Shown here piece after piece: positions 1 to 64,000 of a stretch of 64,000 nucleotides of DNA. Within the stretch, counting starts at the first letter, position 1, and the number at the start of each line of letters is the position of its first letter. The stretch spans positions 310,001 to 374,000 of the forward strand of contig NW_027191468.1 of NCBI RefSeq assembly GCF_011745625.1, written 5' to 3'. The position numbers and the translations under genes are program-made. The notes beneath the pieces were generated by a model. The model saw nothing but the letters and a program-made list of their open reading frames with translations, had not been told where the DNA came from and did no database searches. The DNA comes from Cladosporium halotolerans (lineage: Eukaryota).

Positions 1-3000
1 GTCGCTGCGTACCAAAGTGCTTCCTTAAAGACAGATTCGCCTTGCAGGATGTTCTTCAAAGCTGCCAACGCTCCTTCAGGAGTCGTCTTCCTGATTGCCT
101 CCAAGTGCCTGACTTCGTGGTTCACCTCTTGCTCAAGCACGAGCCCGGAATCGTTAACAGCCGGGGCTGGTGCTTGCTCAGCATCACCATCACCAAGAGC
201 AATATGCCCCAGCGCTTCACCGAAGCATGCGAGAAGTTCTTGCCGGAACACGGGAGAGCGGTCATCCGCAAGCGAATGAAGGAGGTACCTCATCATCGAC
301 ATTTTGCGCGTGATGCCAGTCTCTGTGAGACACCGGAAAGCAACCAGCCTGACATTGATTGCATTCTCCACACGAGTGTACTCGAGGAGCTCCCTAGTTT
401 TGTCCTTGACGATGCCGGACCTGGTGAGCTTCTCCAAGCATTGAATGGCTGTCATGGAGTACACATTATGATATGTAGATATCCATTCGTCAATGCGTCG
501 ATAGCGTTCGATCTCGCTGATGGCCTCTTTCTCAAAGTCAGCGTCAGGATTGGTGTCATCCTCCATAGGTTCGTCTTCGCCGAATTCGAAGGTGTAAGAA
601 GCCTGCGGCTCGCGATGCGACACCACGAGGGAGTCCGCCAGACATGACATCAGAGTTGAGATGTAGTGAGCATCCGAGAACTCGTTCGTCGAGTTGTCAT
701 TGAATTTCAGCTTGTCGACGAAGAATCGTCTGACTCCGAGGGGCACCTTGCCGTCTGCGTCCCTCAGGCTGGCCATGGATTGAGGGAGAGCGCATTGAAG
801 GATATAGTGAATCCGGCTTGACCAATCGTTGGGCCTGGGCATGTGTGTGTTTTCAACACAGAACATTTCCGAGAACGCTTTCTCGAGTTGATATTGACCA
901 ACCTCCTGCAGGCTGTTCTTCGCGATGACGGCAATGGCGTCCGCTGCTATCGTCCTAATGCCGTGGAAATACCGGGAGTCCATCAAAGTACGAACGAGCA
1001 CGCTCAGACTCGTTTGATGAGTGCCACAGCTCTGAATGTACTTCACACTCTCGTATTGGGCCACGAGGTCCCTATCCTGCTGCAGCTGACTGACGTACAT
1101 GTACAGTGGCAGCTGCAGATGAATTTTGCCAATCCATTCAAAGTCGGCGTCCATGCGGATCCACTCATAGCTTTCTTGACCCATCATGTTCTCTTCTTCG
1201 GGTGTCCAGTCTTTGAGCTTCCAGTCTTCTACTTCCTGGGGGGTGTCGAGGATGTCACCCAGGCAGTAGAGCAAAGAATCGTCGCCGCCGGTACCGCCAT
1301 CTTCGCCACCTGCTGTAGCCATGGCACGCTCTTTTTGCCGTCTTGACCGCTTCAGTCGCTTGTACTTCGTATTGTACGGAATATCCAGTCTTGTGACTTG
1401 CTCTTTGATATCGATGATGTGCTCGTACGGCGTGCCATCTGCTTCGTGAATGCGGACGGTCATCGGACCAGTGAATACCGGCTGGACCTCCGGCGCCCAG
1501 ACTTCTCCGACATGTTCCTTGATTTCGCGCATAAAATTACCGGGCTCGAACTCAGGTTTTGTCATGCGCTCGACTTGGCGCTGTGTGATTGTCATCTCGA
1601 CAACGAGTTTTTTCTTGTTGAACCGCTGACGAACGTCGAAGATTGGACATCCTGCGTGGTAGACCCACTGCTTGAAGAAGGATTCAAGCTTGTTATGGCC
1701 CAATTTCTCGCAAGTCCGCATGAAGTCGTTGGTCGAAAGCTCACCGTTGCTCAGTTTTCCAGTCTTCACATCGAGAAAAATCCTATTAATAATACGTGTG
1801 ATGCCGGAAGAGCTGCTCGCTTTGATAAGTCGTCGGTCGAGGATGGCAAGGACTAGTGCTGATTTGAGGTCGACAAACTCGCGTATGGTCGGGTCGAGGT
1901 GGAGTAGAGAGCCGAGCTGTTGAAGCGATGGTCTTTCCACATCGAGCTCGTACACCTTGTCTGCAGCTTGCTTCTGACTCCAGCGATACTCGTTGTTACC
2001 AAGCAGTTTTTTGCTAAACTGGTCGGTCATGTAGCCCGCAATTCCGGCAACAATCCAGGCATCTGCTGCATCTTTCGGGATCGCGTTCACTCCCATCCAC
2101 TGGTCCGCGACGGCACGGATCATGATCTTGGAGTTCTTCGTGAGTGGCTCCAAGATCTCGTAGGGAAAGAGCAAGTCAGCGCTGCAGAAAGTCAGACCTG
2201 CGGTCGGCACGGTGTCGAATAAAAGGTCGTCCACGAAGAGCAGCTGATAATCAGAGAATGGAAAGCCACCGTACATGACACCGAAGTAATCGATGATCAG
2301 ATGGACCGGGTATGCCGTGTTTCGCAGCTCTTCCGCTCGGCCTGGCAAGCAATACGCATCGATCTTGACAGCGCTCCTGCCCAACTTCTCCTCTTCGTCC
2401 GCTTCTCTAAAGGCAGCGAGATCAACATGTTCGAAGGGGCCGATGGCGAAACCGACATGTCGCGCAGTCACTGCCGAGGTGAGGCTAAATGTCACCGTAT
2501 GCCGTGTCTCGTCTTCGGAGTCTGCCGTGTCGTCGACAAGCTCACCCACGCAAAGCACTGAAAGTTCCAGAGCGGCGTCTGTAGGGCTGAGGTCGATGAA
2601 GTACTCCTCCTTCTTTTTCTTTTGCTGCTGCGCAATTTTGTTGAGGTCTTCGGGACCGTTCATCATTGTAACGTCTGTGTTGCCCGACGCCTTCGCTTCA
2701 TCGGTTTGCACTGAAATCTGGTCCTTCGGCTTCCTGAACGCATCACCAAGAGTCCTAGGACATCTAATAGCTATTTCCCACATGCAACGCGAGGTCGCAT
2801 CGTCCACGCAAGGGAAAATGCATGAGAGGTTTCCAGGATCCAGTGTTGCTTTTGTGTACACGTATGGAAATCGCGCATCTCCACTATCGACTCCGATCCA
2901 GTGTAAGCCGTCCCTAAAGCTGTCCACCTCGAATTCAATATAGATTTTGATTGGCGCAAATTGAGGGCCTTGCTGCTGAGCAGACTGAGCAGATGGCGCT

Positions 3001-3470
3001 TCTACAGCAGCCATCGCGTCTGTCTCCTGCGTCTGAAGGCTTGGTGTTCCATTGTACTGCGGCAGCGCTGTTGCTGGATCCACACGTAGCTCTTGAATCT
3101 TGAGTTTGGTCGGCAGGGTAATCGACAATTCTGGCAGGGGCGTCGGTCCGAGTGAGCTTTGGATCTTGCGCTTGAGCATGCTGTGTTGCTCGGCTGTCGA
3201 CTTCCCGGGCATGCGCGCGCGCCGGTACGGATCCTCGTATTCCCATCGCGCAGTGATACCTCCGGCCTGGATAAGCGTGGGTTTACATTGTCGGCAATGC
3301 AAATTGATATCTCTGAGATCCTTCACGAGCGGCTGCAGAGTGAGTTCCGTGCTTCCTTTCAGTGTCTGCCTCGCAACGTCCACATCCAAGTCCACTCTCT
3401 GCTTCAAGACAGTGTATTCAGGCTCGGCCTGAGCAGGCACCGGCGCCAGGTCATCTTCCAAGCCAGGCAT
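1..3470 (-). CDS. TAF2: Transcription initiation factor TFIID subunit 2 (M1-aminopeptidase-like fold); 3' end runs off the left edge of the window
   Basis: Absent from the ORF track, consistent with no stop inside the window. Manual minus-strand translation from ATG 3470 gives MPGLEDDLAPVPAQAEPEYTVLKQRVDLDVD..., then FPCVDDATSRCMWEIAIRCPRTLGD, HVGFAIGPFEHVDL, ADQWMGVN...DAWIVAGIAGYM and LGNNEYRW, all typical of fungal Taf2. The + strand ORFs at 42-3536 are its antisense shadows. Confidence 0.93.
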   Translation of the reverse strand, partial: MPGLEDDLAPVPAQAEPEYTVLKQRVDLDVDVARQTLKGSTELTLQPLVKDLRDINLHCRQCKPTLIQAGGITARWEYEDPYRRARMPGKSTAEQHSMLKRKIQSSLGPTPLPELSITLPTKLKIQELRVDPATALPQYNGTPSLQTQETDAMAAVEAPSAQSAQQQGPQFAPIKIYIEFEVDSFRDGLHWIGVDSGDARFPYVYTKATLDPGNLSCIFPCVDDATSRCMWEIAIRCPRTLGDAFRKPKDQISVQTDEAKASGNTDVTMMNGPEDLNKIAQQQKKKKEEYFIDLSPTDAALELSVLCVGELVDDTADSEDETRHTVTFSLTSAVTARHVGFAIGPFEHVDLAAFREADEEEKLGRSAVKIDAYCLPGRAEELRNTAYPVHLIIDYFGVMYGGFPFSDYQLLFVDDLLFDTVPTAGLTFCSADLLFPYEILEPLTKNSKIMIRAVADQWMGVNAIPKDAADAWIVAGIAGYMTDQFSKKLLGNNEYRWSQKQAADKVYELDVERPSLQQLGSLLHLDPTIREFVDLKSALVLAILDRRLIKASSSSGITRIINRIFLDVKTGKLSNGELSTNDFMRTCEKLGHNKLESFFKQWVYHAGCPIFDVRQRFNKKKLVVEMTITQRQVERMTKPEFEPGNFMREIKEHVGEVWAPEVQPVFTGPMTVRIHEADGTPYEHIIDIKEQVTRLDIPYNTKYKRLKRSRRQKERAMATAGGEDGGTGGDDSLLYCLGDILDTPQEVEDWKLKDWTPEEENMMGQESYEWIRMDADFEWIGKIHLQLPLYMYVSQLQQDRDLVAQYESVKYIQSCGTHQTSLSVLVRTLMDSRYFHGIRTIAADAIAVIAKNSLQEVGQYQLEKAFSEMFCVENTHMPRPNDWSSRIHYILQCALPQSMASLRDADGKVPLGVRRFFVDKLKFNDNSTNEFSDAHYISTLMSCLADSLVVSHREPQASYTFEFGEDEPMEDDTNPDADFEKEAISEIERYRRIDEWISTYHNVYSMTAIQCLEKLTRSGIVKDKTRELLEYTRVENAINVRLVAFRCLTETGITRKMSMMRYLLHSLADDRSPVFRQELLACFGEALGHIALGDGDAEQAPAPAVNDSGLVLEQEVNHEVRHLEAIRKTTPEGALAALKNILQGESVFKEALWYAA

Positions 3471-4152
3471 ATCGCCTGCGCTCGTCGTACTTCAACCGCT
3501 GCGCATCTCACGTGCGCCTCTCGCCTGGCACGCTGAACGTCCGTGATGCAATGCGCCCGGCGCAATAAAGATTCCTATGCGACAGCTCTCCAAGCCCAAA
3601 AAGGTCGGTGATGTTGCGGTAGCCCGGCGGTCCCAGTAGGAATAATAAGCGCTGATTAGGGCCGCTGGTGAGTGCAAGAGTCGGGAGGGGTAGCAGTCAG
3701 TCTGGATGTCGGTGGTTGTCGCCCAGCGAGAGCAGTCCGAAGGCGCGAAGCTCGAGGCGCCAGCGGTGGAGCGCGGGAGACGGGAGAGCGGGAGCGGCGT
3801 CACTCCACCATGCCACGCCTGCTGAATGCTGGCAGCGGTTGAGGTGAGTGTCATCACAGTCTTCACTACGCAAAGGCACCTTTTTGTGCTGTCTGTTCAT
3901 TGGTTTAGACAGCAGGATATATCTCATAAGTAGCCTCAGTTACAGTGATGGCCACGTCGCAATGTCGACATACCTTACACGACCTACGAATAGGCGCGTC
4001 GCAAAACGCAGAACATATGTCTCGCTGATTACATGGTCAATCTAAGCTCAGAACGTTATGAGACAATTGGAAATGCTACAAGGTAATATCTACTCATAAC
4101 TCATATCATATTACATACTGGACGCTACAATATACTGGATCTTGATACCGCC

Positions 4153-5280
4153 TTACATGCCGGCAGCGAGCGTGTAGCCACCGTCAACAGCAAAGTTCTG
4201 GCCGTTGAAGTACTGGTTAGAGACAGCGAACAATACCGCGTTCGCCATGTCGCGGTCCTGACCGGGACGCTGAGCAGGAACCTTGCCCTCGAACTTGTCC
4301 TTGGGGATGGCGGATTTCTGATTTTCACCAGACTCGCCGGTAGTCATCTCGGACGGGAAAACGCCAGGTGCGAGCGAGTTAACGCGGATCTTAAGACCGT
4401 TCTCCTGAATCTCATTGGCGAGCAGGCGGTTGAGGTGAATGGCGGCGCCCTTGCTGGCGTTGTAGTTGGGGTGGTGCTGGCTGGTCTTGACCATGCCGCT
4501 GATCGAGGTGATGTTCAGGACGGTGGAGCTCCACGACTTCGTCTTGTTAGAGGCGGCATCGAGGAGTGGTAGGAAAGCAGCAGTCATGAAGAAGATCTGA
4601 GAGACATTGGTGCGGAACACATTGTCCCAATCTTGGAAGGTGGCGCTCTCGTTGTCGAAAAGCTCCTTCTTCAGGGCCTCGGCAGAGCCAGCATCGGTGT
4701 TGGTCGAGCCAGTTGAGATGCCCGCATTGTTGACGAGGATGTCGAGGTGCTGCTCTCGCTTGGAGAATTCAGAGTAGAGCTCCTTGATTGAGTTCTTGTC
4801 GCTAATGTCGGCAGTGAGAGGGATGATAGAGCCAGCGGCATTCTTGCCGTAGGTCTCAGCAACACGCTCAAGCTTCTCTTCCGTGCGGCCGATCACGTAG
4901 ACCTTAGCTCCGTTGACGGCGAGAGCTTGGGTGGCCATCAAACCAATACCGGAGCCACCTCCAGTGACGAGGGCGACTCTGTCCTTCACGTTGAAGAGGT
5001 TCTCCAGCTTGAACTGATCATTGTTGTGGTCCTGGGGGTTGCTGCTCGACATGTTGGTGTATGGCCTGGATGTGTTGATGATTTGGCTATTGATTTGTTG
5101 AAGCCTGTTGATAGGTTGAAGATGTGGTCGTTTCGAAGAAAGCATGCTTTCATCGGAGGCACTTATAGCAGATGTTTGGATGCATCGAGCACTTCTTGAT
5201 GAGGTCACGATTACTGGGGGCTGATGCGTCCGCGGTAAGCGGCCCGCTCTAATGATGGTCTGGAAACGCGATGGATGCAT
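4153..5280 (-). CDS. Short-chain dehydrogenase/reductase (classical SDR, RhlG/FabG-like)
   Basis: ALVTGGGSGIG Rossmann motif, LVNNAG, YNASK catalytic YxxxK and VNSLAPGVFPS. Start is either ATG 5280 (MHPSRF...) or ATG 5052 (MSSSNPQ...). Confidence 0.92.
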   Translation of the reverse strand: MHPSRFQTIIRAGRLPRTHQPPVIVTSSRSARCIQTSAISASDESMLSSKRPHLQPINRLQQINSQIINTSRPYTNMSSSNPQDHNNDQFKLENLFNVKDRVALVTGGGSGIGLMATQALAVNGAKVYVIGRTEEKLERVAETYGKNAAGSIIPLTADISDKNSIKELYSEFSKREQHLDILVNNAGISTGSTNTDAGSAEALKKELFDNESATFQDWDNVFRTNVSQIFFMTAAFLPLLDAASNKTKSWSSTVLNITSISGMVKTSQHHPNYNASKGAAIHLNRLLANEIQENGLKIRVNSLAPGVFPSEMTTGESGENQKSAIPKDKFEGKVPAQRPGQDRDMANAVLFAVSNQYFNGQNFAVDGGYTLAAGM

Positions 5281-5853
5281 GGTGGCGTGATGATGGAAGG
5301 GAAAAATTGGAACACCCCTCTGAATTGAATGTGAATGCTTGACTCCAACTATATCTTCCATCTCGCAAGGGCGTTGCGATGAGGCTGGTGGTCATCATGT
5401 TGGCGTCATGAACTTCGCTGTTGACCGACGTCAGTCTCCACGGCCAACACTCGCTCTGGACCATCAATAATCATGTCAACTCCCTGAAGGGCAGTCGACA
5501 AAAGAATTCATTAATATTTTCAAACGCTGTAGCTAGCATTGTAACCAGCTTCAACGCGTTCTACGAGAAGTTGTTGCCGATGAAGTACACTAATTTGGAA
5601 GTCGTCAATAGCTCTCTGCCCCGTTTTGAGTAGAGTAGTGAATCTCAAGCGGCTCGAGCGGCCCACGAGAACTTTAAGCATGTACATGCACTATGAATAA
5701 GCCATGATCTGCGTTCAAAGCTTACCAATCAGTATCAATTCGGAGATCGCCAAAGCGAATGCGATCATTCGTCATCTTCCATAACTTCACAACTCTTTCC
5801 TAAGACAGGCTAAAGACAGAACAGGTCGACAAACAGCAACGAGAACAACCAAC

Positions 5854-6963
5854 ATGGCATCCGCACAACCACCACCAGCACTCAACATTCCGGACTCAGA
5901 CTCTACAGTCGAGGTCTCTATCATCGACACGACAGCACATGTCACTCTTCCCGCCGCGCACTTCATGCAACCGCCGATGCCAGGCCATGAAACACTGAGT
6001 GCTTGCTGCTACAGCTTCCTTATCAAGCACCGTAACCCATCAGCCCAGAGCAAATACGACAATCTGGTCTTCGACCTCGGCGTACGCAAAGACTGGGCGG
6101 AAAACGCACCTTCCAGCGTCAGAGAGCAGTTGAAGGCACCCCACGTCAGCGTCGAAGTCGACAAGGACGTGTCTACCATCCTTCAGGAAAACGGCCAAGC
6201 CCTCGAAAAAATCGGCGGCATCATCTGGTCTCATTGGCACTTCGACCACACAGGCGACACTTCCGCGTTCCCGCCCTCAACCGACCTGATAGTCGGACCT
6301 GGCTTCAAGTCCAGTTTCGTGCCATCGTATCCGACGGTTGCGGACTCGCCCGTCGACGAGCGCCTATGGGCGGGCCGGGATCTCGTCGAGATATCTTTCG
6401 CCGACCCACAGAGCAAGAACCTCCAACTTGGCGGCTTCCGAGCGCACGACTTCTACGGAGACGGCAGCTTCTACCTCCTCGACACGCCGGGCCACGCCGT
6501 CGGACACCTGTGCGCCCTCGCACGTACGACAGCCAACCCGCCGACGTTCATGTTCCTCGGGGGTGACATTGCGCATCACGGAGGAGAGTTCAGACCGACG
6601 CCGTACTTGCCACTCCCGGCTTCGATTTCTCCCAACCCGCTGCAGGCCCCCTTCGCGAAGCCGACGAGTGCCTGTCCGGGAGAGATCTTTCAAGCAATCC
6701 ACCCGAACAAGAGCGCGACGGAACCCTTCTACAAGCCGGAGGGCGCTGTGCACGCTAGTGCGGAGGAAGCGAAACACAGCATCGACAAGATGACTGAATT
6801 CGATGCTCATGACGGCATATTCCCTGTTATCGCGCATGATGAGAGTCTTTACGACATCGTCGACCTCTATCCGAAGAAAGCTAATGATTGGAAAGCGAAG
6901 GGATGGCAGGAGGAAGGACGCTGGAGGTTCCTGAAGAGTTTCCATGTCGGTGCTGCGAAGTGA
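5854..6963 (+). CDS. Metallo-beta-lactamase-fold hydrolase (AHL-lactonase/lactamase-like)
   Basis: Intronless 369-aa ORF with metal ligands in [10 protein letters not shown] (HxHxDH), [16 protein letters not shown] and AHD. Confidence 0.92.
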
Positions 6964-7322
6964 CCGTCGCTATGCTGGGTAATTTATATGTGACTCTCCT
7001 ATAAATATGTTCTCGACAGCTCAAAGAGACCGTTTGCGATTGCTGGACCCAATGATATCTCTCGTCATCATTGCTGTGATGCTAATGTGCAGGTCAAGTC
7101 GTTGATCGGAATGTTTTCGAGTACCTGCGCGTGGTGGCCATGATGTAAAGATTCGATCTCGCAGGTCTCATGCTCCCATTACTTCGTCCATATACTGACG
7201 GTGCCAGACGGAGGAGACGAGGTCCAGTTTGATTGGAGAAAGAAGGCATGCTTGGTGAGCACTACGATGAGGCGTGCCATCTGATATGCATATCAGTCTT
7301 TGTAGGGCACACTGAAGTCAAC

Positions 7323-7648
7323 TCAGAGATCACGTAGAACTCTAGTCACTGCATCTCGTGCCTCGATCAGGTCACGATCAGTCCCATCCGCATGGGCCAA
7401 CTTGACGTCGGCGTGAAGCTCAAGCAGATCTCTGGCACGCTTCAGATCGGCATCATCTGTGTCTGCAGCTGATGATGGTGGATTGCTGCCATCAGGTCTG
7501 GTGTTGACAAGTGCCAATGCCGCATTTTGATCCTGGTAAATGACGTTAGGTGGATGGAAGGCACATCTAAGGGAGCGCTTGGGAGAGGGCGTACGCAGAC
7601 TTCAGGGCGCAGGGTGGTAAGATCAGAAAGAAGCTCAGCAACCTTCAT
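7323..7648 (-). CDS. Small hypothetical protein (~87 aa, 2 exons: 7648-7595, 7532-7323)
   Basis: MKVAELLSDLTTLRPEVC | GTACGC...CTAAC...CCAG | DQNAALALVNTRP...LKRARDLLELH. Canonical intron with an in-frame join. Confidence 0.75.
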
Positions 7649-7985
7649 TTTCGATGTTCAGAAGTAAAGAGCAAAAACAGTGCTGTAAGTTGTACCTACA
7701 GTGAATGAAGAGCGCACAGATGGCATGGTAGACCGAGTACTACAGTCAATGGGCGTCCCACATGCGGCGCGCTCGGACCACCGAGTGAGCTCAGGATCCG
7801 CGGGAGGAGCGCGTGCGCGCGTGAAGCGCCAAAGCCGAAGCGTTCATTCATGATTATTGACGTTTGGCCGACAACAACCAATCCAACACTGCCTTCCCAA
7901 AGCTCGTTCAAACCAATCGATACCACCGCGGGACCTTCGTTCTACCCCATCACGTGCGTATTTGCACGTCCGACAGATCGGCAAG

Positions 7986-9353
7986 ATGTCGGCCGCCCTC
8001 ATCACCAATGTCGACAAAAAGCAGTTGCGCACGACCAAATTCCCGCCCGAATTCGAGCAACAGGTGGACATGGAGAAGGTCAATGTTCCTGTGATCAAGA
8101 AATGGGTCGCAGATGAGATCGCGAGGATACTGAACAACGACGACGACATTGTGACCGAATTGATCTCGAACGTACTCGAGGAGTCCAAGTTTGTGAGTCT
8201 CGAAGCTTTCATACGCCGACGTAACACAGTAAGAGCGTGTCTGACTAGATACCTCGATAGCCCAAGATCAAAGAACTTCAAATCATGATTACAGGCTTCC
8301 TTGACAAGGAAGCTGCGCCATTTGCGAAAGCTTTGTGGAAGCTGCTGCTTTCTGCACAGAACGGAGCACAAGGTGTTCCGCAAGAGCTACTGGAAGCGAA
8401 GAAGGCTGAACTGGAAAAAGAGAGGGTGAGGATAACCAGGACAGTTCGAGGTTACCGTCATTGTATACTGACGAAGCTTACAGCTCGAAGACGAGAAAGT
8501 CCGCGAGGAAGCCATGAAGCGTCAAGAAGCCGATCGAGAGCGTGATAGAGAGCTCGGAAGGATACGTGAACGCGAGCGCGGCGACCGCAGAGGTGACAGA
8601 GATGATCGCGGTGACCGGGATTACAGAGGTCGCGGTGGGAGAGGCGGCGATCGTTTTGATGACAGGCGAGGGAGCTATCGCGATTCACGGTCTCCTCCCA
8701 GGATCCGCGACGACCGATACAGAGGCCCTCCCTCAACGCGCGGAGTTGACAGCTACGTCCCAGGGCGCTCCTACCGAGACGAACCTCAACGAAGACGCCG
8801 CTCGCCCTCCTACGATCGTGCACGCGCACGTAGCCGCTCCACTCCTCGCCGCCGTCGCCGCCGCAACACATCCAGCGTATCCCGCTCGCCTTCTCCACCC
8901 CGCAAAGCTCGCAGACGGTCGGTATCGCGAGATTCTATCGACCGCAAGGCCGACAGCAAGAGCAAGAGCAAGCGCGGTGACGAAAGCCGCAGATCCAGAT
9001 CCCGTTCGCGTTCTCCTGCATATGAACGTCGCTCACGATCGCCCAGACGTCACCGCCAATCCTACCACGCCCGCCGCCGAAGATCTCCCTCTGAAGATAG
9101 CCGCTCCCCACCACCCAAAAGGCGTAACCGCCGTGCGTCCCCATCCCGTTCACGGTCACCGCCCCGTAGGCGTCGTGACATCTCAAGCTCGCGCTCCCGC
9201 TCGCGCTCGCCTCCTCGTAGAAGCCACAAGAGGGACGACAATGAGCGACGCGACAAGCGCAGGATCAGCCCAGGTAGTACAAGTCGCAGCCGGAGCCACA
9301 GCCGCGACAACGCACCGCCGAAAAAGAAGCAAGAAGAGGATGGGGATAAGTAG
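7986..9353 (+). CDS. PWI-domain, Ser/Arg-rich splicing factor (SRRM1/SRm160-like), 3 exons
   Basis: TKFPPEFEQQVDMEKVNVPVIKKWV...NDDDIV, then ITGFLDKEAAPFAKALWKLLLSAQN...GVPQELLEAKKAEL (PWI), followed by a long RS/SP tail. Introns at ~8193-8260 and ~8426-8483. Confidence 0.9.
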
Positions 9354-9540
9354 GCCTCTGCTGCCCAATTCTGCCCATAGATGTCAAAGCATGGCTTTTG
9401 TCGCGAACAAAATCGCGAGCTCGCTGCCACTGTGCACATAGCTAGCTGCATGTTGTGTAGCTGTAATGAATAAACTACGTCCACTGAGCTGAAGGAACGC
9501 ACGCTGAGTTGTCATGTCATGTCATTTACTATGGTATCAT

Positions 9541-9732
9541 CTAAGAAACGGAGCACTTGAACGGCAGGCCGCAAGGACCCTCGCTCTTGTTCTCTTCTCT
9601 CGGCTGAGGTTGGGTGGAAGTCTGCTGCTCAGCGTTGGTGTCCTTTGCACCACCGTTCGCAGCAGCGCCACCAGCAGCACCCGCAGCCGGTTGGGCCGAA
9701 ACCTCTTGCTTCCCAGCTTCGCTGCCTTGCAG
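9541..9732 (-). other. Putative stop-codon-readthrough extension of the quinone reductase (63 codons ending ...GPCGLPFKCSVS-TAG)
   Basis: In frame directly after TGA CTG, with no stop for 189 nt, and ends in a CaaX-type motif. Confidence 0.65.
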
Positions 9733-10523
9733 TCACTGGAAGTTGACCTTGGCGACGGCCTCGTAGAAGGCCTTGCCCTGAGCCTTGGCGACGTCGAGCT
9801 CCTTTGCGGTGGGCTGACGGGAGCCATCGCCGCTCTGTATGTTCACGTTAGTAGTTGCTCTTCCTCATCTCATCGTCGAGGGGTGGAAACTTACGGCGAA
9901 GGTGCCGGCACCCCAGGCGCTGCCACCACGGACCTCGGAGTTGTCGCCGAGGAGGTGGAAGGTGGTCTTGTAGCCGAGCGGCACGTAGATGATGCCGTGG
10001 TGAGCGAGGGTGCTCATGGCGGCGATAGCAGTGCTCTCCTGTCCACCACCCTGAGTAGCGGTGGAGACGAAGAGACCGGCGTACTTGCCCCAGAAGGCAC
10101 CGGTCTGCCACTGGCCGCCGGTGCGGTCCCAGAACGCGCGCCACTGGGCGGGGAAGTTGCCGTAGCGGGTGGGGATACCCAGAAGGAAAGCATCGTACTG
10201 CTCGAGGACGGAGGGGTCGGAGAGGGTGGGGATGGAGTCGTCCTTGGCCGGGGCGTGCATCTTGTCGAGAACCTCCTGCGGCAGGGTCTCCTGGACGCGG
10301 TAGAGGTCGACGGAACCGCCGGCAGACTTGATGCCCTCGGCCTCAGCCTGGGCAAGAGTCTGCACGTGGCCGTACATGGAGTACTGAGAGGGTGATGTTA
10401 GTAGCTGATCATGATCGAGCCGTATGCCGGCATTGGGTGTTCAATGGCCGGGCGGCGAGACTTGGGCTCAATGCCACTGAATGTGGGCGTACGTACGAAG
10501 ACGATGGCAATCTTGGGAGCCAT
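9733..10523 (-). CDS. Flavodoxin-like NAD(P)H:quinone oxidoreductase, WrbA/Pst2/Ycp4 family (Alt a 7/Cla h 7-like), ~205 aa. Exons 10523-10497, 10383-9895, 9834-9733.
   Basis: [46 protein letters not shown] and [19 protein letters not shown]...KVNFQ-TGA. Both introns are canonical. Confidence 0.95.
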
Positions 10524-10620
10524 GGCGACGATTTGCTGGAGTTTGATGGAAGATTAGGGTAAGAAGAAGATATTGGAGGTAGCGGTGTAAGGAAAGAGGC
10601 AGCGGTAGCGAACGGAGGCC

Positions 10621-10634
10621 TATTTTATATATGG
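10621..10634 (-). promoter_or_regulatory. Probable TATA box of the quinone reductase gene
   Basis: Minus-strand CATATATAAAATA about 100 nt upstream of ATG 10523. Confidence 0.5.
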
Positions 10635-11683
10635 AACAGCTCTGCTCTTACATTATGCGCTCTCGAAGCTACGGGCAACAGCCCACGTCCCGCCGACGTT
10701 TCGGCATGAGAAACGCCCCTCACTAAACCCGATCCAGCGGAATTTGTACACAATTACCCATTCCGAGCGTGTCTTTCGGATTAATTAACCATCATATAAG
10801 AGAAGCTTGCTGCTGACGGCACATCGCTACCGAAGCGCTAGCAGCGCCTCTCCGCGCGACCTCTGTAATCATCCATAGCAACGGATTCCCTCCGCACCAA
10901 ACCACACACATTTCCAGTGCTTGGGTAAGCGTGATAAATCTGCCACCCGGATTCCACATCCAGCTAGGCGGGCAGAGACATCCTATCAGGCCTGCTATCC
11001 GAGCTACTCCGGCCAGGTCCGAGTCGCATGCCCAACAATAGAGGACAAAGCTCTTGTGGAGCATTCTGAGTGCGGCGCTTGCGGTACCTGCATAATCTGG
11101 CTAATTAGTCCGGCCACTGCCACATCGCAGCACGACAACCGTGGAACGCACCGCGGAGCTGAACGCGGAGGCGGTCAACGATCACAGTATCGTGCCCACC
11201 AGTTCTCCGGAAGTCTGTGGCATGACTCTCTTTGGTGGAAATGACCTTTCAAGTCCTCTAATAAGAGATGGTAGAACTTCAAGCTCGATCTAGATTACGG
11301 AGGGGTTTCGTAAATGCTGAGAGTATCCAGCTATTCCCAATATACATCAATATATCACCGTACTACCACCTCTCCTGGACCCCCTGAAGGTGGCTTTCCG
11401 GTGGAGGACCTACTAAGGTGCTGGCTGGTAGGCCACAAAATTCCAGATACGTGGTGAGCGGGGATCGCTCGGAGCATGGGCCGCTGGAGGCTGGCGGCGC
11501 TGGCCTACCCTGACTTCACATTGACTGCTTGGTGCTTGCCTCTTTGGGAAATTCCCGCCACCCATTCTTTTCTGAGTTTGCCTCCATTCAAGGGCGCTTC
11601 ATTTGTATTCTGTGTCGCTGGTGCTGTGAGCTTCGGTAAAAAACGGCGCCAACTGTCTTGGCCTTTCCAAGCGCGTTTCCATC

Positions 11684-12598
11684 ATGGCGTCCGACGAGGA
11701 AGAGGACGACTACCTGACCATGACCTTCGATGAACCCAGCACAACCAGAAAAGAGACCTCTCTGCAGAGAACCGCGCGGCTGAAGAAAGAAGCAGCCGAG
11801 CGTGGTCGCATTCCATCCAAGGCTGAAAAAGAAGCTGCCGCGGCCGCTGCACGAGAAAAGGCTCTTGCCACCGAGCTTGATTCTTCCAGCAAGGGCGCCA
11901 AAATGATGGCAAAGATGGGCTTCAAAGCGGGTGGAGGTCTCGGTGCTGCGGGTAATGAGGGGAGAATCCGGCCTATAGAGTTGGGGATGAAGGACGACAA
12001 GGGTGGTATCGGCGCAGATTCGGAAAAGAAGAGAAAAATCAGGGAGGCGGCGGCTCAAGCTGACGAAGGGGTGAAAAGGACTAAGATCAGTGAGGAGGAG
12101 TTCAGGGAAAGAAATGTCAAGGAGAGGGAGGAGAAGAGGGTTGAAGGTTTGTGGCTTGGAGCCATGAAGATCTTGGAAGGATTTGAAGAGGATGGCGATG
12201 TCGATCAAAAAGACGGCATTGGTCCTGGTGGCAAAGGCCATTCGACGAAGCGGCTGATGAAATCAGTCAACATTCTCTACCGTCCATTGGTCAAGGAAAG
12301 GCTGGAAAAAGAGCGTGATCGCCGTGCACGCTACGACCTTACGCAATCGCTATCCAGGAACGAGGAATATACGGAAGAAGACGCTCATGACAAGCTTGCA
12401 TTGGGTGACGAGGTACAGGAACTTGATGAAGAGGATTCCGAGCTCGAAGAATACCAGGGCCTCCCAGCGACTGAGAAGCTTGACAACGTGGTCAAGCATC
12501 TGCGAGAGAAGTACTGGTACTGCTTCTGGTGCAAGTATCGTTACGAGGACGAGGGAATGGAAGATTGTCCGGGCCTGACCGAGGATGAGCATGGATGA
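11684..12598 (+). CDS. G-patch domain protein (GPATCH11/Cmg1-like, C-terminal DUF4187-type Cys motif)
   Basis: SKGAKMMAKMGFKAGGGLG...GRIRPIEL...GGIG G-patch, and C-terminal HLREKYWYCFWCKYRY...CPGLTEDEH. Confidence 0.9.
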   Translation: MASDEEEDDYLTMTFDEPSTTRKETSLQRTARLKKEAAERGRIPSKAEKEAAAAAAREKALATELDSSSKGAKMMAKMGFKAGGGLGAAGNEGRIRPIELGMKDDKGGIGADSEKKRKIREAAAQADEGVKRTKISEEEFRERNVKEREEKRVEGLWLGAMKILEGFEEDGDVDQKDGIGPGGKGHSTKRLMKSVNILYRPLVKERLEKERDRRARYDLTQSLSRNEEYTEEDAHDKLALGDEVQELDEEDSELEEYQGLPATEKLDNVVKHLREKYWYCFWCKYRYEDEGMEDCPGLTEDEHG

Positions 12599-14352
12599 GA
12601 AGGCCACAGACTGTCATCGTAAAAGTCAAAGTCTCCGCTTGCCATAACATTGTGTCAGATCACACGCTGGTACTGCAACAGAAACTCTGGATCAAGACTC
12701 TTCATGGCGTCATGGAGCATTTAAATTGCACACATGGTGAAAGGTGACACGTTTACACCGTGTTTCCGGTAACCACGCTCGACTCTGCGTTGGTATTTGA
12801 CTTTGAGGGATTGGATTCACCAGTCCAGCCACGTTGAACCTGCCAAACTGGTTTCTTGCCCTAGTGCAATGCGTCCGCGGCATCTGTAGCCTTGAGCCTG
12901 AAGTTGGCCATGGTCTCCTCTCCAGATCCCATACAGCCGAAGGTGTCATTGTCTTTTCCCAGTGATGGCTGACAGACCAGCGAACTCTAGAATAATCCGT
13001 CCAGCACCTGATATTGTCGGAAAACTCTTCGTCAGTCTTGCAAAACGACGGAACAAGCCAGTTGCGGGTAGCACCAGGGTCCACCTGGTAATCACAAGTG
13101 ACCTTGTCTCCAAGTCGACAATCTTGTCATTCAATTTGTATTAGAATCGTTGCTTCAAGACTGTTCCCGCAAAAGGTCCTCTCAGCATATTCGAATCATC
13201 CCGCCAAAATACCGGAGGATTGTCCCGAATGTCTGGATACTCGTGTCATCCGTGAACCTTTTGATGATTAGATCTTCAACGAACCGTAAGACACCGATGG
13301 CAGTGTTTTCTCTATTCCCGTCTTCGGTGGTCGATCATGCATTGCTGTTTGATGGAATCCAGCTGCCAGAATCATCTTCGCAAGCTCTTGTATCTCACTG
13401 CGAAAGCATGGCCCCAACATTGAGTAAGATATCCGCAATACGGGTGACAGGTAACCGCAGCTATCCTTGTATCGTCACTCCTCAATGAACTGCGGTCTGA
13501 GGTACAGATGATGGCGATGCGATGAGAGGAGGAAGTAGATGCTTCGTATCGCAGAAGCCCATTCACTTCGTCAGAGCATCTCTGGCGAGAAGTCGCATAC
13601 TGATTCCTGATTTAGCTACATCAACATGCAAATCATGAGGCGACTTGCGCTTGTCACATGCTTTACGCGTGCCGGGGGCTTTCACGAATCCAGAATCATT
13701 TGAGGGCATACAGTGAAGCAAAAAGTAAACATGTTGTAATCATGTCAACTCGCTTGCAATACAAGCGCCCCGGACTGAGCGGTAAATTGGCGCCAAACGA
13801 AACAGTGGTTCTGGCTGAAGGATTTCCGGCGCCTAAGATCATCGTGTATATGGAAACCTGCAAACCTGATTGGCTCTCCACGCGAGTATGCCTGCCGCCC
13901 GTCATGTTCCTCGTCAGCGCTGCCATGGGAAAAACATTCTTAGCATTGTCACGAGCCTTGCGAGCCACCAAGGTACTTTAAACGATTGCGACCGCTCATT
14001 TTGGGCAATTGGCTTTGGAAGCATGCGCAAAGTCATGGACAACGGCGGCAAGAGCATAAAGATTTGCATAGCTGCAGCACCGAAATAATCAAAAGCGAAA
14101 TCCAGCGATGAAGGTATGCTGGTGGTGATAAGTAAGCGCCGCATCCATCCACGTACCGTGTGAGCGCGTGCAAGTCCCATTTTGTTCAAGCACTTGCTTA
14201 ATCTACCGAAACAGAACGACGCAGGCATGCGGCGTAGCATCAGCCAGGGGAAGTGGAGATCTTGGGCTCTGGCGTCTAGCTTGTACCATCTTCATACCAG
14301 GTCAAAGATGCTGTTCTACTACAGCCTTGAGCTCTCTTTTGCATGAGTGACC

Positions 14353-16154
14353 ATGTCGCTCGATTTGCTATACCTGTGCCTTGCACTCATTGGGACGACG
14401 GCGGCGGCATGCAACAATCCACAGCCTTTGTCAATACCAATTACAGATGTGCTGCTGTCGAACGGACATAGTATGCGAGGCGTGCCACTGTCTATCGGAA
14501 GCCCACCGCAGAACATATCATTTCTGCCACACAAGTTCGTCATCTCTTGAATGGATCGTGTCGGAGCTGACATTCGTCCACCAGCGTTCTCAATAATACA
14601 TGGGCTTACAATACAAGCGCGCCTGCGTGCTTTAGCAAAACGACCGAGCCCCAATGTCAGACCGTACGCGGCGGTACTTACGACCCCACCTTATCGACGA
14701 CGGCCTCGGACAACCTTGATGTAACGGAAGCTGGCGGTGATACAAGTGACACGGCGCGTGCTGTCGGCATACACATCTGGGAGAGCGTGTGGGCAAAAGA
14801 CACAATTTCCTTAGGGAATGCCACTTTGACCGACTTTCCCATCGGGATGCCTGGGTTCGACTATGGCGGCAGGGAGGGTGCGCAAGCCAACATCGGCCTT
14901 GGGCGGAACTCGACATTGCTGAACACGCTCCGCGACGAAGGAAGGATATCATCACGGACTTACTCCTTCTGGTGGGGGCGCAATAGTGCCTCAGAATCGC
15001 TTTCCATGGACGGTCAGCTCGTACTGGGTGGCTACGATGCAGCGAAGGTGACTGGACCAAATATCACGCAGAAGCTGATGCCTTCAACTGCAAATTGCCA
15101 ATCGGGCATGTATCTCACCATAACCAACATGGTTCTGGGATTCCCGAATGGGACGAAATCGGATATGTTAGCACCGTCGATGCTGTCGGCTTGCATCTGG
15201 CTGGACTGGCCAGCGATCACCTCGCTTCGATACGATCCATTTGTGTACCGTTTTGAAACCGCCACCGGCACCTCCAGAGCCGAAAACCTGGCCAAGTTAC
15301 CCTGGGATGTTGCGGCGTACAGAATCGCTGGCGAGTAAGTGAGGTCATCGTCCCATCACAATCCTTTACTGACGGATCGCAGGTATGGAGGAGATTTAAC
15401 CATGATCACTGACCAGGGGTCCGAATTCACCATCTCCAATGACATCCTGATATTGCCGGAGCAGTCCGTCGCGCCGGATGGAGCTTTCCAGACTAACTCC
15501 TCTGCTCCGGCGATTATGATGATCCCAACCTGGGAGATTAACGCGAATGATGTGCCCAAGATAGGCAGGCCGTTCTTCTCTGCGGCATACCTCATGGTGG
15601 ATCTCGATGCAGAGACGTGGACTCTCTGGCAAGCGAATGCGACCACCGATTCTCATCTTGTAAGCATCGGAGGCGATTGTGCTGAGAAGCCCAAGGTCAA
15701 TGCTTCACCGCCAATATTACCGGAAGACGATCATTTCACGCCAGAAGGAGCCAATTCCAGTACGACGACCGAAGATGTGTTATCCAACAATGCCACAGTG
15801 GAGGACGAGCCAGCAAAAGTGATATCCACGGGAAGCGTCGTGGGTATCGCTGTCGGAGCTGTTGGAGGTGTAGGCTTGCTAGTCGGTGCACTTGTAGTAT
15901 ACTGCCTGAGGAAACGGCGTCGAGTGGGCCGTTCTGAAAGCGAGGCTGATATCGCTTCGACGAAGTACGGACATGAATCCGCTCAGTCGACGCCAATGTG
16001 GTACGAGAAGTCTGGTCTCTCAATCCAAAAATTATCGGCCTTGCAACTCGACACACATGAGCTGTCCGTCAACGAAAGGCGAGCTGAAGTGCCTGGTGAT
16101 ACTTCCAACCGGAGGCCATTCGAGTTGGCAGCCGTGCAAACTCCTAGAATTTAG
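14353..16154 (+). CDS. Type I membrane protein with pepsin-like (aspartic peptidase) fold, probably non-catalytic; 3 exons
   Basis: Signal peptide, SIGSPPQNISF, DTISLG, IGLGRNSTLL...ISSRTYSFWWG, GQLVLGGYDAAK, IGRPFFSAAYLMVD and a TM helix (VVGIAVGAVGGVGLLVGALVVYCL-RKRRR). Introns at ~14535-14584 and ~15334-15383 join in frame. Confidence 0.85.
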
Positions 16155-16770
16155 ACCAGCGGTTGAGGCGGACATGATAGAAGCAAACTGTTCCATGAGA
16201 CTACTTAATCTGGTCTTCCTTGTTTCAACATCGTCTCAAGGGTTAGCACAACGCCGAGCACAGAGCTTGAATGCCGAGTTTGCTATCATCCGTCGTGGCG
16301 CAAGAGCGGGGTCAAACGCGACGAAGATCCGTCGGAGTTCGCAACAACGAAGCCAGCATCGATCACACAAAGTAATTCCATCCGAGGATACCTTATCACC
16401 TCCATCGTCGGCGTATACTCTGCACTACTGCAAGGTGCCACGGCGATGCAACGTGGGAGGCTGCCGCCAAGTGAAATGACGCTGATTATCCGAGAAGCTC
16501 CAGCGTTGATCCTCTTGCCCAGCGCCGCGATGCCAGAGACAGCAGGTCGATATCAACTTTGGCAACTTTCGCTTTCGTGCTTCTCCACAACTCCGCATTG
16601 AACCCTGGTCCTCATGCTGTCACCGTCGTTTGCCAAGCGAGTATCGCGGTGGCAGTTTGCGGTGCACAGAAGGGCCGAGGTGGTGGAAGGCGGATATATA
16701 TATACACGACGATGTTCATCAAGGTGGAAGGTAAGGACGGGCCGGAATAGAATCTCTCCCTAAAGCCACC

Positions 16771-19012
16771 ATGCGTTATAGTACATCGTTGTTGCTGGCC
16801 ACGCCGGTTTTTCCTTCCCTGGTCTTGGGATGCCAACGGGACCGCCACTTCCACACTCCAAACCTGTTGAAGAGACAGTCAACTCCACTCGCAAGCCGCT
16901 CCGCGAATGAACAGACCATCATTGACTCGTTCTCAAATAACTCCATCTCGGATTGGTCATACTATTACACCCATGGCGACCATGTTGCAGGACGTAACAA
17001 GAGCCAAGCCCAGTGGACGGCCGACAAGTGGACAGAGGCTGGTATTCCCTCAAGCCTGGCTGAATACACAGTGTTCCTGAATTATCCGCTGAATAACTCC
17101 CTGTCAATGACCTATGCCAATGGCAGCGTTTTCCACGCTGGCCTTGTCGAAGATGTTCTGGAGGAAGACGATACTACCACCTGGGACAACCGCCTCCCAA
17201 GCTTCCACGGCTATTCCGCCACCGGCAGTGCCAGCGCTGAGTTCGTCTACGTCGGTCTAGGTACCCAACGTGACTACCAGAGACTTGCGGATCTGGGCGT
17301 CGAGCTTGAAGGCAAGGTTGCGTTGGCCAGATACGGCAGCATCTTCAGAGGACTGAAAGTGAAGAACGCACAAGACCGCGGCATGGTGGCCTGTCTGATC
17401 TACACTGACCCTGCTGAGGACGGTAATGTCACGGTTGCAAATGGCTATGAGGAGTATCCCAACGGCGGTGCCCGCAACCCTTCTCAGGTGCAGAGAGGCA
17501 GCGTTCAGTTCCTTTCAACCTATCCTGGCGACCCATCGACTCCGGGATATCCATCAAGGGAGAACTCGACCCGTGCAGACATGTCTGATGTCCTTCCACG
17601 GATCCCATCGATCCCCATTTCGGAGAAAGATGCCAGGCCGCTGATTGCAGCTTTGGAGGGTCATGGCGTCCCAGGTGCCGAGGTCAACCGTACTGGTTAT
17701 GTTGGCGCTATCAACGGTTCGTCCTACAGCTCTGGTCCCGCACCCGGAGTCACCTTGAACGTACAGAACATGATGGAGGAGGTTTACACCCCGATCTGGA
17801 ACAGCATTGGTGTGATCAACGGCACGAACCCCGATGAGACCATCATTATTGGCAACCACCGTGATGCGTGGATCATTGGTGGAGCCGGAGGTAAGTTGCT
17901 TGTCTCTCGAGGCATATTCTGCATCGATGTTCGATCCTAACCACCGCAATCTACAGACCCAAACTCAGGAACTGCCGTGATCGTTGAACTCGGCCGCGCA
18001 TTCGGCAAACTGCTCGCCCAAGGCTGGAAGCCGAAGCGCAACATCGTCCTTTGCTCTTGGGATGCCGAAGAATATGGTCTAGTCGGATCAACCGAATGGG
18101 TTGAGGAATACATTCCTTGGCTTACCGGAACCGCCGTATCATACCTCAACATCGACATTGCCGCAAGCGGACCCCATCCCATGATTGCTGCCACACCGGA
18201 ACTTCATAAGGTCGCGACCGATACCATGAAGAAGATCGCGTGGCCTTTCACCAATCGCACAATGTACGACATTTGGAATGAGGACACGAACGGCACGGTT
18301 GCCGTCCTTGGAAGTGGAAGTGATTACACAGCTTTCGTCCACAGGGGCATCGGTTCGATTGACATGGGCTCTGATGGGGGCCCCGGCGATCCCCTCTACC
18401 CTTACCACAGCAATTACGATTCTTACCACTGGATGGCAACGTTCGGCGACCCTGGCTTCCACCACCACGCTGCTATGGGCGAGTATCTTTCCCTCCTCGC
18501 GTACAACCTCGCGTCTGAGGAACTGATCCCATTTGACCTGCCAAACTATGCCGACCAGATGGACAAGTACTACGAGGACTTGAGCGAAGTGATCAGTGTC
18601 AGCTCCGGCAACCTCAGCATCTCGGACCTGCGCGCTGCTATCGACACTTTCCGGTCACAGGCACAGGAAGTCGTTCAGCTATCTCAGCAGGCTGTCAGCA
18701 GCAACGACACCGCCCTCCTGCAAGTGGTCAATCACAAGTACAGGGATTTCCAGCGTGGCTTCACCTCCCAGGGAGGTTTGGTAAACAGAGAGTTCTACCA
18801 GCACACTATCTTCGCGCCTGGTATCGATACTGGTAAGTTTCGATGAAACCAACTTGTGCGAATCGTCGTTAACATGTTCAACAGGCTATGCACCGGTCAC
18901 CTTCCCTGGCATTACCGAAGCCGTCGAGGCTGGTAACTTTACTCTTGCGCAAGAGTGGGTGCTAAAGACAGCTGCAGCGATCAGGGTCGCTGGAAATATC
19001 ATCAAGACCTAG
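16771..19012 (+). CDS. Secreted glutamate carboxypeptidase II-like M28B peptidase (PA + M28 + TfR dimerisation domains); 3 exons
   Basis: Signal peptide, RYGSIFRGLKVKNA, YPGDPSTPG, GNHRDAW..GAG|DPNSGTA, SWDAEEYGLVGSTEWVE, GSGSDYTAF and YHSNYDS. Last exon is GYAPVTFPGITEA...IIKT-TAG. Confidence 0.93.
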
Positions 19013-19365
19013 ATTCATTGGGGAAACCTACGTGACACGAGATGGAAGTTTTGATAACGATTGACGTTTTTGGTCGCAAGACAGGACGATGGGACGACGA
19101 ATGACGATTATAGGAAGGGGCAAACTATCCTTAATTCTTAAACCATAATTACGGCTCAAACCATGCTCTTTCCACACTCTTGGTTACCAGACTGCTCTCA
19201 GTCGCCCCGCAACCTCACAAAAAGCATTCAGGAAGCTATCGTCAGGTAACCGAGGTTAGATACAGGTATCGACCTCAACCTTACTTCACCACGGACATTG
19301 TCACTCAAACGCCTCTAAATCACATGCAATAAACCATCTGACACAAAGATATCCATACCACCAAA

Positions 19366-19819
19366 ATGCAACTCATCCACGCCTCCCATAAGCCCTCGAC
19401 CCCCTCTAAGCAGCCCACGGAAACTTTCACAGGCACTGTACACATGGACCCGATCTTCACGGCCGACGACTGCATGGGCAACAACGTCTGCTTCACGCCC
19501 GGCGCACGCACTTTCTGGCACACGCATGAGCGCGGCCAGATCTTGACCGTGACTATGGGGACAGGCTTTGTGTGCACGAAAGGTGAGGGGCCCAAGAGGC
19601 TCAGGGTTGGTGATATGGTGCATGTGCCGGCGGGCGAGACGCATTGGCACGGTGCGACGGGGGAGACGGTTATGGCCCATACGGCTATCTCGTTGGGGAG
19701 TAAGTGTTTGTTGCCTTGTGAATTTGTGGATTGGATGCAGCTAATCGCGTGTAGAGACTTCTTGGGGCGAGGAAGTGCCACAAGCGGAATATGAGAAGGC
19801 GCATCAGGTCGCTGAATGA
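19366..19819 (+). CDS. Small RmlC-like cupin (cupin_2) protein; 2 exons
   Basis: FTGTVHMDP, FTPGARTFWHTHERGQIL and GDMVHVPAGETHWHGA. An intron at ~19700-19754 gives the C-terminus ETSWGEEVPQAEYEKAHQVAE. Confidence 0.88.
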
Positions 19820-20579
19820 TCGGTCAGATCAATTGGAAAAGCATGTCTTTCTCGCGAAGTTTTATCGCTGGCCTCGATCATCAACGCTGGCAATTGCTCT
19901 ATATCGTTATTTAAAGACTGTTTCTAAAATGATTGAGATCTTGATGAATGAAGCCGCCGGAGGTCTTAGTAAGAACGTCTGATCGTTGACTATCGTCCGA
20001 GGTTCGCGATAATGCCAATTTCCAAAATGTACATCTTGTTAAGATTAGCTACGTTTACCTTCAATTTATCAAAAAAATCTCAGGGGGATTCGAGATGAAC
20101 GAGATGAACGGAGTTGCCATCCAAGCATGGACGCCGCTGACCTCATCAACCAGCAATTGCCGGCTGGGGGTGGGGCGCTGAGGGACCTGCGTTAGCGCGT
20201 GTGTTCAAATGTCCGACCCGAAACGCGTTCTACCATCGATTGTCCACATGGTTTTCACGAATGACCGCAATCATGGCCGGACCAACTCTGGATAGGTCAG
20301 CCAAAATACTTCGTCTCGAGAAGATGGCTTCAGTATCCGCATGGAAGTATATCTGACCGGGAGCACCTCTTATGGTGGAACAAAGCACCTTCGGACTTGC
20401 CGCACGGATGATGCTTACAAGACTCCGACACCTTGTAGTACTTAGCATGCAAGCTATAGAGGGCCCATGCGAGATGTAATACGTCTGCGGTAGGTCCTGG
20501 AAGCTCCCCATCCTCGTCTCTAACGTCTTCAGCCTCTACCATCGCCGGACCATCCCCAGAAACACTACCACACCTCACA

Positions 20580-21881
20580 ATGGGCTCCGCACCGCCAGAC
20601 CGCAAGATCAAGATCGCGATAGCCGGCGGCGGCATCGCAGGCCTGGCACTGGCCGCCGGACTCGCGAAGAAATCACACCTCGAAGTCCACGTCTACGAAG
20701 GCGTCCCAGAATACAAAGATGTAGGCGCGGGTCTGGCACTGCACATGAACGCGATCAAAGCGATGGCGCTCATCGGCCCCGAAGTCAAGCAAGTCTACTT
20801 CGACAAAGCGTTGAGCCAAGGCGACGAAGAGACGGAAATGGTCACAGAAGTCATCCTGGGCGAGGGCCCGAACCAAGGCGAACTCGTCGCAGAGCTAGGA
20901 CGAGCCAAAGGCAGGAAAACCGTCGCGCGCTCCGACCTGCTCGACGGCCTCCTCCAACTCGTCCCTAAAGACTGCATCACCTTCGGCAAGAAGCTCGACG
21001 CCATCACCGAAACCCCCGACGCCCCTAACGCCGTCCACCTCACCTTCAAAGACGGCTCCACCGCCCAGGCCGACTGCCTCATCGGCGCCGACGGCATCCA
21101 CAGCGAAACCCGCAAACACCTCCTCGGGCCCTCCCATTCCGCCACCGCCCCCGTCAACCACGACGGCTGGCAAATCTACCGCACCATGGTCCCCACCTCC
21201 GAAGCCCTCAAGCACATCAACGAGAAATGGACCCGCTGCGTGCCCATCCTGCTCGGCCCCCGGGGGCACGTCAACTGCATCCCCGTCAACAAAGGCACGC
21301 GCCTGTCCGCCGGCGTCGCCGTGCGCGGCGCCAAATTCTCCGCCGGCGGCGCCCCGCCTCTCGACCCAGCCCTCTACGCCAACTACAGCGAGGACGCGCG
21401 CAAGATCGTCGCGCTCGTCGCGCGCGACACCTCCGCCTCCTGGACCGCCGCCGACCACGACCACGCGCCCTTCTACCACCGCGGCCGCGTCGCGATGATC
21501 GGCGACGCCGCGCACGCCAGCATGCCGTTCGCCGGCAACGGCGCGGCGCAGGCGCTCGAAGACTCGGCCGTCTTGGACGCGCTCTTCGCGCAGCTCGCTG
21601 ACGCCTCGCAGATCGCCGCGGCTTTCGAGGCCTACGACACGGTGCGGCGGCCGCGGTCGCAGAAGGTGGTCGATCTGGCGCGGCAGTTCGGCCGCGTGTA
21701 TGCGTATGCTGAAGACGGGATGCACGAGGATCCGGCGCGCATGAAGCAGTTTTTCGCCGGGGCGGCGGCGTTCACGAATAATGCGGATTTGCAGCGGCAG
21801 AATGATGATGCGGTGGGGTTGTTTAGGGCGGCTGTTGGTGGGGGGAGCGAGGGCGTGGGGGATGCGGTTGAGGTTGTGTAG
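20580..21881 (+). CDS. FAD-dependent monooxygenase, salicylate hydroxylase-like (class A flavoprotein aromatic hydroxylase)
   Basis: IAIAGGGIAGL, LIGADGIHS and MIGDAAHASMPFAGNGAAQALED motifs; intronless, 433 aa. Confidence 0.93.
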   Translation: MGSAPPDRKIKIAIAGGGIAGLALAAGLAKKSHLEVHVYEGVPEYKDVGAGLALHMNAIKAMALIGPEVKQVYFDKALSQGDEETEMVTEVILGEGPNQGELVAELGRAKGRKTVARSDLLDGLLQLVPKDCITFGKKLDAITETPDAPNAVHLTFKDGSTAQADCLIGADGIHSETRKHLLGPSHSATAPVNHDGWQIYRTMVPTSEALKHINEKWTRCVPILLGPRGHVNCIPVNKGTRLSAGVAVRGAKFSAGGAPPLDPALYANYSEDARKIVALVARDTSASWTAADHDHAPFYHRGRVAMIGDAAHASMPFAGNGAAQALEDSAVLDALFAQLADASQIAAAFEAYDTVRRPRSQKVVDLARQFGRVYAYAEDGMHEDPARMKQFFAGAAAFTNNADLQRQNDDAVGLFRAAVGGGSEGVGDAVEVV

Positions 21882-22035
21882 TGTTGATGATGATGATTTG
21901 ATAGTACTCATTTGTAAGGATGAAAGCCGAATCTATTTTGGCCATGAATGATTTGATATGAAAAGTACACAATATACAACCCGTCTTTTTACCCACCCCA
22001 AACGCTCAAATCGGAATTACCTAGGCCAGCCTCAC

Positions 22036-25000
22036 TCACCTCTTCGCCTTCTTACTCCTCTTCCCAGCACTCCTCTCCGCCTCCTTCTGCGCCTCGGCCA
22101 ACGCCTCGCCCGCCTTCCTCTTCCCCTCCTTCTCTTTCTTCTCACTTCTCACACTGACCGTCTTCCCACCCCCAGCCCCACCCTTCCTCTCCGCCTCGCG
22201 GATCTTCTTCTCCGCCTCCTCCCACGCCGCGTCGCCGTTCGCCATCTCGTAGTTGTCCAGCGGCAGCGCGTCGATCATCGCGCGGGCGCGCGCGCGCTCC
22301 TCGGCGTCGAACTCCGCGCCGCCCGCAGCCAGCTCGTCTTGCAGCTGCTTGCCGATCTGCTCTGGGTCGACGGGGTTGGCCGAGTCGCCTGCGGCGTCCG
22401 GGGCGCTGTCGATGGCGCGCTGCGTGGAAGCCGGCAGCGAAGCCGCGATGTCGGACTCCTGCAGCTGGCGGAAGAGCGAGGAGACCTTGCGCATGATCTT
22501 GACGAACATGGCGAGGAGCTGGGAGGTGCCGAGGCCGAGCTCGGCCTCGACGTCCTCGAGGACCTTGCGCTGCAGGCCGATGGCGCAGAGGAGGGCCTGC
22601 TGGACGCCGGAGAGGTGCAGGCCGTTGGGCCCGCGGATGCGGCCGGCGAAGTACAGCGCGGCGATGGTGGGGAGAAGGTCGAGGATGACGTGGTAGTCGA
22701 GCATGTTGTTTGCGTAGGAGTCGAGGCGCTTGAGGTCGAAGGGGGTGAAGAGGTCGTCGAGGCCGGCTTTGTCGAGGGGCTTGGCCTTCTCGGCTTTGTC
22801 GAGGAGGTCGATGCCGGCGTTGGCGCTCTCGTCGATGGCGAGGGCTTGGACGCTGCCGAAGGAGCGGAACTGGTAGCTGAGGAGGGTGAGGAAGCGCTTG
22901 TGAAAGTCCTTAGCGTAGGCGCCGAGCCAGGCTGGGTCGCTGGAGGCGCTGCTGAGGGTGTGCAGCATGACGGTTGTGTGCTCGCCGGTCAGGTCGTTGG
23001 CGGTTTGGCGGAGGTAGACGGGGACGAAGCCGGAGCGCTTCCAGAACTTGTGCAGGGGCTGGGTGAGGCCGTATGACACTCCGATGTAGTCGAGAGCGGC
23101 GGGCTTGCGCTCAGAGAGGCGAGCGAAGAGTGGCGGCATGGTCTTGATGTCGCGCACCTTGACGTTGTCGGAGAGTAGGGTGTTCTGCTCGAGCTCGGCG
23201 TCTGTCACGCGAACCATCTCTTCGTCCTCGGTCATGGCGGTGTCGTTCTCGGAGAGGTTGATGTGCTTGCCCTCGTAGAACTCGGTCAGGAGCTGCATGG
23301 CACGCGAACCATAGCCCATGTTGCCGTAATCAGGGTTGGTTGCGATGCGAACGACTCTAGCTCCGCTCAATCCGGCGAAGTCGGAATCCTGAAATTGTTG
23401 GCTGACGAGCCAAGGGATGAGATCGCCACCAGCTCGTTGACCTCTCGAAAGGCTGTTCATCACGCTTTCTCTGCTGATCTGACCTTCGAAGGCGATTTGA
23501 AGGACGCAGAGGATCTCAGGCAGACGTCCAGAGTTCTCCTCGATGGGAGGAACCAGTACGAAGAGCTGATGTGCAGGCGCGTCGGACATCAATTGCAGGT
23601 CGTTCGGGGTATTCTTGTAATGCGACGCCACGTAAAGTGCCATCATGTTTTGAAGGAACTTCTCACTGACAGGATGGAATGAGAAGAGGGTGTCTCTGTT
23701 GACCTGAAGAAGCTGGCATTGCGAAGGATGAGGCGTGCCGTGGATGCTAGATGCGCGAGGCAGAGTTGCATCAAGGCACAGCAACTTGTTGAGCCATTTC
23801 TCGACGTGATCGCCTGATGCGTATCTGATTGGCTCGGACAGGGTGATCTCGCGGAGAGACCGTGATGACCGAGCAGCGCCTTCGTTGCCAGTAGACTTCG
23901 AGTCGTTTGAACGGTCTGTCACCTTCTCATCCGGACGTACGTTCGCAGTGCCCCGCGACTGTTCCCTCAGCTGAGAGATCAGCTTCAGCGAGAGTGAGCG
24001 ACCGGTACCTTCATAACCATTGATTGTGGAGGCCATGAATACCAGGTAGGGGCCCATGAGTTTGCGGACCAGAGGGAGAGGGATCGCAGCAGCCTCATCG
24101 ATCACGAGCAGCTCAGCCTGGCCAAGTGTGTACGCATCCTGGGGCTGGATGTACTGGATGGTCTGTCTGTGTTGCCTGTGGACGTTGACTCTGACGATGG
24201 CCTTGTTGAAGTCGGGGTTGGTGGATTGGATGATGGAGTAGTCGACGTGGTCGAGGTAGCCGAGAGCGTCGAAGCCCTTGAAGACGAACTCGAACAGGGT
24301 CTTCAAGTTCTCAGGAGAGGGAGAAGTGATGAAGATGTTGCTGTAACCGTGGGCGACCGCGGACGCGATTGCCACACCAAGAGCTGCAGACTTTCCGCGA
24401 CCTCTGCCTGCAGTGAGAGCCACCGTGCTGGCAAGAGTCTTTTCCGAGATGGCTTCCGCGAAAGTCAAGAGGGCCTTGGCTTGGTCGACAGTCCTCGCGA
24501 GCTGAACCAACGATCCTACGGGTTGTGTGTCTGCCAAGCTCTCTTTGATCGCCTCAAGCTCCCGTGTCGCCGGTGTCTTGCCGTCATCTTCCTCCGTGGG
24601 CTTCTTCTCAACGACATTCTTTCCGCCAGAAATGGGAAGGACGTTCATCTCGTCGTCAATCACCAGGCATGAGTCGCAGCTTCCCAGCGACAGAATAAAA
24701 CGCTCGTTGAAGCGCGCAACAACATCACCGTGGGCCTCCGTCCGGTAACGCGAGTGAATATCCATGGACATGGTGTACAGCTGCTTCAAGCTTGTCATGC
24801 TCTTCATCAAAAGAATGACCAGACCGCCTCCCTCTACCGTTTCCATAGTGCGCGCCAGCAAATTGGGCGTGACAGCCTCGAAGTCCTGCAAGATACACAT
24901 GCCGAAAGTGTTACCAAGAATCTTTTCCGTCTCCTTGTAGTAGACATAGCGAATGTTCTGTGTGCTCACGAAGAGCTCGAAAGGGTCCTCCGTGTCGGCG

Positions 25001-25260
25001 TCTCTGATACCACGCTTCACCTCCTTCTTGATCTTCTTCTCGCGCTTTTTCCTGTGGCTTGTGAATCCGAGCAGTTTGTTCTTGTATGCCCAGAGTACGC
25101 TCTTGTTCAACTTGATGTCCATGTTGAGCAGGATGTGGTACAGGTTGACGATGACATCCTTCTGCCTGTCGCCGACAATGACGAAGAAACTGCGCTTCTT
25201 CTCCTGCATATTGTTGCGGATGAGCGCAGGGATGCGCGCATCAATCGCCTTTTTCACCAT
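22036..25260 (-). CDS. KRE33: RNA cytidine acetyltransferase (Kre33/NAT10)
   Basis: 1074-aa ORF with LQDFEAVTPNLLARTMETVEGGG, TAGRGRGKSAALG, STINGYEGTGRSLSLKL, SHYKNTPNDLQLMSDAPAH and RVVRIATNPDY..MGYGSRA. Confidence 0.97.
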   Translation of the reverse strand: MVKKAIDARIPALIRNNMQEKKRSFFVIVGDRQKDVIVNLYHILLNMDIKLNKSVLWAYKNKLLGFTSHRKKREKKIKKEVKRGIRDADTEDPFELFVSTQNIRYVYYKETEKILGNTFGMCILQDFEAVTPNLLARTMETVEGGGLVILLMKSMTSLKQLYTMSMDIHSRYRTEAHGDVVARFNERFILSLGSCDSCLVIDDEMNVLPISGGKNVVEKKPTEEDDGKTPATRELEAIKESLADTQPVGSLVQLARTVDQAKALLTFAEAISEKTLASTVALTAGRGRGKSAALGVAIASAVAHGYSNIFITSPSPENLKTLFEFVFKGFDALGYLDHVDYSIIQSTNPDFNKAIVRVNVHRQHRQTIQYIQPQDAYTLGQAELLVIDEAAAIPLPLVRKLMGPYLVFMASTINGYEGTGRSLSLKLISQLREQSRGTANVRPDEKVTDRSNDSKSTGNEGAARSSRSLREITLSEPIRYASGDHVEKWLNKLLCLDATLPRASSIHGTPHPSQCQLLQVNRDTLFSFHPVSEKFLQNMMALYVASHYKNTPNDLQLMSDAPAHQLFVLVPPIEENSGRLPEILCVLQIAFEGQISRESVMNSLSRGQRAGGDLIPWLVSQQFQDSDFAGLSGARVVRIATNPDYGNMGYGSRAMQLLTEFYEGKHINLSENDTAMTEDEEMVRVTDAELEQNTLLSDNVKVRDIKTMPPLFARLSERKPAALDYIGVSYGLTQPLHKFWKRSGFVPVYLRQTANDLTGEHTTVMLHTLSSASSDPAWLGAYAKDFHKRFLTLLSYQFRSFGSVQALAIDESANAGIDLLDKAEKAKPLDKAGLDDLFTPFDLKRLDSYANNMLDYHVILDLLPTIAALYFAGRIRGPNGLHLSGVQQALLCAIGLQRKVLEDVEAELGLGTSQLLAMFVKIMRKVSSLFRQLQESDIAASLPASTQRAIDSAPDAAGDSANPVDPEQIGKQLQDELAAGGAEFDAEERARARAMIDALPLDNYEMANGDAAWEEAEKKIREAERKGGAGGGKTVSVRSEKKEKEGKRKAGEALAEAQKEAERSAGKRSKKAKR

Positions 25261-25904
25261 CTTGCCTCACCACCACCTCCGCCGCCGGGCGAAGAGTCTG
25301 AGAAAGTGTTCGCTTTGGACGGGGCTTTCGAATTGGCGATGCGCGATGTGCGATGATAAAGCTGGTACGGTAGCGACTGGAACGGTGGTGGCGTGTATTG
25401 GGTGCCGTGCACGACGACCTCGATTCGACGGTGTGGTATAACAACCAGCTGGGTAGGCCTGTCGCAGCGCTGGCCGGCGTCAAGAAATTATTCTCGAAGC
25501 TCGGGCTTAGGGCCGGCTGGCGGTTGCCGAAATCCGGGGTATCTCAGCGCGCATGGTGTGGGCGTCTGGCTCAAGTTGTGACGATTGCGCCAACCGGCCG
25601 AGGCGGGCGGGCAGCCTGACAGCCTGGCAGCCTGGCACGCCTGGCAGAGAGTGGGCGCGCCCAGTCGCGCTACAGCCACCCGGTTATCACTCGTCCTCGC
25701 GCCAGACTTGGCCTTAATGTCGTTGCCACCCGCCCGCGAAGGATTGCCTGCCAATTTCCCGCTCGGTTCCTGGCCTCGATACCTCTTGCGACCTGCGCGA
25801 CCGTGTTCGCGCCCATCTCACCTCGCCGCTCGCCCTCGGAGTCACACAGCACGACATGATGCAGCTGCCCCAACGGTGAAACTACTGAGGAAGAACGGAC
25901 CAGG

Positions 25905-28900
25905 ATGATCGAAACGCGGTGGCCCGCCTTTGTGTAAGTACCTTTCTTTAGCCCTGCCTGCATGCTTTTAGCCAAGCATCATGCTGTGCGACATGCGCTG
26001 AACCTACGTCTTTTACTATAGCGGCCTCGTTGTCGGCACGGCCTGGCTGACCTCGATCGTCGACACTTCGTTCGCATTCGACAAGCCCACCTATGCTGCC
26101 ATCGTCTGCCTGACAACGCTCGCGGTCATCCTTCTGGCGCTAGGACGATTTTTACCGAAAGGCGACACACCAACTCACAAAGGGCACTATCTTGCGGTTC
26201 CTCTCCAAGAGACGCACGCAAATGGCGCACCTCGCGACCATTCCCCGCATCCTCACCACTTACCAGACGACCTAGCTCACCAGCCAAGTTTGCGCAAGCT
26301 GCGCATCCTTTTTGTCGTGCTCGTTCTCGTCATCTGCGCAAGGGCAGAATTGCTCCGAGAGATCGTCGCAAATGTGCAGTGCTCGCGTGGCACATGGGAG
26401 CCCGTCGTCCCGCTGACGGTGGCTATCTGGGACTGGATCTCCATACGCCGACGCAGAAGACACCAGACGGAACTTGATGACCAGACGGCAACGATCTACG
26501 ATGTATGGGAGTCCAGGATCATGAATTCTTCCTACCGCTACCTGGTCGTCGTAGCTCTTGTCTGCTTTGGAAGCTTGGGCGCAATCCGAGCGATCGGCAG
26601 TCCCCCATCAACGCACATTTGCACTTCGTCTCTGCCTTACTCGTGGTATGTCCCATTGGCGCAATATTTCGGCACGGCCCTGGACTGCATCATCGTGTTC
26701 TGCATTCATGGCTTGCTGTACACCGATGAGAAGGGCGGTACTAGAGGTCCTTCAACGCGCTTTTCGGCTGTCGGATGGGCCTTTCTGGTGAGTGAGAAAT
26801 AATCAGGCATCCCGACATCCAAGTTCTAACATCGATCGTTCGAAGTTCGCGGCAGCAACACTGTCCACCATCGCTTGTATATATTATTATGCCTCCGACC
26901 CCGACGACCGACGCAAAATTCTTTCAATACCGGACGTTCTATTCTGGGGTACTACGCGCCTAGATATTGTGGTTTGCCTGACTGTTATCTCTGCACTATT
27001 TTGTGTGAGTGACGAGCAAATCCAGCTTCGCGAGCTTCAACTGACAACGTTTAGACATATTTTATTGGAGCAATGAGCACGAGCATGGTTGTAATGTTTG
27101 TATCTGTTTCGGTCCGGACAACATCGTTTGCCTGGAACCACACACACCCATTTCCGGTCGGCCACGTTGGACTTGGGTTCCTTGCAATGTGTTTGACCAT
27201 ACTCGGCTTCGCATTCTATTTCCACATGGGAGTTACTTCCGAGACCGAGGAGGCAAATGCACGACACTTGACCTTCAGAAAGGCACCAGTCTGGCTCTAC
27301 CTCGCCATGCTGTGTCTTCTAGCTGTACAACTATGCTTATGGGCCGTCCACAAGTCAAGCGTCGGACATCACCCCATAGACCTACTCATGTGGGAAGCCA
27401 ATACGCGTCATGAGGCCTATGTCAAGCAAGCTTCCGCCAGTACGACACTGGAAGAAGCTGTTCGGAACTATCGGCAACGATACGGAAGGCACCCGCCTCC
27501 TGGATTCGACCATTGGTACAAATACGCTACAGACCGGGGATCGATTATCATCGACGACTATGACAGTATCCACAGAGACCTACTGCCGTTCTACGCGCTC
27601 AGCCCTGAAGAAATTAGAGACCGGACTTGGCGTATGATCGCGAACCCGTTCAACGACGCGTCTGGCATCAGCATCCGAAACGGCAAGGCAGAGATTAGTC
27701 CGAACGTGATGCCGACTCATCGGTGGATGCTTGACGGAATCATCGAGATGATTGGGCATTTCGCCGAATGGCTGCCTGATATGGATCTTGCGTTCAACAT
27801 GAACGACGAGTGCAGGGTGGCTGTACCATACGAGCAGATCGAATCGATGAGAGAAGCTGGCCGACAATTCGGCGAACTCAACAGTCCGGTGGAAAACACG
27901 TTCACTCCCCAACGCGGCCACGAGTGGAAGCCTTTCACCGAGGAACCCCTCAACGAGACACCGCTCATACACAGAAGCTTCCAACGCACCTTCCTCGAAT
28001 TCGGCTCAGTCGGCTGCCCGCCAAATTCGCCAGCTCGCACCAAGCGACACTGGGACACCAGCAAGATCTGCACATCCTGCACAGCTCCCCACAGCCTCGG
28101 CGCGTTTCTCTCCAACTGGACCAAAGCAGCAGACGTCTGCCATCAGCCGGACCTCGCAGACTCGCACGGCTTCTACCTCTCGCCCGCCGCCTTCAAAGGC
28201 GCCCACGAGCTCTTCCCCATCTTCTCCCAAAGCAAAGCCCACGGCTTCAACGACATCCTCTACCCCTCCGCCTGGAACTACATGGACAAAGCCGTCTACA
28301 GCCCCAACGACGAATTCCCCGACCCCCCCTTCGCGCACAAAAACACCACCCTCTTCTGGCGCGGCGCCACCAGCGAAGGCGTCTCCCCGGGCCACGGCCA
28401 ATGGCGCGGCATGACCCGCCAGCGCATGGTGGCCCTGACCTCCCCAGAATCCGCCGCCAACACACCCCCTCAACCCCTCCTCCTCCCCTCCGGCAAAAAG
28501 CAATCCTACGCCGCCCTCCCCGCCCCGCTCCTCGCCCGCCTCCTCCCGGCCTCCGTCCGCATCGTCTCCACAATCCACCGCTGCGGCGGCCGCGACTGCC
28601 CGGACCAAGCCGCCGCTTTCGCCCCGCTCGCGGACCCCACGGACTTCCAATCCCACTGGTCCTACGCGCACCTCCTCGACCTCGACGGCGCCGGCTTCTC
28701 CGGCCGCTTCCTGCCCTTCCTCGCCTCGCGCTCTCTCCCGCTCAAAGCGGCTCTCTTCCGCGAGTGGTGGGACGACCGCCTGACGGCCTGGCTGCACTTC
28801 GCGCCGCTCGACCTGAGGGGCCAGGGGCTCTGGGCTACGCTGGCATATTTCGCGGGCGTGGAGGGCAGGGTGCGGGGGAGGCGGGAGGAGGGCGAGAGGA

Positions 28901-29040
28901 TTGCGGGCGCCGGCAGGGAGTGGGCGGGCCAGGTGCTGAGGAAGGAGGACATGGAGGTTTATTTTTTTAGGCTGTTGCTTGAGTGGGGGCGGTTGACGGA
29001 TGGGAGGAGGGGGGAGGTGGGGTTTGGGTGGGGGGTTTGA
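25905..29040 (+). CDS. Glycosyltransferase family 90 (CAP10/Cxt1-like) with N-terminal multi-TM region; ~4 exons
   Basis: HPIDLLM, YRQRYGRHPPPGFDHWY, LPDMDLAFNMNDECRV, IFSQSK..GFNDILYPS, LFWRGATS, DLDGAGFSGRF and LRKEDMEVYFFRLLLEWGR. Upstream exons are joined through introns near 25934-26021, 26788-26845 and 27005-27054. Confidence 0.9.
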
Positions 29041-29695
29041 GTGAGTTGAGGAATAGGGGAGGGAAGAGGAGGATTGTGGGGTGGTTTGCTTTTGATACCC
29101 GGGTGTTGCTTTGGTGGGATTGTCTGATGAGATAGGAGGCGGGTGGCGTTTGGGGTTATTCTTGTTTTTATGATTTGAAGAGGAAGATGGGATGCACATG
29201 TGCTATGACTTTCGGGACGGGAACGACGATGTCGATAGGTAGATTTTCCGTACATAACACGAAACGCACACGATTTTCAAATCATTTGATAATAATAACA
29301 TTACAGCTCATCATTCTGGCCGCTATCGTATTTCTCAAGCAGAAGCAGAAATTAGACCTAACGATCAGGCATGAAGGAAGACAAACAATAAGAGTAGAGG
29401 GTATTTGATCTTCCAAACCAAGCAGAAACCGGACCGTCGTTTCCAAAAAAACAGAAATGCCGCTTTTCGCTTTTGATCGCTTTCCCAAAATGCCCATGTG
29501 TGCTCTTCGTTCGTCCGTCCGATTGTCGTCCAGAAAAAAGATGATTCCAGCGCAGAAAGCCCCAAGAAAAACGCCGCGCTTTGCTTTCGTTTCGTCCAAA
29601 CCGTCAGAGGAACTCCTCGCTCGCTTTCGTGATGGAAAGAAACAGCCGCCGAAAATAAATAAACTCGCAGGGCGTGTTCGTCTTTCCCAAGTCGC

Positions 29696-29763
29696 ACAAA
29701 AAAAAAATGCATCCAGACACCGCGACTCAAAAAAAAAAAGAAAAAAACAAAAAACAAAAAAAC
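29696..29763. repeat. Interrupted poly(A) tract (U-rich 3' region of the minus-strand gene)
   Basis: AAAAAAAAAA...AAAAAAAAAAAGAAAAAAACAAAAAACAAAAAAA next to the stop at 29766. Confidence 0.8.
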
Positions 29764-29765
29764 CC

Positions 29766-31244
29766 TCACATAGCAACCCACCCCCTCCCCGCAGCCCGCA
29801 AAAACTCCTCCTCCCCGACCGCAACCCACCCCTCCTCCTCCTTCCCATAATACCCGCTGCTCCCGTACGGGCCCTTCGAGCTCGGCTCGTGCGCTCTCCC
29901 GGGCCAGACGCCCGCGCTCGCGAGCCTCGCGAGGCTGAAATCGCCGTGCACCAGCCCTTTCTCGGGCTCGAAGATGCAGCCCGCGAAGAACAGCTCGATG
30001 CGCAGCTGGGCGCGGACGCGGGCGCGCGAGGCGATCAGCGCGCGCGCGGCGTCGAGGAGGATGGCGAGGTGGGCGGCGCGCTCCGTGGGCGGCGTGCTGG
30101 GGTTCAGCGTGCAGATGTCTGTGAAGCGGAATTGCGCGTCGCCGGTCCAGGGGACGGAGGGCGAGGCGAAGATGGCCGGGCACATGGTGGGGATGCTGAC
30201 GGAGAGGTCGCGCATGCGCGGGAGGGCGGTCGCGAGGAGCGTGCAGATGTGCTCGTCGGAGTCGAGGGAGCCTGGGTACGGGTGGTAGAAGCCGTCGGAG
30301 GAGCGGGGGGAGTGCTCGAGGACTTGGAGGGTGGGGGCGGAGGCTTTGACGAGGGCGAGGAGGCCGGCGACGGAGACGGTGCTGATGTTTGTTAGGTCGA
30401 GGTGGGCGAGGGAGGTGGCGGTGCGGGCGATGAGGTGCAGGTCGGAGTCGGAGATGGGCTTGTGCAGGGTGTTGCCGAAGATTTTGAGGCGGCGGAGGGA
30501 GGAGAAGGAGACGCGGGGGTCGAGGAGGGGGTTGGGCGTGGCGTCTTCTTCGAGGGCTTTGGCTTGCTCGGAGGGCAGGCAGATGCCTTGGATTTCGAGC
30601 GAGTAGAGGGGCTTGCCGACGCCGGTGTTGACGTTGAGCAGGTCGATCCAGTCATCGGCGGTGCCGCGGCGGAGGACGGTCCAGGGGACGCTGAGGAGCT
30701 CCAGGTTGGGGCAGTTGGAGATGATGGAGAGGATGTAGCGGTCGGTCTCGGCGGCGTAGAACCCGTTGAACCACAGGCGGCGGACGTGCTGAGAAATTTC
30801 CGGGAGGAAGCTGAAGAGCGAGTCGGTCTGCTTCAGGTTGAGGTACGGGTCGCGGTAGACGGCGATTCCTCGAGGGCGATCGATGAGTTCGTAGAGGCGG
30901 TAGCTGGGTCGTCGCAGGGTCAGGTCTGCCCATCGCTCGGCGCCTCGCCACCGTCGCTCAAACACATGCTCGATGTTGTAGGCGATGGCCCAGTCGTGCC
31001 AGCGCGAGCACACCTGGCGGATGGATCGGGTGGCGTCCCACCGCAGGGATTCGGCGCTCAGAGGACCGCGGACATATTTGGTGAGTTTGGTGGTTTTCTC
31101 GAGCGGCAGCGGCGCCTGACTCAGGCCGTAGGTGTACGTCTCGCCCTCGGCCTCGTTGATGCGGGCGGCCTGGAGGAGGATGTTGCTGAGGATTTCCTGG
31201 GGCAGCTCGTTGATTCTCATTCCGACGTCGCGGGAGGATGTCAA
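29766..31244 (-). CDS. F-box-like / RNI-type leucine-rich repeat protein (start 31244 or 31220)
   Basis: MRINELPQEILSNILL...IRQVCSRWHDWA is an F-box-like motif. LRR-like strands VRRLWF, CPNLELLSVP, LRRLKIFG, LAHLDL and MRDLSVSIP. Confidence 0.75.
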   Translation of the reverse strand: MTSSRDVGMRINELPQEILSNILLQAARINEAEGETYTYGLSQAPLPLEKTTKLTKYVRGPLSAESLRWDATRSIRQVCSRWHDWAIAYNIEHVFERRWRGAERWADLTLRRPSYRLYELIDRPRGIAVYRDPYLNLKQTDSLFSFLPEISQHVRRLWFNGFYAAETDRYILSIISNCPNLELLSVPWTVLRRGTADDWIDLLNVNTGVGKPLYSLEIQGICLPSEQAKALEEDATPNPLLDPRVSFSSLRRLKIFGNTLHKPISDSDLHLIARTATSLAHLDLTNISTVSVAGLLALVKASAPTLQVLEHSPRSSDGFYHPYPGSLDSDEHICTLLATALPRMRDLSVSIPTMCPAIFASPSVPWTGDAQFRFTDICTLNPSTPPTERAAHLAILLDAARALIASRARVRAQLRIELFFAGCIFEPEKGLVHGDFSLARLASAGVWPGRAHEPSSKGPYGSSGYYGKEEEGWVAVGEEEFLRAAGRGWVAM

Positions 31245-33198
31245 TCAAGCTGGGGGACGTATCTCAGGTGGTTGCACGGTGTGGAGAGTGAAAGAGAATT
31301 GTAAGGATAATAATGGTGAGGGTGGTGAGGCAAACGAGGCAGGGCAGTCGCAAAGCGAGGCAGCGGGGCTTTTTATTGGACAGGCACGGGGCGGGTGAGT
31401 GAAGTCTTTGAAAGAGGCTTTGTCCTACGAAAGCCGCATTAACGCCGGGGCGAAGAGAACGAGAGTGGGCGCGCGGATGATTCATATAACCCGCGGGCAG
31501 GCCGTTGGCAGACGAGGCGAGGGTGTTCCTGCTGACCAGGCGGGCGGCCGCTTGGGCCACGGGCACGGCGTTCGCGGTGGCAGCGCTGGCAAGGTTTTGC
31601 GTGGCCGTCAGAGCCGCCACCGCTGGTCGACGCGCGAGGCGACGCAGGCAGCCCAGCGGGGCGCGAGGCGCGAGGCGCGAGGGCGTGCAGAGAGAGACAG
31701 ACAGAGACGTCAGAATCCGGGGAGCCGAGCGGCAGACGTGGGCAGGGTCGCGCCAGATCGCATTGGCCCGCCGGGCTCCACGTGCCGGATGGGTGAGTAG
31801 ATGAGTATTCTGGGGGTCATACTTTGCTCTGCGTTAGTCACGCGAAACACCACCGCCGCCTCCGCCCTGCGCCGCTCCGCGCGAGCCGAGGGATGCGCCT
31901 GGGTGCAGCTGGATACACCTTCTCAAGGCAGCAGGAGATGGCCGCCAGCAGCGCGCTACGGACTACGGACACGCTCTACATGCAGCCCCGTTGCGGGAGT
32001 CTAAAGCCTTAATTCTCTGCTAGCAGTGTAGCACCCCGGATTCTGAGCCGAGGGCAGCCGCCGAGTGGTCGTTTCGTGTCGTGTCTTGTGCCGAGTCGTT
32101 GGCTGCGACTGTTCGCAGCGTCAAGACGACCGCTCAGCAGCACTCGCTGCACCGTCATGTGACTATATTGTGTTGGCAACAAGATTTTCCGCATCGTCTA
32201 GCAGCACGTTAGTCCAGCCCAAGAGAGGCCACATCCCCCAGAAACCGGCTGTCCTGTCCCTCCGCTCCAGCCCAGCCTCTCGTCGATGTGTCAAAGGTAG
32301 CTCGGGCCAAGCTTTCCACCCACCACATGACCTCCACCGCAGCCGCGACCCTCTCCCGTCTCCTCACCTATTCGAAAACTATGGGGTAATCTGAGGGTAA
32401 TGGTAATACAAGCCCACCGCCAACTGCCAAACGCGCAAATTGCGTTACGACGAGGAACGTCTTGCGTTACACTCTCTTGCATGTCCGCCTCGCTTCTCCG
32501 CGGCCTCGACTTGCGATCAACGTTTGGTGCAGCGTGGTATCGATGAAGATCTCGCTTGTGCTGCTGCGAGTGTCTGTCGTGCTGCTTGCCTGGCCCATCA
32601 CTACCAGTCGTATAGGGACGTGCCGGGCCCGTGGTAGCTCTGAGTCCCTCGTCCAATGCCTCCTTGGCAGCTATGCTTGGACTGTGGCCAGCCTACATGC
32701 CAAGTCGGCACCCGTAAGATAGTAGGCACAGCTCTGAGACATCAGCTGGGCAGTCGACACCGCAATTCTAAAGTTGTGTTGCTTGGTTGCGAAAGTCCTT
32801 TTCTAGATGGACACCGTCGCTCTCAGCCACTTGTGCCCTCCGCACGACGTTGTGATGATCGCGTGATCTTGCGCGATGCGAGCCGGGTCCCGCCAACCAT
32901 CACACCCGGAGTGAAGGGAAACGGGCACACGTCTTTGTCAGCCGACTGTTCAACGTCACGGCTTGTTATGGATCTGTCTCCTTCATATCGAAATGCAACA
33001 CATTTTGCCCGTCTGACATGGCAGGCCAATCCTCTGCCTCAGAATTCCACGCGTCCGTGATCCAACGTTTCAGGGGTCGGCGACCTGCGACGTCGACATG
33101 TAGCCGTCCGTAGCAGCAGCACCCAGTTCTCACTTGCAAACCACAAATCAACAATCTAGAAAAAAAGAAAAATAACCTCAGAAACCAAGTATTCCACC

Positions 33199-33878
33199 AT
33201 GGACAAACTGAAAGCCCTCTTCAGCAAAAGCGACAAACCTGCCGCCCCAGCACCGCTGCCAGACCGCACCCCCAACGTCACCGACGAGCAACGCCAGGTC
33301 CCCGCCAACCCCAGCGACATCCCGGAGCGCGTGCTCATCCACACCACCCTAGGCGACATCACCGTCGGTCTGTTCCGCGAGCAGACCCCACGGGTAAGTA
33401 GTCCCAACCGCACCCCGTTCCGACTCCTCCACCAGACTAATCCCCTCCCCCTTTCCCCCACAAACAGACCTGCCACAACTTCGCCACCCTCGCCGCAACA
33501 GGCTACTACACCTCCGTGCCCGTCCACCGCGTCATCCGCAACTTCATGCTGCAGACCGGCGACCCGACCGGCACCGGCCGCGGCGGCTCCAGCATCTACG
33601 CCGGCGGCCGCTTCGCCGACGAAATCGTGCCCCGCCTCACGCACAGCGCGCCGGGTATCCTGAGCATGGCCAACGCGGGGCCTGATACCAATGGCAGCCA
33701 GTTTTTCATCACCCTCGCCCCGACGAGGCATCTGGACGGCGCGCATACGGTTTTTGGACATGTTGTCAATGGCATGGAGGTTGTGGAGAGGATTGGGGGA
33801 GTGAAGACGGGGAAGGCGGATAGGCCTGTTGAGGAGGTGGGGATTTTGGGGTGTGAGGTTCTTTCTTCGAGGGGTTGA
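33199..33878 (+). CDS. Cyclophilin-type peptidyl-prolyl isomerase (PPIL1-like); 2 exons
   Basis: IHTTLGDITVGLF..QTPR|TCHNFATLA..GYY...HRVIRNFMLQTGDPTGTGRGGSSIY, LSMANAGPDTNGSQFFITL and HLDGAHTVFG. Intron at ~33394-33467. Confidence 0.93.
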
Positions 33879-34095
33879 AGTCGTTTGGAGGTTAGGGGTG
33901 AGGAGGTGGGAGGTGTTTTTGTTTGGTGGGAGGGTTCTCTGAGCGTGTTATTAATTGCTGTCGTCGCCGATCCGATTCCTCGCATATCACATACACACAT
34001 ACATACACACACACCCACCCACCCATCCAACGCCAAAAGCGTACCTACTCCCAACCTTCCAATCCCCCCCAACCCCCAATCTCCGCAGCCCTCAC

Positions 34096-36820
34096 TCACC
34101 GCCCCCTCAAACTCCCCACCCCATTAATGCTCACAACCGGCATCGCCACCCCGCTGCCCTCCGCAGCCTCCCACCGCCTCAACTCCCCCTCCAACTTCCC
34201 CCTAAGCACGCCCCTCACCCTCCTCCCCTCCTCCAAATCCCCAGCCCCAGCACAACTCCGACTCCCCCAAACCCCCTCCCCAGCAACCTCAACACCATAC
34301 CCCGGCCGGAACGCAAGGCGGTACAGCACGACGCTGAAGAACCGCGCCTCCGCGATCCCCTCCCCACCCTCGGATATGCCAATCGAAGAAGCAGCAGCAG
34401 CAGCGCAATAGCGCACCACGAACCTCCCACCTCCCCCTCCGCCAGTACCCTCGGTAGTCTCGACGCCCTCCCACCCCGCCGCCGCAAGGCCCTTCCGCAC
34501 CGCGAGGACGAGCCAGCGCAGGTCTGGGCACGCGAAGTCGGGGCGGATTTTTTTGGGCAGGGAGGCTGGCGCGAGGGTTCCGGGGGAGAGGAGGTCGGTT
34601 GTGGTTGCGTGGGAGGGGGTGTGGGCGAGGACGGTTGCGGGGTTGAAGAGCGGGTCCGCGGGGAGGGGGAAGGGGGTTGTTGGGTGGAGGGCGTTGGCTT
34701 TTAGTGTGAGGGTTAGGGGAAGGGAGGGGCGGGTGAGAGGGTTGGTTTTGGTGGTGGGGGCTGGGGAGAGGGGTTGCAGGAGGGTTTGGATGAGTTGCGG
34801 GGTTAGGAGGGAGGGGTTCAGGAGGGAGGGGTTCAGGAGGGAGGAGGGCGCGGGGCGGGGCGCGTGGGTGAGGTTTTTGGCGATCTGGGGCGTGAAGCAG
34901 GCTTGTTGCTCGGCGAGGATGCTGTCGCGCAGGGGGTGGTGTTTGGCGTCGCGGAAGATGGGGTTGCGGGCTGCGAGGGAGTAGGCGAGGAAGGCTTCGG
35001 CGCGGCGGGTTTGGAGGAGGTAGATGTCGGCCATCCAGTGGGCGGCGGCGCAGTGGCCGGCGTTGATTTGGGAGGGGTGGGTGATGGGGGCTTCGAAGAC
35101 GGAGGCGAGGTGGAGGAGGGCTTGGTTGTGGTTTCCTGTTAGGCTGGCGAGGATGCCTTGGAGGTGGCGGAGTTTTCGAGCGACGACTTGGTCCTGGCCT
35201 TCGGGTGTTTGGAGGAGGTGTTCGATGAGGAGTTTGGCTTGGGACCATTGCTGAGAGTTCCATGAGTTGATGATTGCGTTGAGGAGGTTGTCGTTTGAGC
35301 TGGGTGATATTGGCGGCAATGCATATTTGTGCATCACGGGGCTCGCCGGCGTCATGTCTCCTGGTGTTGATCCACGCGGCGTGGGAAGCGACACGGCGCT
35401 GGTTTGTCCGCTTCCCAAGCTTTGATCGCTCTTTCCACCTAGAGAGCCAATGTCCGGATTGACGACGACGTATCGTGACTTGATCGCCCGTGCTGGTCGA
35501 AACAGGCCTCTGGCTCGAGAGGTTCGTCGCGTTGGGGTACTTGGCAATGGACGCCACTCCATTCTCTTGGTTCCGATCGACGGAGTTCCAACGACGGAGT
35601 CTTTCTCCTGGACAGACTCGCTTGACTCTGCAGTAGGCTCGATCAATGAGTGAACGATGTCTTCTGGTGTTGCACTTTGACCTTCAAAATCTGCCTTCGT
35701 CATGTTGGACACACTTGGTAACTGCGATGCGCTGGATATGCGTGGAAGCCGGCTGAAGAAGCTTTCATGGCTTTTAAGATTGCCAGTACGGACTGAAGTG
35801 CTTCGGCTGATTTGCTGCGCATTCTGATAGTCTGCGTGGTATCTCGACACCGGTAGTGGCCAGTGGGGGCCTACCCTTTGGCTCTGGCGTTGTTGCACGT
35901 TGATAGCCGTATGATCTGCTGCGCTCCCTGCGGTGATACTCGTTGCGATTGCAGGCGGACATGCGGTGGTGTTGCTGGGCTCATCAGCCAGAATGTAAGA
36001 CGACGCCTGATCGATGTCGACCGACATTACGTCGAAAAGAGTAGAAGATGCAGCCCAGCCAGCTGGCTTGCTCAAATGCAGCTGAGGCTTGTCCTTCTTG
36101 CGTACGGTTGCGGAATGCGGATTGATGTTGGCTTGACCAGAAACGACCTGCTTCTCCTCTTCCAGCACGACACTGTGAGTAACCTGCTTCTCTTCTTCTG
36201 GCTTATCGATGCGCACGATATCACTGCGCGCGCTCAGCCTTTGCGAGAAGCTGGCACGATTCGAGCTGAACGACCATGAGCTAGACGCGGTGCTTGCATG
36301 GACTCCGTCGTCGCTGTTTGAGGTCAATGTTGACAATGATCCGGGTTGTCTGGTGCTTGGGCTCGTCTCGGAGCCTGGAATTAGACCCAGCCTGCCTGTT
36401 GGCCGCTCTACTGCCTCGAGTGCAAGGGTCAATTTCCGTGTCACTTCGTCGACATCGTTGAGTAGGTCCAGTATCACGCCGCTCTCAACCCCATCGCCTT
36501 CAGAAGGAGCGTCTTGCAGGGTTTGCCGAAACTTCTCGAGCATTACTCCGCTCTCGCCAACAGCTTGAAAGACACCGACATCTTCTGGTCGGACAGGCGT
36601 TTCACCGAGAGCCTCGTCCGCTTCCTCAAGCCTGTTGCGCAGCGACCTAACGCTTCGCGCAAGTGGACGATAAGAGCTAGACGGCTCTTGACCTGTAATT
36701 ATTCCGTCAGCAGCAGCATCGGCAGAAGGGATCGCGCACTTTTCACATACACGAGCAATAAATCTCGTGAGCCAACGCCCTCACACCCTGCAAATCGAAC
36801 GTCCAACTCTGCGTTGGCAT
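34096..36820 (-). CDS. Hypothetical ~888-aa protein: helical N-terminal domain, disordered middle, TPR-like helices. Exons 36820-36751 and 36692-34096.
   Basis: The 815-aa ORF extends upstream through a GTATGT...CTGAC...ACAG intron to MPTQSWTFDLQGVRALAHEIYCSC|QEPSSSYRPLARSVRSLRNRLEE. TPR-like segment WSQAKLLIEHL...LRHLQGILASLTG...AAHWMADIYLL. Confidence 0.75.
34800..34848. repeat. Short in-frame tandem repeat (15-nt unit, ~3 copies, encoding PSLLN)
   Basis: GGTTAGGAGGGAGGGGTTCAGGAGGGAGGGGTTCAGGAGGGAGG; translation SSLLNPSLLNPSLLTP. Confidence 0.7.
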
Positions 36821-37478
36821 GTTGTCAAGCCTCGCCTGAAAAAGCAACAGAGAACTCGTATCGTCGCACGCTCACGTCGCAGGGAAATGAGCGGTGACAG
36901 CTGGCGTGACGATTGCCTAGATGCGTGCAACCTGCCAGACGACTTTTGTTGGGATAGTTGCATATCACGCTGATGCCACGGGGCTGTCATGGTCGTCTAG
37001 TCGGCGTTCGGGGCCGAGCAGTTGCCTAAGGAGGCGGTGTTGGTCGCGATCCTGCGACCAGGCTGAGGTATCGGGTAGGCAGGCGACTTGGGCTGCACCG
37101 GGTGCGCGGCGTCAGCTGAGAGTGCGCATAGCATATGCGGCTGGGGTCGAACCCGACAGCATCTTCGCTCGGGTGCTGGATCGTGTTCGTGTGCGTGTAC
37201 AAATCATGTAGGTAAGCAGAAAAAGCAGGGAAAGCTGGGGCGTCAGGCGTGAGGATGGCCTGAGCTGTAATTGAAGATAACAGGGTGTCTAGACGAATGT
37301 CTGCCAGTCAGAGATCGCAAGAATTTGTGTCTCGTCCACAGTAACGATTGCAAAAGACTGCGGTACAACTGCATCCTTGTAGAGGTGCCATAATCCACAC
37401 CAGATGCATGTTCAGTGCATTGGAGGTGTGGATCTTGTTCTTTTGAGGCCCTCAAATGCACAAGAGGCCACTCCTTAA

Positions 37479-39219
37479 TCAAACCCCATCGCGATACCGA
37501 GTTTGATCCAACCCATGCATCCGATATTGCGGCACTACGTCTTCCAATGCCTCATCAGAGAACTTGAGATCCTCCTCGATCGACACGGTGTCTTTGATCT
37601 TCCACAACATCACTGGTGCGGCAATCACCAAGCTGACGGAAAGGAGAACCCAGTTCGAGATGAACAGAGACATGTACTCCACTTTCAGCCCGTCAAGACG
37701 CCAGGTGACGGCTGCTCCGGCTGACTGTATGCCCCTGCCAAGGACAGTTAGCGAGTTCAGTCATTTTGAGATGAAGTGAAGAGCTTACTTGTAAAAGCCG
37801 GCGAAATTCGCAAGCTTGCGGCCATTGTTCGTCATAGCACCCATGAACCTGTTGTTTGTCAGCGACAACTTTAGCTGAGTTTCCGGGAACGCAGTTACCA
37901 ATAGACGCAAGTCTGCCATGCAGCATCGTAGAAGCCGTAGAAAAATTATAGGAACATTGGACCGATGTAGCCAGCGTCTGTCCAGTCCATCTTGAATTCG
38001 TCATTCTCGATACCTTCAGGCATTTGAGCCCGAGTGTAGGACCTTTGAAAGTCATAACCGCCTCCCCATACTGCAAATGTGAGGGCAAGCAGAACGATCC
38101 ATGCAACAACGGCTCGCGTCGTCCTTCGCAAGCCAGAGTAGTCCAGCGCGAAGCCGAAAACGGTTGCACCCATGATCTGCGCAATCCAGTAGAGGATGTT
38201 GTTCAGTGCGCGAGTGCGAAGATTGAAGCGGGCGAGGTTGACACCATTGAACTGATAAGTGTAAAACCAGTTCGAAGCAAAGAACATTGGGAAGAGGCAC
38301 AAAATGTAAGGATCGGTGAAAAGAGTCTCCCACAGCCCGAGAATCTCGGATTTCCATGTAGGGTTGCGTTGTAAGATTATGCGGGAGCCGTCCATGCGAA
38401 TCACATGTTTAGCGTCGACAAGTGTCCAAGCCAAACAAGCGCCCATGAATGTGAGGACAAGAAAGGCGATGTAAGTGCCGTCATTGACCTTTCGGTTGGT
38501 ATCGACACGGTGATTTTGTCCAAGTGGTACCTACATAGATTGTCAGCAGGGACTTCGACTTTCCTTCTAGCATTCAGCATACTCACCAGACCTCCAATGA
38601 CTCCACCAAGGTTGAAGATGGCCCAGAATGCAAAGATGTACCTGCCTTTGGCAGCTTCAGGAGGGTAGGACATCATTATCTGGCCTTGCGCGCTCCACAG
38701 TACACCGGCACAGCAGCCAAGGAGGAATCCTGCAAAGATCACATAACCTTCGTTCTCAGTGTGGTTGTAGCATAAATATGCGGAAACGTAGACAGAATAT
38801 CCTATGCCACCAAAAGATAGCGCAGTCTTGATGCCCAATCGATTTGTGATGGAGCCACTGCAAAAGCCGACAATGGCGAAGGTCGAGTACAGTGCGCTAT
38901 TGGAGTTGTCGCTGACTTCTGATGAGAGCTGGCCGCCGCCACCCAGGCCGTTCAAAGCGTTGAACATGCCTTCTTGTCGTCAGGACATGAGTTCAGAAGT
39001 GGCGAGTCGATAGAGCAACTTACCTGGGCACAAGAAACACACAATAGCTACTAAGACAAGTTGGACCTGAGGAGAAGCATAGTATGGCAATTGAAAGAAG
39101 CGGCGATATCTCCAACCGGTAGGAACCATCTTGTCGATTCTGGTTTGGTCTTGCGTTGGCCCAAGAGCCGAGCGACGATTGATGGCCATGGTATCGCTAT
39201 CCTCGACAAACTTTGTCAT
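37479..39219 (-). pseudogene. UNC-93-like (DUF895) MFS transporter, 5 exons, interrupted by one in-frame TAA at 37946-37948 (null allele, recent pseudogene or base error)
   Basis: YASPQVQLVLVAIVCFLCPG|MFNALNGLGGGG, GVLWSAQGQIMMSYP, LFPMFFASNWFYTYQFN, GPMFL*FFYGFYDAAWQTCVYW|FMGAMTNNGRKLANFAGFYK|GIQSAGAA. The other junctions I checked are in frame. Confidence 0.8.
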
Positions 39220-40259
39220 CCTGAACCAAGTCTCTGGCCAGGAGTGGTGTAATGCGTGCTGTGATTCGGCGGTGTTCTGGTTCGTCTATAGCTGGCGTAG
39301 ATGAGATTGAAGAAGAGAATGCACGAGATTTGTGGTAAGGGTACGCAAGATGCTTATAGATCTTACCGCACCAACGGTCATGCCATCCGACACACGTGTT
39401 GAAAAGAGACGTTGCCGTCTTGTTAGCCAGTACAGTGTACGCATTTGGGCGGCCCCATTCCAGCTGAGAAGTACAGCTCTTCAGTAGCGGGAGAAGGTAT
39501 GGCACGTCCCTGTGACTGAGATAAGGTGCTCAAGGCTGCAGCAACAGGGATATAGCAATATGCGTGAAGAGCCCTGCAATGCATTGGAAGACCGAACATT
39601 CGGGGAGCCGTATGCGTATGAGGCTGACGACAGCAAGTCTGCATCTGCTATCGCGGCCTGACTCCTTCAGTCGCGTTGTACTTGAGGGACACTTTCGAGA
39701 CCTTTGGAAGGCATTCCCTCGTGTTACGAAGCTGAGAAAACGTTGATGCTTGGAAAATACCGCAGGCAACCCCTGGATAGAGAGAAAGTCTTGTATTCAG
39801 ATAGCCGCAGTGATCGACCACTTTTCACCAAAACATGCGGCAATCAACTCGATGGCCATTCTCCATTCACTTTCTGTACAGATTCCCGGGCTGCTGATGC
39901 ATTAGATGCCATTTCTGGCTTATGGGAAGGGTGACATCCATCAGGGCTTTCCACACCGGTCAGCTCGGCAGCCAGGATGCCTCACCTCCGATGATCCCAC
40001 AGATATCCGGTGCGAACGACTCTCAGTACCAGCTGCAACGAGAAGTACAAACAGCACCGGAAGAGGCGTGGTTTGCTGACCTCAGCCGCACCCGGCAGCT
40101 TGCAGAAACGCCATCGGTGGAGTCAAGCAACGGCAGCGCCCGTGCGCTAAGCGAATCAGGACTCGCGTCATCGCGACTTCACATCTTCACATGTCAGAAA
40201 CGCGCGCGTTTCTGCGATTGCATGTATCGAAACGCGCAACCGATCCATCAACCCGCATC

Positions 40260-40858
40260 ATGACCGAGAACAAGCCTCCGAGCGAGAATCAGACAGCCTC
40301 GACGTCCAATGCCGACCAACCGGGACGCCCGTACTATGAATCACTACGCACAACGCTCCGGGGAACGCTTGACAAGAAGCGCAAGCTAGACGAGCAGCTG
40401 GCTGCCTTGGAAGAGCAGATCTTCAAGCTGGAGGGCGCATATCTGGAAGAGACAAGCAACTCAGGAAACATTGTGCGCGGCTTTGACGGATGGGTCAAAG
40501 GTGTGAGCGTGGGTGGGCGCGCTGGCGATGACCGGAGACGTGGCCGGGTGAGGGACGAGGATAGGGTGTTTAGTCGCAGTTCAGTGGGCTGGATGAGGGT
40601 GAGTCTTTTAAAGTTATCAGCTTCTTTGCGATTGTTTGGAATACTAAGAACATTTCACAGGCACAAGAAGGCCCAGATTCCAACACTCCGTCACACGCCG
40701 CTACGCCGACCGGCTCGGTTCCAGCCTCTTTGTCGCGTGCAGAGAGCACCTCCGGCAACACGGGCAAAACTGGAAACAAAAAGAAGCGGGCCACTGATAA
40801 GGACGATGACGATGAAAAGGCCCCAAAACGCGGCAAGATTACATACGCCCGGGACTAG
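40260..40858 (+). CDS. EAF6: NuA4 histone acetyltransferase subunit Eaf6; 2 exons
   Basis: KKRKLDEQLAALEEQIFKLEGAYLEETS..GNIVRGFDGWVK...DEDRVFSRSS. Intron 40599-40660; ends KRGKITYARD-TAG. Confidence 0.93.
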
Positions 40859-41023
40859 GGGCTACGCATCGCATTGATAGAGCGTTCCGAGCATGGTGTA
40901 CGGCGTTATTGGCTGGGTAGATACCACGGATTGAGTATTTTGTTTTCAGGAGATCAAAATGGTATGGAGCCTCGTTGGCACCGATGACACAGAGTAATGA
41001 TATGCAGTCGTCACAGTAACCCA

Positions 41024-41690
41024 TCACATTGAATCAGGTTGAGGGAATACAGCCGCCGCGTCTCCCCTGTCTTTTACCCTGTAGGCAACACGTCTGGTTT
41101 TCAGTATTTGACCTGGGCTGTCGCTACCAGGGCTGGTCAAAGGTGCTGTGGAAGCGAAGAATGGGGGGCCCAGGATGGTAGAAGACTGGCTAGATCGAGT
41201 ACCAGCACTCGAGCTAGGGCTTGGGGATGTCGAGCGCGAGTCCTCCCGGTGTACGATATGCGACGGTGGAGGCGTTGCGTCCGATTGCATTCATATGTCC
41301 TGCAAGCGGCTGCCCATCCGTGGCAGAGATCCACAGACACCCGTCGTGAACGCCTTCGTCTCCTCCAGAGTGCCCTGGTCGAAGACATCGACTGTGTCCA
41401 CACTGGTCTTCCTCGGCGTCGACTGGCTGATGCCTTTGTACTGTCGGCATGTCCGAACCACATTCTCGAGCGCAGCAGCACGTCGAGACGATCTTGACCA
41501 GTGCTCTTTGATCTCTCCAGATTCTTCAGCGACGGAGTCCAGCTGTTCGTCTGTCAAACTTGAAGGCTTTCAGCTGTGCAGGATCAAATCCATCAGGTCT
41601 CACAGCAGTATGCGCTCGACAGCGAGTGTAGCTACATTGTCCGTGAAAGTGGCACGGGCGATCTGTAGATGGCGCGTGCAGTTCGACATC
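41024..41690 (-). pseudogene. C-terminal (GED-like) remnant of a fungal dynamin/Mx-like GTPase
   Basis: IARATFTDNVATLAVERILL*DLMDLILHS*KPSSLTDEQLDSVAEESGEIKEHWSR...LENVVRTCRQY resembles the F.DNVA.L.VE..L...L.DE.V..IA.E GED pattern; contains in-frame stops. Confidence 0.7.
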
Positions 41691-41965
41691 ACTAGCCTAT
41701 CGCTTCAATGTCGACATGAACGCCGCGAGAGTGCATCTCGGCGGCATCTGTTCATGCTTCCGTGAGTACAGGCGCTATTAAATCCCACCGCATAATCTGT
41801 TTCGAGGGTTGTGCCGCAAACGAGGTTCGTCCAGCATGATAAAGTCATCACGCTGTCGTCAAAAAACATCTGCAGGCACAAATAACCTCCGTATTCCTTG
41901 TAGTCTACATCTTCCTCCTTGCAAATAGTTCCCCAAGCTCACTCTACCCCAATACAATTGGCAGG

Positions 41966-42462
41966 ATGCAGACTGACGGAGGGGAGATCCCAATCGGTGG
42001 AGACACCGTATCTCAACTCCAAAGTCAAGAGCAGGCTAGTTTGCTTTACGTAATCGACAAGCTTCGACAGGAGAGCATTAACGCAGAGATTGGTATACCA
42101 CAGATTGTCGTCTGTGGAGGTCAGTCAAGCGAAAAAGCTCCCTTCTTGAAGCCATAGCTCAGGTACCCTTCTCAGCTGGTTCTGGCGCGGTCACTTTGTT
42201 TGCAACGCGACTTGTCCTACGAAGGGCCTCTACCGATGCCGTCAGTACTAACATTCTGCCCTCCTGATCGCGTACCGTGGAGCAACGCATGAAAATTGCG
42301 GAGTTTCAACGTCAACTCGAGAGGCTTGACCGCGATGAACTCAACAATTTGTTTTGCTCAGTGTCTGAACATCTCGAGGCCATCGATGGAGGCCGTGGCT
42401 TCAGGATCGAAGTGTCTGGTCCAGGGCAACTGCTGCTACACATTGTCACATCAGATGTTTGA
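41966..42462 (+). pseudogene. N-terminal GTPase-domain remnant of a fungal dynamin/Mx-like protein
   Basis: LLYVIDKLRQESINAEIGIPQIVVCGGQSS[frameshift ~42131]KSSLLEAIAQVPF...TLFATRLVLRR...ILPS*...RIEVSGPGQLLLHIV, truncated just before the DLPG (G3) motif. Confidence 0.85.
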
Positions 42463-42905
42463 AGATTATGATAGAGGCCATTACTGAAATCCAGACAATA
42501 TAGTAGAGCTTAGATACCTGCTCGCCATATAGTTCGAAGTGTCTTCAAGGACAAACCAGAAACCAGCGATCATGCCGACTTCATGGTGGAAGCACACCGG
42601 CGGCTGCGCCACGGTCAAGCGAATGCATTCCTCAATATGCCACAAGCGATATTGCTGCTATGAGAAAACACAGAATTTTTTTCTTTCAACACAATGACAT
42701 CCTTGGGTGGATAGATGTGATGTCGACAATGAGTCGTCAAAAGAAAGTCGTCGAGCCGGAAGTGGAACGAAAACGACATCTGACCTGAGATTGGCGTTTT
42801 GACAAATCCGGGCCAGCTTGCCACTCAAGTTCAACCTGACATTTCGATGGAAAAGGTCACGTTGGATGAAAACATTATTATCACTCGTATTCCATCGATT
42901 CAATA

Positions 42906-43869
42906 ATGCCTGATCAACAACCTGAAGACCTGTGGTTATTCGGCTATGGGTGAACATACCTCCAACCGATCCTATGGACGCAGAGGCTGACTCTGCTACC
43001 AGGTCGCTGATATGGAAGCCTCCGCCTCATTACGGTAATCCTTGTCCATAGTCTATTCTCAAAATTGATATCCAAGATAGCTCACGGCACTGTGAACAGA
43101 TCTGAGAGTTCCGGGCTACATTGAGGGATACGTCCGTCGCTTCTGGCAGGTATGCAGCCGCGCGAGTTGAAACAAATCCGTGAGGGGGCAAATTGCTGAA
43201 GTGGCGGCTGTTAGGCGAGGTTGGTCTGCCGAATCCATGAGATCCCCAAAATCTCGTGTGCTAACAATGTCATAGCCAAGATCATCGCGGGACACCAGAA
43301 GACCCCGGCCGTGTGGTTACCCTCATCGACCGCCAACTCTGGGAGACCTTGACAGACCACGTACGCCGCCGGCAATCCTCAAATCATGATTTCAACTACC
43401 TGACTCACAGAAACATCAGCATGCCTCGGCGCCTCCTCGAGTCTGGGGGGCAGCCTACCGAATCCCATCCGAGCACGTAGCGGAAGTGAAAGAGTATCTC
43501 GACATCCGCGAGATCAACGGGTACAGCATCCAGTACACGCCCTTCAACCACCACGACCAGGATATGAGCGCGACGATGCAGACGATCACGCCAGCGGCCG
43601 ACACCGCGCCGGCCGGCATCCCGCACCCGATCAAGTGCCTCGTGTACATCGGCCTGCCGGACAACCCGCAGTTCCTGGGTCCGCAAGATCCGCAAGCGCT
43701 CGCGGAGAAGATTGTGGTTAGCCGTGGGCCGAGCGGCGAGAATAGAGATTATCTGTATCAGCTCGAGGAAGCGCTGAAGAATTTGAGCGAGGAGAGTGCG
43801 GATGATCATATTTTTGATCTGGCGAGAAGATGTAGAGAGGTGGAGGCGAGGGTACAGGGGGGAAAGTAA
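42906..43869 (+). CDS. ChaC-family glutathione-specific gamma-glutamylcyclotransferase. Exons 42906-42949, 43003-43034, 43100-43149, 43215-43219, 43276-43360, 43411-43869.
   Basis: Spliced translation [61 protein letters not shown]...VWGAAY...YLDIREINGY...GPSGENRDYL. Confidence 0.93.
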
Positions 43870-44126
43870 AACAGCCGCGGCATTGGATGTTGCGCGCCAC
43901 GCGATATATAGAAATATATGAGATCTGGATCCATTACGTGAAACGTCAATGATGGCAAAGATCGAAATGCATTATACTTTCGTGATGGATATCATGAAGC
44001 CCAAGGATTGACGCCCCGAATGTTCCTCCGACCCGCTATGGAATATGGTATGCCTGCTCAGAACGCTCGTAGCAAAGAAAAAGCACACAATGCAAGGGAC
44101 AAAAGAAAATGGTGCTCGTGAGGCAC

Positions 44127-45446
44127 TCAAGGACCGCCTTTGGGTGCCTGATTCCATCGTTTTATGCTCCGGACACCGGCATTGACAACGACGAACTTGG
44201 ACTCCTTGGGATCATAGCAGGCCTGAACGTCAAACATGACCCTGGCTTTCGTTCCTCTGACATCCATAAGGCCCTGAACGACGAAAGAGCCTCTGGGCGG
44301 CTCCAGCTTCTTCGGACGCCAGCCTTTCATCAGTTGCTGCGTGAAGACATGTCGTGCGATCTGGAACTCCACAGGATTGATCAAGTCTGTCGATGACGGC
44401 AGAGGAAGTGAGAGCTGCCAGGGAAGGGGAAGGGGAAGCGGAGTGCGCTCTTCCGAGGCCCTAGGAGATGACTGTGCTTCGTTCGCAGCAGAAGCGGCGC
44501 TGACCAGAGAGCCAGGAGAGCCATCGGGAGAAGTTTGCGCCTTTCCGCTGACTGACGAGCCTCCGCGTCCAGACTTCTGCTTCTCCATCATTTCGAGAGC
44601 AAGCTTGAATCGCTCTTCCACGCTGAAAGGATTCGCCTCCTCCCAACCGAGAGCCTGTTTCAGCTTTCTGTACTGAATGCCACCGAAAATCATAGCAGTC
44701 GCAAAGAAGCCCTCAAATGTCGCTTTTGGCCACAGTGCTCGCGTGGTTCGGTGGTAGGTCTCGGGGCTGATCTTTTGCGGGCTCCAGGCGATAAAGTCGT
44801 CTCCAATTTCCAGCCCCGACCGTACGTACTCTTGCGGCGGTCCGTCAGGAAATGAGATCTCGAGCCACCAGCGACCAATCTTCAAATCCTTGCCGGCCTG
44901 CATAGCGATTTTGGGGTGGTGCTGTAAGCCTGCGAAGACCAGCTGAAGCAGCTCGTCCTGAATCTTCTTTTGGCGCGGCTTGTCTTTCGCGAACTTGACA
45001 AACGCCTGCCACTCCGGATCTGAGCCCTTATAGAATGATCTCGGCAGCTTGGTTGCCCAAGTCATGGGAATGAATGTGCTGTCTTCGTCTGCGAACTCAT
45101 CCTCCTCGTCCTCCTCTTCGTCTCCCTGCTCCTCCCATTCGCCCTCCTCTCCTGCTCTACGACTGACTGTGTGGTCGCTGGCGTCTTCCTCAATCTCCTC
45201 TATTTGTATGTCGATGTGGCGGAGGAGGAACTGGAGCGCCCAGTATGTGGTGCCGGTGTAGACGCAGAATGCAAAGACTTTCTTCCAGGTGAACCCAGCC
45301 GCTCTCATGCGCACAGGCTGGATTTGCTTTTGCGAGCTGCCAAATCGAGTCCAGACATTCCGCGATTGTGCACGTGAGGGTAGCTGGATGGGTCGTCCGA
45401 GAGGGATCTGTTGGCGGAGGGGCAAGGCTCGAGAAAGGCGGAACAT
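44127..45446 (-). CDS. Hypothetical protein, probably mitochondrial membrane
   Basis: ~440-aa ORF with an Arg-rich, acid-free N-terminus (MFRLSRALPLRQQ...), one hydrophobic segment, an acidic stretch, and globular-looking blocks (FYKGSDPEWQAF, PPRGSFVVQGL..YDPK). Confidence 0.75.
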   Translation of the reverse strand: MFRLSRALPLRQQIPLGRPIQLPSRAQSRNVWTRFGSSQKQIQPVRMRAAGFTWKKVFAFCVYTGTTYWALQFLLRHIDIQIEEIEEDASDHTVSRRAGEEGEWEEQGDEEEDEEDEFADEDSTFIPMTWATKLPRSFYKGSDPEWQAFVKFAKDKPRQKKIQDELLQLVFAGLQHHPKIAMQAGKDLKIGRWWLEISFPDGPPQEYVRSGLEIGDDFIAWSPQKISPETYHRTTRALWPKATFEGFFATAMIFGGIQYRKLKQALGWEEANPFSVEERFKLALEMMEKQKSGRGGSSVSGKAQTSPDGSPGSLVSAASAANEAQSSPRASEERTPLPLPLPWQLSLPLPSSTDLINPVEFQIARHVFTQQLMKGWRPKKLEPPRGSFVVQGLMDVRGTKARVMFDVQACYDPKESKFVVVNAGVRSIKRWNQAPKGGP

Positions 45447-45772
45447 GATGATTGTGGGTAGCAAAGCGATAGTCTACCGCATGCGGCGACGTGGTTAGGG
45501 GGTTTCGCTGATGCTGTTTCGTGTTGCGACAAAAGGAAAAGGTGTGGTGAATCGATGATGAGAGAGGGTCTGGCCGGAAGATGGGGATTCGAAGCCGGCG
45601 CAGGCAGCGCGCTTGGGGTGGCGGAGCGTCAGATGCGCCATCGATCGGCCGACCTGCCGAGTCCAGAGCAGCAGCTCGCCGCCGCCCTGGACATGTACGC
45701 GGCGACATCATCAGGCAGTGAGGACCAGCTCGTGCGGACGACCTGCGCCTCTGTCCACCCTCCTCCATCACC

Positions 45773-46979
45773 ATGAAGCTCATCACTGCGGCGCTGCTGT
45801 CAGCGCTCAGCTGCTACACGGAATTGGCTGCTGCTGCGACAGGCTACGTCCTCACTCACAACCCATCAACATCACCCCAGGATCAGCCGTCCCACCAACG
45901 ACGAACCCTCTCCCCGGAGACGGCAAGGCTGGTACTTGCACAAAGAGCGGGCGTTGAGGACTACCACATTGAGAAGGCTCTCACCAGTGAGGAGATCGAG
46001 GCAATCAACGACTACGGCTACAGCACACACTTGTTCCACGAAGACCGCTATGACCATGCGCGCCTTTTCGTCCTGACCTTCGCAGAGGAAGGCGATGCTG
46101 AAGGTATGTTGCTGCAGTGCCTCAAGTAATATGATCCTCGCAGTGTACTAACAATGTTCTCCAGCTCTCGCGCAAAAGTACAGCTCCTTCGCTGTCTCCC
46201 CTGCCCCCTCCGCACCCGAGACCAAGTCAATGTTCCAGGATCTGTCTGTCCAAAGTGGAGAACCCTACAACACTTGGGAAGAGGCTATGGAGCATATGCG
46301 CGGCGCCACCGACATCCGAGAGATGATTATTGGCGACAAGCCTTTCATCCTCGGCCTGCCCATTGAGCGCATCGAGTTCCTTCTGGAGCAGAAGCTCGGA
46401 GGTCCCATGACCGTCCTCTTGATGCCTCTCACAGGCGCCGACAAGACCCACTGGGGTAGCTACAGCATGCCCAACACCGAGTTCCCCCTCAAGAAACGCC
46501 AGGCCGAGAAGCCCCTCTCCGAAGTCTTCGAGACCGCGTCCAAGGTCGCCGAGGCTGCGCCCATGTCCACTCCTCTCACTACTTTCGCCGACCAGAGCTC
46601 CCCTCTCCCCGGAATTCTGCCTGCCTGCTTCCGCTCACAGGCCGACTGCGAGACCATGACGCGCAACTGCACCGGCCACGGCAAGTGCCGTAAGCTTTAT
46701 CACGACCGCGACGCAGCCAAGGGCCAGAAGGGCGACTGCTACAGCTGCCAGTGCTCTGCCACTAAGGAGGACCGCGGCGAAGGCAAGGTCAAGACGACCT
46801 CCTGGGGCGGACCCGCTTGCCAGAAGAAGGACGTCAGCATCGATTTCTGGCTCATCACGCTCTTCTCTGTTGGTCTCATCTTCCTTGTTAGCTTCGCTGT
46901 GGGCAACCTTGTGTCTATGGGCGGCGAGGAGCTGCCCAGCGTCATTGGCGCTGGTGTCAGCGGACCTGTTAGGAAGTAG
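45773..46979 (+). CDS. DUF3844/Vps3844-type single-pass membrane protein; 2 exons
   Basis: Signal peptide, LSPETARLVLAQRAG, Cys-rich C.S...C...TRNCTGHGKC...CYSCQC...WGGPACQKKDVS, a TM helix and C-terminal EELPSVIGAGVSG. Intron at ~46103-46165. Confidence 0.88.
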
Positions 46980-47594
46980 GAGAGAATCTGACCACGATGA
47001 TGAGATGGGAAGAGAGGCTAGACGGGATATCCGAGCAAGGCATTTGCGAAGGCGTTAGACGGAGCGGCTGTCGACAACTTGTATTTTATACGCGCTACAG
47101 GTGCCTTGAATTCCAATTTTGTACAAACATGTTCTGCTTTTGCTTACCACGTTCTACTTCCGTCAAACCTATGATAAACGCGCTGTTGTTCACTTAGAGG
47201 GGCTGCTGGTACGTGACATTCTTGGAGGACAACGAAGGACGCAAGCCATAGCTCTTCGTGCCAATCGACGTAACCCCATCTTTCCCAGCTTACTTGCTAT
47301 TAGGTCACGCCACCAGCTGGACGTAAGATACCAAGAGCCGTGGCAAAAAGTCACTCCGCTTGCTGCCTGGCCGAAGAACCCAATCAATACGCCTGCCACA
47401 TGAAGCTGCCTACGGTGAAGACACGATCTTGTGTGAAGTTAACAGCAGGAACACTTATGTAGCTTCGCATAGTCCGCCAGCCTGTTCTACTTGCTCGGAT
47501 CCAACCTTAGCATCTCCACAGCTTGCCACTTCTCGAGTCCGAGGCATCTTCCCGCGCTCGATCGAGTGTGAACGTTTCCAAAGAATACCTCCCC

Positions 47595-48108
47595 ATGGCC
47601 CCAAAAGACTACACCGGCGGCTGCCACTGCGGCCTCATCCGCTGGACAGCCCGCATCGACCTCGAAAACAACCCTACGGGCAAATGGTAATCAAACCCAA
47701 CACGCAAACTTCTTCCCCCCCCCCCCCCCAAATCATCAAACACACAAAAGGTTACTCGATCTCTAATACCCCATCCGCATCAGCAACTGCACCTCCTGCC
47801 TCAAAACCCGCGCCTGGGAGCTCCTCGTCGCCCCCTCGGACTTCGCCCTGCACCCGTCCAGCGACCCCGCCAACCTGACCGACTACACCTTCGGCAGCAA
47901 GCGGGTGCACCACCTGTTCTGCAAAACCTGCGGCGTGCGGTCCTTCGGGCGCGGCGACCTGCCCGGCTGGCTGGGGGAGTTTGTGGCGGTGAGCGTGGTT
48001 TGCTTGGAGGGCGTGAGCGATGCGGAGATGGCGGGGTTGGAGGTTGTGTTTAGGAATGGGAGGGAGGATAGGTATGGTGAGGAGCCGGCGGTGACGGGGC
48101 ATTTGTAG
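47595..48108 (+). CDS. GFA/CENP-V (Mss4-like) zinc-binding protein; 2 exons
   Basis: MAPKDYTGGCHCGLIRW...GKC|NCTSCLK...YTFGSKRVHHLFCKTCGVRSF. Intron at ~47687-47784. Confidence 0.9.
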
Positions 48109-48684
48109 GGGTTGGGGGTGGGGTTTGGGGTTTGGGGTCTTTTGAGGGAGGGAGGGAGATAGGGGTGCGTTGCTTTTGTTTGCGCGGGTTGTTGTTCGCT
48201 TTCGTTGCTGACTGATTGACGTGTGGAAGGGCTCCGCTTTCCTTACGACTGGGTGATTGGGAAATCGTCGTCGTTCGAACAGTTGGAAATGTCAAAATCG
48301 CTGTTCGATCAGAAAAGTGGATTGAGCGATGGCCGTATACCAATGCACTATCACGCCTGCCAAAAGCTAGGCGGTTTCCGCTCGCTCTCAAGATCCGGTT
48401 CGCAAAAGAAAATGACCAGCCGCGAGAAAAAACATAACAGAAAGGGGCCAGGGAAGCATATACAAAGCGCAACAGAGCGCAACAGCCAAACTTTTCCTTT
48501 TTTTCCCTCTGTGTGTGTTGTGTGCGTGTGTGTGAGTGTGGTCCATATCCATGTTCAACATCCACATCCCTTTTCCATCCCGTCCCAAACCCACGCTCCC
48601 CTAATAAACGAAACATCCGACCCTCCGGGGGACATAAAAAGAAAGAACAGACCCCCCGCAAACAAAATACAAAACCCCCAAACA

Positions 48685-50446
48685 TCACTCCGGCCTCAAC
48701 CCCGTCGCGTCCCCCCTCGCAACCCTCTCCAGAGTCATCGCGCTGATAACCGCAGCGCCCAAGCCCGACCCGTCCGCCGCAGCCGTCATGACGATCGGGT
48801 CCTCGTCCCTGGCCTCGTCCCAGTCGAAGACCTCCGCCATCGCCTGCGCCCAGCGCGCCTTGAAGCGCGCGTTGTTGTACACGAGGGGGTCGGCGGCGAC
48901 GTGGCCCGCGGAGATGTCCTTTTTGCGGCAGATGGCGCTGACGCCGGCGGTGCAGAGGCGGGCTCCGCGCGTGGCGACGAGGGCGGCGGCGCGGCGGACG
49001 AAGAGGCGTTCCGCGGCGGTGGGGGAGAGGGCGAGGAGGGTGGTGAAGGCGGCGTGCGTGGAGGTTAGGCTCGGGGAGGCGTCGTCTTCGATGTTGGCGA
49101 GGAAGCCGGTTTTGATTATGAAGGGCGTCAGGAGCTTTGAGGGGTCTTGGTTTTTGAAGAGGAGGCCGCGGGAGTGCAGGTCGACAAGGACTTGGCGGAA
49201 GATCTCGCCGAGGTACATGCCGGCGGACATTTTTTCGAAGGTTTGCTCGCCGGGGCGGGGGGATTCTTTGTCGATTGTTTTGTCGTAGGGTGTTCGTGGG
49301 AGGATGCGCCGGTCGTTGTCGAAGGCGCCGTATTCGCAGTTGATGGCCATGGGGAGGTTCTCGGGCAGGCCGCCGAGCTTGGCGATCGAGCCGCAGTTTT
49401 CCATGTAGGAGGCGTTGCAGCCTGTGCCGAAGATGGCGCCCATTATTGTTTTGGGGTCGCTGTATGCTGAGGCGATCATGGCTCCGACTGTGTCGTTGAT
49501 GAGCGCGACGATCTGGATTGGTAAGCCCTGGGATTTGTTAGCATCTTGGGTTGGGACTGGTTGAGGACCTTCAAACAACTGACTCGTTTGTGTAAGGCCT
49601 GCCGTAATTGGTCTGCAACGTCATGACCTTCTACACCTTTGATGTCGAAACCTTTCGTCCACGTCTGCAATACACCCTGGTCGATGTATTCTTGTGTGGC
49701 GGGATATGAGAATGTGAAGCCCAGAGGAATGACGGTGCCTTCTTCGGGCTCGATATGTCGTTTCGTCATGAAGTCTTCCATGGATTCGGCCAGGAAGCTC
49801 CATAATTGGTCGGCCGTGCCGACCTTGTAGTCTTTGGGGATGTGGTAGATTTCTTGGTCGGATTGGTTTTCGCCTTTGCCTTCGTTAAGGGTGACCCAGC
49901 AAATCCGGAGTTTGGTGCCGCCAAGGTCTATTGTGAGGTACTCGCCACATTCGTGGCCTGAAGGGAAGCCAAGCACCCATGTCGGAAGCATAGGCTGCGT
50001 GAGACGTTAGTGCAAGTCACAACGACGACGATCGAGACGGATGCATTACCAGATTGCCGCCTTCGGATTCGAGACCTAATCGAGGTTAGCCGACGGTGGT
50101 CGAAAGGCAGCACGATACATCGAATGCGATGCGATGCAGTGCTGCAAGGACAGAGAGACGTTACTGGGTAGGAGACAGCGCGATACACGCGAGAGACCCT
50201 GACGCAGTTCATGTTCGAACTGCAGGCTGACCTCTTTGAGCTTGGCGGCGTCGACGGTGAACATGTGCTCCAGCTTCCGCAGCTCCCGGTCAAGCTCGGG
50301 CGAAAGAGCAGTCAAGTCGTCTGTACTGGCGCAGGTCAGTCGCATGAGGTACACGCCGTGATCACAACGGAGGGTGGCTGACCGTAATGCGCATCTTCGC
50401 GCTTCGAGTCGCGGCGCTTGTCGTCGTCCAGCGGCATGGCGGGCAT
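48685..50446 (-). CDS. Hexokinase-family protein; ~5 exons
   Basis: GGNL|PMLPTWV, TIDLGGTKLRI, PLGFTFSYP, QTWTKGF, INDTVG, IFGTGCNA, INCEYGAFDN, FEKMSAGMYLGE and DGSGLGAA. First exon is MPAMPLDDDKRR... from ATG 50446 or 50437. Confidence 0.92.
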
Positions 50447-52879
50447 GGTGTAGGCGGGCAAGCGGCTAGTGTGCAGGCTGGTGGGAGCAAGTGGGGAATA
50501 CAGACGAGGGTGTCATCAGAAGGCGGAGGCGGCGGAGGAGATGTACAGTCGCAGGTGGCGCGTGGCGTTGGAGGAGTCGTGTGCTATGTTTCCAGGCGCT
50601 TCCTCCCTCGGAGCGCAGGCAAAGGCAAAGGCAAAGGATCAGATGAGGCGTCGCGGGCCCTGCTGGGTCGAGGGCCGGCCTGCTGGTGCGGCGTGTGGGC
50701 GAGCGCGCGAGACACACGGCGCCGGCTGCGGGCAGTGAGTCGGCGTCTGCTGCCTCGGCGCCGCGCACGTGGTAAGAGTGGTATAGCTGCGGCACGCCGG
50801 AGCCGAGGACGAATGGGAGGGGCAATTAGTAAGGAGCGGTACGGCAAGGCAGTGAGGCGAGGGCGCGGGCGGACGAAGGTACGCTGCGAGAGGAGTGGTG
50901 TGTCGGTCGGAGCGGCGGAGTCTGAACAATGAATGGCAGGGCACGAGTCGCAGATTACTGAGCAAGCAGGCAAGCAAGCAAGCAAGCATGGCGATGCGGC
51001 GGCGGGCTCGTCGACCGGCGCGGCCGCGCTAGAAACCATCGAAGGCCGCTCGCGCGCTTCTGTCCCTCTTCTCTTCGCGTCGGCTCGGCAGCGCCGGCGG
51101 AACTTCGCTTGCTCTGTCACGCTCTGTCACGCTACCGCCGCGCGCACGCGGTTTGCCCATGGAGAGCGCGCAGGCCTTGGCGCCACACCAATCCTTCCGC
51201 GGGCCATCGAAGAAATACCCAGATCATGTGCAGTAGCCGAGTAGGTACTGTTGCTGATGCTCCTCATGGACACGTGACACAATATGTGCTAGGCCAGTCG
51301 CTGTTCTCGCTCATCCAGCCATCCTCCACTCCTAAAATGCCTTCTACTTCTCACACTTCAAACGATACTCCTCACCTCTCCACCAAGCAACGGCTATTCC
51401 TGCCACTGTCTGACGCTTGAAGAGAGTTCAATCCTGCAAACAACCCGCCCCACTTGTGATGAGACTGCGGCCTCTGCGTCCTGCTCCAATTTCATGCATG
51501 CGCTCCAACTTCCCGCATGCTGCCCAAACTTTCACCACCGACACCGCAGGCCCATAGGCTCGCTACCCGTCTTTTTTCGCTCTTTCTTTCTTCGTTCCAC
51601 CCCTGGGCCGGGTCTGCACGATAATCATCTCTCCTCCGGCTGTGTCAACCGGCCGCGCTCGGACTTGCGTAGGTCCATGGCGCGGTCGCTACAGGAGATT
51701 GAAGGGTTTCGCCGCCGGAAGCCTTGACCAACAACGTGGCCGCCTCACGTGGGCGCAGCCCTACGCGCGGTCTGTCTTGCCGCTTGCTTCGGTCGGCGGC
51801 GTTATTACTGTAAACTTACCATGATCCTTCGATCACGGTTGTTTCCCACCGTACCGTGCATGCGTTTTCCGCTGCGCATGGCCCACCACGCGGAACTGCG
51901 TCGGAGGAAAGCGTCTTGACGCATATCGGACACCGGATATTACATCTGTGCTGACCATTGCAATTGCCATCGTTTCGAGCGGACGTGACGCTCACAGACC
52001 ACAGCGCTCTCGCGATTGCTTCTTTTCTTAGCAAAGACCTACTGAGACACAAGACCACCGTCACCTTCTACTACCATTCGGTGCGGTTACCCCGTCAGGA
52101 AATTCAACGCGTCGTACAACGTTGACTGCACAAGTTTCACAACAAACCTCTCTGTCGGGAGGAATTCGTCTTGGCGTTGACGTACGATTCCTGGACATCG
52201 AGGTTCCCCTGAGACGTTCGCACACGTCACATGCTCTGTTGACATCACTCAGCGGAGAGTCGTCGATGGTGAAGGATCTTTACCTGCGATCTTCATCTCA
52301 ATCGCATGGGTGTGAAACAATGTACGCTGCAGCATGACCGCAATGGTGCGAGTGTGACGATATTTGCCAGATTTCAAGCTATAGTACAGTATGTCCAAGG
52401 TGCATTCCTGAGCAAAAACAGCAAAAGAAATCTCGTCAGATGTTGAATATCGATAGTCTTCATCTCAACAATTGCCTGCAGATCACCAATTCCAAGCACA
52501 AGCATGACAAGCATCAATTCCGTACGCTTGCAGCCAGCCACTGCAGGAACACAAACGCGAGAAGCCAATGATCTCAACCAAGCCTGGACGACTCCACAAA
52601 ACCTCCAGACTTTAGCCTTCCTCGGAGAAGATCAGTGGATCGTGAGCTTTTCTTGGTTGAAATGACGCAGAAAGCGGGTATCGGCGAGACCCTTGCGCAC
52701 GCTTGTGTTGCTCCGGGAGAGACAACGCCTCTTGGATTAAAGAGGGTGGCTGCACGCTTGAAGAGCTCTGAACGTATCTACCAACCACCTCTTGAGGTAA
52801 ACCTGTGCTCTTCTCACGATCACGCATCTGATTTCTAGCAACATTGATCGGCACCCTTTGTTTATCCCGCCAAGCAACA

Positions 52880-53611
52880 ATGTACACCACAACCCTCCTC
52901 TCCCTCCTAGCCGGCAGCGCCCTCGCGGCCCCCACAGGCCATCTCTCCCGCAGACAAGAAGACTGCTCCTACTACCCCAACCAAAAAGACCAAGCATCCG
53001 GCACCTACATCCTGCGCGTCGAGCCCGTCGCGGCCTCCAACATCACTCTGACCAACAACTCCACCGCCGCCGCCACAAACGGCTCCCTCCCCCACCCCGA
53101 CAACACCAACACCACCGCCCTCGGCTACCTCGACGCCCTCAGCACCTCGCACGCCCTCCTCGCCCCCTCCCGCGCCTACGCAAGCGAAGCCTTCAACGCG
53201 CCCAACTGGAACACAAACCAGAAGCTCCTCTTCTGGCCCGGCAACAGCGACCAGGCCTACGAGCGCGGCTTCAACATCGACCCCTCCGCTCTCTCCGGCC
53301 CGTCCGACGTCGCGCCCGTCGTCTCGACGCCCGGCTGCGGCACGCCGCTGGTCGATTTAGTCGACGAGTCTGAGGAGAGGGGCGCGTGTGGCATGGCGGG
53401 GAGGAAGGTGAGGGCGCAGACGGGGTGTCCGGCTTGGGGGACGACGAACGGCGGGAACGACGAGTGTACGCTGCAGAAGTTTTTCGTCTGCGACAACACG
53501 GGGTTGCAGGGGATTTCGGACGAGCAGCAGGCGGTCTTTTACGGTGTTGCGGAGACGGCGGTGGCGGGCGAGAATTGTCAGGAGGTGCAGCTTGTTAGTG
53601 AGTGTCCTTGA
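52880..53611 (+). CDS. Small secreted protein (243 aa, 8 Cys) of unknown function
   Basis: MYTTTLLSLLAGSALAAP signal peptide, SRRQ Kex2-like site, N-glycosylation sequons, and C-terminal FFVC.....C.EVQL pattern. Codon bias looks coding. Confidence 0.82.
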   Translation: MYTTTLLSLLAGSALAAPTGHLSRRQEDCSYYPNQKDQASGTYILRVEPVAASNITLTNNSTAAATNGSLPHPDNTNTTALGYLDALSTSHALLAPSRAYASEAFNAPNWNTNQKLLFWPGNSDQAYERGFNIDPSALSGPSDVAPVVSTPGCGTPLVDLVDESEERGACGMAGRKVRAQTGCPAWGTTNGGNDECTLQKFFVCDNTGLQGISDEQQAVFYGVAETAVAGENCQEVQLVSECP

Positions 53612-53947
53612 ATGAGGTATGGCATGGGAAATGGGATGAATGACGGGACGGATGATTGGGAGGGAAGGGAAGGGAGAAATAATACGCTCACGACCGATAC
53701 GACTACACGATACAACACAACAACTACAAAACCGAAGCATGACACACAGCAGCATAGCATAGAACAGCACGAGAATAAAATAATACAAAGGGAGGGGCCG
53801 TGCGCTCCGGCCTATCCCGCCTGATAAAACTACACGCAGCCGTCCCCTTTCCAACCAACATACCCCTACCCTTCCAAACAGAACAGAACAGAGCAAAAAC
53901 CCTACAATCACCTACCTCCCCTCTCCAAACCCAAGAACTAAACGATC

Positions 53948-56900
53948 CTACAACCACCCAATCCCCCCACCCCCCAAAATCTCCAAATCGCTCCTCAAAA
54001 CCCACCCATCCCCCCCAGCGCGCCCCAGCACCTCCGCCCGCCTCACAGCCCCCAGCTCCCCAACCCTCAGTACAAGACTCCCGTCCACGACACCCCTGGC
54101 GCCAAAACCCTCGGATTCCACAGCGCGGTAAGCGCGCGGGTTCAAGCCCGCGGCGTGCTCGAGCGCGGCGCCGAGGTGCGCTTCGAGCGCGCTGAGGCGG
54201 CGGTAGCTGGGCTCGTCGAGGGGGGTTAGGAGGCCGATGGAGCCCGTGAGGGTCGTGGTGAGGACGTGGTAGAGGGGGGTTTGCTGCGCGGAGGCGGGGT
54301 CCGGGGAGGAGTCCGGGAGGGGCTGGGCGGCGAAGGGGGCGAGGGTGGAGGGCACGAGGGTCATGGAGGTGGGGTGGTGGCCGAGGTGGAAGGTGCTGCG
54401 GTGGAGGAGGCGGGAGCCGGAGAGGGACTTGGGGTTCTCCGGGTCATATTGCAGCACGTGCAGGTCAGCGTGGGCGTCGGCGGCGAGGATGTAGAGGTGT
54501 CCGGCGTCGGCAGGAAGGAACTCCGCGCAGGCGACTTCGAGGTGCGAGCGGGATTTGCCGAGCACGGTGAGCTTGTAGGGTTCCTCGGTGAAGGCGCCGA
54601 ACCACAGACCTTTCCAGACGTCGGCGCCGAGCCAGAGGCCGGTCTGCGAGAGGGTCTTGAGGCTGGTCATTTGGCACTGGGCGTCAAGGAAGGCGACGGG
54701 CAGGCAGGAGCCGTCTTCCTTGAGGCCGCGGACCATGAGCTTTTGGCCCTGCGCGGTGCCGATGAGGCCGCCGAGGAAGGGCTCGATGGCGGTGACGGAG
54801 CCGCGGGGCTCTTCGCGGGAGAGGACATGGAGTTTGACGCCGGTTTCGGCGTCGTCGGGTTCGGGGACGACGTCGAGGATTTCGAAGACGGTCAGGGCGC
54901 CTTTGGCGGGCATGTCTTCGCCGCGGAGTTGGGCGGAGCCGACGACGACGAGGGACTTTTGCTCGTGGGTGAGTTCTGATGCTTCGAGCTGCATGACTTT
55001 AAGGGTGGTGATGGTTTCCGTGTAAGGCATTTCTACTGAATGCAGGATGCGTCGTGACTTTGCTGATAGCAGGTGCAGAGTGTATTGTGGGACTTGAGGG
55101 CGGACGGCGATATCTGTCTTGTGTTAGCAAGAGCGTTGCGTGAAAGTGCTGACATGAGTGCATGTCTCTTCTAGATTAATAAAGTCACGCCCAATCGAGC
55201 TGTCGTACGACAACTGATTGAGAAGGGACTGTTGATCTTGCACCAACTATAGACGTCTCTCCATGTGAAGTCGAAGTAGACGTATATGCTCGTGGCGCGA
55301 ACGAGTCAAGGAGAGAGAATGGAGACTTACCGTCCTGCTCGGGATGCCGACCGTCTTCTTCCACAAACATGAAGTCGACTAGCCGGCATGTTGCAACAAT
55401 GTACAAACCCCTGCCGTCGTGGTAGGAGATCTGTCGCACTTCCTCAACAGGGTCGCCCAGCGGCATTTTTCGAACTGACCATCCCGTGCCAAACCACACG
55501 TCTGTCGGAATCTTGCACTCTTGCAGATTGCCATCAATGTCGAGGACAGCGAAGCCCCGGTTACATGTAGACACATGCAAGGGCGATATGGCCCGGCACT
55601 TCTGTAGACGCAGAGGGACGATCCGTGGCAGAGAAGTCGCGTGCTTTGTAATGAGACTAGGCGCGCTTCCTGAGACGGATACGACGTTGTATCCTGCGAG
55701 ATTTATTGACCTCAAGGGCGCCAGGCGAGAGGCTTCTTCGTGTGTCGACTCGTACCTCGGTACGTACGTGTTGGGCACTTTCCTGAAGCGCAAATTATTG
55801 TGCCAGTCGCTGGATGAAGGCTTCGTGGGGAAATAGAAAGGGTCGTAAATCGTGAAAGTGTCAGTGGCGTTCCTGAGAATCAGGTAGGGATCGCTAGCAT
55901 CTGTAGGCCCGATGTCGGCCACAATGAGCTCGGTCAAAGTTTCCCTTGCGCCTACGCGACGTTGAGTGCTGTCTGTCGATAGGATGGGGGGTAGGTGGGA
56001 CAAGTTCAGTGCCGTGAAGATGGGCTTCAGCTCTGGCAGAGAAAAAGCATGCAGATTGCCATCCTCCCGCAACAAGAACACTGAGGCTTGCTGTTGTGTG
56101 AGACGGCCATTGTAGATGCAACCACTCAGCCATCGAGACTCTTTCAAAGTAGCGTCTTCAGTCTCAAGAGGCTCAACATCGCCATTTTTCTCGACTTTTA
56201 GAACCTGTATGCTGCTGTCGTCCCGGAGAACTAGCAAGTAAGGATCGCAGAACGATGTATGAGCGATTTTCAACTCGGCTTCCGATTCTTCGTCAATCAT
56301 GGGAATGATTTGACTCAGCCCTAGGTTTGCGTCGTATGTCCGTACTTCATGCTCCCTGCACTGGACGACACGTGTGCGATTGGCAAGAGTGCCGATATCG
56401 ATGGTCTCTCCTTCCTGCTCGAACTCGGTGTCTGTTCGCTCGACGTACGGGCCGCTTATCGCATCTTCGTCTTCTTTTTGACCTTCGGTCTCAGGTCGAG
56501 CGTAAGCCTTGGTCGATTCGCCATTATAGACGAAGAGGTAGTTGTCATGCAAGTCCTCGGAAGCTGAGGGCTCCCTTGCAGCACCAATGCTCCAAACACT
56601 CTTGGCACCATCGATTGCGTTCTCGCGACCAAACTCAGGAATGAGCTGCTTGTTCAAGAAAGCAAGGCGGCTTCCTCTGTCACGCCCCACAGATGCAACT
56701 GCGTCAAGTCCGTTTTGATTGGATTCTGCCGGCTTGCCAAAGCAAAAGTTATTGATCGGCCCCAAAGAGGGTAGTCGGTCGACTTCGCGGAATCGATACG
56801 ATGAGACTGGCTGGGCGGCAGCTGCTGCCGCGGCAGACTGTGATTTCTGAGCCGCTGCGGGAGCTGTTCCGTAGAGGTCGTCCTCTTCCACATCGTTGTC

Positions 56901-58262
56901 CTGATCCTCCGAATCCGCGTCTTCGTTGTCTTGAGCCATTTGAGCATAAGATCGCTTACGACTGATTGCAGTCGTCGGGTTGTTGCTTCGGAGCAATACC
57001 GAATCGCCGAGGTCACTTCCAACAAAGAATTCGCCAGACTGGAACGAGGCCACGCATGAGGGTGCAGACTCTGGGGAGTCGCCGCCGTTCCCTGTAGCGA
57101 CCTTGACGACCTGCATACCGCCCACATTACGGCCTTGCATAGTGAAACGCAAAATGGCAAGGGTTCCATCGCGCAAAACAACAAGCAGGTCGCCCGCGGA
57201 GTTGTTCAGTGGCTCGATCTCGCAGTCTTCCAGCTTCAGACCGAGACTTGATTGGTCTGCCATCGCGTAATCGCTGCCTTTGCTGGCAAATTCGTTGACC
57301 GCGATGGCGGTGGTCTTGCCGCTCTGATCAACGTGAACGAACTCGTTGGTGCCGACCAATAACGCACCACCGACCGGCAGCGAAAGCGGAACAACCTTCC
57401 AAAGATCGGATGGGAGGCCCTGCACGGCTACAAGAACGGTCGAAGCCCGTTGTTCCAGATCCAAGGTGCCAACGGTGTATGTCATGATATCCTTGCGCAG
57501 ATCCAGAAGAGCACTCGAAGTCTGTGAGGCGGAAGCTAAAATGCCTAGGGTAGGTTCACGGTACTCGTAGAGAAAAGCAAGATCCACGGGGTGTGTCAGA
57601 TTCGGTGCCACTTGGGTCAATGTAGAGACGAAGGACGCTTTGTACGGAGTCTGCACAGATTCGCCGTTGACCAGAGTCTGCTGCGCCTGCCGCTTATCCT
57701 CATTGTCCGCTTCCACTTCCAGCTCCGCAAGGTCGTCTCCCTGTTGTCGAAAGGGCAGTATGGCCAGGTGGCGCTGGCCAAATTGAAGTGCAGCGCATCT
57801 TGAACTTGGATCCACCGTCAGGATGCTAGCAGTGTCTCTGAGAGACGGGCCAAATGGCTGGGCAGGGATGTTTTCGCCTTCGTAGTAGTGAATGGAGATG
57901 GTATTGATGCGGTGGTTCTCAGGATCCCAGTCGATCAGCGATAGTTTCGCATCCCTGCTCGCAATAAGGATCGCGTCGCCTCCAGACTTCCCATTGAGTA
58001 TTTTGACACGCTTCAGTGCAGTCACTGTCCCCGACAATGTGTATTCTCCCACGAGGCTCAACTTGCGCTCGGTGCCCTCGTCTGTCTCGTCTTCATCTGC
58101 TGCGCCATTCGCTGTCGCATTCGGTAGCGCGCTTCGCAACCTGAAGACCTGGAGAAGAGAGGTCTTCGCGACTATGAGGTTCTCTTCATCCGGCGCAAGA
58201 AAGGGCAAAGTGATCGCATGGGAAACGGCCGTAGGGGGAATGAGCTCCGTGTAGCACTGCAT
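53948..58262 (-). CDS. CFT1: Cleavage and polyadenylation factor subunit Cft1/CPSF160. Exons 58262-55331 and 55113-53948.
   Basis: MQCYTELIPPTAV, DAKLSLIDWDP...TISIHYYE, VDPSSRCAAL, FLYEYREPTLGIL and EDGSCLPVAFLD...LHVLQYDPENPKSLSGSRLL...AGLNPRAYR. The GTAAGT...CTAAC...ACAG intron joins in frame. Confidence 0.96.
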
Positions 58263-58699
58263 TGTCGCGGTGTTGGAGCCGATAGGTCATTCACTCCATA
58301 ATCTCACTTGCGTGGCAACTGAGTCTCTTTCTGAGCTCTGGTCAGTGGACAGCAAAGGAATGGCGCGTATTGATTGAACCTCACAGCCAGCGCAACGCGA
58401 CTCTCCAAATGTTCGAAGCTGAAGCTCAAGCTCAAGGGTGCGGCATGCTTCCGTCCGCCGGCCAGCCGTCCTCGCCGCCCCTCCTCAGCCGCACACCAGC
58501 CACAGGCGGCAGGAAGCAAGCGCCACGGCGTCATGATGGGCACGTCTCGAGCTTGCCTGCTTTCCTGTTTCGACGCGAGTGGTGTCTGATGAGGTCTGCT
58601 TCACTATTCACCAACATCCCGTCTTCGAGGGATACACTGCCTACCGGACAGGCACTTTTTCCTGGCCCGCTGCAGCTTCTGTTCTGACATTGTGCCACC

Positions 58700-60605
58700 A
58701 TGGCGCTCATAGCGACCTCCCTCATCTGGGTGGCATACGCCGTCTGCCTGGCGATCCTGTTCTTCATTTCGGGCATCTTCGTCTTCGTGTACCAGAAGCC
58801 CCACGAGCGCGGTTTCGTGGTGACGCTGGTATGCTTCATAACAGTGTTGTCTCTTCTCGCCACTGTGCTACTACTGCCCGTGGACGTGGCGCTGGTATCG
58901 TCCACCACGAGCATCAAACTTGGCGCAAAGAAGGACTGGGCGACTCCTGACGCCGTCGACAACATTCTGTTCCAACTGAAAATCGTCTACTACACGCTGT
59001 ACAGCCTCGATGCTGTCATGTGCCTGCTGGTCGTGCCTTTCACCTACTTCTGGTACGAGGAATACGACGAGGTCGCTACCGAGGATGGCACGCAGACCGT
59101 CGGCAACAGACTCTGGGGGGCTTTCAAGTACACGATTGTCTTCATTGCTCTTTGCCTGATCTTGTTCTTGGTTGGCTTCTTCATCCCGGTGGCGAAGGAA
59201 GCAAGAGACGACCACCGTGATCTGGATTACTTCAAGGATCTCTTGACAGAAAACCGTGAGTTCTGAACGCGTCCCCACGAGGAGGTGACAAGCTGACAGT
59301 TTCGCAGATGGAGAGCGTGCTTTGACTTTCGCAGTCGGTGTGCTCATCACCATCGGTACAGTGCTGTACTGCTGTTACACTGCGCCTGGTCTGGCTCTGC
59401 TGCCACTCACGCTCATTAAGTCTGCGCCGAGAGTGTCCGCACCGCAGCTCGCTGCTTCCACTTCAAGTCAGCTTGAGCAGAACCGCGAGCGTCAGAGGCA
59501 GCTGGAAGGCCGCAATGAAGGTAGAGATGGCGGACTTGACTCCCGCGATCGAAGGGAACTCGAGGCACTCGTCCGTGAGGAGCGCACCCTTGTCCGTCGT
59601 GAGAGGCTTGCCTCTGAGAATAGCGGAGAGGGCCACAACTTCCTCGTCCGCACCTGGATCAAGCTTGAAGCTGTCTTCCGCCCTCTGAAACTTCTCGGTG
59701 GCCTGCTTCTGCTTCTCGTCTCTCTCTTCGTCTTCGCCAGCATGCTGATCACCTGCATCGACAAGATCAAAAACTCTGTTTGCAGGTCCCACTGCGGCTT
59801 CCTTCTCGGACACACGAAGATCTTCAACCCGATCAATTACATCCTCACGGTGTCCAGCCGTGTCTTTCCCATCGACTATACTGTCTTCCTCCTTCTGACT
59901 ATGCTGTTCTTCGCCTCGTCAGTCGTAGGCATGGCCACATTGGGCATTCGCTTCCTCTGGATCACCCTCTTCAGAATCCGCAAAGGGCAGACGACACCCA
60001 ACGCCATGCTCATGGCCACAGTGCTCCTCACCCTGATCGTCCTCGCGCTGAACTACGCGCTCGCAATGATCGTCGCCCCGCAATACGCCACATTCGGCGC
60101 CCAGACCTACTGCGACCGCCCCATGCACGGCGACCAGCAACCCGACTGCAGCAACCACCGCAAAGCCATCAAGCCCTGCTCGGAGCGCGCCGACAACCCC
60201 GCCAGCGACCTCGTCTGCACGCCGACGGCCGTCAGCACCTTCCTCAACCGCATTACGGTCAACTTCCCCTTCCTCGGCGTCGTCGACTTCTGGGCGCAGT
60301 TCGCTTTCCTCGGCATCTTCCTCGTTGTCTTCCTCGTCATGCTGTTCCGCGTGCCGAGGCTGGACGAGGAGCAGGTGGACGACGACTTGCGTGAGGAGGA
60401 AGAGGAGGGACTGCTCGCTAGCACCGGTAGGCGCTTCGGTGCGACTTGGCAGGACATCACCGGTCGCGCTTCGGGTGTGAAGAGGGCTAATTACGGCGCT
60501 GTCAATGGCAGTGATGCTGCGGCTGATAGGGGCACTGCGGACCAAGGTGAAGAGGGACCGGTGAATGGTACCCAGGGTGGTGCCAACAGAGATTCTAACT
60601 GGTGA
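58700..60605 (+). CDS. LMBR1-family membrane protein (probable lysosomal cobalamin transporter/LMBD1-like); 2 exons
   Basis: Multiple TM helices, [41 protein letters not shown] and [13 protein letters not shown]. Intron at ~59256-59307. Confidence 0.92.
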
Positions 60606-60966
60606 GAAGGGGTTGAGTGGGCGGTTGTATTAAGATGTTCAAGAATGGCTGGGGTGGAGCAGATTTCATTTGAGTATGACATGTGTATGCGGAAGATACC
60701 TAGGAATGCATTATGAATATTTCGAAGGCGCAAGCATCACACAATCTGGAATCGTCGTGATACACGGAAGCAACGTTACCAGATATAAAAGCCGATGGAT
60801 GTGTTCTTCCTCTTCCTCTTCCGATGTCAAAAGATCAGACAGAGTCAGACCAGGTATCTAAGAAACCTTAACCCAGACTCCTGCAAATGCAACCATGACC
60901 CATCGCTCGCCCCCAAATCAACCAGCCCTCAAACAAAGAAGCGCCAACAACCATTCCAAAACAAGC

Positions 60967-61852
60967 TCATTTCTTTCCCTTCTTCTTCCCTCCGCCCTGC
61001 GCCTGCGCCGGGCCCCCAGCCTCCACTAGCACCGCGTCGTCGTCGCTGTTCGTCTTCCTCCCCACGGGCGGGTTGATCGCGGCCGCCGCATCCGCACTGT
61101 CGCCCTCGAGCTCTTTCATGAACTGGTCCTGGATCCCCGCGCGTTTGTTCTCCCACCACGCTTTGTCGGAGTCCAGCTCGGCCTGCATCTCAGCGATGCG
61201 CTTCTTCAGCATGATGTTCTGGTTGATTTCGTTCGCGGACTGGAAGATCACTTGGCCCCAGTTGGGGGCGAAGGCGTTGGCCTGTGGAAGAGAAATATCA
61301 GTGTCTGCATGGAATATGAGTACGGCAGAAGATCGCGATTCGGCTTACCTCGTTCACGACATCCTTCACCTCAAGCTCCATCTCCTGCTCCGCGCGCTGA
61401 AACCGCTGCCACAACTCATCGCCCACCGAGCCCCTCTGCACCAGCGTCTGGAGCGCCGGCTTGGCCTGGCGCAGCTGCACGATGCGCTGGATGTCCTCGA
61501 CGGCGCGCTTCAGCAGCGCAGCCTTCAGCACCGAGTCCGGCACCTTGCTCAGCTTCTTCTCGCCGTCGCTGGCGGCCTCGGGGTCCAGGTGCAGGAGGCT
61601 GAGGTAGATGTTGCGCGTGACGTGCTGCGGGAACCATGGCTCGAGCTTGCTGGCGCGCGCGATCTGGCGCTGGCGGTAGACGGACGAGAAGCTGTAGAGG
61701 GAGCCGATGAGGATGATCAGGTAGGCGGTTGGGAGGAGCAGGCCGGTCCAGAAGGGTTTAGGGACAGGCGGGGTGAAGGCGCCGGAGGTGCCATTGAATG
61801 TGCCGTTCCCGTCGAAGGTGCCGTTGAAGGTCGAGTTTGTTGCGTTGTCCAT
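60967..61852 (-). CDS. SEC66: Sec62/63 translocon subunit Sec66 (Sec71); 2 exons
   Basis: Glycosylated N-tail, one TM helix, FSSVYRQR, LEPWFPQH..RNIYLSLLH, LKAALLKRAVEDI and GSVGDELWQRF..AE.EME.EV..VVNE|ANAFAPNWGQVIFQSANE. Confidence 0.93.
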
Positions 61853-62477
61853 GGTGGGTGGTGTGCCTCTCAGGCTGTCGTGATTTCTTTGAGCTGTTCG
61901 TCGATGTACGACAGGTGTTCGTTTGGTGTGTATTTTTATGCGGTCATGCCAGATGCGTCGTTCAAGGGGAAAATAGAGTGGTTGTTGCGCAGGATATGAG
62001 GCGCAAGGTGCGGTTGCAGATAATCGCACAGGAAGTTGCTCGTAAATCGCCCTTGACAGCCAGGGCATGCATTCAAACAACTGTCTTCCCCTCGGAGTAG
62101 GAAACGCCCAAATCGCGGATCTGTTCCGTGGCCCTCGTGCGGCTCTGCGGTAGGGCGGGCTCCCCGCATGGCGCGCCTGCAGCTGTTTCCGTGACGTGAC
62201 GTTGTCACAGTCGCCTTCGAGAGCTTCACTTCCGTTAACACTTTACGATCTCTTACGCTTTTCATTTGCAACACGCACCGGACGTCCACACACCCTCCCT
62301 CATCTTTCGCCGTCCCATCGAGCCGTCATTTGGGGCATTCACAATCTTTCCGACGGACGTACTACACAAAGGTCTGTTGGTCACTGCGGTGAACTACAAC
62401 TGCAGCGACTTTTGAAGCTCCCCAGCGATCGCCGCCCGCTTGGTATCTAGAACTACTACCCACGACACTTCGCGATC

Positions 62478-64000
62478 ATGATACTGCGTTTCCAAAGTCG
62501 CAACGGACAGTTCCGCCTCACCGTCGAGCCCGATACCGATATTGCATCGATCCTACCGCAAGTCGTGGAGAAACTGCCAGCGGGCACTCAGCCATCCTCT
62601 GTCACTATCAGCCCAAAGCCTCACGGCGCGGACTCTCGACCTATTGAGGCACTGAAGGGCGTGAGCTTTGGCAAGCTTGGTCTTACCCACGGAACCCAAG
62701 TCTTCCTCGATTACAAGGAAGAGGCAGCCGCCACAAATGGACATTCCACTGGGGGTAGCAGATTGAATGGGAAGGAAGTGAGCAAGGAGGAGGATGTATC
62801 GAGTATACCTATACCTACGGGAGCCAACGCAAAGCTCATCAAGAACCCTTGGGAAACGGTCAAGCAGTCCGCTCTTGACGACCGCTTAGATCAGCAAGAT
62901 GGCAAGATACACCGGAAAAAGGACGAGAAGATGTGCAGACACGGGCCGAAGGGAATGTGCGACTACTGCATGCCCATCGAACCCTACAACAAGGAGTATC
63001 TGGATGAGAAGAAGATCAAGCATCTGTCATACCATGCATACCTGCGGAAACTGAACCAGGGAAAGAACAAGTACGATTCAGGAAGCTCTTACATGCCTCC
63101 TCTTTCCGAGCCCTACTACCGCGTCAACCCACAATGTCCTTCAGGCCACAAACCCTTCCCTCAAGGGATTTGCACCAAATGTCAGCCTTCTGCAATCACG
63201 CTACAGCCGCAAGAATACCGCATGGTCGACCACGTAGAGTTCGCGGACTTTCAGGTGGTAAACCGATTCATCGACTTCTGGCGACAGACCGGCTGTCAGC
63301 GCATCGGTTTCATGTACGGGCGTTACGAGCAGTATGATGAGGTCCCCCTTGGTACCAAGGCCGTCGTGGAAGCTATCTACGAGCCGCCCCAGATCAACGA
63401 GGTCGACGGCGTTACGCTGCGCGAGTGGGAGAATGAAGAAAAGATTGACGAGCTAGCCGCGCTTTGTGGTCTTCAGCGAGTCGGTGTCATCTTCAGCGAT
63501 CTCGTACCTCCTACTGAGCCGGATCAGACAGCGGTCTGCAAGCGCCACATCGACTCGTACTACCTTTCCTCCCTCGAGATCATCTTCGCCGCCCGCTACC
63601 AGGGAAAGTACCCTCGCCCTTCGAAATGGAGTGACACAGGCCGGTTTGGCTCAAATTTTGTTACCTGTGTGATTTCCGGTGACGATGAAGGTCAAATCGC
63701 GGTGTCTGCTTATCAGGCCAGCAACTCTGCCGTGGAGATGGTGCGCGCCGACATTATTGAGCCTTCAGCAGAGCCCTCTGTCATGCTCGTACAGGATGAG
63801 AACGAGGAGAACGAGCTTGGCCGCGTCCGGTACATCCCCGAAGTCTTCTACACGCGCATCAACGAGTACGGTGCACGAGTACAGGAAAACGCGAAGCCAT
63901 CCTTCCCCGTGGAGTACCTACTCATCACTCTTACCCACGGCTTCCCCCTTCAATCACAACCCCTGTTTGCAAAGAACAACTTCGCAGTCGAGAACCGTGA
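62478..64000 (+). CDS. NPL4: Nuclear protein localization protein 4 (Cdc48-Ufd1 cofactor); runs off the right edge
   Basis: Manual translation gives [16 protein letters not shown]..., [67 protein letters not shown] and [15 protein letters not shown]. Confidence 0.96.

Follow-up and report, generated by a model that had tools for sequence, protein, structure and literature searches.

Does the gene of a flavodoxin-like quinone reductase in Cladosporium halotolerans end at its stop codon, or is the sequence behind this codon translated as well? The question is raised by a locus on contig NW_027191468.1, within the stretch of 64,000 nucleotides analyzed here (referred to as the window; all features described below lie on its minus strand), where the reading frame of the enzyme stays open behind a TGA and ends in a CaaX box. 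The initial annotation of the window had interpreted this arrangement as programmed readthrough, by which a single gene yields a short soluble and a membrane-anchored isoform.

The gene comprises three exons with 9 + 163 + 33 = 205 codons, and this gene model was confirmed by RNA contigs. Exon 1 (10497..10523) starts with the ATG at 10523-10521 and encodes the nine residues MAPKIAIVF; its end is marked by the joint 10383->10497 in the RNA contigs of the runs X2 and X10, in which intron 1 (10384..10496; 113 nt, GT..AG, appearing as CT..AC on the plus strand) is skipped. The 163 codons of exon 2 (9895..10383) encode the core of a WrbA-type flavodoxin-like fold, as indicated by the translation (P0001) and its NCBIfam matches. 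Intron 2 (9835..9894; 60 nt, GTAAGT...CAG) is skipped in the contigs of X2, X4, and X10, and the coding part of exon 3 (9736..9834) translates into 33 residues that end with ...AVAKVNFQ at residue 205. Exon 2 alone scored 169.9 bits with NF002999 (cut-off 141) and 164.6 bits with TIGR01755 (cut-off 132.5), and the full-length relative P0008 reached 213.5 and 211.5 bits, respectively. The nearest solved chain was 5mp4, ‘Protoplast secreted protein 2’ (Pst2), with E = 5e-73 for P0008, which is a 91%-identical relative. Judged by these family matches, the gene product is a type IV NAD(P)H:quinone oxidoreductase of the flavodoxin-like WrbA / Pst2 / Alt a 7 family, and FMN binding, quinone reduction, and a tetrameric state are predicted from family membership. 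In databases, such proteins bear the names of minor allergens, Alt a 7 and Cla h 7.

Exon 3 ends with AAG GTC AAC TTC CAG (...KVNFQ), followed by the candidate leaky stop codon TGA (9733..9735). In frame 0, the sequence continues with CTG CAA GGC... for 63 sense codons (9732-9544) up to a TAG (9541..9543), which would be the true terminator of a long isoform. The first nucleotides behind the stop form the putative readthrough context CTG CAA GGC AG (+4 to +14; 9722..9732), with the C at +4 and the T at +5 as its core. The tail consists of a low-complexity linker of 51 codons (9580..9732), whose translation is rich in A, G, Q, E, T, P, and K, and of a conserved end module, GPCGLPFKCSVS (9544..9579), recognized from translation and alignment, which contains a Cys at 9573-9571 and the CaaX box CSVS at 9555-9544. 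The last Cys of the C-terminus, ...EGPCGLPFKCSVS, is at position −4, and the second Cys is located six residues upstream. The conceptual readthrough product of 269 aa consists of the flavodoxin-like core and a C-terminal extension with a terminal CaaX box. All of these elements (TGA, 63-codon frame, TAG, CSVS box, and second Cys) had been given exactly in the initial annotation, and its translation was identical to ours. Disorder of the tail is predicted, as residues 216-250 of the long protein P0025 had pLDDT values <50 in an AlphaFold2 model.

In the window alone, the open tail frame is weak evidence. Its openness is not significant, since the 189 nt were open in frame by chance in 12.5% of 20,000 mononucleotide shuffles, and another frame is also open across the tail region. 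With 0.59, the tail has a much lower GC3 than the core exon (0.87), which fits rare translation but also a weaker coding constraint. That the tail frame exceeds chance expectation follows from its conservation in other sequences.

We compared 47 non-identical sequences, namely the window and 46 metagenome loci. The loci stem from 80 fetched loci, which were the best-scoring 80 of 270 hits confirmed with a query that contained the tail. Orthologues that retain an open extension with a terminal CaaX box, which the readthrough reading leads one to expect, were frequent: the complete layout (core, stop, in-frame tail, GPCG..CaaX, stop) was found in 50 of the 80 fetched loci, or 46 after removal of four identical copies, although this share is biased upward because the loci were the top scorers and the query included the tail. 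The choice of loci did not depend on the identity of the stop codon, as the query carried an X at this position. The loci shared 31–72% identity with the window over exon 3 and the tail, and the number of independent lineages among them was judged from sequence divergence only. A profile of 44 tails matched 72 proteins, compared with three for the single tail of a Penicillium protein. Annotated proteins of Penicillium and Aspergillus carry ...EGPCGLPKKCTIQ, which aligned to ...EGPCGLPFKCSVS of the window. Besides these two genera, the layout was seen in proteins attributed by name to Dothideomycetes, Leotiomycetes, Sordariomycetes, Coniocybomycetes, and unplaced leotiomyceta.

The first stop codon was TGA in all 47 sequences. 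The second stop, which always directly follows the fourth CaaX residue, was TAG in 26, TAA in 14, and TGA in 7 of them. The codon after the first stop was CTA (32 sequences), CTG (10), CTC (3), or another codon (2), and conservation extended over C at +4 (45 of 47), T at +5 (45), A or G at +6 (44), A at +8 (38), and G at +10 (40). The Leu behind the stop was encoded by CTN in 45 of 45 cases and never by TTR, whereas the Leu inside GPCGLP was encoded by TTG (22), CTG (14), TTA (5), and CTA (4), and hence by TTG or TTA in 27 of 45 cases. This difference in codon usage reveals a constraint on the context at the nucleotide level. A strain-specific nonsense allele or a base error, both of which had been considered for the TGA of the window, is not in line with a TGA in 47/47 sequences that is followed by CTN in 45/47. 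An apparent sense residue at the stop position occurred only in three annotated proteins (W in P0025, S in P0016 and P0019), as read from protein records only. Work on Ustilago maydis describes a UGA with a following CU as sufficient for efficient readthrough, which is lowered by UAG or UAA (PMC4207609), and the TGA CTG of the window has the +4 C and +5 U specified there.

Among the fetched loci, 28 possessed the anchor sequence and lacked the in-frame tail motif; their stop codons were TGA (11), TAG (9), and TAA (8). Three lineages whose tails have decayed serve as natural controls: L045 and L048 have a frameshift in the tail and another residue in place of the CaaX Cys, and L041 lacks the end module. 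The contexts of these loci are TGA-CTC, TGA-CCC, and TGA-CCA, and the CU context was also lost or weakened. Folding of the 120 nt from the stop in the window and nine loci revealed no common helix (z-scores from −2.73 to +1.72). As there is no consistent downstream RNA structure, any stimulation beyond that by the short context has no explanation.

Evidence for selection extends through the tail. For 40 of 44 pairs, dS was below saturation, and in these the tail dN/dS was 0–0.50, a range close to that of the core exon. Of the 47 sequences, only 11 had frame +1 open throughout the tail and only 2 had frame +2 open. The tails ranged in length from 42 to 95 aa, with a pooled linker composition of 16% A, 12% T, 11% E, 9.5% G, 8.5% P, and 8.4% K. 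In the alignment of the end modules, G86, C88, G89, and C94 were invariant and P87, L90, and P91 at least 90% conserved, while all synonymous codons were in use for the invariant G, P, C, and G residues. A Cys exactly at position −4 combined with an aliphatic a2 residue (I in 32, V in 14, and L in 1) occurred in 47/47 sequences, and the second Cys six residues upstream of the CaaX Cys in 45/47. The X residue of the CaaX box was L (16), M (15), S (10), A (3), Q (2), or I (1); S, M, A, and Q at this position favor farnesylation and L favors geranylgeranylation. Beyond the second stop, the following 150 nt were far less alike (nucleotide identity 0.37–0.73 over the longer sequence, in diverged pairs). 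The ortholog alignment that had been suggested as a check of the readthrough reading was thereby carried out, and the TGA with its CT context, the preserved frame, a dN/dS ≤0.5, and the terminal CaaX box were all conserved. As read from these alignments, purifying selection is shown to have conserved the stop codon with its context, the reading frame, and the end module in many divergent sequences of Pezizomycotina type.

The stop codon and the tail were also followed at the RNA level. The runs X2, X4, and X10 were taken as RNA because their contigs lack introns; none of the runs is on record as RNA, and X1, which has introns, was treated as DNA. The contigs of X2, X4, and X10, which represent the window’s own sequence, had intron 2 spliced, and those of X2 and X10 also intron 1. 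A poly(A) site inside the extension does not agree with the spliced 895-nt contig of X10, which joins 10578-10497, 10383-9895, and 9834-9511 and in this way crosses the TGA, the tail, and the TAG. No splice joint at or near the TGA and no other letter in the TGA were detected in the contigs of these three runs, which as Logan contigs drop rare variants. The sole difference listed for the tail in the RNA contigs was 9628 C>T, a synonymous GAG>GAA change. Among relatives, eight short intron-less contigs contained an uninterrupted MAPK...TGA frame of 203–204 codons followed by the tail. Furthermore, the sequence L017 lacked two GT..AG introns of 66 and 59 nt that are present in the genomic contig L031 (86–92% identical), and the two were colinear over the TGA and the tail. 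These data show that the mature mRNA keeps the stop codon and holds the entire tail.

Four other explanations were weighed against readthrough, and each of them is poorly supported. Alternative splicing would require a minor mRNA that drops a short in-frame intron containing the TGA, so that the tail is joined without recoding. We regard this as very unlikely, even if it survives best of the four. The window contains 40 in-frame GT..AG pairs of at least 36 nt that span the stop, but their candidate donors (GTCAGC, GTCGCC, GTCAAC, and GTGACT) differ from those of the real introns (GTACGT and GTAAGT). In four of the 47 sequences, a consensus-like donor within the QGK codons (CAG GGT AAG) occurs together with a CTAG immediately behind the stop; a conserved donor is nevertheless absent, as the base before the TGA is G in only 27/47 sequences and the Gly of QGK is encoded by GGT in only 7/47. 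Approximately 50 public gene models reach the tail through an annotated splice, yet their junctions are inconsistent between models, and conserved residues of the core are often lost. As far as can be read from the protein models, these splices are probably artefacts. The RNA contigs of three runs, in which both real introns are spliced, have no joint near the stop, and the eight intron-less contigs of relatives retain the TGA. The examination of the RNA that had been proposed for the stop thus revealed neither splicing nor consensus-level editing in the contigs of three runs, but its answer is partial in that rare spliced isoforms are beyond what contigs can exclude. Finally, splicing would need neither a TGA in 47/47 sequences, nor CT at +4/+5, nor a frame that is open from the first codon behind the stop. 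Two specific candidates were tried and rejected: a conserved micro-intron as a general mechanism, as the donor-like GGTAAG together with CTAG was found in just 4/47 sequences, and the 40 in-frame GT..AG pairs of the window, none of which has a consensus donor or is used in the RNA contigs.

A-to-I editing of the stop codon from UGA to UGG (Trp) would make the long form a stage-specific product of edited mRNA. Such editing of stop codons has been described for sexual development of some Sordariomycetes; the layout found here spans more fungal classes than the group for which this editing is known. Stop-loss editing is reported in a study on Fusarium graminearum (PMC13123824), and one annotated relative (P0025) has a W at the stop position. 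Editing would, however, serve UAG equally well, yet the codon is TGA in 47/47 sequences, and the conserved C and U at +4/+5 are a determinant of readthrough according to the part of PMC4207609 consulted. No T>C at position 9733 was listed in the three RNA-type runs, whose contigs miss rare variants. With these observations, editing appears a little less probable still than splicing.

It is scarcely credible that the tail is a non-functional relic, in which an ancestral Ycp4-like long gene gained a nonsense TGA and the former extension became untranslated 3′ UTR. Long forms of the Ycp4 type do exist (PMC4556627, consulted in part), the 63-codon frame of the window is by itself not significant, the GC3 of the tail is below that of the core, and some lineages (L041, L045, and L048) have decayed. 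Against this stand sequences in which, at only 31–72% identity, frame, end module, and the exact position of the CaaX box are preserved, a tail dN/dS of 0–0.5 with invariant residues that vary synonymously, and the much lower similarity of the sequence after the second stop compared with the tail. A selenocysteine codon, although it would be a UGA, can practically be dismissed, as an Rfam scan of positions 9200-10700 (E ≤ 1) matched no family, SECIS included, fungi are described as lacking the selenocysteine machinery (PMC4207609, consulted in part), and a conserved downstream CU is not a selenocysteine feature.

Hence, we consider it highly probable, from the sequences compared, that programmed UGA-CU readthrough of one quinone reductase gene gives rise to a soluble short and a lipid-anchored long isoform. 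Readthrough, as the initial annotation had proposed, is strongly supported by the comparison and the RNA, that is, by the conserved TGA-CT, the conserved CaaX tail, and the uncut mRNA, and this support stops short of protein-level proof. In the proposed mechanism, the majority of ribosomes would stop at the UGA at 9735-9733 and release the soluble enzyme of 205 aa. As the UGA lies in the leaky fungal context UGA-CU(G/A), a minority of ribosomes would decode it with a near-cognate tRNA and translate 63 further codons to form the isoform of 269 aa. The residues reported at read-through UGA codons are Trp, Arg, Cys, or Ser. The added tail would provide a disordered linker rich in Ala, Thr, Glu, Gly, Pro, and Lys and the conserved module GPCGLPxKCaaX. 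Its terminal CaaX box is a putative substrate motif of protein prenyltransferases, with X = Ser in the CSVS box of the window pointing to farnesylation, and S-acylation is likely at the invariant Cys located six residues upstream. If the Cys residues of the tail are lipidated as these motifs suggest, the long isoform would be membrane-anchored like the yeast protein Ycp4. A few anchored subunits might then suffice to tether whole mixed oligomers at the membrane, where the quinone substrates are located.

The best described parallel is the readthrough of UGA-CU(A) that adds cryptic peroxisomal targeting signals (PTS1) to metabolic enzymes, such as Tpi1, Art1, and Rpe1 of Ustilago and human LDHB and MDH1 (PMC4207609). 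As far as the consulted part of this source describes these systems, they share with the locus studied here the stop codon and the core UGA-CU, often CUAG, its conservation among fungi, and the logic of a minor, C-terminally extended isoform with a terminal targeting signal, so that one gene serves two locations. Here, in contrast, the signal is a CaaX box with an upstream Cys instead of a peroxisomal tripeptide, the tail of 42–95 aa includes a disordered linker, the enzyme is WrbA/flavodoxin-like, and the presumed destination is a membrane surface. With respect to the enzyme family, the comparison with Ycp4 made in the initial annotation holds as far as checked: Candida albicans Ycp4, a paralogue of Pst2/Pst1/Pst3/Rfs1, has a C-terminal extension of ~90 aa that terminates with a CAAX box and is likely lipid-modified (PMC4556627, consulted in part). 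Both are members of the same family with a CaaX-ending extension of tens of residues, but Ycp4 is a separate gene with the extension as ordinary coding sequence, whereas here a single gene carries the extension behind a TGA. The readthrough product is Ycp4-like in its working, and the gene is not filed as Ycp4; the likeness is one of layout, not of tail orthology. A long form with an in-frame end, P0061, terminates in ...SGCGVKCVIV.

Recoding that exposes a CaaX box has a viral counterpart in the large delta antigen of hepatitis delta virus, where RNA editing of UAG to UGG adds a short farnesylated CaaX tail and the function switches. The two systems agree in that a protein is, or here would be, extended past a stop codon by a CaaX tail, but the virus uses an edited stop and a short tail, whereas ribosomal readthrough of a cellular gene is proposed here. 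A prenylation signal has been predicted in the readthrough extensions of one Drosophila gene (PMC3840789) and of Arabidopsis MT1C (10.1101/2021.11.09.467898). These cases, as presented in the parts of both sources consulted, follow the same idea of a C-terminal prenylation motif exposed by readthrough, but are single-species predictions by motif scanners, whereas here the motif and the leaky context are conserved across many divergent sequences. The supposition that recoding for prenylation had not been described can be upheld in part: no published case in the WrbA/Pst2 family was found, but the motif had been predicted in the Drosophila and Arabidopsis tails. Our literature search covered readthrough in connection with CaaX, prenylation, and flavodoxin-like/WrbA/Pst2/Ycp4 proteins, and most subscription journals and Table S1 of PMC4207609 (Ustilago TGA-CT ORFs) were outside its scope; no case in the family was found within it.

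On balance, we lean toward a wider proposition, in which a very long-standing, Pezizomycotina-wide UGA-CU readthrough provides a fixed small fraction of lipid-anchored subunits. The leakiness of the stop would set the number of anchors per oligomer and the share of the enzyme at the membrane, recoding would do the job of the separate Pst2 and Ycp4 genes of budding yeasts, and this would be the first conserved cellular readthrough for lipidation and not for peroxisomal import. In fungi, functional readthrough has so far mainly been recognized as a way of directing proteins into peroxisomes, and a deeply conserved lipid-anchor case would widen the uses of recoding. With its short defined context, clear signal, and measurable localization, the gene would also be a clean natural system for studying how the level of readthrough is tuned. 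The tail further poses an annotation problem, because most genomes annotate the form of 203–205 aa without it and approximately 50 others reach it by differing, probably spurious splices. Flavodoxin-like proteins guard Candida albicans against oxidative stress and promote its virulence, according to the consulted part of PMC4556627. A hidden membrane-bound isoform would alter how the localization and the knock-out phenotypes of these proteins are read.

The quinone reductase gene is read from the minus strand of the window, starting with an ATG at 10523. Its model, which is fixed by RNA contigs, consists of three exons (10523–10497, 10383–9895, and 9834–9736) with a sum of 205 aa and two introns (10384–10496 and 9835–9894) that are skipped in these contigs. 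Exon 3 ends with AAG GTC AAC TTC CAG and is directly followed by a TGA stop (9735–9733), behind which the core frame continues for 63 sense codons beginning with CTG CAA GGC (9732–9544) until it is ended by a TAG (9543–9541). The C-terminus of this tail reads ...EGPCGLPFKCSVS, with a Cys at position −4 and a second Cys six residues upstream. Our minus-strand reading and translation of positions 9300–10900 reproduced exactly what the initial annotation had stated about stop and tail. Exon 2 by itself scores above the curated thresholds of the NCBIfam equivalog models for type IV NAD(P)H:quinone oxidoreductase (WrbA). A full-length relative (P0008; 205 aa, 91% identical, C-terminus KVNFQ) aligns with the solved chain of yeast Pst2 (5mp4) at E = 5e-73, and database names of relatives include ‘Minor allergen Alt a 7’, ‘NADH-quinone oxidoreductase Pst2’, and ‘flavoprotein WrbA’. 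A neighboring convergent ORF on the plus strand (8472–9353), rich in Arg/Ser/Asp repeats, ends approximately 190 nt from the TAG of the tail; RNA-type contigs join it to the tail or to exon 3 (9250–9643 in sequencing run X2, 9250–9780 in run X4), and both transcripts may overlap at their 3′ ends.

By itself, the open frame in the window is unremarkable, because 12.5% of the tail shuffles stay open and a second reading frame is likewise open across the tail region. The G+C content is approximately 0.6 along the tail versus approximately 0.5 in segments lying mostly past the TAG. Contigs from runs X2, X4, and X10 with the window's own sequence lack intron 2 and, in X2 and X10, intron 1 as well, which marks them as RNA-derived. 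None of the contigs from the three runs contains a joint at the stop, and no alternative letter is listed at 9733–9735; the initial annotation had pointed to such data as a means to detect splicing or editing of the stop. The sole difference within the tail is a synonymous C>T at 9628 (GAG>GAA). An 895-nt contig from X10 (10578–10497, 10383–9895, and 9834–9511) spans the TGA, the entire tail and the TAG, and extends beyond the latter to 9511, which speaks against the poly(A) site inside the tail that had been considered as an objection. Nine short metagenome contigs contain the MAPK...TGA frame (203–204 codons) without interruption, and the tail is present in eight of them. Compared with L031, an 86–92% identical contig, metagenome locus L017 is missing two GT..AG introns of 66 and 59 nt, and the two contigs are colinear over stop and tail. 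At least the major transcript form keeps the stop and does not end within the tail.

A protein search with exon 3 plus tail, with X placed at the stop, retrieved annotated Penicillium and Aspergillus proteins of 247–256 aa, whose C-termini align to the window tail and end with ...EGPCGLPKKCTIQ or similar. Judged from these alignments, the tail is homologous coding sequence. From a scan of metagenome contigs, the best 80 of 270 confirmed matches were taken and each was translated in the core frame. Fifty of the 80 fetched loci comprised core, stop, in-frame tail, GPCG..CaaX module, and second stop, a fraction that is not a prevalence, as the tblastn confirmation with X at the stop favored tail-bearing loci; it was blind to the stop and therefore did not select for its identity. 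Omitting four identical copies and adding the window resulted in 47 non-identical sequences.

The first stop is TGA in 47/47 sequences, and the second is TAG in 26, TAA in 14, and TGA in 7. Immediately behind the first stop lies CTA in 32, CTG in 10, CTC in 3, and TCG and ACG in one each. Hence the proposed conservation of TGA-CTR holds for 42 of the 47, and further skew exists at +8 (A in 38), +9 (T in 36), and +10 (G in 40). Because the post-stop Leu is encoded by CTN in 45/45 cases and never by TTR, while the equally conserved Leu in GPCGLP, serving as internal codon control, is TTG in 22, CTG in 14, TTA in 5, and CTA in 4 sequences, this comparison shows a nucleotide-level constraint after the stop.

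Another 28 fetched loci had the anchor but no in-frame tail motif, and their stops were TGA (11), TAG (9), and TAA (8). Three of these 11 TGA loci share the TGA-CTR context. Two of them (L015 and L052) are interrupted by the contig end; in the third (L049:589–1211), an intron-less core is followed by TGA-CTA, the frame closes after 15 codons, and the downstream frame resembles an unrelated GTPase, so that this contig is probably chimeric. Three other TGA loci have decayed tails: in L045 (355–700) and L048 (2097–2450) the end module is frameshifted, reading EGSCRLPGKRAIL, and the CaaX Cys is replaced, and L041 (2094–2300) has no end module. Their contexts are TGA-CTC, TGA-CCC, and TGA-CCA. CTA or CTG thus follows the stop in 42/47 maintained but 0/3 decayed tails, and CU is gone altogether in two of the latter. 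Three annotated proteins have an apparent sense residue at the stop position, namely W in P0025 (Sarcosagium) and S in P0016 and P0019 (both Penicillium), and in P0019 the following Leu is replaced, too. These are possible true stop losses with a constitutive long form; residues reported to be inserted at UGA include W and S (PMC4207609).

Of 44 pairs whose tails are at least 55% identical, four had saturated dS; in the other 40, tail dN/dS was 0–0.50, comparable to the core exon, and the 150 nt past the second stop were only 0.37–0.73 identical in diverged pairs. An alignment of 44 tails has G86, C88, G89, and C94 without exception and P87, L90, and P91 conserved to at least 90%, with every synonymous codon in use at the conserved end-module residues. 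The tail is open in frame +1 in only 11/47 and in frame +2 in only 2/47 sequences. Its length varies from 42 to 95 aa, and the second stop always lies right after the fourth residue of the CaaX box in the 47 sequences. By these sequence criteria selection acts on the tail at the protein level, in line with the frame-preserving extension and conserved CaaX end that had been anticipated.

A Cys occupies position −4 in 47/47 tails, followed at a2 by I (32), V (14), or L (1) and at X by L (16), M (15), S (10), A (3), Q (2), or I (1). In 45/47 tails the second Cys lies six residues upstream; in L026 (2004–2267) and L037 (289–555) the distance is two residues, and the CaaX Cys directly follows GPCG in a short module (...SEGPCGCTVA). 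Boxes with X = S, M, A, or Q would favor farnesyltransferase and those with X = L geranylgeranyltransferase I, and S-acylation often occurs at a Cys close to the prenylation site. The end module thus has the appearance of a lipidation signal. Its linker consists largely of A, T, E, G, P, and K and is nearly free of aromatic residues; AlphaFold2 modeled the core of the long protein P0025 with high confidence, whereas residues 216–250 have a pLDDT below 50. P0061, a more distant family member of 267 aa starting with MKVAIVYY, has an in-frame tail ending with ...SGCGVKCVIV, which hints that the two-Cys CaaX tail is older than its stop-interrupted form.

Alternative splicing that removes the stop and joins core to tail is reflected in approximately 50 public long gene models, which reach the tail by annotated splices, but we consider it unlikely. 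The 40 in-frame GT..AG pairs in the window occur by chance and none has a consensus donor, the RNA contigs contain no splice junction at the stop, and a conserved donor is missing: the −1 base is G in 27/47, the QGK Gly is GGT in 7/47, and donor and CTAG co-occur in 4/47. Moreover, the public models place the core-tail junction at many different sites, often removing conserved last-helix residues (e.g., P0026, P0053, P0055, P0057–P0059, P0062, and P0078); P0028 is another of these models with varying splices, in which parts of the last helix are deleted or the splice begins at the G preceding the TGA. Other models have H or P at the junction, which a predictor would produce by cutting at the G of CAG-TGA or CCG-TGA. 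A few metagenome proteins (P0014 and P0029) have W at both stops, consistent with a gene call that reads TGA as W. The public spliced long models are probably annotation artefacts to which the tail's coding signal gave rise, and in most other genomes the 203–205-aa form alone is annotated. For the Gly of the conserved QGK codons (9773–9781 in the window), 40/47 sequences use GGC; a GGT-AAG sequence there would form a consensus donor (CAG-GTAAG) within the exon, and the prevalence of GGC may mean that a cryptic donor is avoided.

A-to-I editing of UGA to UGG, for which stop codon editing in Fusarium is a precedent (PMC13123824), appears marginally less likely still. It leaves both the CU context and the exclusive use of TGA unexplained and is at odds with the taxonomic breadth of the layout-bearing proteins, which are named from Dothideomycetes, Leotiomycetes, Sordariomycetes, Coniocybomycetes, and unplaced leotiomyceta as well as Penicillium and Aspergillus. 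That the tail is a non-functional relic is highly improbable, being contradicted by its low dN/dS and invariant end module. Decoding of the UGA as selenocysteine is barely conceivable, as no Rfam family, including SECIS, matched positions 9200–10700 at E ≤ 1 and fungi are described as lacking the machinery (PMC4207609).

In Ustilago maydis, UGA followed by CUA suffices for efficient readthrough, whose efficiency is mainly set by the first two post-stop nucleotides and lowered by UAG or UAA at the stop (Stiebler et al., PMC4207609). The TGA-CTG of the window and the family-wide TGA-CT(A/G) fit this rule exactly; a shared RNA structure downstream of the stop was not found. Third-position G+C falls from 0.87 in the core exon (9736–9834) to 0.59 in the tail (9544–9732), with like drops in L001, L004, L009, L017, L021, and L032, as would fit weak selection on codon usage in a segment that is rarely translated. 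Programmed readthrough with a predicted lipid anchor, as suggested by the initial annotation, is the best explanation, supported by strong comparative and transcript evidence: the conserved TGA-CT context, selection on the tail, and stop-retaining transcripts.

The mechanism would be that of the UGA-CU readthrough class, in which the payload is a PTS1 rather than a candidate lipid anchor. The hepatitis delta antigen, the textbook example of a farnesylation box uncovered by removal of a stop, is viral and relies on RNA editing, whereas the case proposed here is cellular and relies on readthrough. The initial annotation was aware of no description of readthrough for prenylation. This stands for the WrbA/Pst2 family, for which no published description was found in a search of mostly open-access literature, but not in general, since one readthrough tail in Drosophila (PMC3840789) and one in Arabidopsis (10.1101/2021.11.09.467898) are predicted to contain a prenylation signal. 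Both are predictions given without motif conservation or test in the parts of these sources available to us, whereas the motif of the window tail is conserved. The suggested parallel to yeast Ycp4, which resembles the predicted long product, holds for Candida albicans Ycp4, a probably lipid-modified protein whose ~90-aa extension has a CAAX box at its end (PMC4556627). Ycp4 has a gene of its own and an ordinary reading frame, whereas the extension of the window gene lies behind a stop; the latter would therefore act like Pst2 and Ycp4 combined, yet is not a Ycp4 gene. Readthrough would yield a minor 269-aa isoform, in which a disordered linker leads to a candidate prenylated and probably also acylated anchor. 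Because WrbA-type proteins are oligomers (the 5mp4 entry contains eight chains), a few anchored subunits could tether mixed oligomers.
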